From contig NZ_CP114039.1 in assembly GCF_026965535.1 (NCBI RefSeq), forward strand, positions 8,099,461 through 8,163,460: a stretch of DNA of 64,000 nucleotides. Reading direction: 5' to 3'. The notes under the pieces were generated by a model that was not told the origin of the DNA, did not search any database, and was given only the letters and a program-made list of their open reading frames with translations. Below, one piece after another: positions 1-64,000 of this stretch. The position numbers and the translations under genes are program-made. Origin of the DNA: Corallococcus sp. NCRR (GTDB lineage: Bacteria > Myxococcota > Myxococcia > Myxococcales > Myxococcaceae). How positions within the stretch are numbered: position 1 is the stretch's first letter; the number at the start of each line of letters is the position of its first letter.

Positions 1-667
1 AGCTCCTCCCGGTCCACGTCCCCGGGGAGCTCCTGGTCCGCCTCCATCTGGTCGATGATGTCCCGGATGGCCTTTTCGGTGCGGCGCCAGAGCTCCTCGT
101 CCCCGAGCCGGTCCATGTCCATGCGGCGCAGGTCCAGGTACTCGATGAGCCGGTCGTGGATCTCCTTCTGGAGCCGCGAGTAGCGCTCCAGCCGGGGGTC
201 CACCTTGCGCTTGTTCTTCGCCATGGCCGCGGCCATGGACGCGGGCATGCGGCTGGGAGCCGCGGGGGCGGGCGCGGGCTCCTCCTCCTCGTAGGGCTCC
301 TCCTCTTCGTAGGCCTCTTCCTCGTAGGCCTCCTCGCCCTGCTCCTCGTCGTAGGCCTCTTCCGCGGGCTCGTCTTCCAGCGGCTCGACGTTGAGGATGT
401 AGTCGCCGATGGAGACCTGGTCGGTGGGCTTGAGCACCATGGGACCGGCGATCTTCTTGCCGTTCACGAAGGTGCCGTTCGTGGACTTCATGTCCACGAT
501 GATGAAGCGCCCATCCTTTTCGACGATGCGGGAGTGGGTCTTGGAGACGTTCCCCTTGGCGAGCACGATGTCGTTGCCAGCAATCCGGCCGATCGTGATC
601 TCGTTCTTGGGGTACTCCCGCTGCTCCGAACCGCCGCCCTTCTCCGTCAGCGTGATGAGAAACATGG
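1..667 (-). CDS. FHA-domain protein continuous with the N-terminal region of a CpaF/TadA-family secretion ATPase (C-terminus beyond window start)
   Basis: Own translation of the reverse complement: MFLITLTEKGGGSEQREYPKNEITIGRIAGNDIVLAKGNVSKTHSRIVEKDGRFIIVDMKSTNGTFVNGKK..SIGDYILNV (canonical FHA), then an acidic E/Y/P-rich linker, then ..RLERYSRLQKEIHDRLIEYLDLRRMDMDRLGDEELWRRTEKAIRDIIDQMEADQELPGDVDREEL, which resembles CpaF N-terminal helices. Open to position 1. Absent from the ORF track because no stop is in the window. Confidence 0.6.
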
Positions 668-814
668 GTCGGGATGCTACCAAGCCCTCCTACGACCTCA
701 AAGACTCCTGCGACGCTCGCCCGCCTGCTGCCCGGAAACGGACGGGCCGGCACCCTCCCCCTCTGAAGCGGGGACGGAGCCGGCCCGGATCCAACGTGAC
801 GGCGAGGAAGGCCG

Positions 815-2263
815 TCAGTCGAAGATGTTGAAGTTCACCTCGGAGCGGGCCTGCTTGTAGCGGGTCTTCACGTCCTCGATGATGCTGCGGACCTTGTCCG
901 AGTCCGGATTCACGATGCGCGGGGTGACGAAGATCACCAGCTCGCGCTTGGTGGAGTCGAACGCGCGGTTCTTGAACAGCTCGCCCACGATGGGGATGTG
1001 ACCCAGGCCGGGCAGCTTCGCGACGGCCTTCTGCTCGTCGTGGCTGAACACGCCGGACAGCACGATCGTTTCTCCGTGGCGCACGGTGACGTTCGTCTTG
1101 ACCTTGCGGGTGCGGAAGCCCGGGATGGCGGACGAACCACCGAAGGACACGGACACGGAGGTGTCGATTTCGGAGGCCTCGGCCTCCACCTCGGTCTGGA
1201 TGTTGCCGTTGCGGTCCGCGGTGGGGCGGATGTTCAGGATGACGCCGTAGGGCTTGTACTCCACCGTGAACTGCGTGTTGGTGATGAGGGGGATGGGCAC
1301 CTCGCCGCCGGCGAGGAACTCCGCCTTCTCACCGCTGGCGCACACCAGCTTGGGCTGCGCCAGCAGGCGGCCGTAACCGTCGTTGGCCTGGAAGCCGATG
1401 CTCAGGTCGGAGCCGCCGATCGCGCCCAGCGTGAGGGTGGAGACGGCGTCGCCGGAGGGCAGCAGCGCCTTGTTCAGGTTCGCGGTGGCGGACAGCGTGC
1501 CGGTGATGTCCGTGGGGTACTTGATGCCGTAGCGGTCGCGGCTGTTGCGGCGGATTTCGACGAACTGGACCTCGGAGAGGATCATCCGCTTGATGCCGAC
1601 GACGAGCAGGTTCTCCACCTTCTCACCGATGGCCTTGGTGATGAGCTCCGCCTTCTGGAGGTCCTGCTGGCTCTCCACGGAGCCCTCCAGGAAGATGGTC
1701 GCGCCCACCACATTGGCCTGCACGTTCTTCAGGCCCGCCTTCTGGAAGGCCGCGTTCAGGTTCTGCGCGACGAGCTTCTTGGCGTTGGGGGCGATCTTCA
1801 CGAACGACTTCACGTTCGGGTACAGGCTCACCACCTGCTCGATGCGGTCCGCGTCCTGCGTGGTGTAGGCCTGACCGTCCAGGTAGATGCGGTCGCCCAC
1901 CATGCGCACGGACACGCCTTCAATCTCACCGAGCAGGCGCTTGATCTCGGAGATGACCTCGTTGGGGTCCTGCTTGCGGACCGTCACCAGGTAGCTGATG
2001 CGCTGACCGGAGGACTTCCAGACGAGCAGCGTCGTCTTGCCCTCGGCGTTACCGGTGACGAGCAGCTGGCCGGTGCCCAGCGTCTTCACCTCGGCGATGG
2101 ACGGATCACCCAGCGCGACGCGGCTGAGGCCGGGAATGGTGAGCACCTTCTGGGTGCCCACACCCAGGCTGACGGAGCTGCCCTCCTGGGCCTGGGCAGG
2201 GGCGCTGGCCACCACCGTGACGACGGCGCCGAGCGCCAGGGCTTGCGTGAAGCGAGTGAACAT
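815..2263 (-). CDS. cpaC: Tad/Flp pilus secretin (CpaC/RcpA family, type II/III secretion secretin domain)
   Basis: 482 aa. Signal peptide ALALGAVVTVVASAPAQA. C-terminal secretin motifs GETIVLSGV..LPGLGHIPIVGELFKN..ELVIFVTPRIV. N-terminal secretin_N/BON-like repeats. Confidence 0.85.
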   Translation of the reverse strand: MFTRFTQALALGAVVTVVASAPAQAQEGSSVSLGVGTQKVLTIPGLSRVALGDPSIAEVKTLGTGQLLVTGNAEGKTTLLVWKSSGQRISYLVTVRKQDPNEVISEIKRLLGEIEGVSVRMVGDRIYLDGQAYTTQDADRIEQVVSLYPNVKSFVKIAPNAKKLVAQNLNAAFQKAGLKNVQANVVGATIFLEGSVESQQDLQKAELITKAIGEKVENLLVVGIKRMILSEVQFVEIRRNSRDRYGIKYPTDITGTLSATANLNKALLPSGDAVSTLTLGAIGGSDLSIGFQANDGYGRLLAQPKLVCASGEKAEFLAGGEVPIPLITNTQFTVEYKPYGVILNIRPTADRNGNIQTEVEAEASEIDTSVSVSFGGSSAIPGFRTRKVKTNVTVRHGETIVLSGVFSHDEQKAVAKLPGLGHIPIVGELFKNRAFDSTKRELVIFVTPRIVNPDSDKVRSIIEDVKTRYKQARSEVNFNIFD

Positions 2264-2309
2264 CGTGTGAGTCCCCTTCTTGCGTGCGCGCGCCCGGCCT
2301 GACGGCGCG

Positions 2310-2846
2310 CTATCCCAGATGTTGTTGCTGCCACCACATGGCCCAGAAAGTCCCGAGCGCGATGGAGACGCCGTAGGGGATGTGTCGCGCGGGCGAGGGC
2401 GAGGTTTCCTCGCGCATCCATTTCATCCGCACCGCCCAGCGACGGGCCACCGCCGCCAGCGTGTCCCAGACGGCCCCCTGCCACAGCAGCGTGACGATGG
2501 CCTGCAGCGCGCCCGTGAGCGAGATGAAGGCCGCCGCGGCGAGCACCGTGGGAAAGCCCAGCACGCAACCCACGCCCGCCATCAGCTTGACGTCACCCCA
2601 CCCCATGCGCCCGCGCAGCGCACCCGGCACCAGCAGCAGCGCGAGTCCCGCGCCCGCCAGAAGCCCGCTCACCACCCCCGACTCCAGCCCGCCCACCCCT
2701 TCGGACACGCCGCGCAGCCCGAGCCCCAGCACGATGAGGGGATAGGTCACGGCGTTCGGGATGAGCCGGCGCAGCACGTCGGTCACCACCGCAATCACCA
2801 GGGCCACTCCCAGAATCGTCCACGACGCGAGCTGAGCAGGTGTCAT
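2310..2846 (-). CDS. cpaA: A24-family prepilin peptidase (CpaA/TadV type)
   Basis: 178 aa polytopic membrane protein. GWGDVKLMAGVG motif and conserved Asp positions typical of Flp prepilin peptidases. Adjacent to the secretin. Confidence 0.8.
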   Translation of the reverse strand: MTPAQLASWTILGVALVIAVVTDVLRRLIPNAVTYPLIVLGLGLRGVSEGVGGLESGVVSGLLAGAGLALLLVPGALRGRMGWGDVKLMAGVGCVLGFPTVLAAAAFISLTGALQAIVTLLWQGAVWDTLAAVARRWAVRMKWMREETSPSPARHIPYGVSIALGTFWAMWWQQQHLG

Positions 2847-2958
2847 TCGGCACCTGCTCCCATGAGGAGCAGGCGACCCCCATCAAACAATGGAGGCCCT
2901 GAGCCCGTCAATTCCTGAACAAGGCCATCGCACCGTGGGGCCCCGCGTCATGCCGGCT

Positions 2959-3816
2959 TCAGTGGATGACGAGGCGGATCTTCTCGCTGCAGATGAAGTA
3001 CTCGTCCCCGTCCTCGACCTTGCGGCGCTTGATGCGCTGCTTGTTGAACCAGGTCCCGTTCGAGGAGCCGAGGTCTTCGATGTAGAAGTCGCCGCCGTCG
3101 CGGGCGATGACGGCGTGCTCGCGCGACACCTTGCCGGAGTTGATGACGAAGTCGCAGTGCTTGCCGCGTCCGATGACGTAGCGGTCCTTGACGATCTTCT
3201 CCTGCTCGCCGGACTCCGTGACGAGGTAGAGCGCGGCGCCCTCCTCCTCGTCCGGCTCCTCCATGGCCTCTTCTTCCTCGGCCTCTTCCGGCGGCTCGTC
3301 CTGCATGTCGTCGAGCGGCGGCTCCTCCTGCTCGGGCAGGGGCTCCTCCTCGTCCTCGATCATGTCGTCCGCGGCGGGCGGAGGCGGCTCGTTCTTGCCC
3401 TTGATGAGCCGCTCCAACTCGGCGGCAGTCTCCAGGACGCGCTCGGCGACCTCGCGGCGCACCGGATCATTGTCCAGGCCGTTGGAGGACGGGCGCTCAT
3501 CCACGTTGCGCGCGGCGCCTCGCGGGGGCGGCGCGGGGGACAGCACCGGCGGAGCGCCCTTGGCCGCGGCGGCCGGGGGCGGAGCCGCGGCCGGACGCGC
3601 CGCCGCGGCGGGCGCGGATGACGGCACCGCCGCCACGGCGGGCTCGCCCTTCGTCCTCACGTCGATGAAGCCGTTGAGGCGCGCGAACATGAACAGCGCC
3701 TGGTTGATGAGCGCGTCGCGATCCGACCCCATCTGCTGGGCCATCTCTTCGTACGTCTCCCACAGGTGCTCGGCGATGCCGACCTTGCGTGCGGGACGGG
3801 AGTTCTGATCGATCAT
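2959..3816 (-). CDS. FHA-domain protein with acidic/Pro-rich linker
   Basis: C-terminal FHA: YVIGRGKHCDFVINSGKVSREHAVIARDGGDFYIEDLGSSNGTWFNKQRI. Long PAAAPPP and EEEE low-complexity spacer. Same strand as the Tad genes, 64 bp from the next gene. Confidence 0.75.
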   Translation of the reverse strand: MIDQNSRPARKVGIAEHLWETYEEMAQQMGSDRDALINQALFMFARLNGFIDVRTKGEPAVAAVPSSAPAAAARPAAAPPPAAAAKGAPPVLSPAPPPRGAARNVDERPSSNGLDNDPVRREVAERVLETAAELERLIKGKNEPPPPAADDMIEDEEEPLPEQEEPPLDDMQDEPPEEAEEEEAMEEPDEEEGAALYLVTESGEQEKIVKDRYVIGRGKHCDFVINSGKVSREHAVIARDGGDFYIEDLGSSNGTWFNKQRIKRRKVEDGDEYFICSEKIRLVIH

Positions 3817-3879
3817 CGGTCTTGGCTCGGGAAATGCTGGACGTGAGGGACGATAGCAGAGCCGCTCGGGCGCGCCCAG

Positions 3880-6126
3880 TTACTGGAACGCCCGGAGATA
3901 CGTGAGGTTGTCCAGGTTGTCGGTGATCGACTCCAGGGCCACCTGGAGCACGCCGTCCGCCGAGGGGTACGCGACGTAGGCGAGGCTGGAGCCCTCCACG
4001 TCCGTGGCCACCACGGAAGCAGGCAGGGTGTAGACGCCCAGGCTGCTCGACTGGCCGGTGTCCACGCCGAAGATGTAGCGGCGGAAGCGCGGCAGCAGCG
4101 TCACCAGGTAGCGGTCCCCCGCGTTGAGGCGGCTCCCCGCGCCGAGGGTCGGCGTCATCGTGAGCGTCAGCGGCGCGGGCACGTAGGTGGTGGGCGTCCT
4201 GGGCGGGTCCAGGCCCAGGTCGAAGCCGTCCGGGTGGTAGTAGTAGTCCAGGAAGGTGGAGACCGTGTACGCCTCGTTGACGTCCAGCCGCTGCAGGTAC
4301 GTGCCGCTGGTCTCCGCGCCCGCGTAGAGCACGAAGGGCTTCACGTTCGGGCCCGCGCGCACGGAGAACGACGGATAGGACGCGCAGGGCTCGGCCGCGG
4401 CGGCGACCGCGGGGTCGGACAGGTCCGGGTAGAGCCGCGTGAGGCCGTCGCCCTGGTCCTCCAGGCGCAGGATGGGGATGACCGCCGCGCAGGCGCCCGC
4501 GTTGTTCGCCAGGATGATGGAGTCGCCGGGAATCACGCCCCGGGCCGTCGCCAGGGCCGTCTCGATGAGGAGCGGAGGGTCCTCCTGGTTCAGGTCGCGG
4601 GAGAGGCCAACCAGCCCGGGCAGCACGCCCTGGAAGACGAAGCGGTACGTCCCGTTGGGCACCGAGCCGTTGCAGAGGAACGCCGTGGCGTTGGTCGCGT
4701 CCTGCACCTGGGGACAGCCGGGCTGGGTCACGGTGATGCCCTGGAACTGATCCGAGCGCAGCTGCTCGTTGCTGTCCAGCAGCTGCGCGGACACCGACGA
4801 GTTCAGCGGCTTGTTCGCGGAGTCGCGGTCCAGGTTGAACGGGCGCCGCTCGTCCGCGCGGAACAGGGTGATCTTCCCGTCGGACGACGGCATGATTCCC
4901 AGGAGCGGAATGGGGGTGATGTAGGGCACGCTGTCCGCCAGGATCTCACGGACCTCCAGGCCCGAGCGCAGCGTGAGGCCCGTGGGCAGGCCCGCGGACG
5001 TCCGCAGGGTCAGCATGGGCGCGCCGGTGATGTCGCGGGCGAGCACCGGCGCCGCGGACGGCGCATTCACCGGATCCGCCCCGTTGTCGAGCGCGATGAC
5101 GCCCTCGCAGTCGGACGAGTTGCACGTCAGCTCGTCCAGCACCACGAACACGAAGCGGCCCGCGGGCCAGGGCTCGATGCAGCTCGTCGTCCCGTCGGTC
5201 TGGGTCTTCACCACCGTGCCCGCCGGGCAGTTCCCATCGTCGAGCTTGGGCTTGGGCACGCTGTAGCTGGGGTGCGTGGCCACGAGCCGCGCCGGGATGT
5301 CCACCAGGTCCGCGTAGTTGGGCACCGCGTAGGGCGCCGGACGCGGCCGCTTGTACGGAATCTCCACGGAGGCCCCGTCCGCGACGACGCGCACGAGCCG
5401 GCTGGTGCCGGACACGTTGCGGATGGCGACCACCAGCGAGTCCACCACGTCCGCCCGCGCGGGCAGCGTGGTCATGGACATCACCGTGTCCGCGGGCTTG
5501 AGGCAGAAGACGGGCAGCGCGGGAGGCAGCGCGGCCGCGTCGAAGCCCTCCGGGCCGGGCAGGTCCTGGCGCATCACCACCCCGCCACCGAAGGGACCGC
5601 AGAGCTGCTCGGCGGCCTCCGGGCGCGTCTGGAGCGCGTAGTACAGGACGCTCGGCGCGCCCTCCGCCACCGGGGCGTGCGCGGTGAAGGCGGTGATGAG
5701 CTGGCCGGTCGCCAGGCGCGTCACCTCGTTGAGGCGCGCGCGGTCCGCGGCCACCACGGAGATGCCGCGGCCGCCGGAGCTGCGCGCGTAGATGTACGGG
5801 CCGGACACGTCATTGCCGTCGCCGTCGTAGCCCACGTCGCGGGTGAGCGAGTCCGGCCGCGCGATGACGGGGATGGCCAGGGGCTCCAGCGGGTTGGGCG
5901 CGGGGATGAACTCACGCGGCGTGCGCGTCAGGTCCAGCACGCGCAGCTCATCCCGGTCCTGCGAGGTGACGAAGACGAGCTGGTTGGAGAGCACCACGTC
6001 GTACGTGCCGGAAAGCCCGGCGGCGCCCGCGGTGGAGGTGGTGTCGGAGCAGGCGAGCGCGAGGCTCGCGCCGCTCAGCACCAGGGCAGCAAGAAAGCCG
6101 CGCTTCAAGGTCAGTTCTCCTGGCAC
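3880..6126 (-). CDS. Large lipoprotein, hypothetical (beta-propeller-like repeats)
   Basis: 748 aa. Lipobox LALACS after a signal peptide. Repeated VxxxxxxLxVxD / YVA-type segments. No recognisable catalytic motif. Confidence 0.55.
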   Translation of the reverse strand: MPGELTLKRGFLAALVLSGASLALACSDTTSTAGAAGLSGTYDVVLSNQLVFVTSQDRDELRVLDLTRTPREFIPAPNPLEPLAIPVIARPDSLTRDVGYDGDGNDVSGPYIYARSSGGRGISVVAADRARLNEVTRLATGQLITAFTAHAPVAEGAPSVLYYALQTRPEAAEQLCGPFGGGVVMRQDLPGPEGFDAAALPPALPVFCLKPADTVMSMTTLPARADVVDSLVVAIRNVSGTSRLVRVVADGASVEIPYKRPRPAPYAVPNYADLVDIPARLVATHPSYSVPKPKLDDGNCPAGTVVKTQTDGTTSCIEPWPAGRFVFVVLDELTCNSSDCEGVIALDNGADPVNAPSAAPVLARDITGAPMLTLRTSAGLPTGLTLRSGLEVREILADSVPYITPIPLLGIMPSSDGKITLFRADERRPFNLDRDSANKPLNSSVSAQLLDSNEQLRSDQFQGITVTQPGCPQVQDATNATAFLCNGSVPNGTYRFVFQGVLPGLVGLSRDLNQEDPPLLIETALATARGVIPGDSIILANNAGACAAVIPILRLEDQGDGLTRLYPDLSDPAVAAAAEPCASYPSFSVRAGPNVKPFVLYAGAETSGTYLQRLDVNEAYTVSTFLDYYYHPDGFDLGLDPPRTPTTYVPAPLTLTMTPTLGAGSRLNAGDRYLVTLLPRFRRYIFGVDTGQSSSLGVYTLPASVVATDVEGSSLAYVAYPSADGVLQVALESITDNLDNLTYLRAFQ

Positions 6127-7640
6127 ACGCTGGTGCCCTGGTTCGGATCACGCTGCTGCTGGATGCCCAGCCTGGCCACCAGCCGCGCGTCCTGGGGACG
6201 CGACAGGTCGGGGATGTCCACGATGGCCACCTGGCTGTCACCGAAGTTGGTCACGAACAGCCGCGCCGCGTTCGTCCCGGCGGGGTTGTCCACCGTCAGC
6301 CCGAAGGCCTGGGACGGGTTGCTGGTCTGGTTCTGGTTGTTGACGAGCGGCACCTGCGCCACGACCTGCCCGAGCGCCTCGTCGTAGAGGGACACCGCGC
6401 TGTCGCCGGTGCTCGTCACCGCGATGATGTGGGTGTCCGCGTTGGACGCGCCCGGCGTCCGCGAGATGATCTGCATGTCGCTCACGCCGTCGGGCATGGG
6501 CACCGCGGAGACCACGCGGAAGAAGGGCTGCGTGGAGGTGCCGCCCGGCACCGCGTCATATTCGAAGTCGAGCGTGAGCAGCGTGTCCGGGCCGCGCGCC
6601 AGCATGTACAGCCGCTCGCGCACGAAGTTCGGACGCACCGCCCGCTCCTCCGCCGTCACCGGACGGGGCACCACGCGCGCGGCGCGCGCCTCGCGGATGC
6701 GGTACTCCGCCTGCAGCGAGGGCTCCAGGATGGTGCCGGGGTCGTTCTTGTCCACCAGCCGCAGCACGAAGTTGCCGGCCACGGTGCCGCTGATGCCGGC
6801 CACGAAGTTGCGGCCCGTCACGTAGAGGAAGCCCGTGCCCACCGTCACCGAATCCGAGCCGCCGTAGAGGTAGCCCTCGGGAGACAGCGAGATGAAGCCC
6901 AGCGAGTCCCGCGTGGGGTTGTCCAGCTTCACCGTGGCCAGGTAGCTCTCGAAGTTGCTGCTGGACCTGGCGGGCGAGTCCGCCGCCTCCGAGTGCGTCA
7001 CGTACAGGTTGCCGCTCGCCTCATCCACCGTCACGCCGATAGGCGACGGAGCGCGGGGCAGGTCCGCGCGCCCCTCGTCGCTGAGGGACGACGGGATGTC
7101 CTCGGTGAGCGACAACGCGCCGGTGCGGCAGTCCATGCCGCCCTGCACGCAGGTGAGCACCGGAGCGCCGTTGGCCTCCAGGCTCACGTCCACCGCGTTC
7201 AGGTTGTTGCCCTCCGCGCGCGAGGGCACGAACAGGCGCGGCAGCCCCGTGGCCGGGTTCACCCACAGGCCCAATTCGCCCGCGAAGCTGCGGATCTGCA
7301 CGAGCGACTCGTCCGCGGACGCCAGGTCCTCGAAAGCGAGCGGAGCGTCCGGGAGCGCGCCGCCCAGGTGGGGCACCGTGACGGTCTGCCCGTCCACCTG
7401 CGTGCTCAGCGTGTCCAGGTTCAGCGCCACCACCGAACCGGAGTCGTAGCAGTTGTCGAAGTTGGCGTTCGCGACGAACAGGTAGCCATTGCTCGCCGAC
7501 GGGCCGCCCGCCGCTGGAGGGCGCCAGAAGGCCACCCCGCTGGGGTACACGAAGCGGGTGGACGGAGGCGGGTTCGGTTCGGATTCAATCGAACACGCCC
7601 CGAGGAGCAGCAGCGCGGGAGTCAGGAAGTGGAGGCGCAT
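6111..7640 (-). CDS. Lipoprotein, hypothetical (YVTN/YncE-like beta-propeller repeats)
   Basis: Start chosen at MRLHFLTPALLLLGACS (lipobox). The ORF extends upstream to 7778 without signal logic. Motifs YLFVANANFD..VVALNL, LYVTHSEA, RLFVTNFGDSQVAIVDI. 16 bp overlap with the downstream lipoprotein gene. Confidence 0.5.
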   Translation of the reverse strand: MRLHFLTPALLLLGACSIESEPNPPPSTRFVYPSGVAFWRPPAAGGPSASNGYLFVANANFDNCYDSGSVVALNLDTLSTQVDGQTVTVPHLGGALPDAPLAFEDLASADESLVQIRSFAGELGLWVNPATGLPRLFVPSRAEGNNLNAVDVSLEANGAPVLTCVQGGMDCRTGALSLTEDIPSSLSDEGRADLPRAPSPIGVTVDEASGNLYVTHSEAADSPARSSSNFESYLATVKLDNPTRDSLGFISLSPEGYLYGGSDSVTVGTGFLYVTGRNFVAGISGTVAGNFVLRLVDKNDPGTILEPSLQAEYRIREARAARVVPRPVTAEERAVRPNFVRERLYMLARGPDTLLTLDFEYDAVPGGTSTQPFFRVVSAVPMPDGVSDMQIISRTPGASNADTHIIAVTSTGDSAVSLYDEALGQVVAQVPLVNNQNQTSNPSQAFGLTVDNPAGTNAARLFVTNFGDSQVAIVDIPDLSRPQDARLVARLGIQQQRDPNQGTSVCQEN

Positions 7641-7808
7641 CAGAGGGGGGCGGAGTGTAGGAACGCGGCCCTGCCCCGGGCAACTGAATAGGGCGTCTGC
7701 TATTCCCGGTCGCCCTCTCGCCGACATCCGCCCCCATCCACGGGGCGTGCGCCGCTCCCCTGGTGGGGGAACGGGCACGCTCCGGGGCGGAGGAAGAGCG
7801 GCCAGGCG

Positions 7809-9917
7809 TCAGGCCGCGGCGGTCTCGGCCTGGATCTTGGAAAAGTCCGCCACCTGGTTGAACAGGGCGCCAATCTCCGTGAGGAACCGGATGCGGTTCT
7901 CCCGCAGGTCCTTGTCCTCGGCCATCACCATCACCTTGTCGAAGAAGGTGTCCACGGCGGGCTTCAGGCCGGTGATCTCCTTGAGCGCGCCGGCGAAGTC
8001 GTCCGCGCGCACGTGCTCACCCACCCGGGTGCGCGCCTGGGTGAAGGCGGTGTGGAGGTTCTTCTCCGGCTCGTCGGTGAACCGCTGCGGGTTGGTCTGC
8101 CCGCCGGCCACGTCCTTGCCCTGCTTCTCCACGATGTTGACCACGCGCTTGAACGCCGCCGCCAGCGGCTGGAAGTCCGAGTGGCCCACGAGCACGCTCA
8201 GGGCCTCCAGGCGCTTCTTCGCCGCCACGAGGTCGTCGAAGCCCACGGACAGCACCGCCTCCACGACGTCCGTGCGGTGCTGCTCGCCCCACAGCGCCTT
8301 GAGGCGGCCGCGGAAGAACTCCAGCACCTGCTCGCGCGGGGCCGCCTCACCCGGCTTGCGCTTCACGTTGGCCAGCTTGGGGGCCAGCAGGCGCAGCGCC
8401 TCATCCACCGCGGCGGACAGGCTGAAGCGGTAGCCGCGCCCCAGCACGATGCGGATGATGGACAGGCACGCGCGGCGCAGCGCGAACGGATCCGCCGCGC
8501 CGGACGGCGCCCTGCCAATGGCGAAGATGCCGCACAGCGAGTCCAGCCGGTCCGCTAGGCCGATGAGCGCGCCCGCGTCCTGCGACGGCAGCGCGTCCTC
8601 GGCGCCGCGGGGCAGGTAGTGCTCGAAGATGGCCAGCGCCACCGCGTCGGGCTCGCCGCCCGCCTTCGCGTACTCGCGGCCCATCACGCCCTGGAGCTCC
8701 GGGAACTCGCCCACCATGCCGGTGACGAGGTCCGCCTTGGACAGCGTGGCGGCGCGCTCCACCGTGGCCGCCTCCCCTGCCCTGCCCGTGGCCTGGGCCA
8801 GCCAGCCCGCCAGCGCGCGGAAGCGCTCCACCTTCTCCAGGTACGTGCCCAGCTGACCCTGCCACACCACGCGGCCCAGCTTCTCCACGCGGTCGGCCAG
8901 CGGGGTGCGGCGGTCCTCGTCGAAGAAGAAGCGCCCGTCCGCGAGCCGCGCCGCCAGCACGCGCTGGTAGCCGCGCAGGGACAGCTGCTCGTCGCGCACC
9001 GGCGTGTTGGACACGGCGATGAAGCGCGGCAGGAGCTTCCCCTTCGCGTCCGTCAGGGAGAAGTAGCGCTGGTGGCTCTTCATCTCCTGCACCAGGACCT
9101 CCGGCGGCAGGTCCAGGTGGCGCTCCTCGAAGCTGCCCACCACGGGGCTCGGCAGCTCCACCAGGTTCGTCACCTGGTCCACCAGGCCCTCGTCCTCCAG
9201 GAGCCGGGCGCCCGCCGAGGCGGCCGCGGCGTTCACCTTGCGCACCAGCTCCGCGCGGCGCTTCGCGATGTCCGCGATGACGTGCGCCTTCTCCAGCGCG
9301 GCCTCGTAGTCCGCGGGCGCCTTCAGCGTGATGGCGCCCGGCGCGAGGAAGCGGTGGCCGTAGGTCGTGCGGCCCGACTTCACGTCGCCCAGCACCACCG
9401 GCAGCTGCGTGTCGCCCAGGAGCGCCACCAGCCACTGCACCGGGCGCGCGAAGGCCGTGTCCACGTCACCCCAGCGCATGGACTTCTTGAAGTTGATGCC
9501 GTGCACCGCCGCGTGCAGCGCGTCCTGGAGGATGGCCTCCGCGGGACGGCCCTTCTCCTCCACGCGCGCGGAGAGGTACTCGCCCTTGGCGTTGGTGGTG
9601 CGCCCGAGCGCGTCCACGGACAGCTTGAGGCTCTCGGCGAACTTCTCCGCCGCCTTGGTGGGCTTGCCCTGCGCGTCGAAGGCGGCCTTGGCGCTGGGCC
9701 CCAGCACCTCCTTCGTGATGTCCTCGCCCGCGTCCGCCACGTCGCGGACCTGGACGGCCAGCCGGCGCGGCGTGCCGAACGTGCGCACCTCGCCGTGCTT
9801 CAGGCGGGCGTCGGCCATGCGCTCGGTGAGCACGCGCTTCAGGTCCTCCAGCGCGGGGATGATGAACGACGCCGGGATCTCCTCGGCGCCGACCTCCAGC
9901 AGCAGATCACGCGCCAC
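7809..9917 (-). CDS. glyS: Glycine--tRNA ligase beta subunit
   Basis: 702 aa, [19 protein letters not shown].. Full-length similarity to GlyS. Overlaps the glyQ end by 11 bp. Confidence 0.9.
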
Positions 9918-10899
9918 GGGACACCTCCGCCTTCTCCTTCTTCTCCACCGGCTTGTTGAGCTGCACCGTCTTCCAGTAGTCGCTGGCGGGCTTGCCCTCC
10001 AGCACCGGCGGCTGCTCGCCCACGGTCCACGGCGTCTTCGTCAGCGGGAAGCCCAGCCGCTCGCGCATCTGGAGATACCCTTCCGCGCACAGGCGCGCGT
10101 TGTCACGCACGCGCTTGATGAAGTTGGCGCGCTCGGTGACGGAGATGGCGCCGCGCGCGTCCAGCAGGTTGAACGTGTGCGAGCACTTGAGCGCGTAGTC
10201 GTACGCGGGCAGCGGCAGGTGGCGCTCGATGAGCCGCTTGCACTCCTTCTCGTACGCGTCGAACAGCGTGAAGAGCATCTGCGGGTCGGACTCGTGGAGG
10301 GCGTACTTGCTCATCTCCACTTCGTTCGCGTGGAAGACCTCGCGGTACTTCACGCCCTTGACCCACTCGATGTCGAAGACGTTCTCCACGTTCTGCAGGT
10401 ACATCGTGAGGCGCTCGAGCCCGTACGTCAGCTCCGCGGCCACGGGGCGGCAGTCGAAGCCGCCGCACTGCTGGAAGTAGGTGAACTGCGTCACCTCCAT
10501 CCCGTCGCACCACACCTCCCAGCCCAGGCCCCAGGCGCCCAGCGTGGGGGACTCCCAGTCGTCCTCGACGAAGCGGATGTCGTGCTCCAGCGGGTCCATC
10601 CCGATCTTCCGCAGCGACTCCAGGTATAGCTCCTGGACGTTCTTGGGCGCGGGCTTGAGGATGACCTGGAACTGGTGGTGCTGGAACAGGCGGTTCGGGT
10701 TCTCACCGAAGCGGCCGTCGGCGGGGCGCCGCGAGGGCTGCACGTAGGCGACGTTCCAGGGCTCGGGACCGAGCGCGCGCAGGAACGTGTACGGGGCCAT
10801 CGTGCCCGCGCCGACTTCCGTGTCGTACGACTGGGTGACGATGCATCCCTGGTCGGCCCAGTGCTTCTGGAGCGTGAGGATGAGGTCCTGGAAATACAT
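9907..10899 (-). CDS. glyQ: Glycine--tRNA ligase alpha subunit
   Basis: [19 protein letters not shown].. Canonical GlyQ with a short Lys/Glu-rich C-terminal tail. Confidence 0.9.
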
Positions 10900-10988
10900 G
10901 ATGGCGAGTCCTTCTCGCAGTGCGTCGAAGGCGGAGGCGGAACGCGGCGGACCCTAGTGAGGGGGTCCAGGAGCGTCAAGGACGGCGG

Positions 10989-13258
10989 TCAGTCCGAGTA
11001 GTCCGGCAGGTCGGCCAGTCGAATCTGCAGCTTCGTCACCTCGCCGGGACGGATGGGAGCGGACAACAGCTTGCTCGTACCGCCGGGATCCTGCGGGTCC
11101 ACCACGCGCAGACGGTACGTCCCGATGGGCAGGGGGAACTTGTTCAACGGGGACGTGCCCAGTTGCGTGGCGCCGTCGAACACGGCCGCGTTCTTCGGCA
11201 CCGTGTAGAGCGTCAGCCAGCCCAGGCCCGCCTTCGCAGCGCCCTTGGAGGTGCTCGTGTCGAGCACCTCCGGGTTCTCCTCCTGAGAGACGGTGGTGAC
11301 GGGCTCCGGGGACCGCTCCGTGGGCGCGGGCTTCGCGGGGCGCGGCTCCGCCTTCGCCACCACGGGCGCGGGCGCGTCCGTCGTGGCGGCCGGCTTCGTC
11401 TTGCGTCCCCCCTTGGCAGCGGGGGCCTGCTTCGTGTCGATGGGCGGCGCGACCACCACCGGTTCGGGCGGGGGCGTCGGATCAACCTGCGCGGGCTCGG
11501 GGGTGGTCTTCTGGACGAAACCCGGCGGAGGACCGGAGGGCTTCGGCGGCCACTGTCCGTTCGCGGCGGGGTCCACCGGAGGGGGCGGATCCAGCTCCGC
11601 CTTCACCCACTGCTTCGCGGAGTCGAACGCCGGCATGAACACGCGGCGCACGGGTTCGAGCGTCGCCAGGTACGCCACGCCGCCCAGGAGGAAGAGCAGG
11701 AACAACCGCATGCCCCAGCCGGAGCCCTCGCGCACGGGCGGGGCCACGGGGGGCGCTTCTTCAACGGACGCCTCTTGCTCCACCTGCCGCGAGGACCGCG
11801 CGGTGCCGCGCACCGGGCGGGCCTTGAAGCGCTGGGTCTGGAGCTCGCTGGGCGGATCCATCAGCCCGTCGGACGGGGCTGCGTCGCGGGCTTCGGCGGG
11901 CTCCGGCCGAGCGCTGGGACGGGCCCGCGAGGGCCGCACGGCGTCCGCGGGAGGACGAACGACCCGGGGAACTGGCGTCCCATCCGCCCCCGCGGGCCGC
12001 TGCGCTCGCGGCGTCACGGCGGGCGTGTTGACGCGAGAGGCGCGGGCCTCCACGGCCTCATTGGCGGGACGCGGGGTCGCGCGGGGCGCGGGCGTCGCGG
12101 ACTCCGTGGCGGTGCGGCGGACGGGCGTGGGCTTGAAGGACGCCGCGACGTCCGGGGACGGGGCCTCCGCGTGCGGCGACTTCACCTGCGCGGTGGCCGC
12201 CGAGGCGGCCTGCTCACTGCCCTCCTCCACCTGGAGCGCGCCGGCGGCCTCGCTGACGCGGGCGTCCTCGGCGCGGCTGGCCAGCTCCAGGAGCGTGCGC
12301 GTCTTCTGGCGCTTCTCCTCGAAGAGCTCGCCCATGACGGCGGTCATCTGGTCTTCGTCGAACAGCTCGGAGCCCAGCGTGGCCTCGATGGCGCGCGCCA
12401 TCTCCCGGCAGGTGCCGAAGCGCTGGGTGGTATCGCGCGACAGCGCCTTGAGCACCACCGCTTCCAGGGCCTCCGGCACGGCCGCGTTGAGCGAGCGCGG
12501 CGCGGGGATGTCCCCGTCCACGATTTGCATCATCACGGCGGCCTCGCCGGGCGCGTTGAACAGGCGCTGTCCGGCGAGCAGCTCATGGAGCATCACGCCG
12601 GTGGAGAACTGGTCGCTGCGGCCATCCAGGTCCTTGTTGCGCACCTGCTCCGGGGACATGTACCCGCTGGTCCCCTTCACGGTGCCCACCTGCGTGCGGC
12701 CCAGCTTGCCGCGCGCCTTGGCGATGCCGAAGTCGATCACCTTCACGACGCCGTCGTAGGTGAGCATCACGTTCTTCGGGGACACGTCGCGGTGCACCAC
12801 CGCCACGGGGCGGCCGGACGGGTCCATGAAGTGGTGGGCGTAGTGCAGGCCCAGGCACGTGTCGCGGATGACACGCGCGCTGAAGCCCAGCGGCAGCGCG
12901 TACTTGCGCCGCTCCGCCATCTTCACCACCTGCTCCAGGTTCTGGCCGGGCAGGAACTCCATGGCGAGGTACAGCTCGCCGTCCTCCTCCCCCAGGTCGA
13001 ACACCTGTCCGATGTTCGCGTGCGAGAAGGCCGCGGTGATGCGCGCCTCGTCGAGGAACATCTTGACGAACTGGTCGTCCTTCTTGATGTCGGGGAGGAT
13101 CTGCTTCACCGCCACGAACTTGCGGAAGCCACCGGGGCCGGAGGTGTACGCGAGGAACAGCTCCGCCATCCCGCCCATCGAGAGTCGGGTGAGGATCTCG
13201 TACTTTCCAATGCGCCGCCCCCGGTCGGGATCGTCTCCGGCGACTCCCTGCGTACTCA
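10989..13258 (-). CDS. Membrane Ser/Thr protein kinase with Pro-rich linker and C-terminal PEGA domain
   Basis: Start at MSTQGVAGDDPDRGRRIGKYEIL. The ORF-track start at 13499 is an upstream in-frame extension. Hanks kinase motifs (VAVK, HRDVSPKNVML, DFGIAK, SGYMSPEQ). TM LFLLFLLGGVAYLA. PEGA-like C-terminus LTLYTVPKNAAVFDG..GTYRLRV. Confidence 0.8.
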
Positions 13259-13354
13259 TGGCGGAGGCGGATGTTACCCGCCCAACCCTCCCAGGTCGAT
13301 GATCGTCTTTCCAGACCGGCCGCTCCCCCGAGCCAGGAGCCCGGAGAAAGCGGC

Positions 13355-14143
13355 TTAGGCGCCGAAACGCCGGCGCCGCACGTCGAGCATCCAGGCCTCG
13401 AGCGCGGCCACGGCCGCCGGTTGTGGCTCCAGAGGCAACACGGAGGCCGCGTCCGCCGCGTCGAGCACCGCGAAGGCGCGCGTCACCTCCCCCTGCCACT
13501 GCGCGCTGAGCGCGTCGGTCAGCTCGATGCGCTCACCGCTCCGCTTGCGCTCCACCAGCGCTCGGGCTTCGCCAAAGCCATACGGCTCCAGCAGGACGGT
13601 GACGTCCGTCTCCACCTCGCCCGTGCGCAGCGCGTGCGTTCCAGTGAGCGTCGTGCGCAGCACGTACAGCAACTTCTTCACGGAGCGGAATCCGCTCTTC
13701 TCCCACTCGCGGAGCTGTCCCTGCGCGAAGCCGCGATAGTGCCGGTGGATGCGCCGCGACAGCACGGTCCGCACCCGCGGACGCAGCGCCTCCAGATCCG
13801 GCAGGGCCCGCACGGTGATGGCCCCCAGCACGCGCTCGATGTAGTTGCCGTTGCCCTGGAGGATGCCCAGCAGCACGGGCTGCAGCTCGTTGGACGAGTA
13901 GTCCACCTCCACGCCCTCCAGCACCTCCAGCCGCTCCGCCGGCACGTGCCGGGGCTGGAGGCCCAGGAGCGCGGCGGTGGGCGCGATGTGGATGGCCTTC
14001 AGGTCCAGGTCGCTGTCATGCGACGGGAAACCGTACGCATGCGCGCCCGACAGCGAGATGACCAGGTGCTCGCGCAGGAGGGACTCCGCGTCCAGCACGC
14101 GGTCCGCCATGCGCTCCTGATGCTCCGTCACCCTGCCCTTCAT
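13355..14143 (-). CDS. Pol-beta superfamily nucleotidyltransferase (COG3541/RlaP-like)
   Basis: 262 aa. hG[GS]..DhDh motif LSGAHAYGFPSHDSDLDLK. Strong SD (GGAAGGAGGGA) before the ATG. The ATG overlaps the upstream gene stop (ATGA). Confidence 0.6.
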   Translation of the reverse strand: MKGRVTEHQERMADRVLDAESLLREHLVISLSGAHAYGFPSHDSDLDLKAIHIAPTAALLGLQPRHVPAERLEVLEGVEVDYSSNELQPVLLGILQGNGNYIERVLGAITVRALPDLEALRPRVRTVLSRRIHRHYRGFAQGQLREWEKSGFRSVKKLLYVLRTTLTGTHALRTGEVETDVTVLLEPYGFGEARALVERKRSGERIELTDALSAQWQGEVTRAFAVLDAADAASVLPLEPQPAAVAALEAWMLDVRRRRFGA

Positions 14144-15429
14144 TCCGTCCCTCCTTCCAGCGCCGGGGCTTCCGGCGCGTCACGGCCCAGCGGTCCGGGC
14201 GTCTTCAAGACCCAGCGCCGCGCTACCTCGTCTCCCACGCGACGCAACAGCCGGTCCGCGCGGGCGTAGTCCGGATGCTCCGGCAGCCGGCTCTCACGGT
14301 GCGCGGCCTCCAGCGCCGGAGCCATCGCCTCGGCGTCGCGCAGCACGTCCTCCAGGGGCACCTGTCCCCCCTTGATGTCGAGCAGCCGCGACTTCAACGC
14401 CCCCGTCGCCTCGAAGGTGGGCACGCCGTCGCGCAGCCAGCCCGTGGCCAGCGCCACCAGCCTCAGCAGGTTGTAGGCGTTCTTCGGCCGCAGCTCGCGA
14501 GCGGACGGAGGACGCTGGCCGCCGCCGCGCGCGTATGCCGTGAGCGCCGCGAAGTCGTTGGACGTGAGCAGCCCCTGGTCCCAGAGCGAGCGGTAGAGCT
14601 GCTTGACGTACGTCTTCGCCGCGAGCACCGCGTCTTCGGGCGTGGGCGCGGCGCGGGGGCTCATGGCGGCCAGGCGACGGGCCACCTCGTCCAGGTCCGG
14701 CGTGGGCTCCTCGCACAGCCATGCGAGGAGCAGGTCGCGGTGCTCGGCCAGCCGCTGGCTGCGGGTGAGCTTGTCGAGTTGGCTCATGGCGTAGCGCCCG
14801 AAGCTGCCGAAGATGGCCTTGGAGACGAACGCCTCGCGCGCCTCCAGCACCCACGTGCCCAGCTCGTCCACCGCCGTCGCGCCGGGGACGAAGAGGGTCT
14901 CCAGCGTGTTCGGGTCCGCGCGCAGCGCCTGCTCCACCGTCTTGCGGACCTCCCAGTACGTGGTGCTGCCATCCGCGCTCACCAGGTCCTGCGGCGGCTG
15001 GCCCAGCCCCAGCGTCCACGGGAGCGGCAACGCGAACACCCCGCGCACGTCCACGTCGGAGCGCTCATCCGCGAGCCCCCAGGCGTGACTGCCCACGCGC
15101 GTCTCCAGCACCACGCACGGCCGCAGCGCGCCCCAGGCCGCCTCGCGCCGCTGGGCGAACTGCACCTGTCCCGCGCGCCGGGGCACCAGCTCATCGCGCG
15201 CGAACCACACCTCACCCACGCCGACGATCTGCACGTCGAAGCCGCCGTCATGCGCGCGCACCACGCGGCCCACCACGCCCTGGGGGATGCGGCGTCCCCC
15301 GGACGCCACGCGCTCCACGCGGGTGGTGACCTCGGTGCCGTGCGGCAGGGGCACCGACAGCCGGTCAATCTGCTCCAGTCCCCGGACGCGCGCCGGAGCG
15401 GAGGAAGAAGTCTCGCGGGTGTCACTCAT
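14140..15429 (-). CDS. Pol-beta superfamily nucleotidyltransferase, paralog with long C-terminal extension
   Basis: Start at MSDTRET (SD AGGGGGA 5 nt upstream). Motif VGSHAWGLADERSDVDVRGV parallels the downstream paralog. About 170 aa C-terminal helical extension. Confidence 0.6.
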   Translation of the reverse strand: MSDTRETSSSAPARVRGLEQIDRLSVPLPHGTEVTTRVERVASGGRRIPQGVVGRVVRAHDGGFDVQIVGVGEVWFARDELVPRRAGQVQFAQRREAAWGALRPCVVLETRVGSHAWGLADERSDVDVRGVFALPLPWTLGLGQPPQDLVSADGSTTYWEVRKTVEQALRADPNTLETLFVPGATAVDELGTWVLEAREAFVSKAIFGSFGRYAMSQLDKLTRSQRLAEHRDLLLAWLCEEPTPDLDEVARRLAAMSPRAAPTPEDAVLAAKTYVKQLYRSLWDQGLLTSNDFAALTAYARGGGQRPPSARELRPKNAYNLLRLVALATGWLRDGVPTFEATGALKSRLLDIKGGQVPLEDVLRDAEAMAPALEAAHRESRLPEHPDYARADRLLRRVGDEVARRWVLKTPGPLGRDAPEAPALEGGTE

Positions 15430-15507
15430 CGGTTCCCCCTGGATGGGATGGTGGGCCACGCAGGACGCAGCCAAGCACACGAGCCTGACCCGGCACGGCG
15501 CTTCCCG

Positions 15508-16522
15508 TCAGCGAGCGACACGCCGCATGGCGGGGAGCGCGGGCAGCAGCCCCTCCACTTCGGAGGCCAGGGGGAGCGCCGACACCGCGCCCAGCTTCGT
15601 CACCACCCGGGCTCCCACGCCCGCCGCGAAGGTCATCAGCGCGACCAGGTCCTCGCGCGTCGCATCCTCCAGCGAGCGCGCGTCGCCGTACCCGCGCACC
15701 AGGCCGCTCAGCATGGCGGACACGAAGCCATCCCCCGCGCCCGTCGTGTCCACCACCGTCACCTGGGGCGCCGGCACGGAGAGGACCTCGCCGCGCCAGA
15801 GGAACACCGCGCCGCGAGGGCCCAGCGTCACCACGGGCAGCCGCACCCCCTTCGCGGCCAGGACGTGCAGGGCCGCCTCGGGCGAGTGCTCGCCGGTCGC
15901 GAAGTGGATCTCCTCCTCGGACAGCTTCACCACCGTGCACAGCGGGAGCATGCGCCCCAGAAGGGCTCGCAGCTCCTCGGGCTGCGTCCACATGTGCAGC
16001 CGCAGGTTCGGGTCACAGCTCACCAGCATCCCGGCCTCACGGGCCAGGGTGAGCATGCGCACCATGGCCTCGCGCGCCTCCGGCAGGAGCAGGGAGTTGG
16101 AGCCGCAGTGCAGCGCCTTCGCGCGCCGCACGAAGGCGCCGTCCACGTCGGAGTCGTCCAGCAGGAACTCCGCGGACCGAGTCCGGAAGTACGTGAAGCT
16201 GCGCTCGCCCTGCGCGTCCAGCGAGACGAACAACAGGCCCGTGCGCGCGTGGTCCACCTGGCGCAGGCGGCTCACGTCCACGCCGTCCGCCGCCAACCGG
16301 TCGCGCAGGAAGTGGCCGAACTCATCGGAGCCCACCACGCCCACCATCGCCGAGCGCAGGCCCAACCGCGCGAGCCCCACGGAGACGTTGGCCGGTGAGC
16401 CTCCCGGCGACGGCTTCCAGGCCTCCACGTCCCGCACGCGCGAGGCGCCGCCGGCCACGGGGAGGAAGTCCACCAACGTTTCGCCGACACACACCACGTC
16501 CAGCGGCCCGGCTTCGTGCATG
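15508..16522 (-). CDS. PfkB-family carbohydrate kinase (fructokinase/ribokinase-like)
   Basis: Start at MHEAGPLDVVCVGETLVDF. The ORF-track N-terminal extension to 16818 overlaps recO in another frame. GG motif and C-terminal TGAGDGF signature. Confidence 0.75.
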
Positions 16523-16552
16523 ACAGCTCCCCCTGGGACCGCGCGCTGCCCG

Positions 16553-17287
16553 TCAGTCCAGGCCCACCTGCGCCATGAAGTCCACGCTCTTGAGCTTGCG
16601 GCCCACGTGGTGCGCGATGAAGACGTTGAGCAGGCCCCGGGCCCGCGCGCGGAGGTCCGCGGGCAGCGGCGTGCGCTGCCCCTCCTGGAGCGAGCGCAGC
16701 CCGGCCAGCAGCGCCACCGGCACCGGCACCGAGTCACGCGCGCGCCCGCCACACGGCTCGCACACCGCGCCACCGTGGCCCTGGTCGAACCGGGGCCGCT
16801 CGCCGGGCACACCGCCACACAGCGAGCAGGAGTCGAAGCGCGGCATCAAGCCCGCCTGCGCCAGCGCCGCCAGCTCGAACGCGAGCAGCGACGTGGGCCC
16901 GGCCTCCTTCGCGTCCAGCCGGTGCAGGTAGCCCTCCACCAGTTCGAACAGCTCCGGGTGCGGTTCGTGCTCGCGCGTGAGCTCGCGGCACAGCTCCACC
17001 GCGTACAGCGCCCGGGCGATGAGCGACAGGTCCTCGCGCGCGGCGTAGAAGCCCGTGATGATGTCCGCCGAATCGATGCGGACCGTGCTGCCGCGCGTTT
17101 CCACGAGTTGCACGCGCAGCCGCATGAACGGCTCCAGCGCCCCCGCGAACCGGCGCTTGCTCTTGCGCGCGCCCGCGGCGAACGCGGTCAGCTTGCCGTG
17201 CTCACGCGTGAGCAGCGTCACCAACCGGTCGGACTCGCCATAGTCGACCGTGGACAGCACGAACGCGTCGTCGGCGTACCGCTCCAT
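16553..17287 (-). CDS. recO: DNA repair protein RecO
   Basis: 244 aa. N-terminal OB fold (AFVLSTVDYGESDRLVTLLT) and C-terminal Cys4 zinc motif (CSLCG..CEPCG). Confidence 0.8.
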   Translation of the reverse strand: MERYADDAFVLSTVDYGESDRLVTLLTREHGKLTAFAAGARKSKRRFAGALEPFMRLRVQLVETRGSTVRIDSADIITGFYAAREDLSLIARALYAVELCRELTREHEPHPELFELVEGYLHRLDAKEAGPTSLLAFELAALAQAGLMPRFDSCSLCGGVPGERPRFDQGHGGAVCEPCGGRARDSVPVPVALLAGLRSLQEGQRTPLPADLRARARGLLNVFIAHHVGRKLKSVDFMAQVGLD

Positions 17288-17296
17288 GATCTCTCT

Positions 17297-17683
17297 TCAA
17301 CGCGCCGCGGGGGGCGGAAGCTTCCCGGACAGCACCAGGAACAGACCCGCGCCCAGGAGCAGGACCGCCAGCAGGACGGCCAGGATGACGTACGCCCGCT
17401 TGCGCCGGGCCTTCTCCAGCTGCGCCGGCGAAGGCGCGGGCACCGCCCGGTCCACCTCCTCGTAGCGCAGCGCCGCCTCCTCCGGCGACAGGCCGATGAC
17501 CTGCGCGTACGCGCGGATGTAGTTCAGCACGAACACGCGCTCGGGCAGCCGCTCCACCTGCCCCGCCTCCAGCGCCGCGACGAGGCTTGGGGGAATCTTC
17601 GTCTCCCGGGAGACGTCCTCGCGCGACATGCCGCGAAGCTCGCGCTGCTGGCTGAGGTATTTGCCGAAGTCGACGTGGTCCAC
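17297..17683 (-). CDS. XRE-type HTH membrane protein (RodZ N-terminal-like, lacks periplasmic domain)
   Basis: 128 aa. HTH (YLSQQRELRGMSREDVSRETKIPPSLVAALEAG) followed by a single TM segment (AYVILAVLLAVLLLGAGLFLVL). Confidence 0.6.
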   Translation of the reverse strand: MDHVDFGKYLSQQRELRGMSREDVSRETKIPPSLVAALEAGQVERLPERVFVLNYIRAYAQVIGLSPEEAALRYEEVDRAVPAPSPAQLEKARRKRAYVILAVLLAVLLLGAGLFLVLSGKLPPPAAR

Positions 17684-17704
17684 GGTCTTTCGGGGCCCCC
17701 GCGG

Positions 17705-18462
17705 CTAGAGGTGGTCCAGCAGTGAGCGGCAGTCGTCCTTGAGCACCTGCTCGTTGGCTTGCGCCTTGGCCTCGCAGCCCGCGAACGCCTTCTTCGCCTC
17801 GTCCGCCCGCCCGAGCTTCGCCTGGCACACGCCTTCGCGGTGGTAGGCCTCCGCCACGTCCGGGCACTTCTCACGGTAGTGCGCGAACTGCCGGCACGCC
17901 TCCTCCGTCTTGCCCGTCTCGTCGTAGATGATGCCCAGGTTCTTGTAGCCCAGGCAGAACTCCGGGTTGGTGGTGATGGCCGCCTTGATGTTCTGCAGCG
18001 CGTTCACCGTGTCACCCTTCTTGTAGAGCGCCCAGCCCATGTTGTTCTGCGCGGAGAAGCCGTAGCGGTACTGCATGTCGTTGAGCGACCCCTCGTACAG
18101 CTTGATGGCGTCGTCGTAGCGCCCCTGGTCCAGGCGCAGGTTGCCCAGGTTGGTGCGCGCGTCGGAGAAGGACGGCCGCAGCTCCAGCGCCTTCTCGTAG
18201 TGGGACGACGCCTCGTCGAGCCGCCGGAAGGACAAATGCAGCAGCAGGCCCACCGCGTTGTGGGCCTCCGGGTTGCTCGGGTTCTGCTCCAGCGCCTTCT
18301 GGTACTCCGCGAGCGCGTCCTGCACGTGGCCGTGCTGCTGGGCCTGCACACCCAGGTCGTAGTGGATCTCCGAGCTGCGGCGCTCCTTCTCCGTGGGGAC
18401 ATGCGCGCAGCCCGCCGACGCGAGCGCGAACGCGAGGAAGCAGGAGGAAGTGATGCGGGACA
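17705..18462 (-). CDS. TPR-repeat lipoprotein
   Basis: Start at MSRITSSCFLAFALASAGC (lipobox). At least five TPR units (AEYQKALEQNPSNPEAHNAVG..). The ORF-track upstream extension to 18973 was rejected. Confidence 0.65.
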
Positions 18463-18486
18463 TGGGTGCCAATCCAGGGTGGAGGG

Positions 18487-18951
18487 TCAGAACGCGGCCA
18501 GGAAGCGGCCCAGGGTGGTGGCGACGTTGCGCTTCTCTTCGGCGCGGGCCTTCACGGCGGGCACGAGCGTGGGCTCCCGGAAGAACACGGGCAGCGTCTT
18601 CAGCCACTCGTCCTGCTGCGCGGGGGCCGCGGCACGCCAGTTCGCGTTGTCCATCATGAAGCCCAGCGACTCCACGAACGCGAGCGCGTCGTCCTCGTCC
18701 TCGCGCAGCTCCTCCGCGGACTGGATGCGCCGGCCGGACACGTACACCGCGCAGTCCCCCGCCTCCACCAGGTACAGGTACACGAAGACGCCCGCGCCCT
18801 GCCCGCCCCGCAGCCCCACCACGAAGGCCTGCGCGGGCCCGGCCTGCTTGCCGGGAATGGCCACGTGCGGCGTGTTGAGGGACAGGTGCAGCGCGAGCAC
18901 CTGGTCGCGGTTGGCGGGAAGGCCCCGGTAGCGCTCGTCGATGGTGAACAC
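18487..18951 (-). CDS. Hypothetical protein
   Basis: Start assigned to a GTG preceded by SD AAGGGAG. Lies 25 bp after the upstream gene stop. No recognisable domain. Confidence 0.4.
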   Translation of the reverse strand: MFTIDERYRGLPANRDQVLALHLSLNTPHVAIPGKQAGPAQAFVVGLRGGQGAGVFVYLYLVEAGDCAVYVSGRRIQSAEELREDEDDALAFVESLGFMMDNANWRAAAPAQQDEWLKTLPVFFREPTLVPAVKARAEEKRNVATTLGRFLAAF

Positions 18952-18976
18952 CGTCGTCTCCCTTCCCGCGCACACC

Positions 18977-19669
18977 CTAGCGGGTGGTGAGCGTGAACTC
19001 CTCGGTCGCGTCCTGCGAGTCCGCAGCCGTCTTCTGGAAGCGGATGAGGGGCGTGTCAATCATCACGTTGCCACCGCCCTCGTTCCCCTCGCCGATGATC
19101 ACCTTGAAGACGTTCCCGGGCGACGTGCTGCGGCGGCTGCCCGTGTTCTGCTTGCGGGCAATCAGCGTCACCGCGTTCGCGCCGGGACGCAACTGGCTGG
19201 TGATGTCCACCACCACCTGATCCTCGTTGTTGCGCAAACGGCGCAGCCAGCGCGAGTTCACGTACACGTCGATGTCGAAGTCCGTCATGCCCGGCGTCGT
19301 CTGCTCCGTCACCAGCCAGTAGCGCTGGGTGATGCGCCCCGGCGCGGTGGGGGCGGCAGCGGGCGCGGCCGGAGCGGGGGCCTGCGCGACGACACCCGCG
19401 TCCACCGGGGCGGCGGCGGGAGGCGTGGCGGTGGAAGGCGACGTGGGCGTGGGCGTCACGTTCGTCACGCGGGCGGCGTAGCCCGGCGCGTCGATGTGGA
19501 CGTTGCCTTCCGCGTCGATGCGGACGGTGGCCTTCTCGAAGCGCGTGTTCGTCACCCCGTCGATCTTCACGCCATTCAGGAAGACCGAGCCGGCGAGGGC
19601 CAGCATGGGGACGAGCGAGGCCGCGACGGTGAGGGCGATTCGGGCGGACGGACGGGGCATGGGGGGCAT
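18977..19669 (-). CDS. Secreted hypothetical protein with Pro/Ala/Thr-rich linker
   Basis: Signal peptide IALTVAASLVPMLALAGS. TPTPTSPSTATPPAAAP linker. C-terminal beta-rich domain. Confidence 0.45.
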   Translation of the reverse strand: MPPMPRPSARIALTVAASLVPMLALAGSVFLNGVKIDGVTNTRFEKATVRIDAEGNVHIDAPGYAARVTNVTPTPTSPSTATPPAAAPVDAGVVAQAPAPAAPAAAPTAPGRITQRYWLVTEQTTPGMTDFDIDVYVNSRWLRRLRNNEDQVVVDITSQLRPGANAVTLIARKQNTGSRRSTSPGNVFKVIIGEGNEGGGNVMIDTPLIRFQKTAADSQDATEEFTLTTR

Positions 19670-19822
19670 TCCTCCTCAGGAATCCTCAACAGTCCCGGGA
19701 GCTTGCGAACGACTTAGCGCACCCGGGGGAGCGGGACAAGGCGGGGACGGCCCTCCTTGGAGCGCTCCGCCGCCCCGAACATTCACCCGGGGGCCCGTCT
19801 TCCAGTCCGGCGGCGAAGGCCG

Positions 19823-20584
19823 TCAGGGCGCCGCGGTCGGCGTCTGGTCCGGCGCCGGGGGCGGCAGTTCGCGCTGCGCGAGCGCCCAGTCCCCGCCCAG
19901 GCCATGGCCCTCGCGGAAGCGGCGGAAGTCGCGCCGCACGGCCCGGGGATAGCGGCGGAACTTCTCCAACTCCCCGGCCTTCATGGCGTCCCGGATGCGC
20001 GTGGGGCCCGCGTTGTAGGCCATCAGCGCCAGGTCCAGGTCGCCGCCGAAGCGGCCCTGCAGGTTGCGCAGGTAACGGATGCCCAGGCGCACGCAGACGG
20101 CGGGATCCGCCACCACCTCCTCGCGCGACAGCTTCAGGCCTTCCTTCTCCGCCAGGAAGTGCAGCGTGCTGGGCTTGATCTGCATCAGGCCCCGGGCGCC
20201 CTTCTCGGAGACGGACTCCTCCTCGAAGTCGGACTCCACGTCGATGAGGGCCAGCACCAGCAGCGGGTCATACCCCGTGCGGCGCGACTCCTCGTCGATG
20301 GCCTGCCCCAGCCGGCGGCGCAGCGTGAGCCCCAGGTCCGGGGCGCGCTTGGCCAGCACGGCGTCGATGAGGGCCGCCTCCTCGGAGATGGCCTCCTGCG
20401 CCACCATCTCGGGGACCACGGGCTGGGGGGCGGACTCCTCCAGGAGGGGCACCACCCGCGCGGACACCACGAGCGCCACACCCGCGAGCAGCGGGAGCCG
20501 GGAGCACCCGCTGCTCAGGGCATGCAGCCCCGCGAAGAACCGCGTTCCCAACGACCTGCCGCCCGAGGCGGCGGGTCCACTCAC
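19823..20584 (-). CDS. Lytic transglycosylase (SLT domain)
   Basis: SLT catalytic region ESDFEE..ARGLMQIKPSTL..AYNAGPTRI. Start codon uncertain; the ORF-track start is a GTG. Confidence 0.7.
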   Translation of the reverse strand: MSGPAASGGRSLGTRFFAGLHALSSGCSRLPLLAGVALVVSARVVPLLEESAPQPVVPEMVAQEAISEEAALIDAVLAKRAPDLGLTLRRRLGQAIDEESRRTGYDPLLVLALIDVESDFEEESVSEKGARGLMQIKPSTLHFLAEKEGLKLSREEVVADPAVCVRLGIRYLRNLQGRFGGDLDLALMAYNAGPTRIRDAMKAGELEKFRRYPRAVRRDFRRFREGHGLGGDWALAQRELPPPAPDQTPTAAP

Positions 20585-20921
20585 TTGCGGTGCTCCAGGG
20601 CCTGGATGCGTTCGTTCAGACGCTCCAGGCGGGCACCGAAGGCCTGCAGTTCCTCGCGGCGAGGCAGCTTCAGGAGGGTCAGGGCCGTGCGGACCCGCTC
20701 CTCCACGTTGTGCTCCAGGTCCCTGCGGTGCCCCGTCAGCCGGTCCGCGAACTCACGAGCCTGACGCTTCACCTCGTCCTGGCTCCAGCCCGCGACGGAC
20801 GCCACGCGCTGCACGGCGCGGGAAGCCTCCTCCTCCGCCGTGTTCACCGCCAGGAGCGCCTGGCTCCAGATCCGCTCGAACGCCTCCGCCACGGAGGTCT
20901 TCTCTCGGGGGGCCTCGGTGT
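20581..20921 (-). CDS. Phasin-family (PHA granule-associated) protein
   Basis: Start at MDNNTEAP after GGAG. Helical protein (WSQALLAVNTAEEEASRAVQRV..VKRQAREFADRL) typical of phasin_2/TIGR01837-like proteins. Confidence 0.5.
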
Positions 20922-21035
20922 TGTTGTCCATGAAGTCGCTCCGGGAGTCACCCCGGGTCCTTCCGGTGGAAGGAACCCTGGGCATTCAAAGGGGTTTGCG
21001 ACCTAAGCACACCCCATGGGTGATGAAAACGCTGC

Positions 21036-21498
21036 TCAGGCCCGCGGAGAAGACGCCGCGCCGCCTGAATTCTTGGTCGAAGCGTGGGCACGCCGGGTGG
21101 GCTTCAGGAGCACATCCAGCTTCTTCGAAAGGCGGCCCAGCTCCTGGGTGATCTGCTGCACCTGGGACTGGCTGGCAACTCCCACCGCCTCCACGACCTT
21201 CGTCTGCAGCCCATCCAGCCGCTTGCGAAGCTCCACGCCCGCGGCGTCCACCTTCTTGCCCAGCTCCTGCACGCGAGGATCGGCGCGCAGCTCACCGGCC
21301 TGCACCTTCGTCCACAGGGCCTGGACCTCCTTCGCCGCCACCTGGCTCCGCGTCTCCAGCGCACGGAAGGCCTTGTTCGCCTCCCCTTCCAGGCCCTGGA
21401 ACCGCTTCTGCGCCTCGGAGAACCGCCCCTTCAGGTAGGCCTCCACGTTCTGCGTCATGCCCGTCTTCGCGTCGGTCTTCTCGGTCGTCGTCGCCATG
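21036..21498 (-). CDS. Phasin-family (PHA granule-associated) protein, paralog
   Basis: Start at MATTTEKTD. Same helical architecture (EAYLKGRFSEAQKRFQGLEGEANKAFRAL..). Confidence 0.5.
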
Positions 21499-21599
21499 TC
21501 GCGCTCCCCCCCGGGTGTTCCGGGTCTCATAACGTGATGCGTCAAGATAACGCACCGCGACATGGTGTCAAGCGAACAGGAAACGGAGTGTGCAAAACG

Positions 21600-21665
21600 A
21601 GAAAGCCGCCGCCCCGGTATGACACCAGGACGGCGGCTGACTCACGAAGCGTCAGGGACGCTTCG
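21600..21665 (-). terminator. Putative intrinsic terminator downstream of rpoC
   Basis: Perfect 9 bp stem with 3 nt loop CGAAGCGTC-CCT-GACGCTTCG at 21645..21665 on the transcript. Second GC stem gccgccg..cggcggc. No strong U tract, as is common in high-GC genomes. Confidence 0.35.
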
Positions 21666-21673
21666 CGGAAGCA

Positions 21674-25885
<4,212 letters not shown>

Positions 25886-26024
25886 GTTGCCTCCGAAAAC
25901 TTATGAGCGCCTCAGGCGCCAAACGTTTCGGGCCCCCGCCCTGCGCCCGGCCAGCCGCTCCCTCCACGAGGGAGCAGCCAGCCGGTCAGGCGGGCGCACC
26001 GGCTTCTTTGAAAAGGCCTAGGCC

Positions 26025-30252
<4,228 letters not shown>

Positions 30253-30432
30253 CGGTCTCCGGGGACGGCTGCTCGGGCGGGGCAAACTTCAGTAACGCGC
30301 GGCGGCGCCGGGAAATTTGGCAAATGTCAAATGGGCAAAGCCGGCGCCCCAGCAAAGGGAGCGCCGGCCTGCTCATCCGATCAGGCGGCTACCCGGGATT
30401 TCCCGGAAGAACAGGGTAGCCCCTGTACAGAA

Positions 30433-30804
30433 CTACTTGATCTCGACGGTGGCGCCAGCCGCGACGAGCTGGTCCTTGATCTTCTTGGCGTCGTCCTTGT
30501 TGACGCCTTCCTTGACCGTCTTGGGCGCGCCCTCGACCAGGTCCTTGGCCTCCTTCAGGCCCAGGCCGGTGATGGCGCGGATCTCCTTGATGACGTTGAT
30601 CTTGTTGGCGCCGGCGTTCGCCAGCACCACGTTGAACTCCGTCTTCTCCTCAACCGGAGCGGCGGCGGCGGCGGGGCCCGCGGCGGCAACGGCCACGGCG
30701 GCGGCGGAAACGCCCCACTTGTTCTCCAGCAGCTTCACGAGCTCGCCCGCCTCGAGGACGGTGAGCTTCGAGAGTTCTTCAGCAATCGCGTTCAAATCGG
30801 CCAT
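30433..30804 (-). CDS. rplL: 50S ribosomal protein L7/L12
   Basis: 123 aa. [27 protein letters not shown].. Confidence 0.95.
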
Positions 30805-30893
30805 GGAACTGTTCCTTCTGGTTGACTAACGGCCGGCGACCCATTTGGGCGGCTCGGCCGAAAAGGTTGCGGTAGAAAAACTTCTCGGGACGA

Positions 30894-31415
30894 TTACTGC
30901 CCCTGCGCCTTGTCCGCGTGCGCCTGGATGACGCGCGCGAGCTGCGACCCGGGGGCCGCGATGGTCCGGACCAGCTTGCCTGCAGGCTGGTTGAGCATGC
31001 CGAGCAACATCCCGCGCAGCTCATTGAGGCCCGGCAGCTTCGCCAGTGCCTTCACGCCGTTGGCGTCGACCTTGTTACCGGCGACGACGGCGCTACGGAC
31101 CTTGATGGTCTCCATGTCCTTGATGAAATCCATCAGGATCTTCGCAGGAGCCACCTCGTCGTCGTAGCTGATGCACAGCGCCACGGGACCGGTGAAGTCA
31201 TCAGAAATCGCGGAGACGGTCGTACCCTGAGCGGCACGGCGCGCCAGCGTGTTCTTGATGACCTTGTACTCGACCTTGCCCTCGCGGAACTTGCGACGCA
31301 GCTTGGTGACGGTCTCGACGTTCACCTTGGAGGACTCCACGAGCACCGCGGTCTTGGTCCGCGAAAACTTCTCGTGAAGCTCCTTGATCATCTCTTCCTT
31401 CTCGCTCTTCAGCAC
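30894..31415 (-). CDS. rplJ: 50S ribosomal protein L10
   Basis: 173 aa. Position between rplA and rplL. Confidence 0.95.
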   Translation of the reverse strand: MLKSEKEEMIKELHEKFSRTKTAVLVESSKVNVETVTKLRRKFREGKVEYKVIKNTLARRAAQGTTVSAISDDFTGPVALCISYDDEVAPAKILMDFIKDMETIKVRSAVVAGNKVDANGVKALAKLPGLNELRGMLLGMLNQPAGKLVRTIAAPGSQLARVIQAHADKAQGQ

Positions 31416-31811
31416 CTTGACTCACCTCCTTCATGGCCCGACTTGACGGTCGGGCGTGATGCCTGGGCCAAAGTGGCAGAGCGAGAGAGGAGCCTCCGAG
31501 AGGCACCACACCGCACCTCCAGTCTCGGCAGGGCTGACCTTGCGGTCGTTTGAACCAGGAGCGGATGGACGGCCCGACCGGTTGCCCGGTTCCCAACGGA
31601 CGCGTCTTCCCCAATCCAGGTCCCTGCTGTCATGAACCAGGTCGGAACGCCGCGTCTCTCGACATGGCGCTCCAATTGCAAAAGCCGGGGGCCTATACCC
31701 CCGGCTTTCGCAAAGATCCAGCACTTTCTATCTGAGTGACGTTCTCCGGGCGATAGGACTGACGCTCCCCGTCAGGGAGCGCACCCTTCCCTGCCCGTCC
31801 TGACACCGCGA
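31416..31811 (-). promoter_or_regulatory. rplJ (L10) 5-prime leader region with stable hairpin (attenuator/terminator of rplKA plus L10 leader)
   Basis: 396 bp untranslated gap between rplA and rplJ, as in other bacteria. 11 bp GC-rich stem AAAGCCGGGGG-loop-CCCCCGGCUUU followed by UUUUGCAAUU on the minus-strand transcript (31679..31710). Confidence 0.35.
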
Positions 31812-32526
31812 CTAGCGGTGACGCGCCAGGATTTCCTGGGTGTCGAGCTTGATGCCCGGCCCCATGGTTGTCGAGATGGCGATGCCCTGCAGGTACACGC
31901 CCTTGGCGGTGGCCGGCTTGAGCTTCATCACCAGGTCCACCAGCGCATTGAAGTTCGCCTCGAGCTTGTCCGCGGCGAAGGAGGCCTTGCCCATCTTGGC
32001 GTGGACGATGCCCGCCTTCTCGGCGCGGAAGTCCACCTTACCGCCCTTGGAGTCGCGGATGGCCTTGGCGACGTCCATGGTCACGGTGCCGACCTTCGGG
32101 TTCGGCATGAGGCCACGGGGACCGAGCACCTTACCGAGGCGACCGACGACACCCATCATGTCCGGCGTCGCGATGACGGTGTCGAAGTCGAGGAAACCCT
32201 CCTCGATGCGCTTCTGGAGGTCCTCGGCGCCGACGATGTCCGCGCCGGCGTTGGCGGCCTCGGTGGCGCGCTCACCCTTGGCGAACACGGCCACGCGCAC
32301 GGTGGCACCGGTGCCGTGCGGGAGCACCACGGCGCCACGGACCATCTGGTCCGCGTGCTTTGGGTCCACGCCCAGGTTGATGGCGACGTCGACCGTCTGG
32401 TCGTACTTCGTCGCGCGGGTCTCGACGGTCTTCTTCAGCAGCGCGAAACCCTCGGCGACGGGGTAGCGCTTGTTGCGGTCCACCAGCTCGTTGGACGCGC
32501 GGAACTTCTTTCCGGAGTTAGCCATT
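31812..32526 (-). CDS. rplA: 50S ribosomal protein L1
   Basis: Start at [23 protein letters not shown]. The ORF-track N-terminal extension overlaps rplK. Confidence 0.93.
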
Positions 32527-32553
32527 GCAGGAATCCTTGAGAGAGGGGGCGGG

Positions 32554-33000
32554 CTAGCCGACGACGTCGATGCCCATGGAGCGCGCGGTGCCAGCAATGG
32601 TGTTCATGCAGGCTTCGATGGACGCGGCGGTGGTGTCCTGGATCTTCTTGTTGGCGATCTCCTCGAGCTGCTTACGGGTGATCTGCCCCACCTTCTCCTT
32701 GCCCGGCTTCTTCGCGCCCGAACCCTTCTTCTTCTCCGTGTGGAGACCCGCGGCCTTCTTGATGAGGATGGCGGCGGGAGGGGTCTTCAGGATGAAGGTG
32801 AAGGAGCGGTCCTGATACACGGTGATGATCACCGGGATGATCAGACCCTCCTTGGCCTCCGCCTGCGTCTTGGCGTTGAACTGCTTGCAGAACTCCATGA
32901 TGTTCACGCCCTGCTGACCGAGCGCGGGACCAATCGGCGGGGCGGGGTTCGCCTTGCCGGCGGGGATCTGCAACTTGACCTGACCTGTGACCTTCTTCAT
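32554..33000 (-). CDS. rplK: 50S ribosomal protein L11
   Basis: 148 aa. [43 protein letters not shown]. Confidence 0.95.
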
Positions 33001-33108
33001 CGGCGGACTGCTGCCTTTCGAGAGGGTGGTTCCAACGGGCCGTCAGACGGGACGACCCTCCCACCCATTGATCCGCGCCCGTCACCCGGGCGCGGAAGAC
33101 TGGTGAAA

Positions 33109-33657
33109 CTAGCCGGTGGTCTTCTCCACCTGCATGAAATCGAGCTCCACGGGGGTCGCACGGCCGAAGATGCTGACGAGCACGCGCACGCGGCCCTTCT
33201 CCGGGTTGACCTCTTCCACGGTGCCATTGAAGTTGGCGAACGGGCCGTCGATGACGCGCACCGTGTCGCTGGTCTCGAACTGGACCTTGGGCTTTGCCTT
33301 GTGGGCGCCCTCGGTGACCTGCGCGGTGAGGCGCTCGACCTCGCGGTCCGACATGGGCCGGGGCTGCTCGTTCTGGCCGACGCCCGGGAACCCCGTCACC
33401 TTGGAGGTGTTCTTCACCAGGTGGACGGTGGTGTCGCTGAGTTCCATCTGGACGAAGATGTAGCCCGGAAACAGCTTGCGGCGGGTGGTCTTCTTCTCGC
33501 CGTTCACCATCTCCACGACCTGCTCCATGGGGATGAGGATCTCACCAATCAGATCCTGGTCCTGCAGGCCCTTGAGGCGCACCTGCTCTTCCAGGTTCTT
33601 CTTCGCCTGGTTCTCGTAGTTCGAGTAGGTCTGGACCGTGAACCATTTCTTCGCCAT
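33109..33657 (-). CDS. nusG: Transcription termination/antitermination factor NusG
   Basis: Start at MAKKWFTVQTYSNYE. NGN and KOW domains. TAATG overlap with the secE stop. Confidence 0.93.
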   Translation of the reverse strand: MAKKWFTVQTYSNYENQAKKNLEEQVRLKGLQDQDLIGEILIPMEQVVEMVNGEKKTTRRKLFPGYIFVQMELSDTTVHLVKNTSKVTGFPGVGQNEQPRPMSDREVERLTAQVTEGAHKAKPKVQFETSDTVRVIDGPFANFNGTVEEVNPEKGRVRVLVSIFGRATPVELDFMQVEKTTG

Positions 33658-34100
33658 TACAGCTTCCCCCACAGGGCAGGCAGCCACTCCACCATCAAGT
33701 TGTACGCGACGGTGTCGATGCAGAAGAGCAGAACGGCCGCCACCAGCGAGGCGACGACCACGGCCATGGTCGACGCACGGGTCTCCGACCAGGTAGGCCA
33801 GGTGACCTTCATCAACTCGGACGCCACGTCGATGGAGAGGGCGTGCGTGCGAGGGTGGAAGTAGGCCGCCAGCACCAGGGCCAGGCCCGCCGCGTAGCCC
33901 ACCAGGGTCGACACGCGCCAGCCGAGGCCCTCGAAGAGCTCCGCGTCGCTCCAGCCGAACCGGCTCCACAGCAACCCGAAGACGTGCTCCAGGAAGAGGG
34001 CCAGGACGATGCCGGCGACGAGATAGAAGATGACCACGAGCCGCTTGGGGTCGATGCCCGAGCGGTTAGCCTGCTGGCTGGCCTCAGATGCCGTCGCCAT
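33657..34100 (-). CDS. secE: Preprotein translocase subunit SecE
   Basis: 147 aa, three TM segments. Canonical position between tRNA-Trp and nusG. Confidence 0.85.
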   Translation of the reverse strand: MATASEASQQANRSGIDPKRLVVIFYLVAGIVLALFLEHVFGLLWSRFGWSDAELFEGLGWRVSTLVGYAAGLALVLAAYFHPRTHALSIDVASELMKVTWPTWSETRASTMAVVVASLVAAVLLFCIDTVAYNLMVEWLPALWGKL

Positions 34101-34188
34101 GGTGCCTCACGAGGGACTGCGGAAGCGGGACTGCGAAAAGGCAGGGACCCCCGGCACCGCTCGGTACCGGGGGTCCCTGTACTGAAGC

Positions 34189-34264
34189 TGGCAGGCCAGG
34201 AGGGATTCGAACCCCCAACACGCGGATTTGGAGACCGCTGCTCTACCGTTGGAGCTACTGGCCT
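34189..34264 (-). tRNA. tRNA-Trp (anticodon CCA)
   Basis: 76 nt cloverleaf derived by hand: AGGCCAG..TCTCCAAATC..GGTTCGAATCCC..CTGGCCTGCCA with encoded CCA. Confidence 0.85.
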
Positions 34265-34286
34265 AAACCTTCATGGAACGAACGAC

Positions 34287-34451
34287 CTAGACCTTGCCTT
34301 CCTTGTGGTCCGTGTGCTTGCGGCAGCGAGGGCAGAACTTGCTCAGCTCAAGCTTGTCCTGGCTCTTCCGCTTGTTCTTCGTGGTCGTGTAGTTCCGCTC
34401 TTTGCACGTGGTGCACTCGAGCGAGATGATGGAACGGTTACCCTTAGGCAT
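34287..34451 (-). CDS. rpmG: 50S ribosomal protein L33
   Basis: 54 aa. [54 protein letters not shown]. Absent from the ORF track (too short). Confidence 0.85.
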
Positions 34452-34545
34452 GGTTCATTTCACCAGATGCGAGAAGGGAAGGCTACAAAAGCAGCCCTCC
34501 CCTCCGCAACTCAGTGCCCGTGAAAGCCGGTCGGCGGGAAGCCGA

Positions 34546-35736
<1,191 letters not shown>

Positions 35737-35752
35737 GACACTCCTCGAAAAA

Positions 35753-35828
35753 TGGAGCCCTGAACCAGGATTGAACTGGTGACCTCATCCTTACCAAGGA
35801 TGCGCTCTGCCAACTGAGCTATCAGGGC
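35753..35828 (-). tRNA. tRNA-Thr (anticodon GGT)
   Basis: 76 nt GCCCTGATAGCTCAGTTGGCAGAGCGCATCCTTGGTAAGGATG..GGCTCCA. Confidence 0.85.
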
Positions 35829-35849
35829 TTGGCGATTCACTACAACGGT

Positions 35850-35925
<76 letters not shown>

Positions 35926-35934
35926 ATTGCCGAG

Positions 35935-36018
35935 TGGAGAGAGGTGGATTCGAACCACCGTAGGCGTAGAGCCGGCAGATTTACAGTCTGCTCCCTTTGG
36001 CCGCTCGGGCATCTCTCC
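35935..36018 (-). tRNA. tRNA-Tyr (anticodon GTA)
   Basis: 84 nt with long variable arm GGAGAGATGCCCGAGCGGCCAAAGGGAGCAGACTGTAAATCTGC.. Confidence 0.8.
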
Positions 36019-36100
36019 AGATATTCGTTTGTCGTGCTGCGCGCTGCTCTCTACACCATCCTGCTGCGTCCCGGGCCCTTATCCGCGGCCCGTCCTACCT

Positions 36101-36173
36101 GGCCGGCGGCGGGATTTGAACCCGCGACCTACTGATTACAAATCAGTTGCTCTACCGACTGAGCTACACCGGC
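36101..36173 (-). tRNA. tRNA-Thr (anticodon TGT)
   Basis: 73 nt GCCGGTGTAGCTCAGTCGGTAGAGCAACTGATTTGTAATCAGT..CCGCCGGCC. Confidence 0.8.
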
Positions 36174-36252
36174 ATCCATCCAGCAACTGCCCCGCCCTAC
36201 CTCATCCCGGGCGGACCGTCAATCCCTCGGCAGCGACCTGAGAGGCGCGACC

Positions 36253-36280
36253 TTTTAAAAGCCCCCACTCTCCAAGTCAA
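36253..36280 (-). promoter_or_regulatory. Putative sigma-70-type promoter of the tRNA-tuf operon
   Basis: On the minus strand: TTGACT - 15 nt - TTTTAAAA. This is an AT-rich -10-like element, conspicuous in 70% GC DNA, about 80 nt upstream of tRNA-Thr. Confidence 0.35.
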
Positions 36281-36299
36281 GGAGATTGATCCGGCGTCA

Positions 36300-37103
36300 T
36301 CAGCGGGAAGGACGGCCCCGCTGACGGGCGACCTCGTATAGCAGAATGGCGGCGGAAACCGACGCATTCAATGAACCGACCTGACCGCCCATGGGAATCC
36401 GGAGGCGGAAGTCGCAGTGCTTGAGGACGCCTTCCCTCACGCCCGCCCCCTCGGCCCCCACCACCAACGCCAGGGGCCCGTCCAGACGGGCGCTCCACAG
36501 AGGCTCGGCGCCCTCCACGTCCGCGGCCGCGACCCAGAGGCCCGCTTCCTTCAGCTGCTCCAGGGCGCGGGAGATGTTGGTGACGCGCGCGATGGGGCAG
36601 TACTCGACGGCGCCCGCGGAGGCCTTGGCCACCGTGCCCGTCACCTGCACGGCGCGGTCCTTGGCCAGGACGACGCCGTGGGCCCCGAGCGCGTGCGCCG
36701 AGCGGATGATGGCGCCCAGGTTGTGCGGATCCTGGATGCCGTCGAGGACGACGACGAGCGCGGGCTGCTTCTTCGCCTTCGCCGCGTCCAGCACGTCCTC
36801 CAGTTCGACGTACTGGAAGCCGCGCAGTTCGGCGACGACGCCCTGGTGCACGCCGCCCTCGGCCATGGAGGTCAGCCGCTCGCGGCCGACCTTCTCCACC
36901 CGGACGCCCGCGTCACGCGCTCGACTGAGCAGCTCGCCCGCGGCCTTGGCGCCGACCTGCCCGTCGACGATGAAGAGGCGCTCCACCGCGTCCGGGTGGG
37001 CGCGCAGGGCCTCCAGCACGGGGTTGACGCCATGGACGTAGCGCGGGGCTTCGTGGCCGCCGCGGTCACCACTGGAAGGCTTGTTGGGGGAGCGCTCGCG
37101 CAT
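36300..37103 (-). CDS. rlmB: 23S rRNA (guanosine-2-prime-O)-methyltransferase, SpoU/TrmH family
   Basis: 267 aa. SpoU motifs LVVVLDGIQDPHNLGAIIRSA..PMGGQVGSLNASVSAAILLYE. Confidence 0.8.
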   Translation of the reverse strand: MRERSPNKPSSGDRGGHEAPRYVHGVNPVLEALRAHPDAVERLFIVDGQVGAKAAGELLSRARDAGVRVEKVGRERLTSMAEGGVHQGVVAELRGFQYVELEDVLDAAKAKKQPALVVVLDGIQDPHNLGAIIRSAHALGAHGVVLAKDRAVQVTGTVAKASAGAVEYCPIARVTNISRALEQLKEAGLWVAAADVEGAEPLWSARLDGPLALVVGAEGAGVREGVLKHCDFRLRIPMGGQVGSLNASVSAAILLYEVARQRGRPSR

Positions 37104-37108
37104 GGGGG

Positions 37109-37555
37109 CTACTGGACCTCCACGGGCAGCGAGAAGGTCTTCTTCTGGCGGGCGCAGATCTTCTCCGTGCAGATGAAGAAGGTCAGCGTCGCGTCCAGCG
37201 TGCCCTTGCCAGCGGACGCCGCGGTGAAGGGGACCTCGAAGCGCGGATCCACGAACTGCTGGCCGTCCGCCTTCTTCGCCACCGACTGTTCACGTGTCAG
37301 CGTCTTCTGGGCGGGCGTCAGCTGCTTGCCCGCCAGCTCCAGCTTCAGCGGGGCCTCATCGGAGACGTGGGCGCCGGGTTTCGACTTGATGGCGAGCACG
37401 AACGTGCCCTGCCCTCCGGCCTTCACCTGCGTCGACGTCCCCTCGGTGGTGACTTCGTAGAGGGTGGCGGGGTCCACGTCCTGGGCCAGCACCGGCGCAC
37501 CGACGAGCGTCAGCAGCAGGGGGGCCAGGGTCGGGAGGCGGCGGGTACCGGGCAT
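37109..37555 (-). CDS. Secreted hypothetical protein
   Basis: 148 aa. Signal peptide LPTLAPLLLTLVGAPVLAQ. Confidence 0.45.
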   Translation of the reverse strand: MPGTRRLPTLAPLLLTLVGAPVLAQDVDPATLYEVTTEGTSTQVKAGGQGTFVLAIKSKPGAHVSDEAPLKLELAGKQLTPAQKTLTREQSVAKKADGQQFVDPRFEVPFTAASAGKGTLDATLTFFICTEKICARQKKTFSLPVEVQ

Positions 37556-37620
37556 GGGTGTCTCCAGGAAGGCGGCGTTCGTATACCGGGGCTTCGGACG
37601 CGCGGGGAGCGCTTTCTCTT

Positions 37621-38595
37621 CTAACTCCGCGGCGCGCTCACCTTCACGGCCCCCTTGCGCCCCGGCGGCGGCGGCAGGGCCTGGGGCGTCTCCAGGGCGG
37701 CGGTCCAGACGGGGGCGGCGCCAGCGACGAGGGCCTCCGCCCGCTGGATGATGGGCGTGGCCAGGTCCAGGCCCGTCGCGGCCTCCATCTCCAGGAGCGC
37801 GGGCGAGCTGTTCACCTCAAAGACCTTGGGGTGCCCCTGAACGTCCAGGATGTCCACCGCGGCCACCTCCAGGCCCACGAGCCGCGCGACCTTCTCCGCC
37901 GTGGCGCGATGGCCGGGAGACAGCGGCAGGGCCTCCAGACGGGCGCCCCGGTTCAGCGTGTGCGAGAGGCGCCCGGGGCGCGGCTTGCGCAGCACGCAGG
38001 CGATGGCCTCACCGCCCACCACGAGCACGCGCACGTCCTGGCCGGTGCTCCGCACGTACTCCTGCATGACCAGATTGTGCCCCAGGCCGAGCACCGCCTC
38101 GAGCGCGGCCTCCAGGGACTGGAGGCTCTCGCAGACCATCACGCCGTGCTTCTCCTGGCCCTGGAGGAGCTTCACCAGCACGGGCACCCCGCCCACCAGG
38201 CCGACCATCTCCTTGAGGTGGGCCGCGTCCCGGGCCATCACCGTGGCGGGGATGTCGATGCCGTGGGCGGACAGGAGTTGGAGGGCGCGCATCTTGTTGC
38301 GCGACTGCGCGATGGCCTGGGCATGGTTCACCAGGGGCACGCGCGCCAGACCGAACTGGTTCACCACCGCGAGCCCGTAGGTGCTGATGGACAGGGCGAT
38401 GCGCGGGATGACGACGTCGGTGGGGGTGAGCTTCTTGCGGTCGTAGAAGAGGGTCGCCTGGCTGCCCCCGTCCAGATGCATCTGCACCCGGAGCGGGTTG
38501 AGCACGCGGACCCGGTGTCCCCTCGCGCGGCCTGCTTCGACGATCCGCCGCGTGGACGAGATGGAAGCGGAGCGCGAGAGGACAGTGATTTTCAT
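37621..38595 (-). CDS. RimK-family ATP-grasp ligase (alpha-L-glutamate ligase-like)
   Basis: 324 aa. ATP-grasp layout with the VVKLLQGQEKHGVMV and QEYV..GQDVRVLVVGGE motifs of RimK/GshB-type enzymes. Confidence 0.75.
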   Translation of the reverse strand: MKITVLSRSASISSTRRIVEAGRARGHRVRVLNPLRVQMHLDGGSQATLFYDRKKLTPTDVVIPRIALSISTYGLAVVNQFGLARVPLVNHAQAIAQSRNKMRALQLLSAHGIDIPATVMARDAAHLKEMVGLVGGVPVLVKLLQGQEKHGVMVCESLQSLEAALEAVLGLGHNLVMQEYVRSTGQDVRVLVVGGEAIACVLRKPRPGRLSHTLNRGARLEALPLSPGHRATAEKVARLVGLEVAAVDILDVQGHPKVFEVNSSPALLEMEAATGLDLATPIIQRAEALVAGAAPVWTAALETPQALPPPPGRKGAVKVSAPRS

Positions 38596-38672
38596 GGCGG
38601 AGGCGACCGGCCCGGCGGGGACCCTATAATCCCCGCCTCCGCCCGCGTAAAGCCGCCTCCGCCTGCCTGCCG

Positions 38673-40001
38673 CTAGAGCTGGCGGATGGCGCGCACTTCG
38701 ACGCTGACCGGGGCTTCAGGACGCGACGCCTCCAGCTTCGCGCAGGCGCTGCCCGTGAACCGCACGCCAGGAGCCTCGGGCTTCGACAGGTCCAGCGACC
38801 AGGTGTCGGGGCCCGCGAGCGTGCGCTCGCCGTCGATGTAGACGACGATGAGCTTCTCATCGGAGGGCAGCTGGCTCGGCTCGAGCTTGGTGAAGCACGG
38901 CTCGCCCGGCTGGATTGCCTCGCTGATCGTCTTCAGCGCGGCCGCCAGCTCCTCGCGATTGCCCGCCTGGTAGAAGGAGCGTCCGCAGAGGCCGGTGTTG
39001 ACGTCGCAGGTGTCCCCCGCGCCGCAGTCGACGGTGGCCTTGCAGGTGCGCGCGTAACCACCGGCGCGGGCCATCTCGTTGAGGACGCTGGGGCCGTCAC
39101 CCGTCGACGTCTCCGCGCCGAAGCCGATGACGATGGTGGAGATCTTGTTCGCCTTCAGCGACTCCACCGCCAGAACGGAGGCGTCCTTGTCGAGGCAACC
39201 CCGCTTGTAATACGGGCTCTGCTCCGCCGAGCACTGCGTCGGCTCCTCGAGCGTGCAGCGGCAGGAGGTGTTGCTGCCGTTGTTCGCGTTGTTGTCGTTG
39301 CAGTTGGGCAGACCGTCGGTCAGCAGGATGATGATCTGATCGCGTTCCTCGGATGGGGGACCGAGGAGGGTGCTCGTGAACACCAGGCTCTGCGCGGTCG
39401 GCGTACCACCCTGGGGGCGGTTCGCGCCACCGTTGGGGATGGACTGGATGCTGTCATTCACCGAGTTCGCGTGGAGCTGGAGTTCCTCGTCCGAGTCCTT
39501 GTCGAAGGGGATGGCGACGCGGACGCTCTCTCCGGTGGCGGCGGGCGAGCACAACTGGGCGGCGCTCGGCTTCTGCGGAGGCGGCAGCACAGGCGGGGGC
39601 GCCGGATAGGTCGTCAGACCGAAGCGGACCAGCTTGCCGCTCTCCGCGAGGAACGGGCCCATCGCTCCCTGGAGCTCGCTCCAACGCGTGGGGCACTTCG
39701 AGGTGTCGCAGGGGTAGTCGTCGCGGCAGGTGAAGGTGAAGCCGTCCTGGGTCAGGTCACAGACGCGCGTGCCGTTGACGACCAGGTCCTTGTTGACCGG
39801 CAGGGTCATCGAGCCGGAGATGTCCACGAGGAGCATCACGTCCGGCTTGCTCCTGCGGGCTTTGATCACCGCCTCCACGGTCGTCTGGGCGATCGCGAGC
39901 GGATCCACCGGCTCGAAGTCATACGTCTGACAGCCGGCCATCACGGCGATACCGAGGGTGCCGGCCAGCAGTGCGCTCAGGGGGGTCGACTTGGCGCGCA
40001 T
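38673..40001 (-). CDS. von Willebrand factor A domain lipoprotein with Cys-rich insert
   Basis: Start at MRAKSTPLSALLAGTLGIAVMAGC (lipobox). MIDAS-like DISGSM..T motif. C-terminal region carries at least 14 Cys. Confidence 0.65.
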   Translation of the reverse strand: MRAKSTPLSALLAGTLGIAVMAGCQTYDFEPVDPLAIAQTTVEAVIKARRSKPDVMLLVDISGSMTLPVNKDLVVNGTRVCDLTQDGFTFTCRDDYPCDTSKCPTRWSELQGAMGPFLAESGKLVRFGLTTYPAPPPVLPPPQKPSAAQLCSPAATGESVRVAIPFDKDSDEELQLHANSVNDSIQSIPNGGANRPQGGTPTAQSLVFTSTLLGPPSEERDQIIILLTDGLPNCNDNNANNGSNTSCRCTLEEPTQCSAEQSPYYKRGCLDKDASVLAVESLKANKISTIVIGFGAETSTGDGPSVLNEMARAGGYARTCKATVDCGAGDTCDVNTGLCGRSFYQAGNREELAAALKTISEAIQPGEPCFTKLEPSQLPSDEKLIVVYIDGERTLAGPDTWSLDLSKPEAPGVRFTGSACAKLEASRPEAPVSVEVRAIRQL

Positions 40002-40217
40002 AGGCTTTGAGGATTCCTTCCAGGGGGGAACAACGAACTGCGAATGCCCCAGCGTAACGCGTGGACGCCCACCGAGGCTACAGCGACGCGCGGCAGGCAG
40101 GTTCCATTCAGGTAGTGCTGCCAAGTTGCAACGTCAGGCGATCCGCGAGGGCGAGTCCGGTTCCCCTGTCGGACATCCGCCTCCTTCCGGAGGGAGGGGA
40201 CCGGCGCGGGTGTCCGA

Positions 40218-40610
40218 TCATAGCGTGAGGACGCGCGCGCCGTCCGTCAGCCTCCAGATGGAGGCCAGGCCCATGACTTCATCCAGCGTGCCGTGCAGTT
40301 CCTGGGGCGACAGGCCACAGATGCGCACCGTGGTGTCGCAGGCCACGAGCTTCGCCCCCAGCGCGCGCGCCTCCTCCAGCATGCGGGCCGGGGTGGGCAC
40401 ATTGAGCCCTTCTGCCCGGGCCGCCTCGGTGCGCTCCCGCTCGCTGTGCGCCAGGCCGAAGCTGCCGCGGACCAGCTGGCGCAGGGCCTCGAAGGCGAAG
40501 ACGAAGTAGACGTCGTCGCCCATCGCGGCGGCGGTGATGCCCATGGAGGCCGCTTGATAGGCGGGCTCGTACGTGGCGTGTTGGAGGAAGAAGAAGACGC
40601 GTCCGGCCAT
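40218..40610 (-). CDS. DsrE/DsrF-like family protein
   Basis: 130 aa, weak family-level resemblance only. Confidence 0.5.
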   Translation of the reverse strand: MAGRVFFFLQHATYEPAYQAASMGITAAAMGDDVYFVFAFEALRQLVRGSFGLAHSERERTEAARAEGLNVPTPARMLEEARALGAKLVACDTTVRICGLSPQELHGTLDEVMGLASIWRLTDGARVLTL

Positions 40611-40691
40611 GGTGGACCGACCTTAGCGTTATCGAGTCCGGACCGGCAGCCGTCGTATAACGGGGCTCCCCTTCCCTACCGGGAGCCCCGC

Positions 40692-41342
40692 ATGCCGAGC
40701 CAGCCGTCCCGCCCCCGCGGTGTTCGTCCCTCGCCGGTCCCGTCCCGCTCCGCCTCCTCGCGATGGGTGGCGCTGGCCGGTCTCGCCGTGCTCGCGGGCG
40801 TGGGGCCCGTGTCCGAAGCAGCTCCCGTCCCCGCGAAGACCTCCGGTGTGGCTTCCATGTCCGCCGCCGTTCCCGCGCCGCTGCGCACGGAGGCACTGGG
40901 ACTGCTCTCACAGCCGACCGTGGTGCCCGAGACGGCGTGGCGCAGGTTCGGGCCGGAGGTCGTGCCCGTGCTCGCGGCGCTGGCGGAGGACACGAGCCTC
41001 CCGGCTGCGCAGCGGATGCGGGCCGTGACGGCGCTGGCCCGCGTGGAGTCGCCCGAGGCGGGACAGACGCTCCAGGCGATGCTGGAGGATCCACACCGGC
41101 CTTCGGAGGTCCGCTCCCAAGCGGCGGCCGCGCTGGGCCAGCGGTTGGGGTTCGAGGCCGTGAAGACACTGCAGGCTCGCTTGGAGGACCGCGACCTGCG
41201 GCTGCGTGAGGCCGTCGCCCAGGCGCTTGGACGGCTGGGTGGTCAGCGGGTGCGCGAGGTGCTGGAGGAGCGGCTCCCCCTGGAGGACGTTCCCCAGGTG
41301 CGTGAAGCGCTCCAGCAGGGCCTCACGCTCGCGGAGCCCTGA
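40692..41342 (+). CDS. HEAT-repeat protein, secreted
   Basis: Start at MPSQPSRPRG. The ORF-track start at 40293 overlaps the DsrE-like gene. Repeated AAL..LG motifs typical of PBS lyase/HEAT repeats. Confidence 0.55.
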   Translation: MPSQPSRPRGVRPSPVPSRSASSRWVALAGLAVLAGVGPVSEAAPVPAKTSGVASMSAAVPAPLRTEALGLLSQPTVVPETAWRRFGPEVVPVLAALAEDTSLPAAQRMRAVTALARVESPEAGQTLQAMLEDPHRPSEVRSQAAAALGQRLGFEAVKTLQARLEDRDLRLREAVAQALGRLGGQRVREVLEERLPLEDVPQVREALQQGLTLAEP

Positions 41343-41429
41343 GCCGGGCGCCGGGCATGGTGCGGGCGGCCGCCCTGGTGGGCCGCTCGGGGCTCGCGTC
41401 GGGCGGGACCTTCCGTTAGATGGGAGGCC

Positions 41430-42125
41430 ATGCGCCCCACCGTCCTCCTTTTCGATATCGATGGCACCCTCGTCACCACGGGCGGTGCCGGCCGCCGTGC
41501 CATGGGCCTGGCCTTCGAACAGCTTCACCGGCGGCGCGACGCGTGCGACGGCTTCAGCATGTCCGGCATGACGGACCGGGCCATCGTCCGCAAGGCGCTG
41601 GGCATCATCGGCCAGCCCGACACCGAGGACACCATCAGCGCGGTCATCGACGCGTACGTCGCCCACCTGGGGCTGGAGGTTCCCAAGGTCGATGCGCGCG
41701 AGTACCGGCTGCACCCGGGCATGCGTGAGGCCGTGCTGGAGGCCCGCTCGCGGCCGGGCTTCGCGGTGGGCCTGGGCACCGGCAACGTGCGCGCGGGCGC
41801 CAAGGTGAAGCTGGACCGAGTGAACATCCACGACCAGTTCGCCTTCGGAGGGTTCGGCTGCGACTTCGAGGACCGCGTGGCGCTCATCCGCCACGGTGCG
41901 CAGGCCGGAGCGGCGCAGCTGGGGCAGCCGCTGGAGGCGTGCCGGGTGGTGATCATCGGTGACACGCCGAAGGACGTCGCGGCCGCCAAGGGCATTGGCG
42001 CGGAGACGATTGGCGTGGGCACCGGCAATTTCACGCCCCAGGCGCTGCGCGACGCCGGCGCCGAGTGGGCCTTCGCGGATTTCTCCGCCTCCGGAGCCAT
42101 GGAGGCCCTGCTCGTCGGCCGGTGA
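41430..42125 (+). CDS. HAD-superfamily hydrolase (phosphoglycolate phosphatase-like)
   Basis: LLFDIDGTLV motif I. GTGN motif. Confidence 0.75.
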   Translation: MRPTVLLFDIDGTLVTTGGAGRRAMGLAFEQLHRRRDACDGFSMSGMTDRAIVRKALGIIGQPDTEDTISAVIDAYVAHLGLEVPKVDAREYRLHPGMREAVLEARSRPGFAVGLGTGNVRAGAKVKLDRVNIHDQFAFGGFGCDFEDRVALIRHGAQAGAAQLGQPLEACRVVIIGDTPKDVAAAKGIGAETIGVGTGNFTPQALRDAGAEWAFADFSASGAMEALLVGR

Positions 42126-42167
42126 AGGTGTGGTATCTCCGCCGCCCCTCCGAGGAGTCGTTCACGC

Positions 42168-43292
42168 ATGTCGTCCACGCTCGAATCCTATGAGCTGATC
42201 CGCTTCGCCGAGGCCTTCGAGGCCCGACTCGCCACGGCGGAGGAGATGGTCGTCGGCAGGCCGGGGCTGGAGGCCGAGAAGCAGTGGCTGGCCTCCGCGC
42301 TGGAACGCCTGCGCGAGGCACGTGAGCCCGCGGGCGGCCTGCTGGAACAGGTGAAGGACCTGCCAGAGCTCGACGAGGCCCGCGAGGAGTTCTCGTTCGA
42401 TCAGCAGGGCCGCTGGGTGGATGCGCTGGAGAAGCTGCACGCCGGCATCACCTTCACCGCCAGCAGCCGCGCGCCCGTCATCGAAGCCCTCTTCCCCCAC
42501 CTCAAGTTCCCGCAGCTGCGCCGGGCGCCCCTGGAGCTGGTCAACGAGTACGCCACGTCGTACGAGCGGCGGCTCAAGAGCGCCTACGTCACCCGCATCT
42601 TCTCCCGCGACGACTTCGCCATGGTCCGCCCCGTCGTGGATCAGGTCGCCGCGACGTTCGCCGCGTGGACCGCGAGCCTGACCCCCACTCCCCTGCCCCC
42701 GGAGCAGGAGGCGGCCCTGCGCGAGGCGCTGGTGGCGCTGGGACGGCGCCTGGACGTGGCGCTGCGGCAGGGGCGGCTGCTCGCCGAGGCCGCGCTCGTT
42801 CCCGTGCCCGGGGTCTTCGAGGCCGCGGGCCTCACCCTCAAGCCCCGGAAGCGCGCGGGCAAGTCGCTCGCGCTCTCCGCCGAGGACGGGGCCTCGGACC
42901 TCTTCGGTGAGGAGGGCGACGCCGGCCAGGAGGAGGCGTTCGAGGGGACCGAAGAGGCTTCCGGGGAAGACCCGATGGAGGCAGCTCCCGACGAGCCGGA
43001 GATTCAGGCTCCCCTGGAGGAGCCCGAGCCCGTGGCGGAGGCTGGCGACTCCGAGCCCCAGGCTTCGGACAGTGGCTCCGAGGATGCCGCCGCTGCCGCC
43101 GAACCCGTCGCCTCGGAGGCTCCCGTCGCGCCGCGTCCCGCCCGGCGGGGCCGGCCTCCGAAGAACGCCGCTCCAGTTGCCGAGCCCGCGCAGGCCGAAG
43201 CCCCATCTGACGCTCCGGCTTCCGGTGCTCCGGAGGCCGTGCGACCCAAGCGACGCAAGAAGACCGACCCGTCCGAGGCTGGCACGCCTTGA
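42168..43292 (+). CDS. Hypothetical protein with acidic low-complexity C-terminus and AT-hook (RGRPPK)
   Basis: 374 aa. N-terminal helical domain, E/D/A-rich tail, PARRGRPPKN AT-hook motif. Confidence 0.5.
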   Translation: MSSTLESYELIRFAEAFEARLATAEEMVVGRPGLEAEKQWLASALERLREAREPAGGLLEQVKDLPELDEAREEFSFDQQGRWVDALEKLHAGITFTASSRAPVIEALFPHLKFPQLRRAPLELVNEYATSYERRLKSAYVTRIFSRDDFAMVRPVVDQVAATFAAWTASLTPTPLPPEQEAALREALVALGRRLDVALRQGRLLAEAALVPVPGVFEAAGLTLKPRKRAGKSLALSAEDGASDLFGEEGDAGQEEAFEGTEEASGEDPMEAAPDEPEIQAPLEEPEPVAEAGDSEPQASDSGSEDAAAAAEPVASEAPVAPRPARRGRPPKNAAPVAEPAQAEAPSDAPASGAPEAVRPKRRKKTDPSEAGTP

Positions 43293-43319
43293 GACCCGAC
43301 GCGCGGTGAGTGCCCCGCC

Positions 43320-45902
43320 GTGAAGAGGAACCCGGACATGGCGGACGTCGCCCTTCCCATCGATCCCCTCCTGCCCGACATCGTCTCCACGCTCCGGAGC
43401 TCGCGGTCACTCGTGCTGGAGGCGCCTCCTGGCGCGGGCAAGACGACCCGCGTTCCCCGCGCGCTCTTGGAGGCAGGGCTGGGCGCGGGCAAGGAGATCG
43501 TCGTCCTCCAGCCCCGGCGGCTGCCCACCCGGCTCGCCGCGCAGCGCGTGTCCGAGGAGATTGGCGAGCGCGTGGGCGAGACCGTGGGCTACCAGGTCCG
43601 CTTCGAGGACGTCCGCGGCCCCAAGACGCGCATGTCCTTCGTCACCGAGGGCGTGCTCGGACGCCGCCTGCTCACCGACTCCACCTTGCGCGACGTGGGC
43701 ATCGTCGTGCTCGATGAGTTCCACGAGCGGCACCTGTCCGCGGACATCTCGCTCGCGCTCCTGCGGCGGCTGCAGGAGACGGCGCGCCCCGACCTCAAGC
43801 TCGTGGTGATGTCCGCGACCCTGGAGGCCGAGCCCGTCCGCGCGTACCTGGGCGGCGCCCCGTCCCTGCGCTCCGAGGGCCGCCGCTTCGACGTCAGCGT
43901 CGAGTACCTGTCCGCCCCGGATGAGCGGCACCTGGATCAACAGGTGCTCTCCGCGCTCAAGCGCCTGTTCACCCAGGGAGTCGACGGCGACGTGCTCGTG
44001 TTCCTTCCCGGTGCCGGGGAGATCCGCCGCGCGCGCGACACCTGCGCGGAGTTCGCCGAGCGGCACGACGCCGACGTGCTCCCGCTCCATGGAGACCTCT
44101 CTCCCGCGGAACAGGACCGCGCCGTGCGCCGCAGCTCGCGCCGGAAGATCATCCTGTCCACCAACGTCGCGGAGACCTCCGTCACCATCGACGGCGTCGC
44201 GGTCGTCATCGACAGCGGGCTGGCGCGTGTGGCGTCCCACTCTCCCTGGTCCGGGCTGCCGCAGCTCAAGCTGGGCAAGGTGAGCCGGGCCTCCGCCGTG
44301 CAGCGCGCCGGCCGCGCGGGCCGCACCCGCGCCGGGCACTGCGTGCGCCTCTACACCCAGCACGACTTCGACGGCCGGCCTGATCAGGAGGCCCCGGAGA
44401 TCCGCCGCACCGACCTGGCCGAAACGGTGCTCTCGCTGCGCGCGGCGGGCGTGAAGGACCTGACGGCGTTCCCGTTCTTCGAGCCGCCCCCCGCCCCCGC
44501 GCTGGAGGCCGCGGAGACGCTGCTGCGCCGGCTGGGCGCGGTGGACGCGAAGGGCCAGGTGACGGCCGTGGGCCAGCGGCTCCTGCGCTTCCCCGTGCAC
44601 CCGCGCCAGGCGCGCGTCATCGTCGAGGGCGAGCGCCGAGGCGTGGGCGGTGAGGCCGCCGTGCTCGCGGCCCTCATGGGTGAACGCGACATCCGCCGTG
44701 AGGCCCGCGCCAACCTGGGGGGCGGGGGCCGGGCGTCCGCGCTCGTCAGCGGGCCTTCCGACCTGCTGGAGCTCCTGGAGCGCTTCCGCGAGGCCGGCCG
44801 TTCGGGCTTCGCCTCCGGCCGCATGCAGTCGCTGTCCCTGGACGCGGGCGCGGTGCAGTCCGTGGAGCGCGTGCAGAAGCAGCTGCGCCGCACGGTGCGG
44901 GAACAGGGCGCTCGCCCCGGCCGTCCCGAGGACGTGGAGCAAGCGCTGATGCTCAGCGTGCTCGCGGGCTATCCGGACCGCGTGGCCCGCAGGCGGAGGC
45001 CGCGCTCGCCGGAGCTGCTCATGTTCGGCGGCGGCACCACCAGCCTGTCCGAGTTCAGCGTCGTGCAGGACGCGGACCTGATGGTCGCCGTGGACGCGGA
45101 GGAGCGCCCGGGCCGCGGCGCCGTCGTGCGGCTCGCCAGCACCGTGGAGGCCGAGTGGCTGCTGGACCTCTACCCGGAGGCGTTGGAGGAGGTGGACACC
45201 CTCCAGTGGAACGCGGACTCGCGCCGCGTGGAGCGCCTCACCCGGCTGGCCTACGGCAACCTGGTGCTGGAGGAGACGCGCACGCCCGCGCCACCGTCCG
45301 AGGAGGCCGCGCGCGTGCTGGTTGAAGCCGCGCTGGCCGCGGGCCCGGAGCGCTTCGCGGAGCCCGAGGCGCTGGAGCAGTGGCGCACCCGCGTGGCGCT
45401 TCTGGGCAAGGCGTTCCCCGAGGCGGGCTTCCCCACCGTGGACGCGGCCTTCATGCGCGACGCGCTGGCGTCCCTGTGCGTGGGCGCGCGCAGCTTCTCC
45501 GACCTGGAGGGCGTGTCGCTGCTGGATGCGCTCTACGCGCGGCTCACCTCCGAGCAGCAGCGGCTCTTGGCGAACCACGCCCCCGAGCGCGTCACCCTGC
45601 CCGGCGGGCGCGGCGTGAAGGTGCACTACGAGCCCAACAAGCCCCCCTGGGTGGAGTCACGGCTGCAGGACTTCTTCGGGATGGCGCAGGGGCCCAGCGT
45701 GGGCGCGGGCCGCGTGCCGCTGGTGCTGCACCTGCTGGCTCCCAACATGCGCGCCGTCCAGGTGACCACGGACCTGGCGGGCTTCTGGGAGCGTCACTAC
45801 CCGGCGATCCGCAAGGAGCTGTGCCGCAAGTACCCCCGGCACTCGTGGCCCGAGGATCCGCGCCACGCCGAGCCACCCGCGCCCCGTCCTCCGAGGCGCT
45901 GA
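43320..45902 (+). CDS. hrpB: ATP-dependent RNA helicase HrpB (DEAH box)
   Basis: 860 aa. GAGKTT Walker A, DEFH motif, C-terminal HrpB domain. Confidence 0.9.
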   Translation: MKRNPDMADVALPIDPLLPDIVSTLRSSRSLVLEAPPGAGKTTRVPRALLEAGLGAGKEIVVLQPRRLPTRLAAQRVSEEIGERVGETVGYQVRFEDVRGPKTRMSFVTEGVLGRRLLTDSTLRDVGIVVLDEFHERHLSADISLALLRRLQETARPDLKLVVMSATLEAEPVRAYLGGAPSLRSEGRRFDVSVEYLSAPDERHLDQQVLSALKRLFTQGVDGDVLVFLPGAGEIRRARDTCAEFAERHDADVLPLHGDLSPAEQDRAVRRSSRRKIILSTNVAETSVTIDGVAVVIDSGLARVASHSPWSGLPQLKLGKVSRASAVQRAGRAGRTRAGHCVRLYTQHDFDGRPDQEAPEIRRTDLAETVLSLRAAGVKDLTAFPFFEPPPAPALEAAETLLRRLGAVDAKGQVTAVGQRLLRFPVHPRQARVIVEGERRGVGGEAAVLAALMGERDIRREARANLGGGGRASALVSGPSDLLELLERFREAGRSGFASGRMQSLSLDAGAVQSVERVQKQLRRTVREQGARPGRPEDVEQALMLSVLAGYPDRVARRRRPRSPELLMFGGGTTSLSEFSVVQDADLMVAVDAEERPGRGAVVRLASTVEAEWLLDLYPEALEEVDTLQWNADSRRVERLTRLAYGNLVLEETRTPAPPSEEAARVLVEAALAAGPERFAEPEALEQWRTRVALLGKAFPEAGFPTVDAAFMRDALASLCVGARSFSDLEGVSLLDALYARLTSEQQRLLANHAPERVTLPGGRGVKVHYEPNKPPWVESRLQDFFGMAQGPSVGAGRVPLVLHLLAPNMRAVQVTTDLAGFWERHYPAIRKELCRKYPRHSWPEDPRHAEPPAPRPPRR

Positions 45903-45923
45903 CGGAAAGCGCGGCGCGCGGGA

Positions 45924-46403
45924 CTACAGCCGCTTGTGCATCTCCAGGTGGTCGATGCCAGCCTCGTCGAAGACAGCGCCGACGGGCTGGTAGCCGTGCT
46001 TCTTGTAGAAGTCGAGCGCGTAGAGCTGGGCGTGCAGCATGATGCCGTTTACGTTGCGGCGGCGCGCCTCCTCCTCCAGCGACGTGAGGAGCAGCGAGCC
46101 CACGCGGGCCTTGCGGTGCGCCTGGAGTACCGCCATGCGGCCAATCTGGCCCCACGTCCCGCTCTGCCCCGCGGGGGGCTCCGGGAGCTTCACCAGCCGG
46201 CCGGTGCCGATGGCGTGGCCACCCTGGTAGGCGATGACGTGGTAGGCGTGGGCGTCCTCGGCGTCGCGCTCGATGCCCTCGGGCACGTGCTGCTCCTCGA
46301 TGAACACCACCTCGCGGATGGCGAGGGCCTGCATGAGCTCCGCCTCGTCCTTGATGTGGGCGATGGTGACGGGTGCCGGGGAAGTCTCTGGAGGCGTCGG
46401 CAT
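45924..46403 (-). CDS. GNAT-family N-acetyltransferase
   Basis: Start at MPTPPETSPAP. RxxGxG/A acetyl-CoA motif region QIGRMAVLQAHRKARVGSLLL. The ORF-track 631 aa extension was rejected. Confidence 0.75.
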   Translation of the reverse strand: MPTPPETSPAPVTIAHIKDEAELMQALAIREVVFIEEQHVPEGIERDAEDAHAYHVIAYQGGHAIGTGRLVKLPEPPAGQSGTWGQIGRMAVLQAHRKARVGSLLLTSLEEEARRRNVNGIMLHAQLYALDFYKKHGYQPVGAVFDEAGIDHLEMHKRL

Positions 46404-46664
46404 GGCTGAGGGCAAGGTACACAAAAGCCCGCGCCGCCAACAGGCGGAAAAAACCACGGCCTGCCGCCCCGGCATCCCCCCCGCGCGGCCGGTCCGTCCC
46501 CTGCCCCCTGGCCGCGAAAGGGCTTGTCGCGAAAGCCCCGCCGCATCGGGTCGGCTGGTCGCGATTGCCCTCTCACGTCGGGGCCATGGCGGGTTCCACT
46601 CCGCGCATGGGCGGACGGCCCGGAGGAGGATCACCCCGGGGAGGGCATGGTAGGGTTCAGGCCA

Positions 46665-47714
46665 ATGCGTACCCGTGCCCTCTTCGCCCTGTCCGTGGGC
46701 CTGCTGTCGACGCCCGCGCTCGCCCAGAAGGAGTTCTTTTTTGGAACGGGAGAGCCGCCCGTGTTCCGCGAAGCGGACATGGACAAGCGGTTCCTCCGCT
46801 CCCGCGTCAATCAGGCCCTGGTGCAGGGGACGAGCGACGCGAACTGCGCGCAGCTCGTGGGCGCGCTGCTCACCATCGTGGGCGAGTCCGCGCCGTACCT
46901 GCACAAGCGCGACGAGAACTTCTACCTGGACCCCGCGCTGATCCAGGCGCTGGGCACGCAGCTGTCCACCCCGCGCTTCCCGGCCAACATGTACCTGGTG
47001 TCGATGATGCGCCGGGTGCTCATCGACAAGCGGCTGCCGCCGGAGTGGATGCAGACGGCGGTGGCGCTCGCGCCGTACTACCCGCCGCTGGACTTGAGCA
47101 AGCTGCGCTTCATCGCGGATGGCGTGAAGCCCGTGGACAGCTTCTTCTTCACGCTGCCCGCGATGCTGGAGCGCTACGACGTGGAGGTCCTCAAGGCCAA
47201 CACCACCGCGGCCAGCGTGGCGGACGCGAAGTTCCGCGACGACTACCTCGACAAGGAGGTGGCCTTCGCGGGGCTGGAGTTCATCGACGCGAAGCTGGAG
47301 AAGCCCAAGAAGAAGAGCAAGAAGGGCCCTCCGCCGGAGCCTCCCGCGCTGGTGGCCCGGCTCATGTTCTACCTGCCGGATCCGGGCAATGACGGCCTGC
47401 TGTCGGGGCTCACCTACGGCAAGCCCAAGGTGCGGCCCGCCATCACCATCACGGCGCGGCTGAAGGACGACCAGTACACGCCGCTGACGCAGCTGCCGAA
47501 GGGCGCTCGCGTGCTCCTGCGCGGCCGCTTCTGGGAGTACCGCAAGCAGCTCAAGGAGCTGGAGGTGCGCGACGCGTACCTCTTCCAGGATCGCGACTGG
47601 GCCCAGAACCCCGCGCTCGCGGATCCGAACGCCGTGGCGGCCTGTCCGCTCGCGTTCAACGACCTGACGGGCACCGCGCCCGTGCAGCCGGGCGGCTTCG
47701 GCAGCAAGCGCTGA
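46665..47714 (+). CDS. Secreted hypothetical protein
   Basis: Start at MRTRALFALSVGLLSTPALA (signal peptide). Confidence 0.5.
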   Translation: MRTRALFALSVGLLSTPALAQKEFFFGTGEPPVFREADMDKRFLRSRVNQALVQGTSDANCAQLVGALLTIVGESAPYLHKRDENFYLDPALIQALGTQLSTPRFPANMYLVSMMRRVLIDKRLPPEWMQTAVALAPYYPPLDLSKLRFIADGVKPVDSFFFTLPAMLERYDVEVLKANTTAASVADAKFRDDYLDKEVAFAGLEFIDAKLEKPKKKSKKGPPPEPPALVARLMFYLPDPGNDGLLSGLTYGKPKVRPAITITARLKDDQYTPLTQLPKGARVLLRGRFWEYRKQLKELEVRDAYLFQDRDWAQNPALADPNAVAACPLAFNDLTGTAPVQPGGFGSKR

Positions 47715-47863
47715 AGCGCGCCGTCCCGCGTTCCGCACGCCCATCCCAAAGGCGGCACCCCACCGTGCCGCCTCCCGCGCGCGCCCTCCTCCCGGGAGCG
47801 CGCCCCGCCTGACTGGCACGGCCGCTGCTCATGCCCGCGCATCCCTTGCGCGCGAGGCATGCC

Positions 47864-48688
47864 ATGAAGGTCGAAGGTCAGGACGCCCCTTCCGGAAACG
47901 AGAAGGCCCCCCCGGAGAAGGACGCGTTCAAACAGGTCCTCCAGCGGTCTTCCGGACGGCCCGGTCCCCCATCCCGTCCCGGCGCCCGCCGCGAACCCGG
48001 GGCTCCCGGCCCCCTTCCGAAGCCCGGCCTGCTCCGTGCCGGGGGACAGGCGCCGGGGACAGCGACGCGGGCCACTCCCGCGCTTCCCGGCGTCCGTGCG
48101 GCGGGGGCCCTCCTCTCGACGACGCGCAGCGCGCTGGGGAGCCCGGAGACGCTCGGCCAGGCCCGGCAGGGCATGCACGTGGAGGCGCGGCGGCTGGGGA
48201 CGGTGCGCCAGGAGGCGCTCACGGAAGGCGGGACGCAGGCCTCCCACCGGGCGACGGAGTTACTGGCCCGCGAGGTGGAGCGCTCCTTCCGCGCGGAGCC
48301 CCGTCCCGCGCCGGGTCCCCTCGCCTCGCCCACGCGGGATGACCGTTCCCTGGAAGGCCTGTCGCGCCTCACCGCGCTCGACGGGGCTCGCGCGGCGAGC
48401 GGATCCACGCAGAGTGCGGCACCGGCCAGCACGCCCGTCGCGCAGGTCGAGTCCACGCTGGCACTCATCGAGAAGATCGAGGTCTTCGTGAAGTCACAGC
48501 GGCCGGCGCTGGGGCTCAGCCTGCGCGGCCCGCTGGAGGCCACCGTGGAGGTGGAGCGCACGGGGCCCCGGGAGGTGGCGCTGCGCATCCAGGGCCGCCA
48601 CGGGCCCGTTCCCACCGAGGACGTGGCGCGGCTGCGCGACGCGCTGGAGGCCCGGGGGCTGCGGCTCAGCGTCCTCCAGGCGGGGTGA
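47864..48688 (+). CDS. Hypothetical protein with FliK-like (hook-length control) C-terminal domain resemblance
   Basis: Start at MKVEGQD. C-terminal segment LGLSLRGPLEATVEVERTGPREVALRIQG resembles Flg_hook-type domains. Low certainty. Confidence 0.4.
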   Translation: MKVEGQDAPSGNEKAPPEKDAFKQVLQRSSGRPGPPSRPGARREPGAPGPLPKPGLLRAGGQAPGTATRATPALPGVRAAGALLSTTRSALGSPETLGQARQGMHVEARRLGTVRQEALTEGGTQASHRATELLAREVERSFRAEPRPAPGPLASPTRDDRSLEGLSRLTALDGARAASGSTQSAAPASTPVAQVESTLALIEKIEVFVKSQRPALGLSLRGPLEATVEVERTGPREVALRIQGRHGPVPTEDVARLRDALEARGLRLSVLQAG

Positions 48689-48800
48689 ACGTCCGACGAT
48701 GCCCCTTCCCCGCCAGACTCCCGGAACGACGAAGGCCCTCACGCCAGGGGGCGCAAGGGCCTGCATCACGACGGGCGCGCTCGGGCGATTCGGCCCGCGG

Positions 48801-49136
48801 TTACTTCCCGGGCGCGGTGTTCAGCTCCGCGCGCTTGCCCTTCTTGTCTTTGTACTCCTCGGCCTCGGGCAGGGCGGCCTTCTTCTCCGCGATGTTGGGC
48901 CACTTGGACGCGAAGTCGGTGTTGAGCTTCTTGTACTCCGACCACTCACCGGGCAGCTCGGTCTCGGGGAAGATCGCCTTGGTCGGGCAGACGGGCTCGC
49001 AAGCGCCGCAGTCGATGCACTCGTCCGGGTGGATCACGAGGAAGTTGGCGCCCTCGTAGAAGCAGTTGACCGGGCACACCTCAACACAGTCGGTGTACTT
49101 GCACTTGATGCAAGGCTCGGCGACGACGTAGGCCAT
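48801..49136 (-). CDS. fdxA: 7Fe ferredoxin
   Basis: Start at [26 protein letters not shown]. Second cluster motif [12 protein letters not shown]. Confidence 0.85.
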
Positions 49137-49247
49137 GTGGATGTCTCCTCTGTGCGGAATTCCGCGCGTCCGTGGCCGCGCACAGTAGATGGTTGCGGCC
49201 AGGGTTGGCACCCTGAATTTAGGGCCCCACCCCGACTGCTTCCCCGG

Positions 49248-50336
49248 TCAGCCCAGCAAGCCCTGCGCCCGAAGCAGCTCGGCGACGAGGATGGCGCCCT
49301 TTGCGGCCCCCATCTTCGTGTTGTGGGAGACGAGCACGTACTTGAAGCCGTTCTCCAGCACACCGTCCTCGCGGATGCGGCCCACCGTGGTGGCCATGCC
49401 GCCGTGGGTGTCCCGGTCCATGCGGGGCTGGGGGCGGAACGGGTCGTCCAGCACTTCGATCCACCGGGGGGGAGCGGACGGCAGGTCCTTCGCCACCTGG
49501 GCGCCCTGCCATTCGCGCATCGCCTGGGCGACCTCCGCCACGGTGGCCTTCTTCCCGAGCGATACAAAGACGGACTCGGTGTGGCCCTCCAGCACGGCGA
49601 CGCGGGTGCAGGTGCAGGAGACGCGCACATCGTGCGGGGTGAGCGCCGCGCCCGCGGGGTTGAGCGCCCCGAGGATCTTCTTCGTCTCCACCTCGACCTT
49701 GTGCTCCTCCTTGGGGATGTAGGGCACGACGTTGTCGAGGATGTCCAGGCCGATGACGCCGGGCGAACGTCCGGCGCCGGACATGGCCTGGAGGCTGGTC
49801 ATCAGCACGGCCTTCACGCCGAAGCGCTCGGCCAGGGGGGCCAGCGTCACGGCGAGGCCGGTGGTGGTGCAGTTGGGGATGGGGACGATGAAGCCCTTCC
49901 ACCCGCGCTGCCGGCGCTGCTCGTTGATGAGCGGGGCGTGGGCGGCGTTCACGGGGGGGATGAGCAGGGGCACGTCCGCGTCGTAGCGGAAGGCGCTCGC
50001 GGCGGAGAACACCGGGATGTCCCGGGCCAGGCGCGGCTCGATTTCACGGGCGACGTCCGCCTCCACGGCGGAGAAGGCGATGTCGTAGTCCTTCGCCTGG
50101 ACGGCGTCGCCGCTGAGCACGGTCATGCGGGCGATGGCCTCCGGGAGCGGCTCCGGGACGAACCAGGCCAGCATTCCGTTGGAGGCGCGCAGGGCGTCCG
50201 CGTACGTTTTTCCGGCGGAGCGGGGCGAAGCGGCGAGCCCGGTCAGCTCGATGAACGGGTGGTCCTTCAGGGCAGCGATGAACTGCTGGCCCGCGAGTCC
50301 GGTGGCGCCAATGAGCACGGCGCGAAGCTTGGCCAT
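49248..50336 (-). CDS. asd: Aspartate-semialdehyde dehydrogenase
   Basis: 362 aa. NAD(P)-binding GATGLAGQ. Catalytic Cys region IPNCTTTGL. Confidence 0.88.
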   Translation of the reverse strand: MAKLRAVLIGATGLAGQQFIAALKDHPFIELTGLAASPRSAGKTYADALRASNGMLAWFVPEPLPEAIARMTVLSGDAVQAKDYDIAFSAVEADVAREIEPRLARDIPVFSAASAFRYDADVPLLIPPVNAAHAPLINEQRRQRGWKGFIVPIPNCTTTGLAVTLAPLAERFGVKAVLMTSLQAMSGAGRSPGVIGLDILDNVVPYIPKEEHKVEVETKKILGALNPAGAALTPHDVRVSCTCTRVAVLEGHTESVFVSLGKKATVAEVAQAMREWQGAQVAKDLPSAPPRWIEVLDDPFRPQPRMDRDTHGGMATTVGRIREDGVLENGFKYVLVSHNTKMGAAKGAILVAELLRAQGLLG

Positions 50337-50405
50337 CGTGGGGATTCTCCGGTGGGGGCGGCAGGGGGCTCCTTACACCGTTTCACGACGCACTGCATCC
50401 GCCGC

Positions 50406-50756
50406 TCAACGGTGGGCGTGGGAGGGGGCGCGCGTGTGGCGTTCCGTGGGGTAGCCCCCCGTCACCCAGGCGTGGAGCCCGCCGGCGAGGCACACGGCGT
50501 TGCGCCCCCGCAGGCGCAACACTCGGCAGATGCGGCGGATGTCCGCGCAGTCCTGGGTGGTGCCGCACAGGACGATGAGCTCGTCGTCCGGCAGCATCGC
50601 CAGATCCCGGGCCACCTCCGAGGCCGTCATGCGCAGCGCGCCGGGGATGTGGATCTCGAACCGCTCCCAGTCCATCGCGTCGCGGCAATCCAGGACGAGC
50701 ACATCCTCGTCCCCCAGACGCATGAACAGCTCATCGCAAATGATGGTGGGCTCCAC
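50406..50756 (-). CDS. Rhodanese-domain protein
   Basis: 116 aa. Active-site Cys loop LCGTTQDC. Confidence 0.7.
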   Translation of the reverse strand: MEPTIICDELFMRLGDEDVLVLDCRDAMDWERFEIHIPGALRMTASEVARDLAMLPDDELIVLCGTTQDCADIRRICRVLRLRGRNAVCLAGGLHAWVTGGYPTERHTRAPSHAHR

Positions 50757-50858
50757 CGGGACCTCCCCAGGCGACTGGCTCCATCGAACATGAACCGGAG
50801 GGCTTTTTCCCCTCTTCCCGCCTGTCCGCCCGCCTGCTCCCTGGAGCCCGCCGGGGCT

Positions 50859-52010
50859 TCAGAGTCCCAGCTGCTTGGCGATGATTTCGTTCATCACCTC
50901 ACTGGTGCCGCCGCCAATGGGCCCCAGCCGCGCGTCGCGCCAGTGGCGCTGGATGTCGTACTCCATCATGTAGCCCGCGCCGCCGTGGAGCTGGAGGCAC
51001 TCGTCCGCCACGCGGCAGCACGTCTCCGTGGCGACCTTCTTGGCCATGGAGGTCTGCGCGACGGCGTACTCGCCGGCCACGTGCAGGCGCAGCGCGTGGT
51101 AGGTGAGCTGCCGCGCGCACTCACGGGCGGTGTGCAGGTCCGCCAGCTTGTGGCGCACCACCTGGAAGCCCGCGAGCGTCTGATTGAAGGCGCGGCGCTG
51201 CTTCACGTGCTCGAGCACCGTCTCCAGCATGTCGTCCATGGCGCCCACCGCGCCCAGCGCGAGCGACAGGCGCTCCCACTGGAAGTTGCCCATGATCTGC
51301 GAGAAGCCCTGGTTCTCCACGCCCAGCAGGTTCTCCGCGGGCACGCGGCAGTCCTCGAAGAAGAGCTCCGCCGTGTCGGACGCGCGCCAGCCTACCTTCT
51401 GGAGCTTGCGCCCCACGCTGAAGCCCGGCGTGCCCCGCTCCACCACCAGCATGGACAGGCCCTTATGGCCGCGCGACGGGTCGGTCTTCACCGCCAGCAC
51501 CACGAAGTCCGCCCGCACGCCGTTGGTGATGTACGTCTTGGAGCCGTTGACGACGTAGTGGTCGCCGTCGCGGCGGGCGGTGGTGCGCAGCCCCGCCACG
51601 TCCGAACCGGCGTCCGGTTCGGTGATGCCCAGGGCGCCAATCTTCTCCCCCCGGATGGCGGGGGCCAGCCAGCGCTGCTTCTGGGCGTCCGTGCCGAACA
51701 GGTGCACGGGGCCGGTCGCGATGGTGAACTGCCCGGCCAGCCCCGCGGCCACGCCGCCGGAGCCGCAGCGGCCCAGCTCCTCCAGGAGCACCGCCTCATA
51801 GAGCTCCCCGGCCGCCGTGCCTCCGTAGGCCTCCGGGTACTTCAGGCCCAGGAAGCCCAGCTCGCCGAAGCGGGTGAAAAGCTCCCGGGGGAACTCCTCC
51901 CGGGCCTCCCACTCCGCCGCGAACGGGCGCAGCTCCTTGTCCACCACCGCCCGGACGGTGCGGCGGAAGGCCTCGTGCTCCTCCAGGTAGACGCCGTGAC
52001 CATGCAGCAT
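50859..52010 (-). CDS. Acyl-CoA dehydrogenase
   Basis: 383 aa. FAD/substrate motifs and catalytic Glu region typical of ACAD. Confidence 0.88.
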   Translation of the reverse strand: MLHGHGVYLEEHEAFRRTVRAVVDKELRPFAAEWEAREEFPRELFTRFGELGFLGLKYPEAYGGTAAGELYEAVLLEELGRCGSGGVAAGLAGQFTIATGPVHLFGTDAQKQRWLAPAIRGEKIGALGITEPDAGSDVAGLRTTARRDGDHYVVNGSKTYITNGVRADFVVLAVKTDPSRGHKGLSMLVVERGTPGFSVGRKLQKVGWRASDTAELFFEDCRVPAENLLGVENQGFSQIMGNFQWERLSLALGAVGAMDDMLETVLEHVKQRRAFNQTLAGFQVVRHKLADLHTARECARQLTYHALRLHVAGEYAVAQTSMAKKVATETCCRVADECLQLHGGAGYMMEYDIQRHWRDARLGPIGGGTSEVMNEIIAKQLGL

Positions 52011-52142
52011 CGTGTGCTCCCTCGCTTGTCAGGGCCTGACACCCCGCGCCGTATGGTACCGGGACGAGAAGCGCGGCCGGATGGTGTTGCTTCCTTGACC
52101 GGCTCCTATCGGGCTGCGTATAAACCCGGCCCCAATCGCTGC

Positions 52143-52214
52143 GGCGCCATAGCCAAGTGGTAAGGCAAAGGTCTGCAAAACCTTCATTCCCCGGTTCGAA
52201 TCCGGGTGGCGCCT
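52143..52214 (+). tRNA. tRNA-Cys (anticodon GCA)
   Basis: 72 nt GGCGCCATAGCCAAGTGGTAAGGCAAAGGTCTGCAAAACCTT..GGTGGCGCCT. Confidence 0.85.
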
Positions 52215-52221
52215 CATAGAC

Positions 52222-52265
52222 AAAAGGCCCGATGCGGAAGTCTCCGCATCGGGCCTTCTGCTTTT
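52222..52265. terminator. Bidirectional intrinsic terminator
   Basis: 13 bp stem GGCCCGATGCGGA-AGTC-TCCGCATCGGGCC flanked by AAAAG upstream and TTCTGCTTTT downstream. Lies between tRNA-Cys (+) and the convergent beta-helix gene (-). Confidence 0.6.
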
Positions 52266-52291
52266 CCGGGGGTGCCTTCCCGGAGGGGGGC

Positions 52292-53989
52292 CTAGCAGCC
52301 CAGCTCCACCGCGCCGATGTCCGGGGCCGCGCCGCAGAAGGGCTGGCCCTGGTCCATGCCCTTGTCCTGGGCGGCCACGGACGGGGCGAAGGTGTCCGTC
52401 ACCGTCACGTCACCGCCGGTGGAGGTGGTGTCCTTCGCGGCGGCCTTGAAGGCGTCCAGGGCCTGGAGCTGGCCGTTGGTCTTGAACTGCGCGCCGGCCG
52501 GGTAGAGGTTGTTGCTCATGTGGAGGCCGGGGGCCTGGCCGCCCATGTCCACGCTGACGGGCGCGTCCACGAGGTTGTTCTCCACGCGCAGGGACTCCGT
52601 GGGGCCGCCCGTGCCGTGGCCCAGGATGATGCCGGCCTTGGCGCGGGTGATGGTGTTGTTCACCACCACGGTGCCCTTGGAGTTCTCCAGGCGGATCCCG
52701 GTGCCTTCGCCGCCGCCCGCGTCGGTCATGTCGTGCACGCGGTTGCGGCGCAAGACGACGGCCTGGGGCACGGGGCCCTCGTGATTGCCGCCCACGGAGA
52801 TGCCCTTGGCGCCGTCATACAGCTCGTTGTCCTCCACCAGCACGTTGTTGGCGGAGTAGTGGATGACGAGCACGTCGCCCTTCGCCGTCTCCGACGGCCG
52901 GAACTGGTGCATCCGGTTGTTGCGGATGATGACGTCGTGGCACGTCTTGATGTCCACGGCGTTCTCCCGGTTGTTGAAGAAGTGGTTGTTCTCCACCAGC
53001 AGGCCCGTGGCGGGCGGCAGCTCGCTGAAGCCCTCCGGCCCCAGGCACTGCACGGAGTCACCGGACACGTCGTGGATGTCGTTGTTGCGCACGGTCAGGT
53101 CGTAGGACGCGGGCTGCATCACGATGCCGTGCGAGTCCTTGTTGCCGGTGGTCCGCACGAAGTCGTGGATGTTGTTGTTCTCGATGGTGGGGCCCTTGGC
53201 GTTGTTGAACAGGGTGACGCCCGCGCCGCCCGTGCCGTTGTGCAGATCCGAGTTGGCGAGCACCGTGCCCTGCACGTCGCCCTCGAAGGTGACGCCGAAG
53301 ATGGGCTGCCCCTCCACGTCGATGTCGAACCCGTCGATGATCCAGTTCGCGCGGCGCACCTGCACCGCCGCGCCGGAGCCGCTGCCCGGGGTGAGCTTGG
53401 GACGGCCCTCGCCCTGGAGGGTGATCTTCGCCTCGGGTGTGCCGGCCTTCGTGTTGTCGCCCAGCACCACGCGCTCGGCGTAGGTGCCCGCGAGCACGCG
53501 GATGCGGTCGCCGGGGCCGGCCTTGCTCACCGCCATGGCGATGGTCTTCAGGGGCGCTGCCTCCGTGCCCTCGGCGCCGTCATTGCCGTTGGGCGACACC
53601 ACCCAGTCATGGGCGGGCGTGGTGGCGGGCGTTTCCGCCATGGCCTGGGCGCTGACGGCGGGCTGGGGACCGGGCTCCGCGAGGGGCGCATGGTCCGCGT
53701 GCTCCGGCATCTGCGCGGCGGGCGTGTCCTCCACCGGCTGCACGCCGATGGGCGGCGCCTTGCCCGGGGTGGCGGGCGTCTTTTCCACCTTGCCCGAAGT
53801 CCCTGTGTTCGCCGCGGGAGCCTGGGCCCCCGTGCCGGCGTTCGATGAACCGCCAGTGCCGTCGCCAGAGCCACCGCCGGCGCCACAAGCAGTTGTCCCA
53901 AGCGCCAGGGTGCAGGCGGCCAGGGAGGCCATCAGGGTGCGTCGCGTCTTCAATCCGTTGCCTCCAAGAATTCGCATGAGCAGGGGCAA
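52292..53989 (-). CDS. Right-handed parallel beta-helix repeat lipoprotein (pectate-lyase-fold)
   Basis: Lipobox TLALGTTAC. Gly/Ser/Pro-rich linker. Repeated NNxIHD..G and NNxF beta-helix rungs. True start may be an internal Met. Confidence 0.65.
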   Translation of the reverse strand: MPLLMRILGGNGLKTRRTLMASLAACTLALGTTACGAGGGSGDGTGGSSNAGTGAQAPAANTGTSGKVEKTPATPGKAPPIGVQPVEDTPAAQMPEHADHAPLAEPGPQPAVSAQAMAETPATTPAHDWVVSPNGNDGAEGTEAAPLKTIAMAVSKAGPGDRIRVLAGTYAERVVLGDNTKAGTPEAKITLQGEGRPKLTPGSGSGAAVQVRRANWIIDGFDIDVEGQPIFGVTFEGDVQGTVLANSDLHNGTGGAGVTLFNNAKGPTIENNNIHDFVRTTGNKDSHGIVMQPASYDLTVRNNDIHDVSGDSVQCLGPEGFSELPPATGLLVENNHFFNNRENAVDIKTCHDVIIRNNRMHQFRPSETAKGDVLVIHYSANNVLVEDNELYDGAKGISVGGNHEGPVPQAVVLRRNRVHDMTDAGGGEGTGIRLENSKGTVVVNNTITRAKAGIILGHGTGGPTESLRVENNLVDAPVSVDMGGQAPGLHMSNNLYPAGAQFKTNGQLQALDAFKAAAKDTTSTGGDVTVTDTFAPSVAAQDKGMDQGQPFCGAAPDIGAVELGC

Positions 53990-54098
53990 CGCACGGTGTC
54001 GGGCGTTCTATTCACTGCCGGTCATCCAGGGCGAGACGCGCCGCAGCGGGAGGGAGAACCGTGACGCTCGGCCCCATGGCGGCTACGGTGCCGCCGCC

Positions 54099-55841
54099 GT
54101 GTCCAAAGCCGTCCTGCTCCTGACCGCCCTGATGCTCGCCTCCTGCGCCACGCCGGCGCCCTCCCCTGCCCCGGGCACCCGGGGCCTGGGCGAGCCGGAG
54201 GTCTCCGTCCCCACGAAGCCCGCCGACGCGGGCGTGACGCCCCCCGCCCCGAGTGCCCTGGAGGACCCGCTCACGTCGGGCCTGCCCGGTCCTCAGGACC
54301 TGAAGCGCCTGGACTTCCGCAACGGCGAGCCGCGCCTCCCCATCAAGCTGATGGAGGGCCGCGAGGCGGTGACGTTCTCGCCGCGCGCGCGGATGCGGCT
54401 GCGCTTCGGTGGGCCCGGCGACAAGGTGCTGGACGCGCCCGCGGGCTCGCGCTGGACGGTGCGGGTGACGCAGGGCGAACCGGCCCAGTGGAGCGCGCGG
54501 CTGCAGTTGGGCGAGTTCCGCTTCGCGGACAAGGCGGGGCTCGCGGAGGCGCAGGAGACGTGGCGCGCGCGGGGGCTCGCGGTGCGCACGCACACGCTGG
54601 GCTCCGTGTACGGCATCGCGGGGAAGGTCATCGACAACCGGCGCTACCTCCTGCTGAGTGAAGAGGCGCTGACGCCCGAGGCCGCGGCGAAACAGCAGAC
54701 GGAGCTGCTGCGCCGCTACGGCCTGCGCACCACGCTCTTCGAGGAGGTCCGCAAGCCTTCGCGCGCCATCCTGGAGCTGAAGGACGAGAACGACGCCGTG
54801 GTGGGCCTGGCGCAGGACCGGCTGGACGCGGAGACGCCGGACGGCAGCGGCTTCGACGTGCGGCAGGTGGAGTACGGCGTGGGCTACGACTTCCACGCCT
54901 TCGAGGACCGCAGCTTCCGGGGCGCGCTCCAGTTCGCGGTGGACCGCGGCGGCAAGCTCGCGGTGGTGAACGTGGTGGGCCTGGAGGACCTGCTCAAGGG
55001 GCTGGTGCCGTCCGAAATCTTCGCGCGCGCGCACCCGGAGGCGCTCAAGGCCCAGGCCGTCACCGCGCGCGGCGAGGTGCTGGCGAAGGTGGGCATCAAG
55101 CACCTGGCGGATCCATACCTCCTCTGCTCGGAGCAGCACTGCGCGGTGTACCGGGGCCGCACCGGCGAAGCGGCCAGCACCACCGCCGCGGTGGAGGCCA
55201 CCCGGGGCCAGGCGCTCTTCAGCCAGGACGGCCGGCTGGTGGACTCCGTCTACAGCGCCGTGTGCGGCGGCCACACCGAGGACAACGACGTGGTGTGGGG
55301 CGGCCCGCCGGACCCCAGCCTGCGCGGGCGGCCGGACCTGCTGGAGCCCGCGCCGGACGTGCCCGGCCCGTCCAACCTCAAGGCGTGGCTGGCGACGGCG
55401 GACGTGCCGGCCGCGTGCAGGCTGTCCAGCTTCGCGCAGCCCACGAAGTTCCGGTGGGAGAAGCGCTTCACGCAAGGCCAGGTGGACGCGCTGACGGAGA
55501 AGCTGGGCGTGGGCGCCATCCAGGGGCTCACCCTGTCCGAGCGGGGGGTGTCCGGGCGCGCCCGGCTGCTCACCGTGTCGGGCACGAAGGGCGCCACCCA
55601 GGTGCGCGGGGAGCTGAACATCCGGCGGCTCTTCGGGATGCTCAACAGCAGCATGGCCACCGTGGAGGCCGAGCGGGACGCCGAGGGCCGGCCCACCGGA
55701 TGGCTGTTCCGGGGCGGCGGCTGGGGCCACGGCGTGGGCATGTGTCAGACAGGCGCCATCGGGCGGGCGGAGGCGGGCCAGACCTATCCGGAGATCCTGC
55801 GCTTCTACTTCAATGGGGCGCAGGTGGCCCCCATCTACTGA
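54099..55841 (+). CDS. SpoIID/LytB-domain lipoprotein
   Basis: GTG start gives MSKAVLLLTALMLASC (lipobox). The ORF track began at 53484 inside the convergent gene. C-terminal SpoIID signature VYSAVCGGHTED..GGGWGHGVGMCQTGA. Confidence 0.7.
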   Translation: MSKAVLLLTALMLASCATPAPSPAPGTRGLGEPEVSVPTKPADAGVTPPAPSALEDPLTSGLPGPQDLKRLDFRNGEPRLPIKLMEGREAVTFSPRARMRLRFGGPGDKVLDAPAGSRWTVRVTQGEPAQWSARLQLGEFRFADKAGLAEAQETWRARGLAVRTHTLGSVYGIAGKVIDNRRYLLLSEEALTPEAAAKQQTELLRRYGLRTTLFEEVRKPSRAILELKDENDAVVGLAQDRLDAETPDGSGFDVRQVEYGVGYDFHAFEDRSFRGALQFAVDRGGKLAVVNVVGLEDLLKGLVPSEIFARAHPEALKAQAVTARGEVLAKVGIKHLADPYLLCSEQHCAVYRGRTGEAASTTAAVEATRGQALFSQDGRLVDSVYSAVCGGHTEDNDVVWGGPPDPSLRGRPDLLEPAPDVPGPSNLKAWLATADVPAACRLSSFAQPTKFRWEKRFTQGQVDALTEKLGVGAIQGLTLSERGVSGRARLLTVSGTKGATQVRGELNIRRLFGMLNSSMATVEAERDAEGRPTGWLFRGGGWGHGVGMCQTGAIGRAEAGQTYPEILRFYFNGAQVAPIY

Positions 55842-55960
55842 GGTCCAGGGAACAAATCGCGCGCACCCACGCGCGGTCTCGTGAATCTCTTTGATGTCCC
55901 GGGTGTTACGGGGCGCACGTTCGGGACTGAAGAAGCGGTCCGGAGGTTTATCATCAGGCC

Positions 55961-57205
55961 GTGGGCACGGGTTCCTCGACAGACTGGCGTCAGCGGCGCG
56001 CGCGCAAGCAGCGCGGGCCCTTGCGCTACCTGGTGGCGGGCATCCTGGCGCTCCTGGCCCAGGCCGCGTTCGTGGGCTTCGTGCTCCTGGTGTCGGCCGT
56101 GCAGGCGAACCTCCCGCATGAGAAGCGCCCCGCCCGGCCCACGTCCGTGGCGGTGAGGCCGCTCACGTCGGACCAGTGGGCGAAGAACCGGGGGAGCGTC
56201 ACCCCGCAGCAGACGAAGCCCCGCCCCACGGAGAAGCGCGAGCCGAAGGAAGAGAAGAAGCCGGACGAGACGAAGCCCCAGGGCCAGGTGGTGGACGTGG
56301 CGCCGGGCAATGATCAGCAATCCCCGGACGCGAAGTACCTGGCCGAGCACAACAACACGGTGCAGAAGGAGACGCGCGCGCGCGACCAGACGGCCTTCTA
56401 CCGCAACGCCATGCCCCAGCGGACCGCGCCCCAGAAGCAGGAGGGCGCCGCGCAGGACCAGGTGCAGCCCCCGCGCGTGTCCGGCAACAATGGTACGGGC
56501 GCGGACGACCGGGCCCAGTCCCAGGGCGGAAAGAAGCCCGTCTTCGAGATGCCGGAGACGCGCCGCAAGCAGGAGATCGCCATGAAGACGGATCCGCGCG
56601 AGCGCGGCCCGGGCATGGCGGTGAAGAACCAGTCGGAGAGCGACGCCACGCAGGGCAACGCGAAGCGCCTGCGCATCCAGCCCGGCGAGGGCGAGGACAG
56701 CGAGCAGGAGGGCTCCACGGGCCGCGTGGGCTCCCCGGGCCTGGCCACGCTGATGCCGTCGCAGGCGGCCATGGACAAGGTGGTGGGCGCGGCCCCCAAC
56801 GACATGCTCCGGGACCAGGAGGAGGGGGACGGCACCTTCCTCAACACGCGCGAGTGGAAGTACGCCAGCTTCTTCAACCGCGTGAAGCAGAGCGTGGGCA
56901 TGCACTGGAACCCCAACGAGCAGCTGCGCATGCGCGACCCGACGGGGAACATCTACTCCGGGCGCGACCGCCAGACGCTGCTGACCATCACGTTGGACGA
57001 GCGCGGCGCGGTGAAGGACATCCAGGTGGAGAAGAGCAGCGGCCTGGACTTCCTGGACATGGAGGCGGTGGCGTCCTTCAAGCGCGCGCAGCCCTTCCCC
57101 AACCCGCCGTCCGGCCTCCTGGGGCAGGACGCGACGGTGCGCTTCCAGTTCGGCTTCTTCCTGGAGATGGGCGGCGGCCCCCGGATGCGGCTGTTCCGAC
57201 AGTAG
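55961..57205 (+). CDS. TonB-family protein (C-terminal TonB domain)
   Basis: N-terminal TM YLVAGILALLAQAAFVGFVLLV. Lys/Pro/Glu-rich spacer. C-terminal TonB fold ..LTITLDERGAVKDIQVEKSSGLDFLDMEAVASFKRAQPFPNPP. Start codon (GTG) is tentative. Confidence 0.6.
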   Translation: MGTGSSTDWRQRRARKQRGPLRYLVAGILALLAQAAFVGFVLLVSAVQANLPHEKRPARPTSVAVRPLTSDQWAKNRGSVTPQQTKPRPTEKREPKEEKKPDETKPQGQVVDVAPGNDQQSPDAKYLAEHNNTVQKETRARDQTAFYRNAMPQRTAPQKQEGAAQDQVQPPRVSGNNGTGADDRAQSQGGKKPVFEMPETRRKQEIAMKTDPRERGPGMAVKNQSESDATQGNAKRLRIQPGEGEDSEQEGSTGRVGSPGLATLMPSQAAMDKVVGAAPNDMLRDQEEGDGTFLNTREWKYASFFNRVKQSVGMHWNPNEQLRMRDPTGNIYSGRDRQTLLTITLDERGAVKDIQVEKSSGLDFLDMEAVASFKRAQPFPNPPSGLLGQDATVRFQFGFFLEMGGGPRMRLFRQ

Positions 57206-57224
57206 GTCCCACGCGGGCCTCGCG

Positions 57225-58157
57225 GTGGACGGCGTGAAGGCACTACCCTGCCCCGCCGTGGAAGCCTCTCTTGTCGACCGCAGCGCCGCGCTCCAGGAGC
57301 GCAACCGGAAGGTCCGCTTCGTCCTGTTGGCCATCCTCGTGGCCAACTGGGTGGTGGCCGCCGCCAAGCTCGTCTTCGGCCTCATGGCCCAGTCCGCGTC
57401 GGTGACGGCGGACGGGTTGCACTCGTTCATCGACGGCGGCTCCAACGTGCTGGGCCTGGTCGCCATGGGCGTCGCGTCGCGGCCGGCGGACGCGGACCAC
57501 CCCTACGGGCACGGCAAGTTCGAGGCGCTCGCGTCGCTGGGCATCGGCGCGATGATTGGCGTGGGCATGCTGGAGCTGGGGCGCATGGCCTTCGACTCGC
57601 TCCTGCACGACAAGCACCCCACGGTGTCGGTGACGATGGCGGCGGTGATGGTCTTCACGCTCGTCATCAACCTCGTCGTCACCCGCGTGGAGCGGCACTA
57701 CGGGCAGAAGTACAAGAGCGCGCTCCTGCTCGCGGACGCGCAGCACACGCTGTCGGACGTGTTCGTGAGCATCGCGGTGCTCATCTCCATTGGCCTCGTG
57801 GCGCTGGGCTACCCGCGCGCGGACGGGCTGGTGGCGCTGGCCGTGATGGTCTTCGTGGCGTGGGTGGCCTACGGCATCGTCCGGCAGGCGGTGGGCATCC
57901 TCTCCGACACCGCGCGCCTGGACCCGGCGCAGGTGTCCCAGCACACGCTGTCGGTGGCCGGCGTGCGCTCCTGTCGCGACGTGCGCAGCCGGGGCATGGA
58001 GGAGAGCGTCTACGTGGACCTGAAGATTGAAGTCGACCCGCAGCTGACCACCGCGCAGGCCCACGAGGTGGCGGACAAGGTGGAGGAGACGCTGCACGGC
58101 GCCTATCCGCAGGTGGTGGACGTGGTGGTCCACGTGGAGCCCGCGAAGGCCCGCTAG
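57225..58157 (+). CDS. Cation diffusion facilitator family transporter
   Basis: 310 aa. CDF signature HSFIDGGSN..HPYGHGKFE. Six TM segments. Confidence 0.85.
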   Translation: MDGVKALPCPAVEASLVDRSAALQERNRKVRFVLLAILVANWVVAAAKLVFGLMAQSASVTADGLHSFIDGGSNVLGLVAMGVASRPADADHPYGHGKFEALASLGIGAMIGVGMLELGRMAFDSLLHDKHPTVSVTMAAVMVFTLVINLVVTRVERHYGQKYKSALLLADAQHTLSDVFVSIAVLISIGLVALGYPRADGLVALAVMVFVAWVAYGIVRQAVGILSDTARLDPAQVSQHTLSVAGVRSCRDVRSRGMEESVYVDLKIEVDPQLTTAQAHEVADKVEETLHGAYPQVVDVVVHVEPAKAR

Positions 58158-58159
58158 AA

Positions 58160-58200
58160 ACACGAGGGCCGCCTTCCAATGCGCTGGAAGACGGCCCGGG
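58160..58200. terminator. Putative convergent terminator hairpin between CDF transporter and gcvP
   Basis: 12 bp stem with one mismatch GGCCGCCTTCCA-ATGCGC-TGGAAGACGGCC. Confidence 0.35.
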
Positions 58201-58223
58201 TGATGGCTGCGTCCGAGGACGGC

Positions 58224-61127
58224 CTAAGCGACCTTCTGCTCGGGCGTGTCGTAGTCCTCGATGGGAGGGCACGAGCACACGAGCTTGCGGTCACCGAGCA
58301 CGTTGTTCAGGCGCCCCACGGACGGCCAGAACTTGTTGTCGCGGACCCACGGCGTGGGGAACACGGCCTGTTCGCGGGTGTACGGGCGGTTCCACTCCGG
58401 CGCGGTGAGCGTGCGCGCGGTGTGCGGCGCGTTCTTCAGGACGTTGTTGTCCTTGGGCACGCGGCCCTCCTCCACGTCGCGGATCTCCTGGCGGATGGCG
58501 ATCATCGCGTCGCAGAAGCGGTCCAGCTCCGCCTTGGACTCGGACTCCGTGGGCTCGATCATCAGCGTGCCCGCCACCGGGAACGACACGGTGGGCGCGT
58601 GGAAGCCGTAGTCCATGAGGCGCTTGGCCACGTCCTCCACCTCCACGCCCGCGGTCTTCTTGAGCGGGCGCAGGTCCACGATGCACTCGTGGGCCACCCG
58701 GCCGCGCTTGCCCCGGTAGAGCACCGGGTAGTGCGGCTGGAGCCGCTCCGCGACGTAGTTGGCGTTGAGGATGGCCATCTTCGTGGCCTGCGTCAGGCCT
58801 TCGCCGCCCATCATCTGGATGTACATCCAGGAGATGAGCAGGATGCTGGCGCTGCCCCACGGCGCCGCGGAGATGGCGCCGATGGCGTCCGCCCCGCCCG
58901 TCTGGATGACGGGGTGCCCGGGGAGGAACTTCACCAGGTGGGACGCCACGCAGATGGGGCCCATGCCCGGGCCGCCACCGCCGTGCGGGATGCAGAACGT
59001 CTTGTGCAGGTTGATGTGGCAGACGTCCGCGCCCACCAGGCCCGGCGCGGTGAGGCCCACCTGCGCGTTGAGGTTGGCGCCGTCCATGTACACCTGGCCG
59101 CCGCGCTCGTGGATGGTGGAGCAGATCTCGCGGATCTCCTCCTCGAACACGCCGTGCGTGGAGGGGTACGTCACCATCAGCGCGGCCAGGTTGTCCTTGT
59201 GCTGGTCCGCCTTGGCGCGCAGGTCGTTCAGGTCGATGTTGCCGTTCTCGTCGCACTTGGTGACGACGACGCGGTAGCCCGCCATCACCGCGGAGGCGGG
59301 GTTGGTGCCGTGCGCGGAGGACGGGATGAGGCACACGTCGCGGTGCCCCTGCCCGCGCGCCTGGTGGTAGGCGCGAATCACGAGCAGGCCCGCGTACTCA
59401 CCCTGGCTGCCCGCGTTGGGCTGCAGCGAGCACCCGGCGAAGCCCGTCACCTGCGACAGCGCGTGCTCCAACTGCTCGAAGACGACCTTGTAGCCGGCCG
59501 CCTGCGAGGTGGGCGCGAACGGGTGCAGCTTGCTGAACTGGGGCCACGTCACCGGGATCATCTCCGCGGTGGCGTTGAGCTTCATGGTGCAGCTGCCCAG
59601 CGGAATCATGGAGTGCGTGAGGGACAGGTCCTTCGCCTCCAGCCGGCGCACGTACCGCAGCATCTCCGTCTCGGAGTGGTAGCGGTTGAAGACCGGGTGC
59701 GTGAGGTACGCGCTCGTGCGGCGCAGCTCGGGGGCGAGCGGGCTCTCCAGCCCTTCCGCGACCTCGTCCAGGTTCACCGGGGACGCGGACTTGTTCGCGC
59801 CCTGGATGAAGGCCGTGAGGATGTCCTCCACGTCCTTGGCGCGCGTCGTCTCGTCCAGCGACAGGCCGAGCGTCTTCTCGTCGATGCGGCGGAAGTTCAT
59901 CTTCGCGCCTTCCGCGGCGGCCAGCACGCCCCGCACCTGCGCGGGCGTCAGCTCCACGCGCAGCGTGTCGAAGAACTGCTCGTGCTTCGGCTTGAAGCCC
60001 AGCTTCGCCAGGCCCCGCGACAGCACCACGGTGAGCCCGTGCACGCGCTCCGCGATGGCCTTGAGCCCCTGCGGCCCGTGGTAGACGGCGTACATGCCGG
60101 CCATCACGGCCAGGAGCACCTGCGCGGTGCAGATGTTGCTCGTGGCCTTCTCACGGCGGATGTGCTGCTCGCGCGTCTGCAGCGCCATGCGCAGCGCGGG
60201 CCGGCCCCCGGAGTCCTCGGACACGCCGATGAGGCGGCCCGGCATCACGCGGGTGTAGGCGTTCTTCGTGGCGAAGTAGGCGGCGTGCGGGCCGCCGTAG
60301 CCCAGCGGCACGCCGAAGCGCTGCGCGCTGCCCACCACCACGTCCGCGCCGAACTCGCCGGGCGCCGTGAGCAGCGTCAGGGCCAAGAGGTCCGCCGCGA
60401 CGACGAGCAGGCCGCCCGCCGCGTGCACCTTCTCACCGAAGGCGCGGTAGTCGTGCGCCACGCCGTCCGTCGCCGGGTACTGCACCAGCGCGCCGAAGAA
60501 CTTCTTCTGGGACAGGTCCACCGTGCGGTGGTCGCCCACGACGACCTCCACGCCCAGCGGGATGGCGCGCGTGCGCACCACGTCCACCGTCTGCGGGTGG
60601 CAGCCGTCGGAGACGAAGAACGCGGCGGCGGTGCTGTCGCCCTTGGCGTGGATCGCGAGCGCCATGGCCTCCGCCGCGGCGGTGCCTTCATCCAGCATGG
60701 AGGCGTTGGCCACCTCCATGCCGGTGAGGTCCGTCACCATCGTCTGGAAGTTGAGCAGCGCTTCCAACCGGCCCTGGGCGATCTCCGCCTGGTAGGGCGT
60801 GTACTGGGTGTACCAGCCCGGGTTCTGGAAGATGTTGCGCAGGATGACGTTGGGGACGTGGGTGTCGCTGTAGCCCATGCCGATGAAGGACCGGAACACC
60901 TGGTTCTTCGCGGCGATGGCCTCCAGCTGCGCCAGCACCTCGTTCTCACCCTTGCCCGCGGGCAGCCGCAGGGGCTCCGGGGAGCGGATGACCGGCGGCA
61001 CGGTGGACTCGACGAAGGCGTCCAGCGAGTCCACGCCCAGCGTGGACAGCATCTGCTTCACTTCAGGGGTCTCCGGGCCGATGTGCCGGCCGGCGAAGGA
61101 CTCCTGGTACTTCCAGTTGAGGGACAT
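58224..61127 (-). CDS. gcvP: Glycine dehydrogenase (decarboxylating), single-chain P protein
   Basis: Start at [18 protein letters not shown]. About 967 aa with both PLP-dependent halves. Confidence 0.93.
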
Positions 61128-61237
61128 GGTCGAAGGGCTCGCGTGAGGTGCGGTAGGAAGGTCGGCGTCCGAGCGGGCTCGGAACTCCATGGAGCGTCTC
61201 TAACAACCGGGACGCCCGACTTCTTGCGCGCGCGGGA

Positions 61238-61624
61238 CTACTCCTTGATGAGCTTCTCGTAGGCGGCGGCGTCCAGCAGGTTGCCCAGCTCCCCGGCGTC
61301 CGAGAGCTCGATCTCCACCAGCCACCCGTCCCCGTACGGATCCGAGTTGATGTCCTCGGGCGACGCCACGAGCTCGTCGTTCACCTTCACCACCTTGCCG
61401 GAGATGGGTGCGAACAGCTCCGACACGGCCTTGACGGACTCGACGGTGCCGAACGAGCCGCCGGCCGCCACCTGGGCGCCCAGCTTGGGCAGCTCCACGT
61501 AGACGATGTCGCCCAGCGTGTTCGAGGCGTGCTGGGTGATGCCCACCACCACGATCTTGCCCGAGACGCGGGCCCACTCGTGCTCCTGGGTGTACTTCAG
61601 GTCCTGCGGGACGTTGTCGGCCAT
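61238..61624 (-). CDS. gcvH: Glycine cleavage system H protein
   Basis: 128 aa. Lipoyl-lysine motif ESVKAVSE. Confidence 0.93.
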   Translation of the reverse strand: MADNVPQDLKYTQEHEWARVSGKIVVVGITQHASNTLGDIVYVELPKLGAQVAAGGSFGTVESVKAVSELFAPISGKVVKVNDELVASPEDINSDPYGDGWLVEIELSDAGELGNLLDAAAYEKLIKE

Positions 61625-61665
61625 GGGGGTTTCAACTCCTCACAAAGGGTGTGGAAGGAAGGAAA

Positions 61666-62763
61666 TCAGGACTTCTTGAGGAAGGGGGTCTTCACGACGA
61701 CGGCGGGCACGGCGCGGCCGCGGATGTCCACGTCGAAGGTGGAGCCCTCGGCGGCGAGGGCCGCCGGCACGTAGGCCATGCCGATGGACTTCTTCACCGT
61801 GGGGCCCATGGTGCCGCTCGTGACCTCGCCCACGCGCTCGCCGTTCTTGAGGACGGGGTAGCCGTGGCGGGGGATGCCCTTGTCGGTGAGCTCGAAGCCC
61901 ACGAGCTTGCGCGGCACGCCCGCGGCCTTCTGCGCGACGAGCGCGTCCTTGCCGATGAAGCCGCCCGCCTTGTCCAGCTTGACGATCCACCCCAGGCCCG
62001 CCTCCAGGGCGGTGTGCGCATCGTCGATGTCGTTGCCGTACAGCGCGTACTTCATCTCCGTGCGCAGCGAGTCGCGCGCGCCCAGGCCGCAGGGCTTCAC
62101 GCCGTCCTGCTGCCCGGCCTCCAGGAGCGCGTCCCAGAGCTTCACGGCGTCGCCGGAGGCGCAGTACAGCTCGAAGCCGTCCTCGCCGGTATAGCCCGTG
62201 CGGGAGATGATGGACTTCACGCCGGCCACCTCCCCTTCGGTGAAGCGGTAGGTGCCCACCTGGGACAGGTCCGACTTCGTCAGCCGCTGCACCAGCCCCA
62301 CGGCCTTGGGGCCCTGGATGGCGATCTGCGCGTAGTCGTCCCCGCGGTCCACCGGGGTGACGCCCTCCGCGCGCGCCTTCATCCAGGCGAAGTCCTTCTC
62401 GCGGTTGCTGGAGTTGACGCAGATGAGGATGCGCTCGGGGCTGAAGCGGTAGGCGACGACGTCGTCCACGAAACCGCCCAGGTCGTTGAGCAGGCCCGCG
62501 TAGACGGCCTGGCCGTCCTGGATGCGCGCGAGGTCGTTGGAGATGAGCCGGTTCACGGTCTCCAGGGCGCCCGGGCCGGTGAACTCGATCTCCCCCATGT
62601 GGGAGACGTCGAACAGGCCGACGGCGTTGCGCACGGCCTCGTGCTCGGCGATGACGGAGCTGTACTGGACCGGCATGTCCCAGCCGACGAAGTCGACCAT
62701 GCGGGCCCCCAGCTTGCGGTGGGCCTCGTTGAGGGGCGTACGCCGGGTCATTGACTTCTCCAT
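61666..62763 (-). CDS. gcvT: Glycine cleavage system T protein (aminomethyltransferase)
   Basis: 365 aa. Full-length GcvT similarity. Confidence 0.93.
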
Positions 62764-62849
62764 GGCAGGGGGTGGCGAAACGGCGCGGACTATAGCGGCG
62801 CACCTTCTCCGATCAAGGCCGACGCGGAAGGGACTAAACTCCTCCCGAC

Positions 62850-63722
62850 ATGAAGATTCGCAACTGTCTCAACCCCTCCAAGCCGAGCTTCTCCTTCGAG
62901 TTTTTTCCTCCCAAGACGGACGCGGGCGTGGCCTCGCTCCTGCGCACGGTGGAGGAGCTTGCGCCGCTGGACCCGGGGTTCGTGTCGGTGACGTACGGGG
63001 CGGGCGGGAGCACGCGCGACCGGACGGTGGACCTGGTCACGCACATCAAGCAGAAGACCGGCATCGAGGCGATGGCGCACCTGACGTGCGTGGGACACAC
63101 CCGCGACGAGCTTCGTGACGTGCTGCGCCGGCTCGACGCGGCAGGCATCGAGAACGTGCTCCTCCTGCGCGGGGACCCGCCGCAGGGGCAGACGACGTTC
63201 GAGCCGGTGCCCGGGGGCTTCCGCTACGCGGAGGAGCTGGTCCGATTCGTCCGAGAAGAGGATTTCAACTTCTGCCTGGGGGGTGCGTGCTATCCGGAGG
63301 GGCACGTGGAGACGGCGTCGCGCGAGGACGACCTCAAGCACCTGAAGGCCAAGGTGGATGCGGGGATGGACTTCGTGGTGACGCAGCTCTTCTTCGACAA
63401 CGCCTTCTATTTCGACTTCGTGGAGCGGGCGCGGCGGATGGGCATCAACGTCCCCATCGTTCCCGGCATCATGCCCATCACCAACTACGAGCAGGTCCAG
63501 CGCTTCACGCGCATGTGCGGCGCGACGGTGCCCATGCGTCTGGCGTTGCAGATGGAGCGCGTGAAGGATCAGCCGGACGCCGTCGTGCAGCTGGGCGTGG
63601 CGCACGCCACGGTGCAGTGCATGGAGCTGCTCGCGCGCGGCGTGCCGGGCATCCACTTCTACACGCTGAACAAGTCTCCCGCGACGCGGATGATCGTGGG
63701 CGCGCTGAAGGGGCGGTCATGA
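62850..63722 (+). CDS. metF: 5,10-methylenetetrahydrofolate reductase
   Basis: 290 aa. FSFEFFPPKT..VSVTYGAGGSTR.. Confidence 0.88.
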   Translation: MKIRNCLNPSKPSFSFEFFPPKTDAGVASLLRTVEELAPLDPGFVSVTYGAGGSTRDRTVDLVTHIKQKTGIEAMAHLTCVGHTRDELRDVLRRLDAAGIENVLLLRGDPPQGQTTFEPVPGGFRYAEELVRFVREEDFNFCLGGACYPEGHVETASREDDLKHLKAKVDAGMDFVVTQLFFDNAFYFDFVERARRMGINVPIVPGIMPITNYEQVQRFTRMCGATVPMRLALQMERVKDQPDAVVQLGVAHATVQCMELLARGVPGIHFYTLNKSPATRMIVGALKGRS

Positions 63723-64000
63723 GCGGTCCTGGACCTCAGCTCCCGCCGGGCGACCCGCGCATCCAGATCTTCCAGATCGTGCGCTTCCCGGCGTTCTTCC
63801 TGCTCATCGTCGGCGTGCTGCACGTCGCGTTCAGCCTGCTGGGCGCGGTGCTGGCGGCGCTGAAGGTGGCGTCGCCCTTCTCCACGCCGGGCCAGGCGCC
63901 GGTGGTGCTGGAGTTCACGATGGGCTTCTCGCTGGCCATCCTGGGAGGCATCCTCTGCGGGCTGCTGGCCATCTGGGGCGCGTGGAACGCGATGAACCTC
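63719..64000 (+). CDS. Small membrane protein, hypothetical (3-prime end beyond window)
   Basis: ATGA overlap with the metF stop. Two or three TM helices. Confidence 0.4.
   Translation, partial: MSGPGPQLPPGDPRIQIFQIVRFPAFFLLIVGVLHVAFSLLGAVLAALKVASPFSTPGQAPVVLEFTMGFSLAILGGILCGLLAIWGAWNAMNL

Follow-up and report, generated by a model that had tools for sequence, protein, structure and literature searches.

The 5' part of a Corallococcus ortholog of Myxococcus xanthus kilF and its predicted FHA-CpaF architecture

KilF and related secretion motors

The Kil system is a myxobacterial Tad-like (type IVc) pilus machine that is assembled at prey contact and is required for contact-dependent killing, with KilF as its single motor (Seef et al. 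2021, eLife, PMC8460266). In M. xanthus, KilF was described as "fused to an N-terminal FHA domain", NG-KilF was observed to be diffuse in the cytoplasm and to cluster at prey contact within minutes, before lysis, and a ΔkilF strain was predation-null (PMC8460266). Supplementary file 1 of the same study covers MXAN_3102-3108, in which 3105 is KilA, 3106 is KilC, 3107 is KilF (listed as "FHA domain; P-loop NTPase") and 3108 is KilD. More recently, polymerisation of the KilP pilus was found to be abolished in ΔkilF, and a needle-less T3SS* was found to be recruited by the Kil system at the same site (Nat Commun 2025, PMC12075869).

A survey of 292 CpaF orthologs sorted these motors into three architectures, with class III, which is found mostly in betaproteobacteria, having the order FHA-IDR-3HB-NTD-CAD (Yen et al. 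2025, Nat Commun, PMC12019362). The same study named K287, T288, E312, R347, E357, D215, R217 and R223 as catalytic in CpaF. For the class III CpaF of Achromobacter xylosoxidans (E3HIW0), which has the same architecture as the protein described here, the FHA domain is described as binding phospho-threonine peptides while being tethered through the IDR (PMC12019362). The protein described here differs from these mostly betaproteobacterial motors in belonging to the Myxococcota Kil clade.

Canonical CpaF/TadA motors and KilF are both single bifunctional Tad motors, and the 3HB-NTD-ATPase core and its catalytic residues are common to KilF orthologs, Caulobacter crescentus CpaF (class II; 9e24, 8rkd) and A. 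actinomycetemcomitans TadA (class I). Unlike KilF, however, the canonical motors carry no FHA domain, and whereas they are localised at the pole by TadZ/CpaE, the Kil machine lacks TadZ and is put together where prey is contacted (PMC8460266). A likeness of another kind is offered by the Fha1/TagH-PpkA-PppA threonine-phosphorylation pathway of the P. aeruginosa H1-T6SS, where assembly of a killing machine is switched on through an FHA protein and a Ser/Thr kinase that is triggered by contact or at the envelope. That machine is a T6SS, and its FHA protein is a separate scaffold instead of being fused to the motor as in KilF.

A kilF ortholog at the edge of the window

The DNA analysed here, referred to as the window, is a stretch of 64,000 nucleotides from Corallococcus sp. 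NCRR. At its left edge lies a minus-strand open reading frame that runs from an ATG at 665-663 off the window edge at position 1, giving 221 stop-free codons (translation of 665..3) and a peptide that opens with MFLITLTEKGGGSEQREYPKNEITIGRIAGNDIVLAKGNVSKTHSRIVEKDGRFIIVDMKSTNGTFVNGKK. The GC3 of this frame is 0.93, matching the other real genes in the window (69% GC). The portion inside the window is the 5' 38% of the gene, and the remainder lies beyond the window edge. A second possible start is an in-frame TTG at 683-681, 18 nt upstream of the ATG, with an AGGAGGG motif directly upstream of the TTG and ~20 nt from the ATG; M. xanthus KilF is found in databases as both a 595-aa and a 601-aa version.

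Table 1. Features of kilF, of kil cluster 1 and of the adjoining kinase gene in the window (aa numbers in the kilF rows refer to the translated fragment).
Feature	Position in window	Strand	Remarks
5' part of kilF (MXAN_3107 ortholog)	1..665	-	codons 1-221 of ~584 expected; stop-free translation, 77% aa identity to M. xanthus DK1622 KilF
FHA domain, aa 1-95	381..665	-	Pfam core aa 23-87 = window 405-599; predicted pThr-contact residues R27, S41, H44, N63
Acidic, Tyr-containing disordered linker, aa 96-141	243..380	-	pLDDT <50 over aa 97-141
Helical N-terminal region of CpaF-type ATPase, aa 142-221	3..242	-	corresponds to three-helix bundle (3HB) preceding NTD
kilC, short Tad-type secretin (CpaC/RcpA-like)	815..2263	-	directly upstream of kilF, co-oriented; 87% aa identity to M. 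xanthus
kilA, prepilin peptidase (CpaA/TadV-like, Peptidase_A24)	2310..2846	-	PF01478 E=7e-16; 72% identity to M. xanthus
MXAN_3104 ortholog, 285 aa	2959..3816	-	C-terminal FHA aa 213-272, E=1.2e-19; 71% identity, collinear with M. xanthus
MXAN_3103 ortholog, predicted lipoprotein	3880..6126	-	lipobox LALAC near N-terminus; 41% identity, collinear with M. xanthus
MXAN_3102 ortholog, predicted lipoprotein	6111..7778	-	lipobox LLLGAC; 46% identity to M. xanthus over aa 47-554
Receptor-type Ser/Thr kinase	10989-13499	-	Pkinase E=7e-35; directly upstream of glyQ-glyS-kil cluster 1

The genes upstream of this fragment identify it (Table 1). Parts of a Tad system are encoded beside it on the same strand, namely a secretin with a Tad-type pilus N-terminal domain and an A24 prepilin peptidase, and glyS and glyQ lie on the same strand upstream of the MXAN_3102 ortholog. 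The eight genes of the window that run from glyQ to kilF (glyQ-glyS-3102-3103-3104-kilA-kilC-kilF) are all collinear with M. xanthus DK1622 (CP000113.1, 3631054-3652841), with 41-93% amino acid identity. From this collinearity with MXAN_3102-3108 it follows that the window gene is the ortholog of kilF (MXAN_3107). The 595-aa KilF of M. xanthus DK1622 is 77% identical to the window fragment and 89% identical to a full-length Corallococcus ortholog, and the two share the N-terminal FHA domain, the acidic linker and the CpaF-type ATPase as well as a cluster of glyQS, two lipoproteins, an FHA protein, kilA, kilC and kilF. They differ in the linker, which in the window protein is 10-13 residues shorter and devoid of Thr; no functional difference is visible from sequence. 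Judged on gene order and similarity together, positions 1-665 almost certainly belong to kilF, with the predicted order FHA, acidic disordered linker, 3HB, NTD and ATPase.

Several details of the cluster accompany this assignment. The secretin gene kilC matches the Pfam domains T2SS-T3SS_pil_N, BON and Secretin (E=5e-42); its product is short (482 aa) and consists of these pilus N-terminal, BON and secretin domains only, which fits a published remark that it has no N0 domain. The MXAN_3104 ortholog has a conserved N-terminal region of ~55 aa without a Pfam match, followed by a long middle that is first Ala/Pro-rich and then acidic. No Pfam family matched the MXAN_3102 or MXAN_3103 orthologs of the window, and the start of the former is probably downstream of the longest-ORF start.

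In order to follow the gene beyond the window edge, related loci were used. When the 221-aa fragment served as the protein query, nearly all matches were short metagenomic pieces at <=65% identity, and none was a full-length relative. The architecture was settled by a scan of one genome per species, which yielded 15 loci that encode close relatives, and by a search with a full-length ortholog. The top matches over the visible 221 aa were Corallococcus carmarthensis (99%), C. coralloides KYC2213 (98%) and C. aberystwythensis (97%), all at the amino acid level, and DNA identity to the Corallococcus relatives is ~95% over the shared region, which places the window in this genus. The Corallococcus orthologs, which are 94-99% identical to the visible 221 aa, are 583-589 aa long. 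In 13 of the related loci the gene is complete and forms an uninterrupted ORF of 583-600 aa, with no stop or frameshift and with all four ATPase motifs. The first-pass annotation had read the fragment as the start of an FHA-ATPase fusion and proposed looking for the Walker A/B, Asp and His boxes downstream; these boxes are present in all 13 complete related genes, and the fusion to a CpaF ATPase in one frame recurs in 13/13 complete related loci, with the ATPase half, which lies outside the window, described from these orthologs and not from the window genome.

We therefore weighed a truncated gene or pseudogene, in which the window genome would encode just an FHA-linker-helix stub. The window does stop at codon 221, and a kilD frameshift in C. 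coralloides KYC2213 shows that lesions occur in the cluster, but 13/13 complete related loci have a single unbroken frame of 583-600 aa in which no ATPase motif is missing, and the fragment itself displays coding constraint (GC3 of 0.93, and 94-99% amino acid identity at ~95% DNA identity to Corallococcus orthologs), so that a stub is extremely unlikely. We infer from these comparisons that the window genome carries an intact full-length kilF, with its ATPase domain beyond the window edge.

In M. xanthus CP000113.1, kilF is followed by the gene for a 743-aa double-FHA/TPR protein and then by polA, and in related Corallococcus loci it is followed by kilD and then polA. In the related loci, three proteins of the kil cluster carry four FHA domains between them (one each in the MXAN_3104 ortholog and KilF, and two in KilD). 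In C. coralloides KYC2213, kilD is frameshifted (locus L002:10200-10290) into ORFs of 176 aa and 569 aa, and in 12 other Corallococcus/Myxococcaceae loci it is one ORF of ~740 aa. The frameshift reflects either a lesion confined to this strain or a mistake in its assembly. The reading of the 176-aa and 569-aa FHA ORFs as a truly split KilD was rejected, as the frameshift occurs in a single strain and the gene is intact in the 12 other loci.

Domain organisation from FHA to ATPase

The first-pass annotation had described a canonical FHA domain, an acidic linker and helices of the CpaF/TadA type in a single frame, and each of these elements was recovered. Both of the motifs that it quoted are present in the translation, GRIAGNDIVL at aa 26-35 and STNGTFVNG at aa 61-69. 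The FHA family (PF00498) matches aa 23-87 over its entire profile (1-67/67) with E=1.2e-17 and 64.5 bits against a cut-off of 20.7, and because of this score the resemblance is not a chance one; the FHA feature in the kilF fragment is real, far beyond chance. The linker, with its 21 D/E residues, and the predicted helices follow in the same frame.

A structure prediction had also been suggested in the first-pass annotation, and the AlphaFold2 model, built with a 27-sequence alignment, shows an FHA beta-sandwich, a disordered linker and helices. The sandwich spans aa 1-95 at a pLDDT of 75-84, with nine strands within aa 2-95. In a Foldseek search against the PDB, the top 50 matches were all FHA domains (probability 1.00, rmsd 2.0-2.5 Å), the closest being GarA, EmbR, OdhI, Ki67 and Bdellovibrio DgcB, with TMt values of 0.7-0.82. 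The helices were predicted at residues 142-150, 157-177 and 189-209. This region corresponds to C. crescentus CpaF ~39-139 (IDR and 3HB), inside a full-length ortholog match of E=1.9e-127, and the end of the 3HB runs off the window. The region is strongly conserved, and eight of its residues are invariant in 27 homologs (I174, D178, L179, R180, R181, D183, E191 and L192).

The C-terminal half was characterised in the full-length orthologs (13 complete genes for the motif count, plus one truncated at a contig end). These carry a Walker A motif (GGTGSGKT), an Asp box (EDAAEL), a Walker B motif (RIVVGE) and a His box (TGHDGSLTTLHAN, pattern TGHDGS..T.HAN), and a full-length ortholog matches T2SSE (PF00437) in Pfam with E=1e-65. 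Over residues 127-573, the full-length ortholog aligns with cryo-EM chains of Caulobacter CpaF (9e24 and 8rkd) at E=1e-127. In the alignment to PDB 9e24, the equivalents of CpaF K287/T288/E312/R347/E357/D215/R217/R223 are conserved in the ortholog, arginine fingers included.

With FHA-IDR-3HB in the window and NTD plus CAD in the orthologs, the domain order is that of a class III CpaF. In a search of representative proteins (50%-identity clusters) with the KilF fragment, 41,054 were matched at E<=1e-3, mostly generic FHA proteins. The best 150 were screened for an ATPase domain, and 81 of these 150 also contain a T2SSE-like ATPase. Several of the FHA-ATPase representatives are annotated as CpaF/TadA and come from Polyangia, "Deltaproteobacteria" and Pseudomonadota MAGs. 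Judged from these protein sequences, the FHA-ATPase fusion is common. The earlier statement that such an arrangement is not standard for Tad systems thus stands in comparison with textbook TadA/CpaF and falls in the wider comparison, as the fusion has been published for KilF (PMC8460266) and is a named class, class III (PMC12019362). The window gene is an ordinary Corallococcus ortholog of M. xanthus kilF, and its architecture is already known. Accordingly, its discovery value is small, since the gene, the FHA fusion, the cluster and the role in predation had all been described in the sister genus, and the domain order falls into a CpaF class that already has a name. Its residual value lies in the question of how prey contact is transduced into local Kil assembly, for which the KilF FHA domain is a mutable handle.

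Candidate roles of the FHA domain and its neighbours

In the KilF FHA domain, G26-R27, S41-K-T-H44 and T62-N63-G64 are all in place, and none of G26, R27, S41, H44, S61, T62, N63 and G64 varies among 27 homologs, the most distant of which are ~42% identical. M. tuberculosis EmbR 308-374 aligns without gaps to KilF 23-89, placing R312/S326/N348 opposite R27/S41/N63. We take these three EmbR residues to have pThr-contact roles. The alignment and the conservation suggest that the KilF FHA domain is a predicted pThr binder with intact contact residues.

On this basis, a contact-triggered Ser/Thr kinase would phosphorylate a Thr of a partner, which could be another Kil protein or the platform; the tethered FHA domain would then dock the soluble KilF ATPase hexamer onto the Thr-phosphorylated partner, and the motor would be recruited or activated solely at the point of contact with prey. 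Docking of the FHA domain at the contact site would explain the switch of NG-KilF from diffuse to focal. A recruitment idea of the same kind, by analogy with P. aeruginosa T6SS PpkA-Fha1, has been put forward by the Kil authors (PMC8460266) and in a 2025 review, and the papers found term the Kil-related FHA proteins only "promising candidates". Among the papers found, the literature search identified no test of the KilF FHA domain, no named Kil kinase and no binding partner. We give pThr-dependent recruitment of the KilF motor roughly an even chance. Taken as a whole, kilF identity and a class III CpaF build, with recruitment as the proposed role, are very probably the best explanation of the locus.

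Some FHA folds of secretion systems work independently of phosphate, and the same domain could instead be a phospho-independent scaffold, like the FHA-like cytoplasmic domains of T3SS YscD/PrgH, that makes protein contacts or packs as a ring round the ATPase hexamer without any kinase. The fragment also matches the Pfam family Yop-YscD_cpl, the cytoplasmic domain of a T3SS inner-membrane component, above cut-off (E=6.6e-10, 39.6 bits, cut-off 33.2), the Kil system shares its site of action with a needle-less T3SS* that it recruits (PMC12075869), and the papers found name no phospho-partner, all of which would fit a scaffold. The YscD score, however, is far below that of the FHA family, the nearest structures are the bona fide pThr binders GarA, EmbR, OdhI, Ki67 and DgcB, and the phosphate-contact residues (G-R, S-x-x-H, T-N-G) are invariant in the 27 homologs and fall ungapped on EmbR R312/S326/N348. 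With these points against it, a scaffold role seems unlikely, and pThr-dependent recruitment is retained as the preferred reading.

The linker bears on a further alternative. In KilF of the window it is ~45 aa long, with 21 D/E, 4 Tyr and 0 Thr. Across 119 orthologs it measures 41-72 aa and is ~35% D/E, the rest of the sequence being variable, and a Thr-free linker like that of the window protein is found in 17 of the 119. About four Tyr in an E-E-x-Y-E-E context are kept in these linkers (minimum 2) despite the drift in length and sequence, and the Glu-Glu-x-Tyr repeats of the tether may be a second regulatory or docking element. In composition, the KilF linker resembles poly(Glu,Tyr).

An FHA domain on such a tether could also act within the molecule or the hexamer as an autoinhibitor, binding a phosphorylated residue of KilF itself or sitting on the 3HB and keeping the motor off until a signal arrives. 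Self-binding FHA switches are among the best structural matches (DgcB with its phosphorylated N-terminal tail, GarA and OdhI), and a shorter N-terminal IDR tends to raise the ATPase activity of Caulobacter CpaF (PMC12019362), which suggests that N-terminal appendages can damp the motor. Linker Thr is absent here and in 17/119 orthologs, however, so that a pThr site in the tether is not conserved, and the change of NG-KilF from diffuse to focal on contact is more directly explained by recruitment. We consider autoinhibition improbable as the role of this domain. Its particular form with a cis-autoinhibitory pThr site in the KilF linker is not supported, the window linker having no Thr.

Recruitment through phosphothreonine would call for a kinase, and a receptor-type Ser/Thr kinase gene adjoins the cluster in the window. 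Its product has one predicted TM segment (~aa 596-617), a Pro-rich extracytoplasmic spacer and a PEGA-like C-terminal domain, and its start is likely M81, giving ~756 aa. A Myxococcus genome and an Archangium MAG share the order kinase-glyQ-glyS-kil, so that the kinase lies beside the cluster in three genera, and the DNA upstream of the kinase differs in the Myxococcus genome. The kinase could be the Kil contact sensor, phosphorylating a Kil component that is then bound by the KilF FHA domain, but we regard this specific assignment as a long shot. The adjacency may reflect general synteny only, given that myxobacteria have many such kinases and that the region is broadly syntenic. Neither a role for this kinase as Kil contact sensor nor one for the Glu-Glu-x-Tyr repeats was described in the searchable literature. 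This conserved receptor-type kinase beside the kil cluster is a cheap candidate, and it may be the cognate kinase of the cluster's many FHA proteins.

Beyond the Ser/Thr kinase, at window positions 13355-15480 (minus strand), two adjacent paralogs of the RlaP-family nucleotidyltransferases (PF10127) separate it from a PfkB sugar kinase. PfkB and the Ser/Thr kinase are direct neighbours in the Archangium locus, and because of this the RlaP pair looks like a Corallococcus insertion. Further along, at 21674-30326 (minus strand), two very long ORFs (1403 and 1432 aa) with small ORFs after them resemble rpoC/rpoB and genes for ribosomal proteins, and the Archangium locus has rpoC in the equivalent position.

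Follow-up and report, generated by a model that had tools for sequence, protein, structure and literature searches.

Two adjacent genes, L (long subunit) and S (short subunit), encode two nucleotidyltransferases (NTases) of the RlaP family, and the L-then-S order is a conserved module. The two proteins probably represent ancient, distinct RlaP subtypes which act as one unit, most likely a heteromeric enzyme extending RNA 3' ends. In the Myxococcia, L and S have been inherited vertically and form a stand-alone operon of just these two genes. The features of the pair are collected in Table 1, in which positions refer to the window, i.e., the whole 64-kb stretch of DNA that was analysed.

Table 1. 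Positions of the L-S gene pair, its signals and the domains of L in the window
Feature	Position	Strand	Description	Basis
Gene L	14140-15429	minus	429-aa SH3/KOW-RlaP nucleotidyltransferase, long subunit; ATG at 15429	ORF and sequence
Gene S	13355-14143	minus	262-aa canonical-size RlaP nucleotidyltransferase, short subunit	ORF and sequence
L stop (TGA)/S start (ATG) overlap	14140-14143	minus	ATGA	sequence
S Shine-Dalgarno site	14150-14155	minus	AGGAGG, within the L 3' end, 6 nt ahead of the S ATG	
L Shine-Dalgarno-like site	15434-15439	minus	GGGGGA, 4 nt ahead of the L ATG	
L residues ~22-88	15166-15366	minus	predicted N-terminal five-stranded SH3/KOW/Tudor-like barrel; no Pfam match	
L residues ~106-205	14815-15114	minus	minimal Pol-beta NTase core	
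L residues ~226-310	14500-14754	minus	~80-aa insertion of predicted helices within the helical C-domain (HEPN/KNTase_C-like)	
Promoter-like motif	15463-15489	minus	GTCAGG-N16-CGTCC, resembling ECF-sigma -35/-10 elements; lies in the 78 nt that separate the PfkB stop codon from the L ATG	

The sequence-only reading had described two adjacent NTase genes joined by an ATGA overlap, with strong Shine-Dalgarno sites ahead of both, just upstream of a same-strand Ser/Thr kinase gene. This layout was confirmed. The overlap has the form of translational coupling. The reverse complement of 14144-14158 is GGAAGGAGGGACGGA, which is followed by the ATG of S, and the minus strand upstream of L reads ...CCAGGGGGAACCGATGAGT. 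The kinase gene, encoding a Pkinase-domain protein, begins ~95 nt downstream of the pair.

Both proteins were matched by PF10127 (RlaP) above its curated gathering score of 23 bits, in agreement with the earlier proposal of Pol-beta-superfamily NTases of the RlaP type, and this was the only Pfam family matched by either. The match of S (E 1.7e-24, 87.3 bits) covered residues 30-253 and profile positions 24-248 of 249. The match of L (E 3.5e-20, 73.2 bits) covered residues 106-225 and profile positions 20-144 only, because the C-domain of L has diverged. In addition, L residues 106-403 were matched by the nucleotidyltransferase family phrog_388, and S by phrog_14344. A GlnE-like or other housekeeping family had been named as the outcome that would overturn the proposal. 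No Pfam or NCBIfam match of that kind, including GlnE and GlnD, was found for L or S; NCBIfam gave no match for either protein, and Foldseek matches to GlnE domains were weak (probability 0.18-0.60). Searching PDB sequences with phmmer gave nothing for S and chance matches only for L, with no aminoglycoside or lincosamide nucleotidyltransferase for either. Of the database names of L, 'UDP-phosphate N-acetylglucosaminyl 1-phosphate transferase' is wrong and 'DNA polymerase beta superfamily protein' is uninformative.

The NTase signature reported for both proteins was found as G[SA]xxxG...SDxD. L carries G113-S114-x-A116-W117-G118, S124-D125-x-D127, D153 and W159-E160, and S carries G33-x-H35-A36-Y37-G38, S44-D45-x-D47, E79/D81, GNGN..ER and HRHY.GF. 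The G[SA]...SDxD motifs were invariant in alignments of 16, 15, 55 and 67 sequences, i.e., the Pol-beta signature residues (G113-S114, D125 and D127 of L; G33, D45 and D47 of S), including the catalytic Asp residues, are conserved among orthologues. Variable catalytic Asp residues, the second outcome named as overturning the proposal, were thus not observed. The third acid is D81 in S, together with E79. In L, a Ser (S155) occupies the canonical position, which is D/E in L-S fusion proteins and D81 in S, and an Asp that does not vary (D153) precedes this Ser by two residues. The third carboxylate of Myxococcia L is therefore displaced or possibly lost, and from the alignment it is probably supplied by D153.

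The description of the two as paralogues stood for their relatedness, which is only distant, i.e., 34% identity over 58 aligned aa (E 8e-5). A C-terminal extension of roughly 170 aa had also been ascribed to L, and this was not borne out. The extra 167 aa consist of an N-terminal domain and an internal insert, and the C-termini of L and S are equivalent, both finishing at LP..P motifs. The N-terminal domain is ~100 aa long, the barrel being followed by a helix. The insertion, in which AF2 placed helices at 246-256, 264-284 and 293-301, is missing from S and from SH3-RlaP relatives of 300-316 aa, and a gap of ~82 columns lies opposite to it in S and in the aligned proteins P0369, P0366 and P0345.

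Across the Myxococcia, L orthologues are 65-98% identical. Of 80 Myxococcota loci, each representing a species, ~66 have kept the L-then-S order, whereas the genes on either side all vary between genera, and 57 of 71 Myxococcia pairs showed this order with a 4-nt ATGA or GTGA overlap. Chance would not explain such conservation of the arrangement. L and S diverge in a correlated manner in pairwise comparisons (r = 0.93, 64 pairs). In other Myxococcota, natural L-S fusions form more than 100 protein clusters; the fusion proteins are 640-725 aa long and keep both sets of catalytic motifs. Myxococcus xanthus carries the same pair and is thus a genetically tractable host for its study. Among the 80 representatives, ~10, made up of the Hyalangium clade and some MAGs, showed no S within 8 kb of L, the Hyalangium-clade loci having no S gene at all in that range, and in one representative S was placed 7 kb from L. 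Therefore, the partnership may not be obligatory.

It may be considered that L and S are independent RlaP enzymes which share an operon for co-regulation only, form no complex and serve different RNA substrates or steps. The lineages without an adjacent S agree with this, as do the complete catalytic motifs retained by each protein and a Thg1 gene which separates the two RlaP genes in metagenome locus L087. The structure predictions are also compatible with it. The AF2 model of L (pLDDT 89.9, pTM 0.81) showed an SH3-like barrel, NTase core and helical domain, whereas the model of one natural L-S fusion reached pLDDT 92.6 with pTM 0.59. The orientation of the modules is left unfixed, so that no fixed L-S interface is confidently predicted despite the high pLDDT, and the model weighs neither for nor against one. 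However, recurrent fusion in the same order and conserved 4-nt coupling are classic signs of a stoichiometric, usually physical, partnership. Moreover, ANT(4'), structurally the closest solved NTase, functions only as a dimer, the subunits of which share composite active sites. Independent action is accordingly judged unlikely, though a serious alternative, and a physical L-S complex is the reading we prefer.

The sequence-only reading had noted that paired RlaP-type NTases occur in RNA-repair systems, and the relatives of L and S bear this out. For SH3-RlaP relatives of 300-316 aa, 72 metagenome loci were informative; 64 of them had an S-type RlaP gene close by, which in 43 was the immediate neighbour. 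Of 80 contigs of these relatives, 21 encoded Hen1 and/or Pnkp and 3 encoded Thg1. Along its whole length, S shares 33% identity (E ~1e-36) with the second RlaP encoded in the Hen1/Pnkp and Thg1 operons. In one Hen1-linked pair (L085), the two RlaP genes overlap by 4 nt at 5065-5068. RtcB is encoded directly upstream in L102, and in L074 an L-S pair has rtcR-rtcB-rtcA genes no further than 4 kb away. In L171, an L-S fusion gene is divergent from rtcR; a canonical sigma-54 promoter (GG-N10-GC) was not found in the gap between them. The suggested look-up of an RtcB or ligase gene gave none in the window, where RtcA, RtcR, Pnkp, Hen1 and Thg1 genes were also not found, and in most Myxococcia none of these genes adjoins the pair. 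The association which gave RlaP its name is thus absent here.

PfRlaP and PaRlaP, the RlaPs of Pseudomonas fluorescens and Pseudomonas aeruginosa, add 1-2 NMP onto an RNA 3'-OH with a preference for Mn2+, and DNA and protein are not substrates (PMC12776372). The RlaPs characterised so far are single proteins and fall into another subcluster; L and S may differ from them in substrate specificity. S is the canonical ~250-aa RlaP form, to which L adds the predicted N-terminal SH3/KOW-like domain and, in Myxococcota, the helical insertion. In the proposed model, the complex would add nucleotides to broken RNA 3' ends, by which lost nucleotides are restored and the RNA becomes fit for re-ligation or renewed use. 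The complex is probably held on RNA or the ribosome by the barrel of L, and with two active sites it could make two additions in succession or two of different kinds. A bolder form of this model is offered tentatively, as a speculation that we find doubtful in its full extent. It holds that an SH3-RlaP and a short RlaP make up an obligate two-active-site heteromer which patches RNA 3' ends with divided labour, e.g., first against second nucleotide, or different ends, like split CC- and A-adding enzymes. Pnkp/Hen1 repair systems would ancestrally have had this pair, not a lone RlaP, as their accessory, and in the Myxococcia it would have turned into a ligase-independent core gene pair under an ECF sigma factor, for RNA-end maintenance in stress.

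The structural matches raise another function, in which the pair would nucleotidylate small molecules (antibiotics), as do the kanamycin/aminoglycoside enzyme ANT(4'), AadA and LinB, and would form a KNTase-like dimer which inactivates a toxic metabolite. The solved folds nearest to L are NTases with helical C-domains, i.e., HalB, ANT(4'), AadA and LinB. For the fusion model, the top Foldseek PDB matches were ANT(4') 6nmk and 1kny (E ~2e-4, target-normalised TM 0.44-0.49), with AadA and LinB ranking next, and myxobacteria live among antibiotic producers. However, identity to these structures is just 10-16%, and the matches may simply reflect a PDB copy without any RlaP structure. By sequence, both proteins belong to RlaP, a family in which the members tested have acted only on RNA, the genomic partners of the relatives are RNA-repair genes, and SH3/KOW-like domains typically occur in proteins that bind nucleic acids or ribosomes. 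An antibiotic-modifying role is improbable.

The suggestion that the pair might make a nucleotide second messenger found no support. Under it, L and S would be the synthase of an anti-phage or conflict system (CD-NTase/CBASS or Hailong HalB-like), with a cyclic or linear oligonucleotide controlling an effector. PADLOC gave no match for either protein (E <= 0.1), its 2023 database predating Hailong and its profiles not covering that family, and Pfam gave no SMODS/CD-NTase match. A HalA ion-channel effector gene was not found beside the NTase pair. No effector-like gene is conserved there, because every flank changes between genera. Furthermore, the pair is conserved and co-diverges across the Myxococcia like a core gene, and its recurrent partners in relatives are RNA-repair enzymes. 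Signal synthesis is therefore very improbable, and RNA 3'-end extension by an L-S unit is retained as the preferred reading.

The neighbours of the pair, i.e., the Ser/Thr kinase, PfkB, RecO and GlyQS genes, are conserved only in Corallococcus; kinase adjacency was confined to loci L001-L012 of this genus. A functional link to any of the four was rejected because of this limited synteny, and the relevance once attached to the downstream kinase goes with it. A signalling module with this membrane kinase, e.g., a protein nucleotidylyltransferase acting on or with it, can be dismissed as scarcely credible, since beyond the close same-strand placement and the fact that Pol-beta NTases such as GlnE modify proteins, it is contradicted by synteny, by tested RlaPs leaving proteins unlabelled and by the lack of a match to GlnE or any other protein-AMPylase family. 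A link to a 1032-aa protein with MJ1316, EEP, 2H and PAP_central domains is no more than a lead. This protein is encoded near the pair only in Myxococcus and Pyxidicoccus, persists as a remnant in some species, and is absent from the window, Archangium and Stigmatella.

The promoter-like motif GTCAGG-N16-CGTCC has a single match in the whole window. Of 82 Myxococcia loci, 41 carry it at a distance of 60-110 nt ahead of L; they come from six genera with differing upstream genes, and the expectation is ~0.007 matches per 230-nt stretch. This recurrence suggests an ECF-like promoter of the pair. A sigma-70 scan around the pair detected no promoter-like site, and a terminator scan gave one terminator-like site, no more than shuffled sequences (mean 0.5). 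The pair in Corallococcus and other Myxococcia would thus be driven by its own ECF-like promoter, unconnected with the neighbouring kinase.

The literature examined mentions single RlaPs only; the founding paper of the family, reportedly that of Burroughs and Aravind in 2016, lies outside that scope. The biochemistry of RlaP is recent and so far concerns RlaPs that are single proteins. A problem left by that work is how an enzyme that uses no template and discriminates little between NTPs can usefully restore lost nucleotides (PMC12776372). A large part of the family is a fixed pair of two subtypes, one of them SH3/KOW-bearing, coupled by a 4-nt overlap or fused. Its recurrence in Hen1/Pnkp, Thg1 and Rtc contexts gives a testable model, i.e., a two-active-site heteromer with an RNA- or ribosome-anchoring domain.

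The Pseudomonas RlaP is encoded in an rtcB-rlaP-rtcA operon (PMC12776372). Like L and S, it belongs to PF10127 and has conserved catalytic Asp residues; its layout of an NTase core, then a C-terminal helical domain, is also predicted for the pair. Like S, which spans the whole profile, it is ~250 aa long. Its context is shared by the relatives of the pair which sit with RtcB, RtcR or Pnkp/Hen1. It differs in being a single protein, whereas two subtypes are coupled or fused here. L has the added SH3/KOW-like domain and helical insertion, and the Corallococcus pair lies without a nearby RNA ligase gene. The characterised Pseudomonas RlaPs form another sequence subcluster, and no match of L or S to them could be drawn by sequence or in the PDB.

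ANT(4') and the aminoglycoside/lincosamide NTases have an NTase domain and a helical C-domain, as predicted for L and S. They differ in their low identity, small-molecule substrates, homodimeric state and lack of an SH3-like domain. The ANT(4') dimer is nevertheless a possible model for an L-S heterodimer. Split CCA-adding enzymes, i.e., separate CC-adding and A-adding Pol-beta NTases, are known from Aquifex, Deinococcus and Synechocystis. As in the L-S model, two paralogous Pol-beta NTases jointly restore an RNA 3' end, to which each contributes a defined portion; they belong to the class II CCA-adding NTase family and are not likewise operon-coupled or fused. For L and S, such sharing of the work is only a hypothesis.

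The Hen1 - SH3-RlaP - RlaP - Pnkp operons (e.g., metagenome loci L085, L126, L166 and L168) also place the SH3-bearing RlaP first and the short RlaP second, often with a 4-nt overlap, and with the same catalytic motifs and a second RlaP similar to S. Their L versions differ in being shorter and without the helical insertion. In contrast to these operons, the vertically inherited Myxococcia pair has lost, or never had, Hen1/Pnkp neighbours.

Both proteins of the gene pair, the long L and the short S, exceeded the gathering score of PF10127 (RlaP) in Pfam. The sequence-only reading had recognized them as RlaP-type, and the feature proved real and strongly conserved. The two are almost certainly members of this Pol-beta nucleotidyltransferase (NTase) family. 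S was aligned over the whole profile, and L over residues 106-225 only. No match for either was found in NCBIfam or PADLOC. L and S are distant paralogues only, i.e., 34% identity across 58 aa, and matched phage families phrog_388 and phrog_14344, respectively. Many Corallococcus orthologues of L are named "UDP-phosphate N-acetylglucosaminyl 1-phosphate transferase" in databases, a name to which the profile results give no backing.

The window has high GC content, and the closest protein matches were from Corallococcus (95-98% identity). The Shine-Dalgarno sequence of S, AGGAGG, lies within L, 6 nt upstream of the S ATG, and a ribosome-site-like GGGGGA was found 4 nt upstream of the L ATG. A longer GTG-initiated ORF for L (start 15480) was rejected because the N-termini of the orthologues coincide with the ATG. 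Elsewhere in the window, two ORFs of 190 and 230 aa are placed between a TPR gene and an SLT transglycosylase gene. Neither showed a Pfam match, and both were kept in Corallococcus loci by tblastn.

Features of the L-S pair and of related loci (window positions unless a locus or protein is named)
Feature	Position	Strand	Details
L	14140-15429	minus	ORF, 429 aa, N-terminus MSDTRE
S	13355-14143	minus	ORF, 262 aa
ATGA overlap (L stop TGA, S start ATG)	14140-14143	minus	sequence
GTCAGG-N16-CGTCC	15463-15489	minus	78-nt gap from PfkB stop to L ATG; sole match in the window
L barrel, five-stranded, nearly invariant, helix after	L residues ~22-88		N-terminal; alignment and AF2
L insertion, ~80 aa	L residues ~226-310		inside helical domain; alignment and AF2
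190-aa and 230-aa ORFs	18487-19059, 18977-19669	minus	partly overlapping; approximate boundaries
L without S within 8 kb	L042-L048, L050, L052, L065		Hyalangium clade and MAGs
S apparently frameshifted or truncated	L064:9266-10034, L074:9287-9641		two MAG contigs
Fusion gene and RtcR-type activator gene, divergent	L171:5022-6629, 7001-9046		Myxococcota
Unfused L-S and rtcR-rtcB-rtcA	L074:8001-9641, 11893-15895		Myxococcota MAG
155-aa ORF	L149:7945-8412		metagenome locus
303-aa SH3-RlaP, partnerless	L090:3987-4898
1032-aa multidomain protein	L081:11103-14201		Myxococcus sp. MISCRS1

The 167 extra residues of L had been described as a C-terminal extension. When L was aligned to S and shorter relatives and modelled by AF2 (pLDDT 89.9, pTM 0.81), they were instead assigned to an N-terminal barrel and an internal insertion. 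Across orthologues, natural L-S fusions and short relatives, G113-S114, D125 and D127 of L and G33, D45 and D47 of S were invariant. E79 and D81 are also retained in S, and the column aligned to D81 is D or E in the L half of the fusions. In Myxococcia L, S155 takes this position, and D153, invariant and two residues earlier on the same strand face, may be the displaced third carboxylate.

By exhaustive profile-free searching with L, many proteins of 640-725 aa were found. Their first ~400 residues align to L, barrel included, and the C-terminal ~260 resemble S (GAHAYGFPSPDSDLDLKG ... GNGN..ER ... HHY.GF). Word-indexed searching with one fusion returned more than 100 fusion clusters; those named were from Myxococcota or "Deltaproteobacteria" MAGs, with one partial match labelled Vicinamibacteria. 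Both catalytic motif sets were invariant across 55 aligned fusions. One fusion was modelled by AF2 with pLDDT 92.6, pTM 0.59 and a disordered linker at residues 393-403. Because L alone reaches 0.81, the low pTM is most simply read as an uncertain predicted placement of the two modules.

In a scan for L relatives with one genome per species, 331 loci were obtained, and the best 80 were examined. All of these were labelled Myxococcota except L015, titled Comamonas sp. KCTC 72670, and they span Corallococcus, Myxococcus, Pyxidicoccus, Cystobacter, Archangium, Stigmatella-like, Hyalangium and Anaeromyxobacteraceae members. S was downstream of L in approximately 66 of the 80, and the 4-nt ATGA/GTGA overlap was retained in 57 of 71 pairs. 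The divergences of L and S were correlated (r = 0.93, 64 pairs), S evolving slightly faster. S was absent within 8 kb of L in about ten species, and in L066 it lay 7 kb downstream. In Hyalangium versicolor (L048), the next gene after L is a convergent 241-aa ORF, judged by visual inspection to encode a purine-nucleoside phosphorylase. The apparent damage to the S genes of two MAG contigs could be assembly error or true decay.

Of 82 Myxococcia loci, 41 carry the motif GTCAGG-N16-CGTCC at a distance of 60-110 nt before L. These loci belong to six genera with differing upstream genes, and the chance expectation is ~0.007 matches per 230-nt stretch. ECF-sigma promoters have CGTC in the -10 element. 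The motif looks like an ECF-sigma-type promoter, and this predicted element suggests that L-S may be its own stress-responsive transcription unit.

More distant matches of L were proteins of 300-316 aa with the same barrel and NTase core, without the helical insertion. These SH3-RlaPs, i.e., relatives with the N-terminal SH3/KOW-like barrel, lie among RNA-repair genes in some loci. The order in L085 is Hen1, SH3-RlaP, a 253-aa RlaP overlapping it by 4 nt, an Ank/SUKH protein and Pnkp, and in L087 it is SH3-RlaP, Thg1 and a 253-aa RlaP. These 253-aa RlaPs showed 33% full-length identity to S (E ~1e-36). S is far nearer to them than to L, so by sequence the S-type and L-type are two old subfamilies travelling together. 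Metagenomes were scanned with 17 short SH3-RlaP queries, giving 80 loci, of which 72 were informative; an S-type RlaP was present in 64 of these 72, directly adjacent downstream in 43. Hen1 and/or Pnkp were found on 21 contigs of the 80 and Thg1 on 3, and RtcB lies immediately upstream in L102. Flanks of 5 kb or more on each side were available for 16 loci, and Hen1/Pnkp was present in only 3 of them, so the pair is often stand-alone beyond Myxococcia too. One metagenome locus has a 155-aa ORF without Pfam match between SH3-RlaP and the S-type RlaP. The partnerless SH3-RlaP of L090 lies in a phage-like neighbourhood with thymidylate kinase, amidase, glucosaminidase and many small uncharacterised ORFs.

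In Myxococcota, a fusion gene (L171) is divergent from a gene for an RtcR-type sigma-54 activator, with no rtcBA between and no canonical GG-N10-GC sigma-54 promoter in the intergenic region. In L074, rtcR-rtcB-rtcA lies 2-4 kb from unfused L-S, and in L070 a fragment of Hen1 precedes L. None of rtcR, rtcB, rtcA, Hen1, Pnkp and Thg1 is present in the window. A 1032-aa protein with MJ1316, Exo_endo_phos, 2H/LigT-like and poly(A)-polymerase central domains was found in L081; the same type occurs in L019, L020, L022, L024, L040 and L057. In Myxococcus and Pyxidicoccus, it lies 1-2 kb from L-S on the opposite strand, it is shrunk to an ~80-aa remnant in the M. xanthus group, and it is absent from the window. 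It could be a partner in RNA-end processing.

It is reasonable to consider L and S as two subunits of an RlaP-type RNA 3'-end NTase module, a statement held as a whole with moderate confidence. The observed basis is family membership, intact motifs, conserved coupling, fusion and the RNA-repair contexts of relatives. L and S would at the minimum be obligatorily co-expressed partners, and their functional coupling is very probable. The two may form a physical complex acting on RNA, in which the barrel would anchor L to RNA or the ribosome and the two active sites would divide labour. That they are independent enzymes merely sharing an operon is a real alternative, although an unlikely one. For an antibiotic NTase, the sole hint is fold matches at 10-16% identity. 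The second-messenger synthase proposed earlier, or a defence role, is unsupported: profile matches are absent, no effector is conserved, and the pair has the behaviour of a core gene. In this connection, the nearest solved fold to L is HalB. Synteny contradicts a functional link to the neighbouring Ser/Thr kinase, since this kinase and the other Pfam-verified flanks (GlyQ/GlyS, PfkB kinase, RecO, HTH protein and TPR protein) are restricted to Corallococcus loci L001-L012 among the best 80 of 331, and the flanks are wholly different in Myxococcus and Stigmatella.

For two RlaPs of Pseudomonas, encoded in rtcB-rlaP-rtcA operons, addition of one or two NMPs to the 3'-OH end of RNA has been shown. 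They favour nicked-tRNA mimics and Mn2+, show low NTP specificity and are inactive on DNA and proteins; the crystal structure has a cleft between the NTase and helical domains (PMC12776372). No paired or heteromeric RlaPs are mentioned in that study. Comparative papers likewise treat RlaP as a lone accessory NTase whose role is to restore nucleotides ahead of ligation. The fixed two-subtype architecture, in which the subtypes are coupled or fused and an SH3/KOW-like domain is present, is undescribed in the accessible literature, the founding RlaP paper lying outside this comparison. This architecture offers a testable way into the mechanism of RlaP enzymes. The L-S pair belongs to a known kind of system, RlaP, of which it is a variant.
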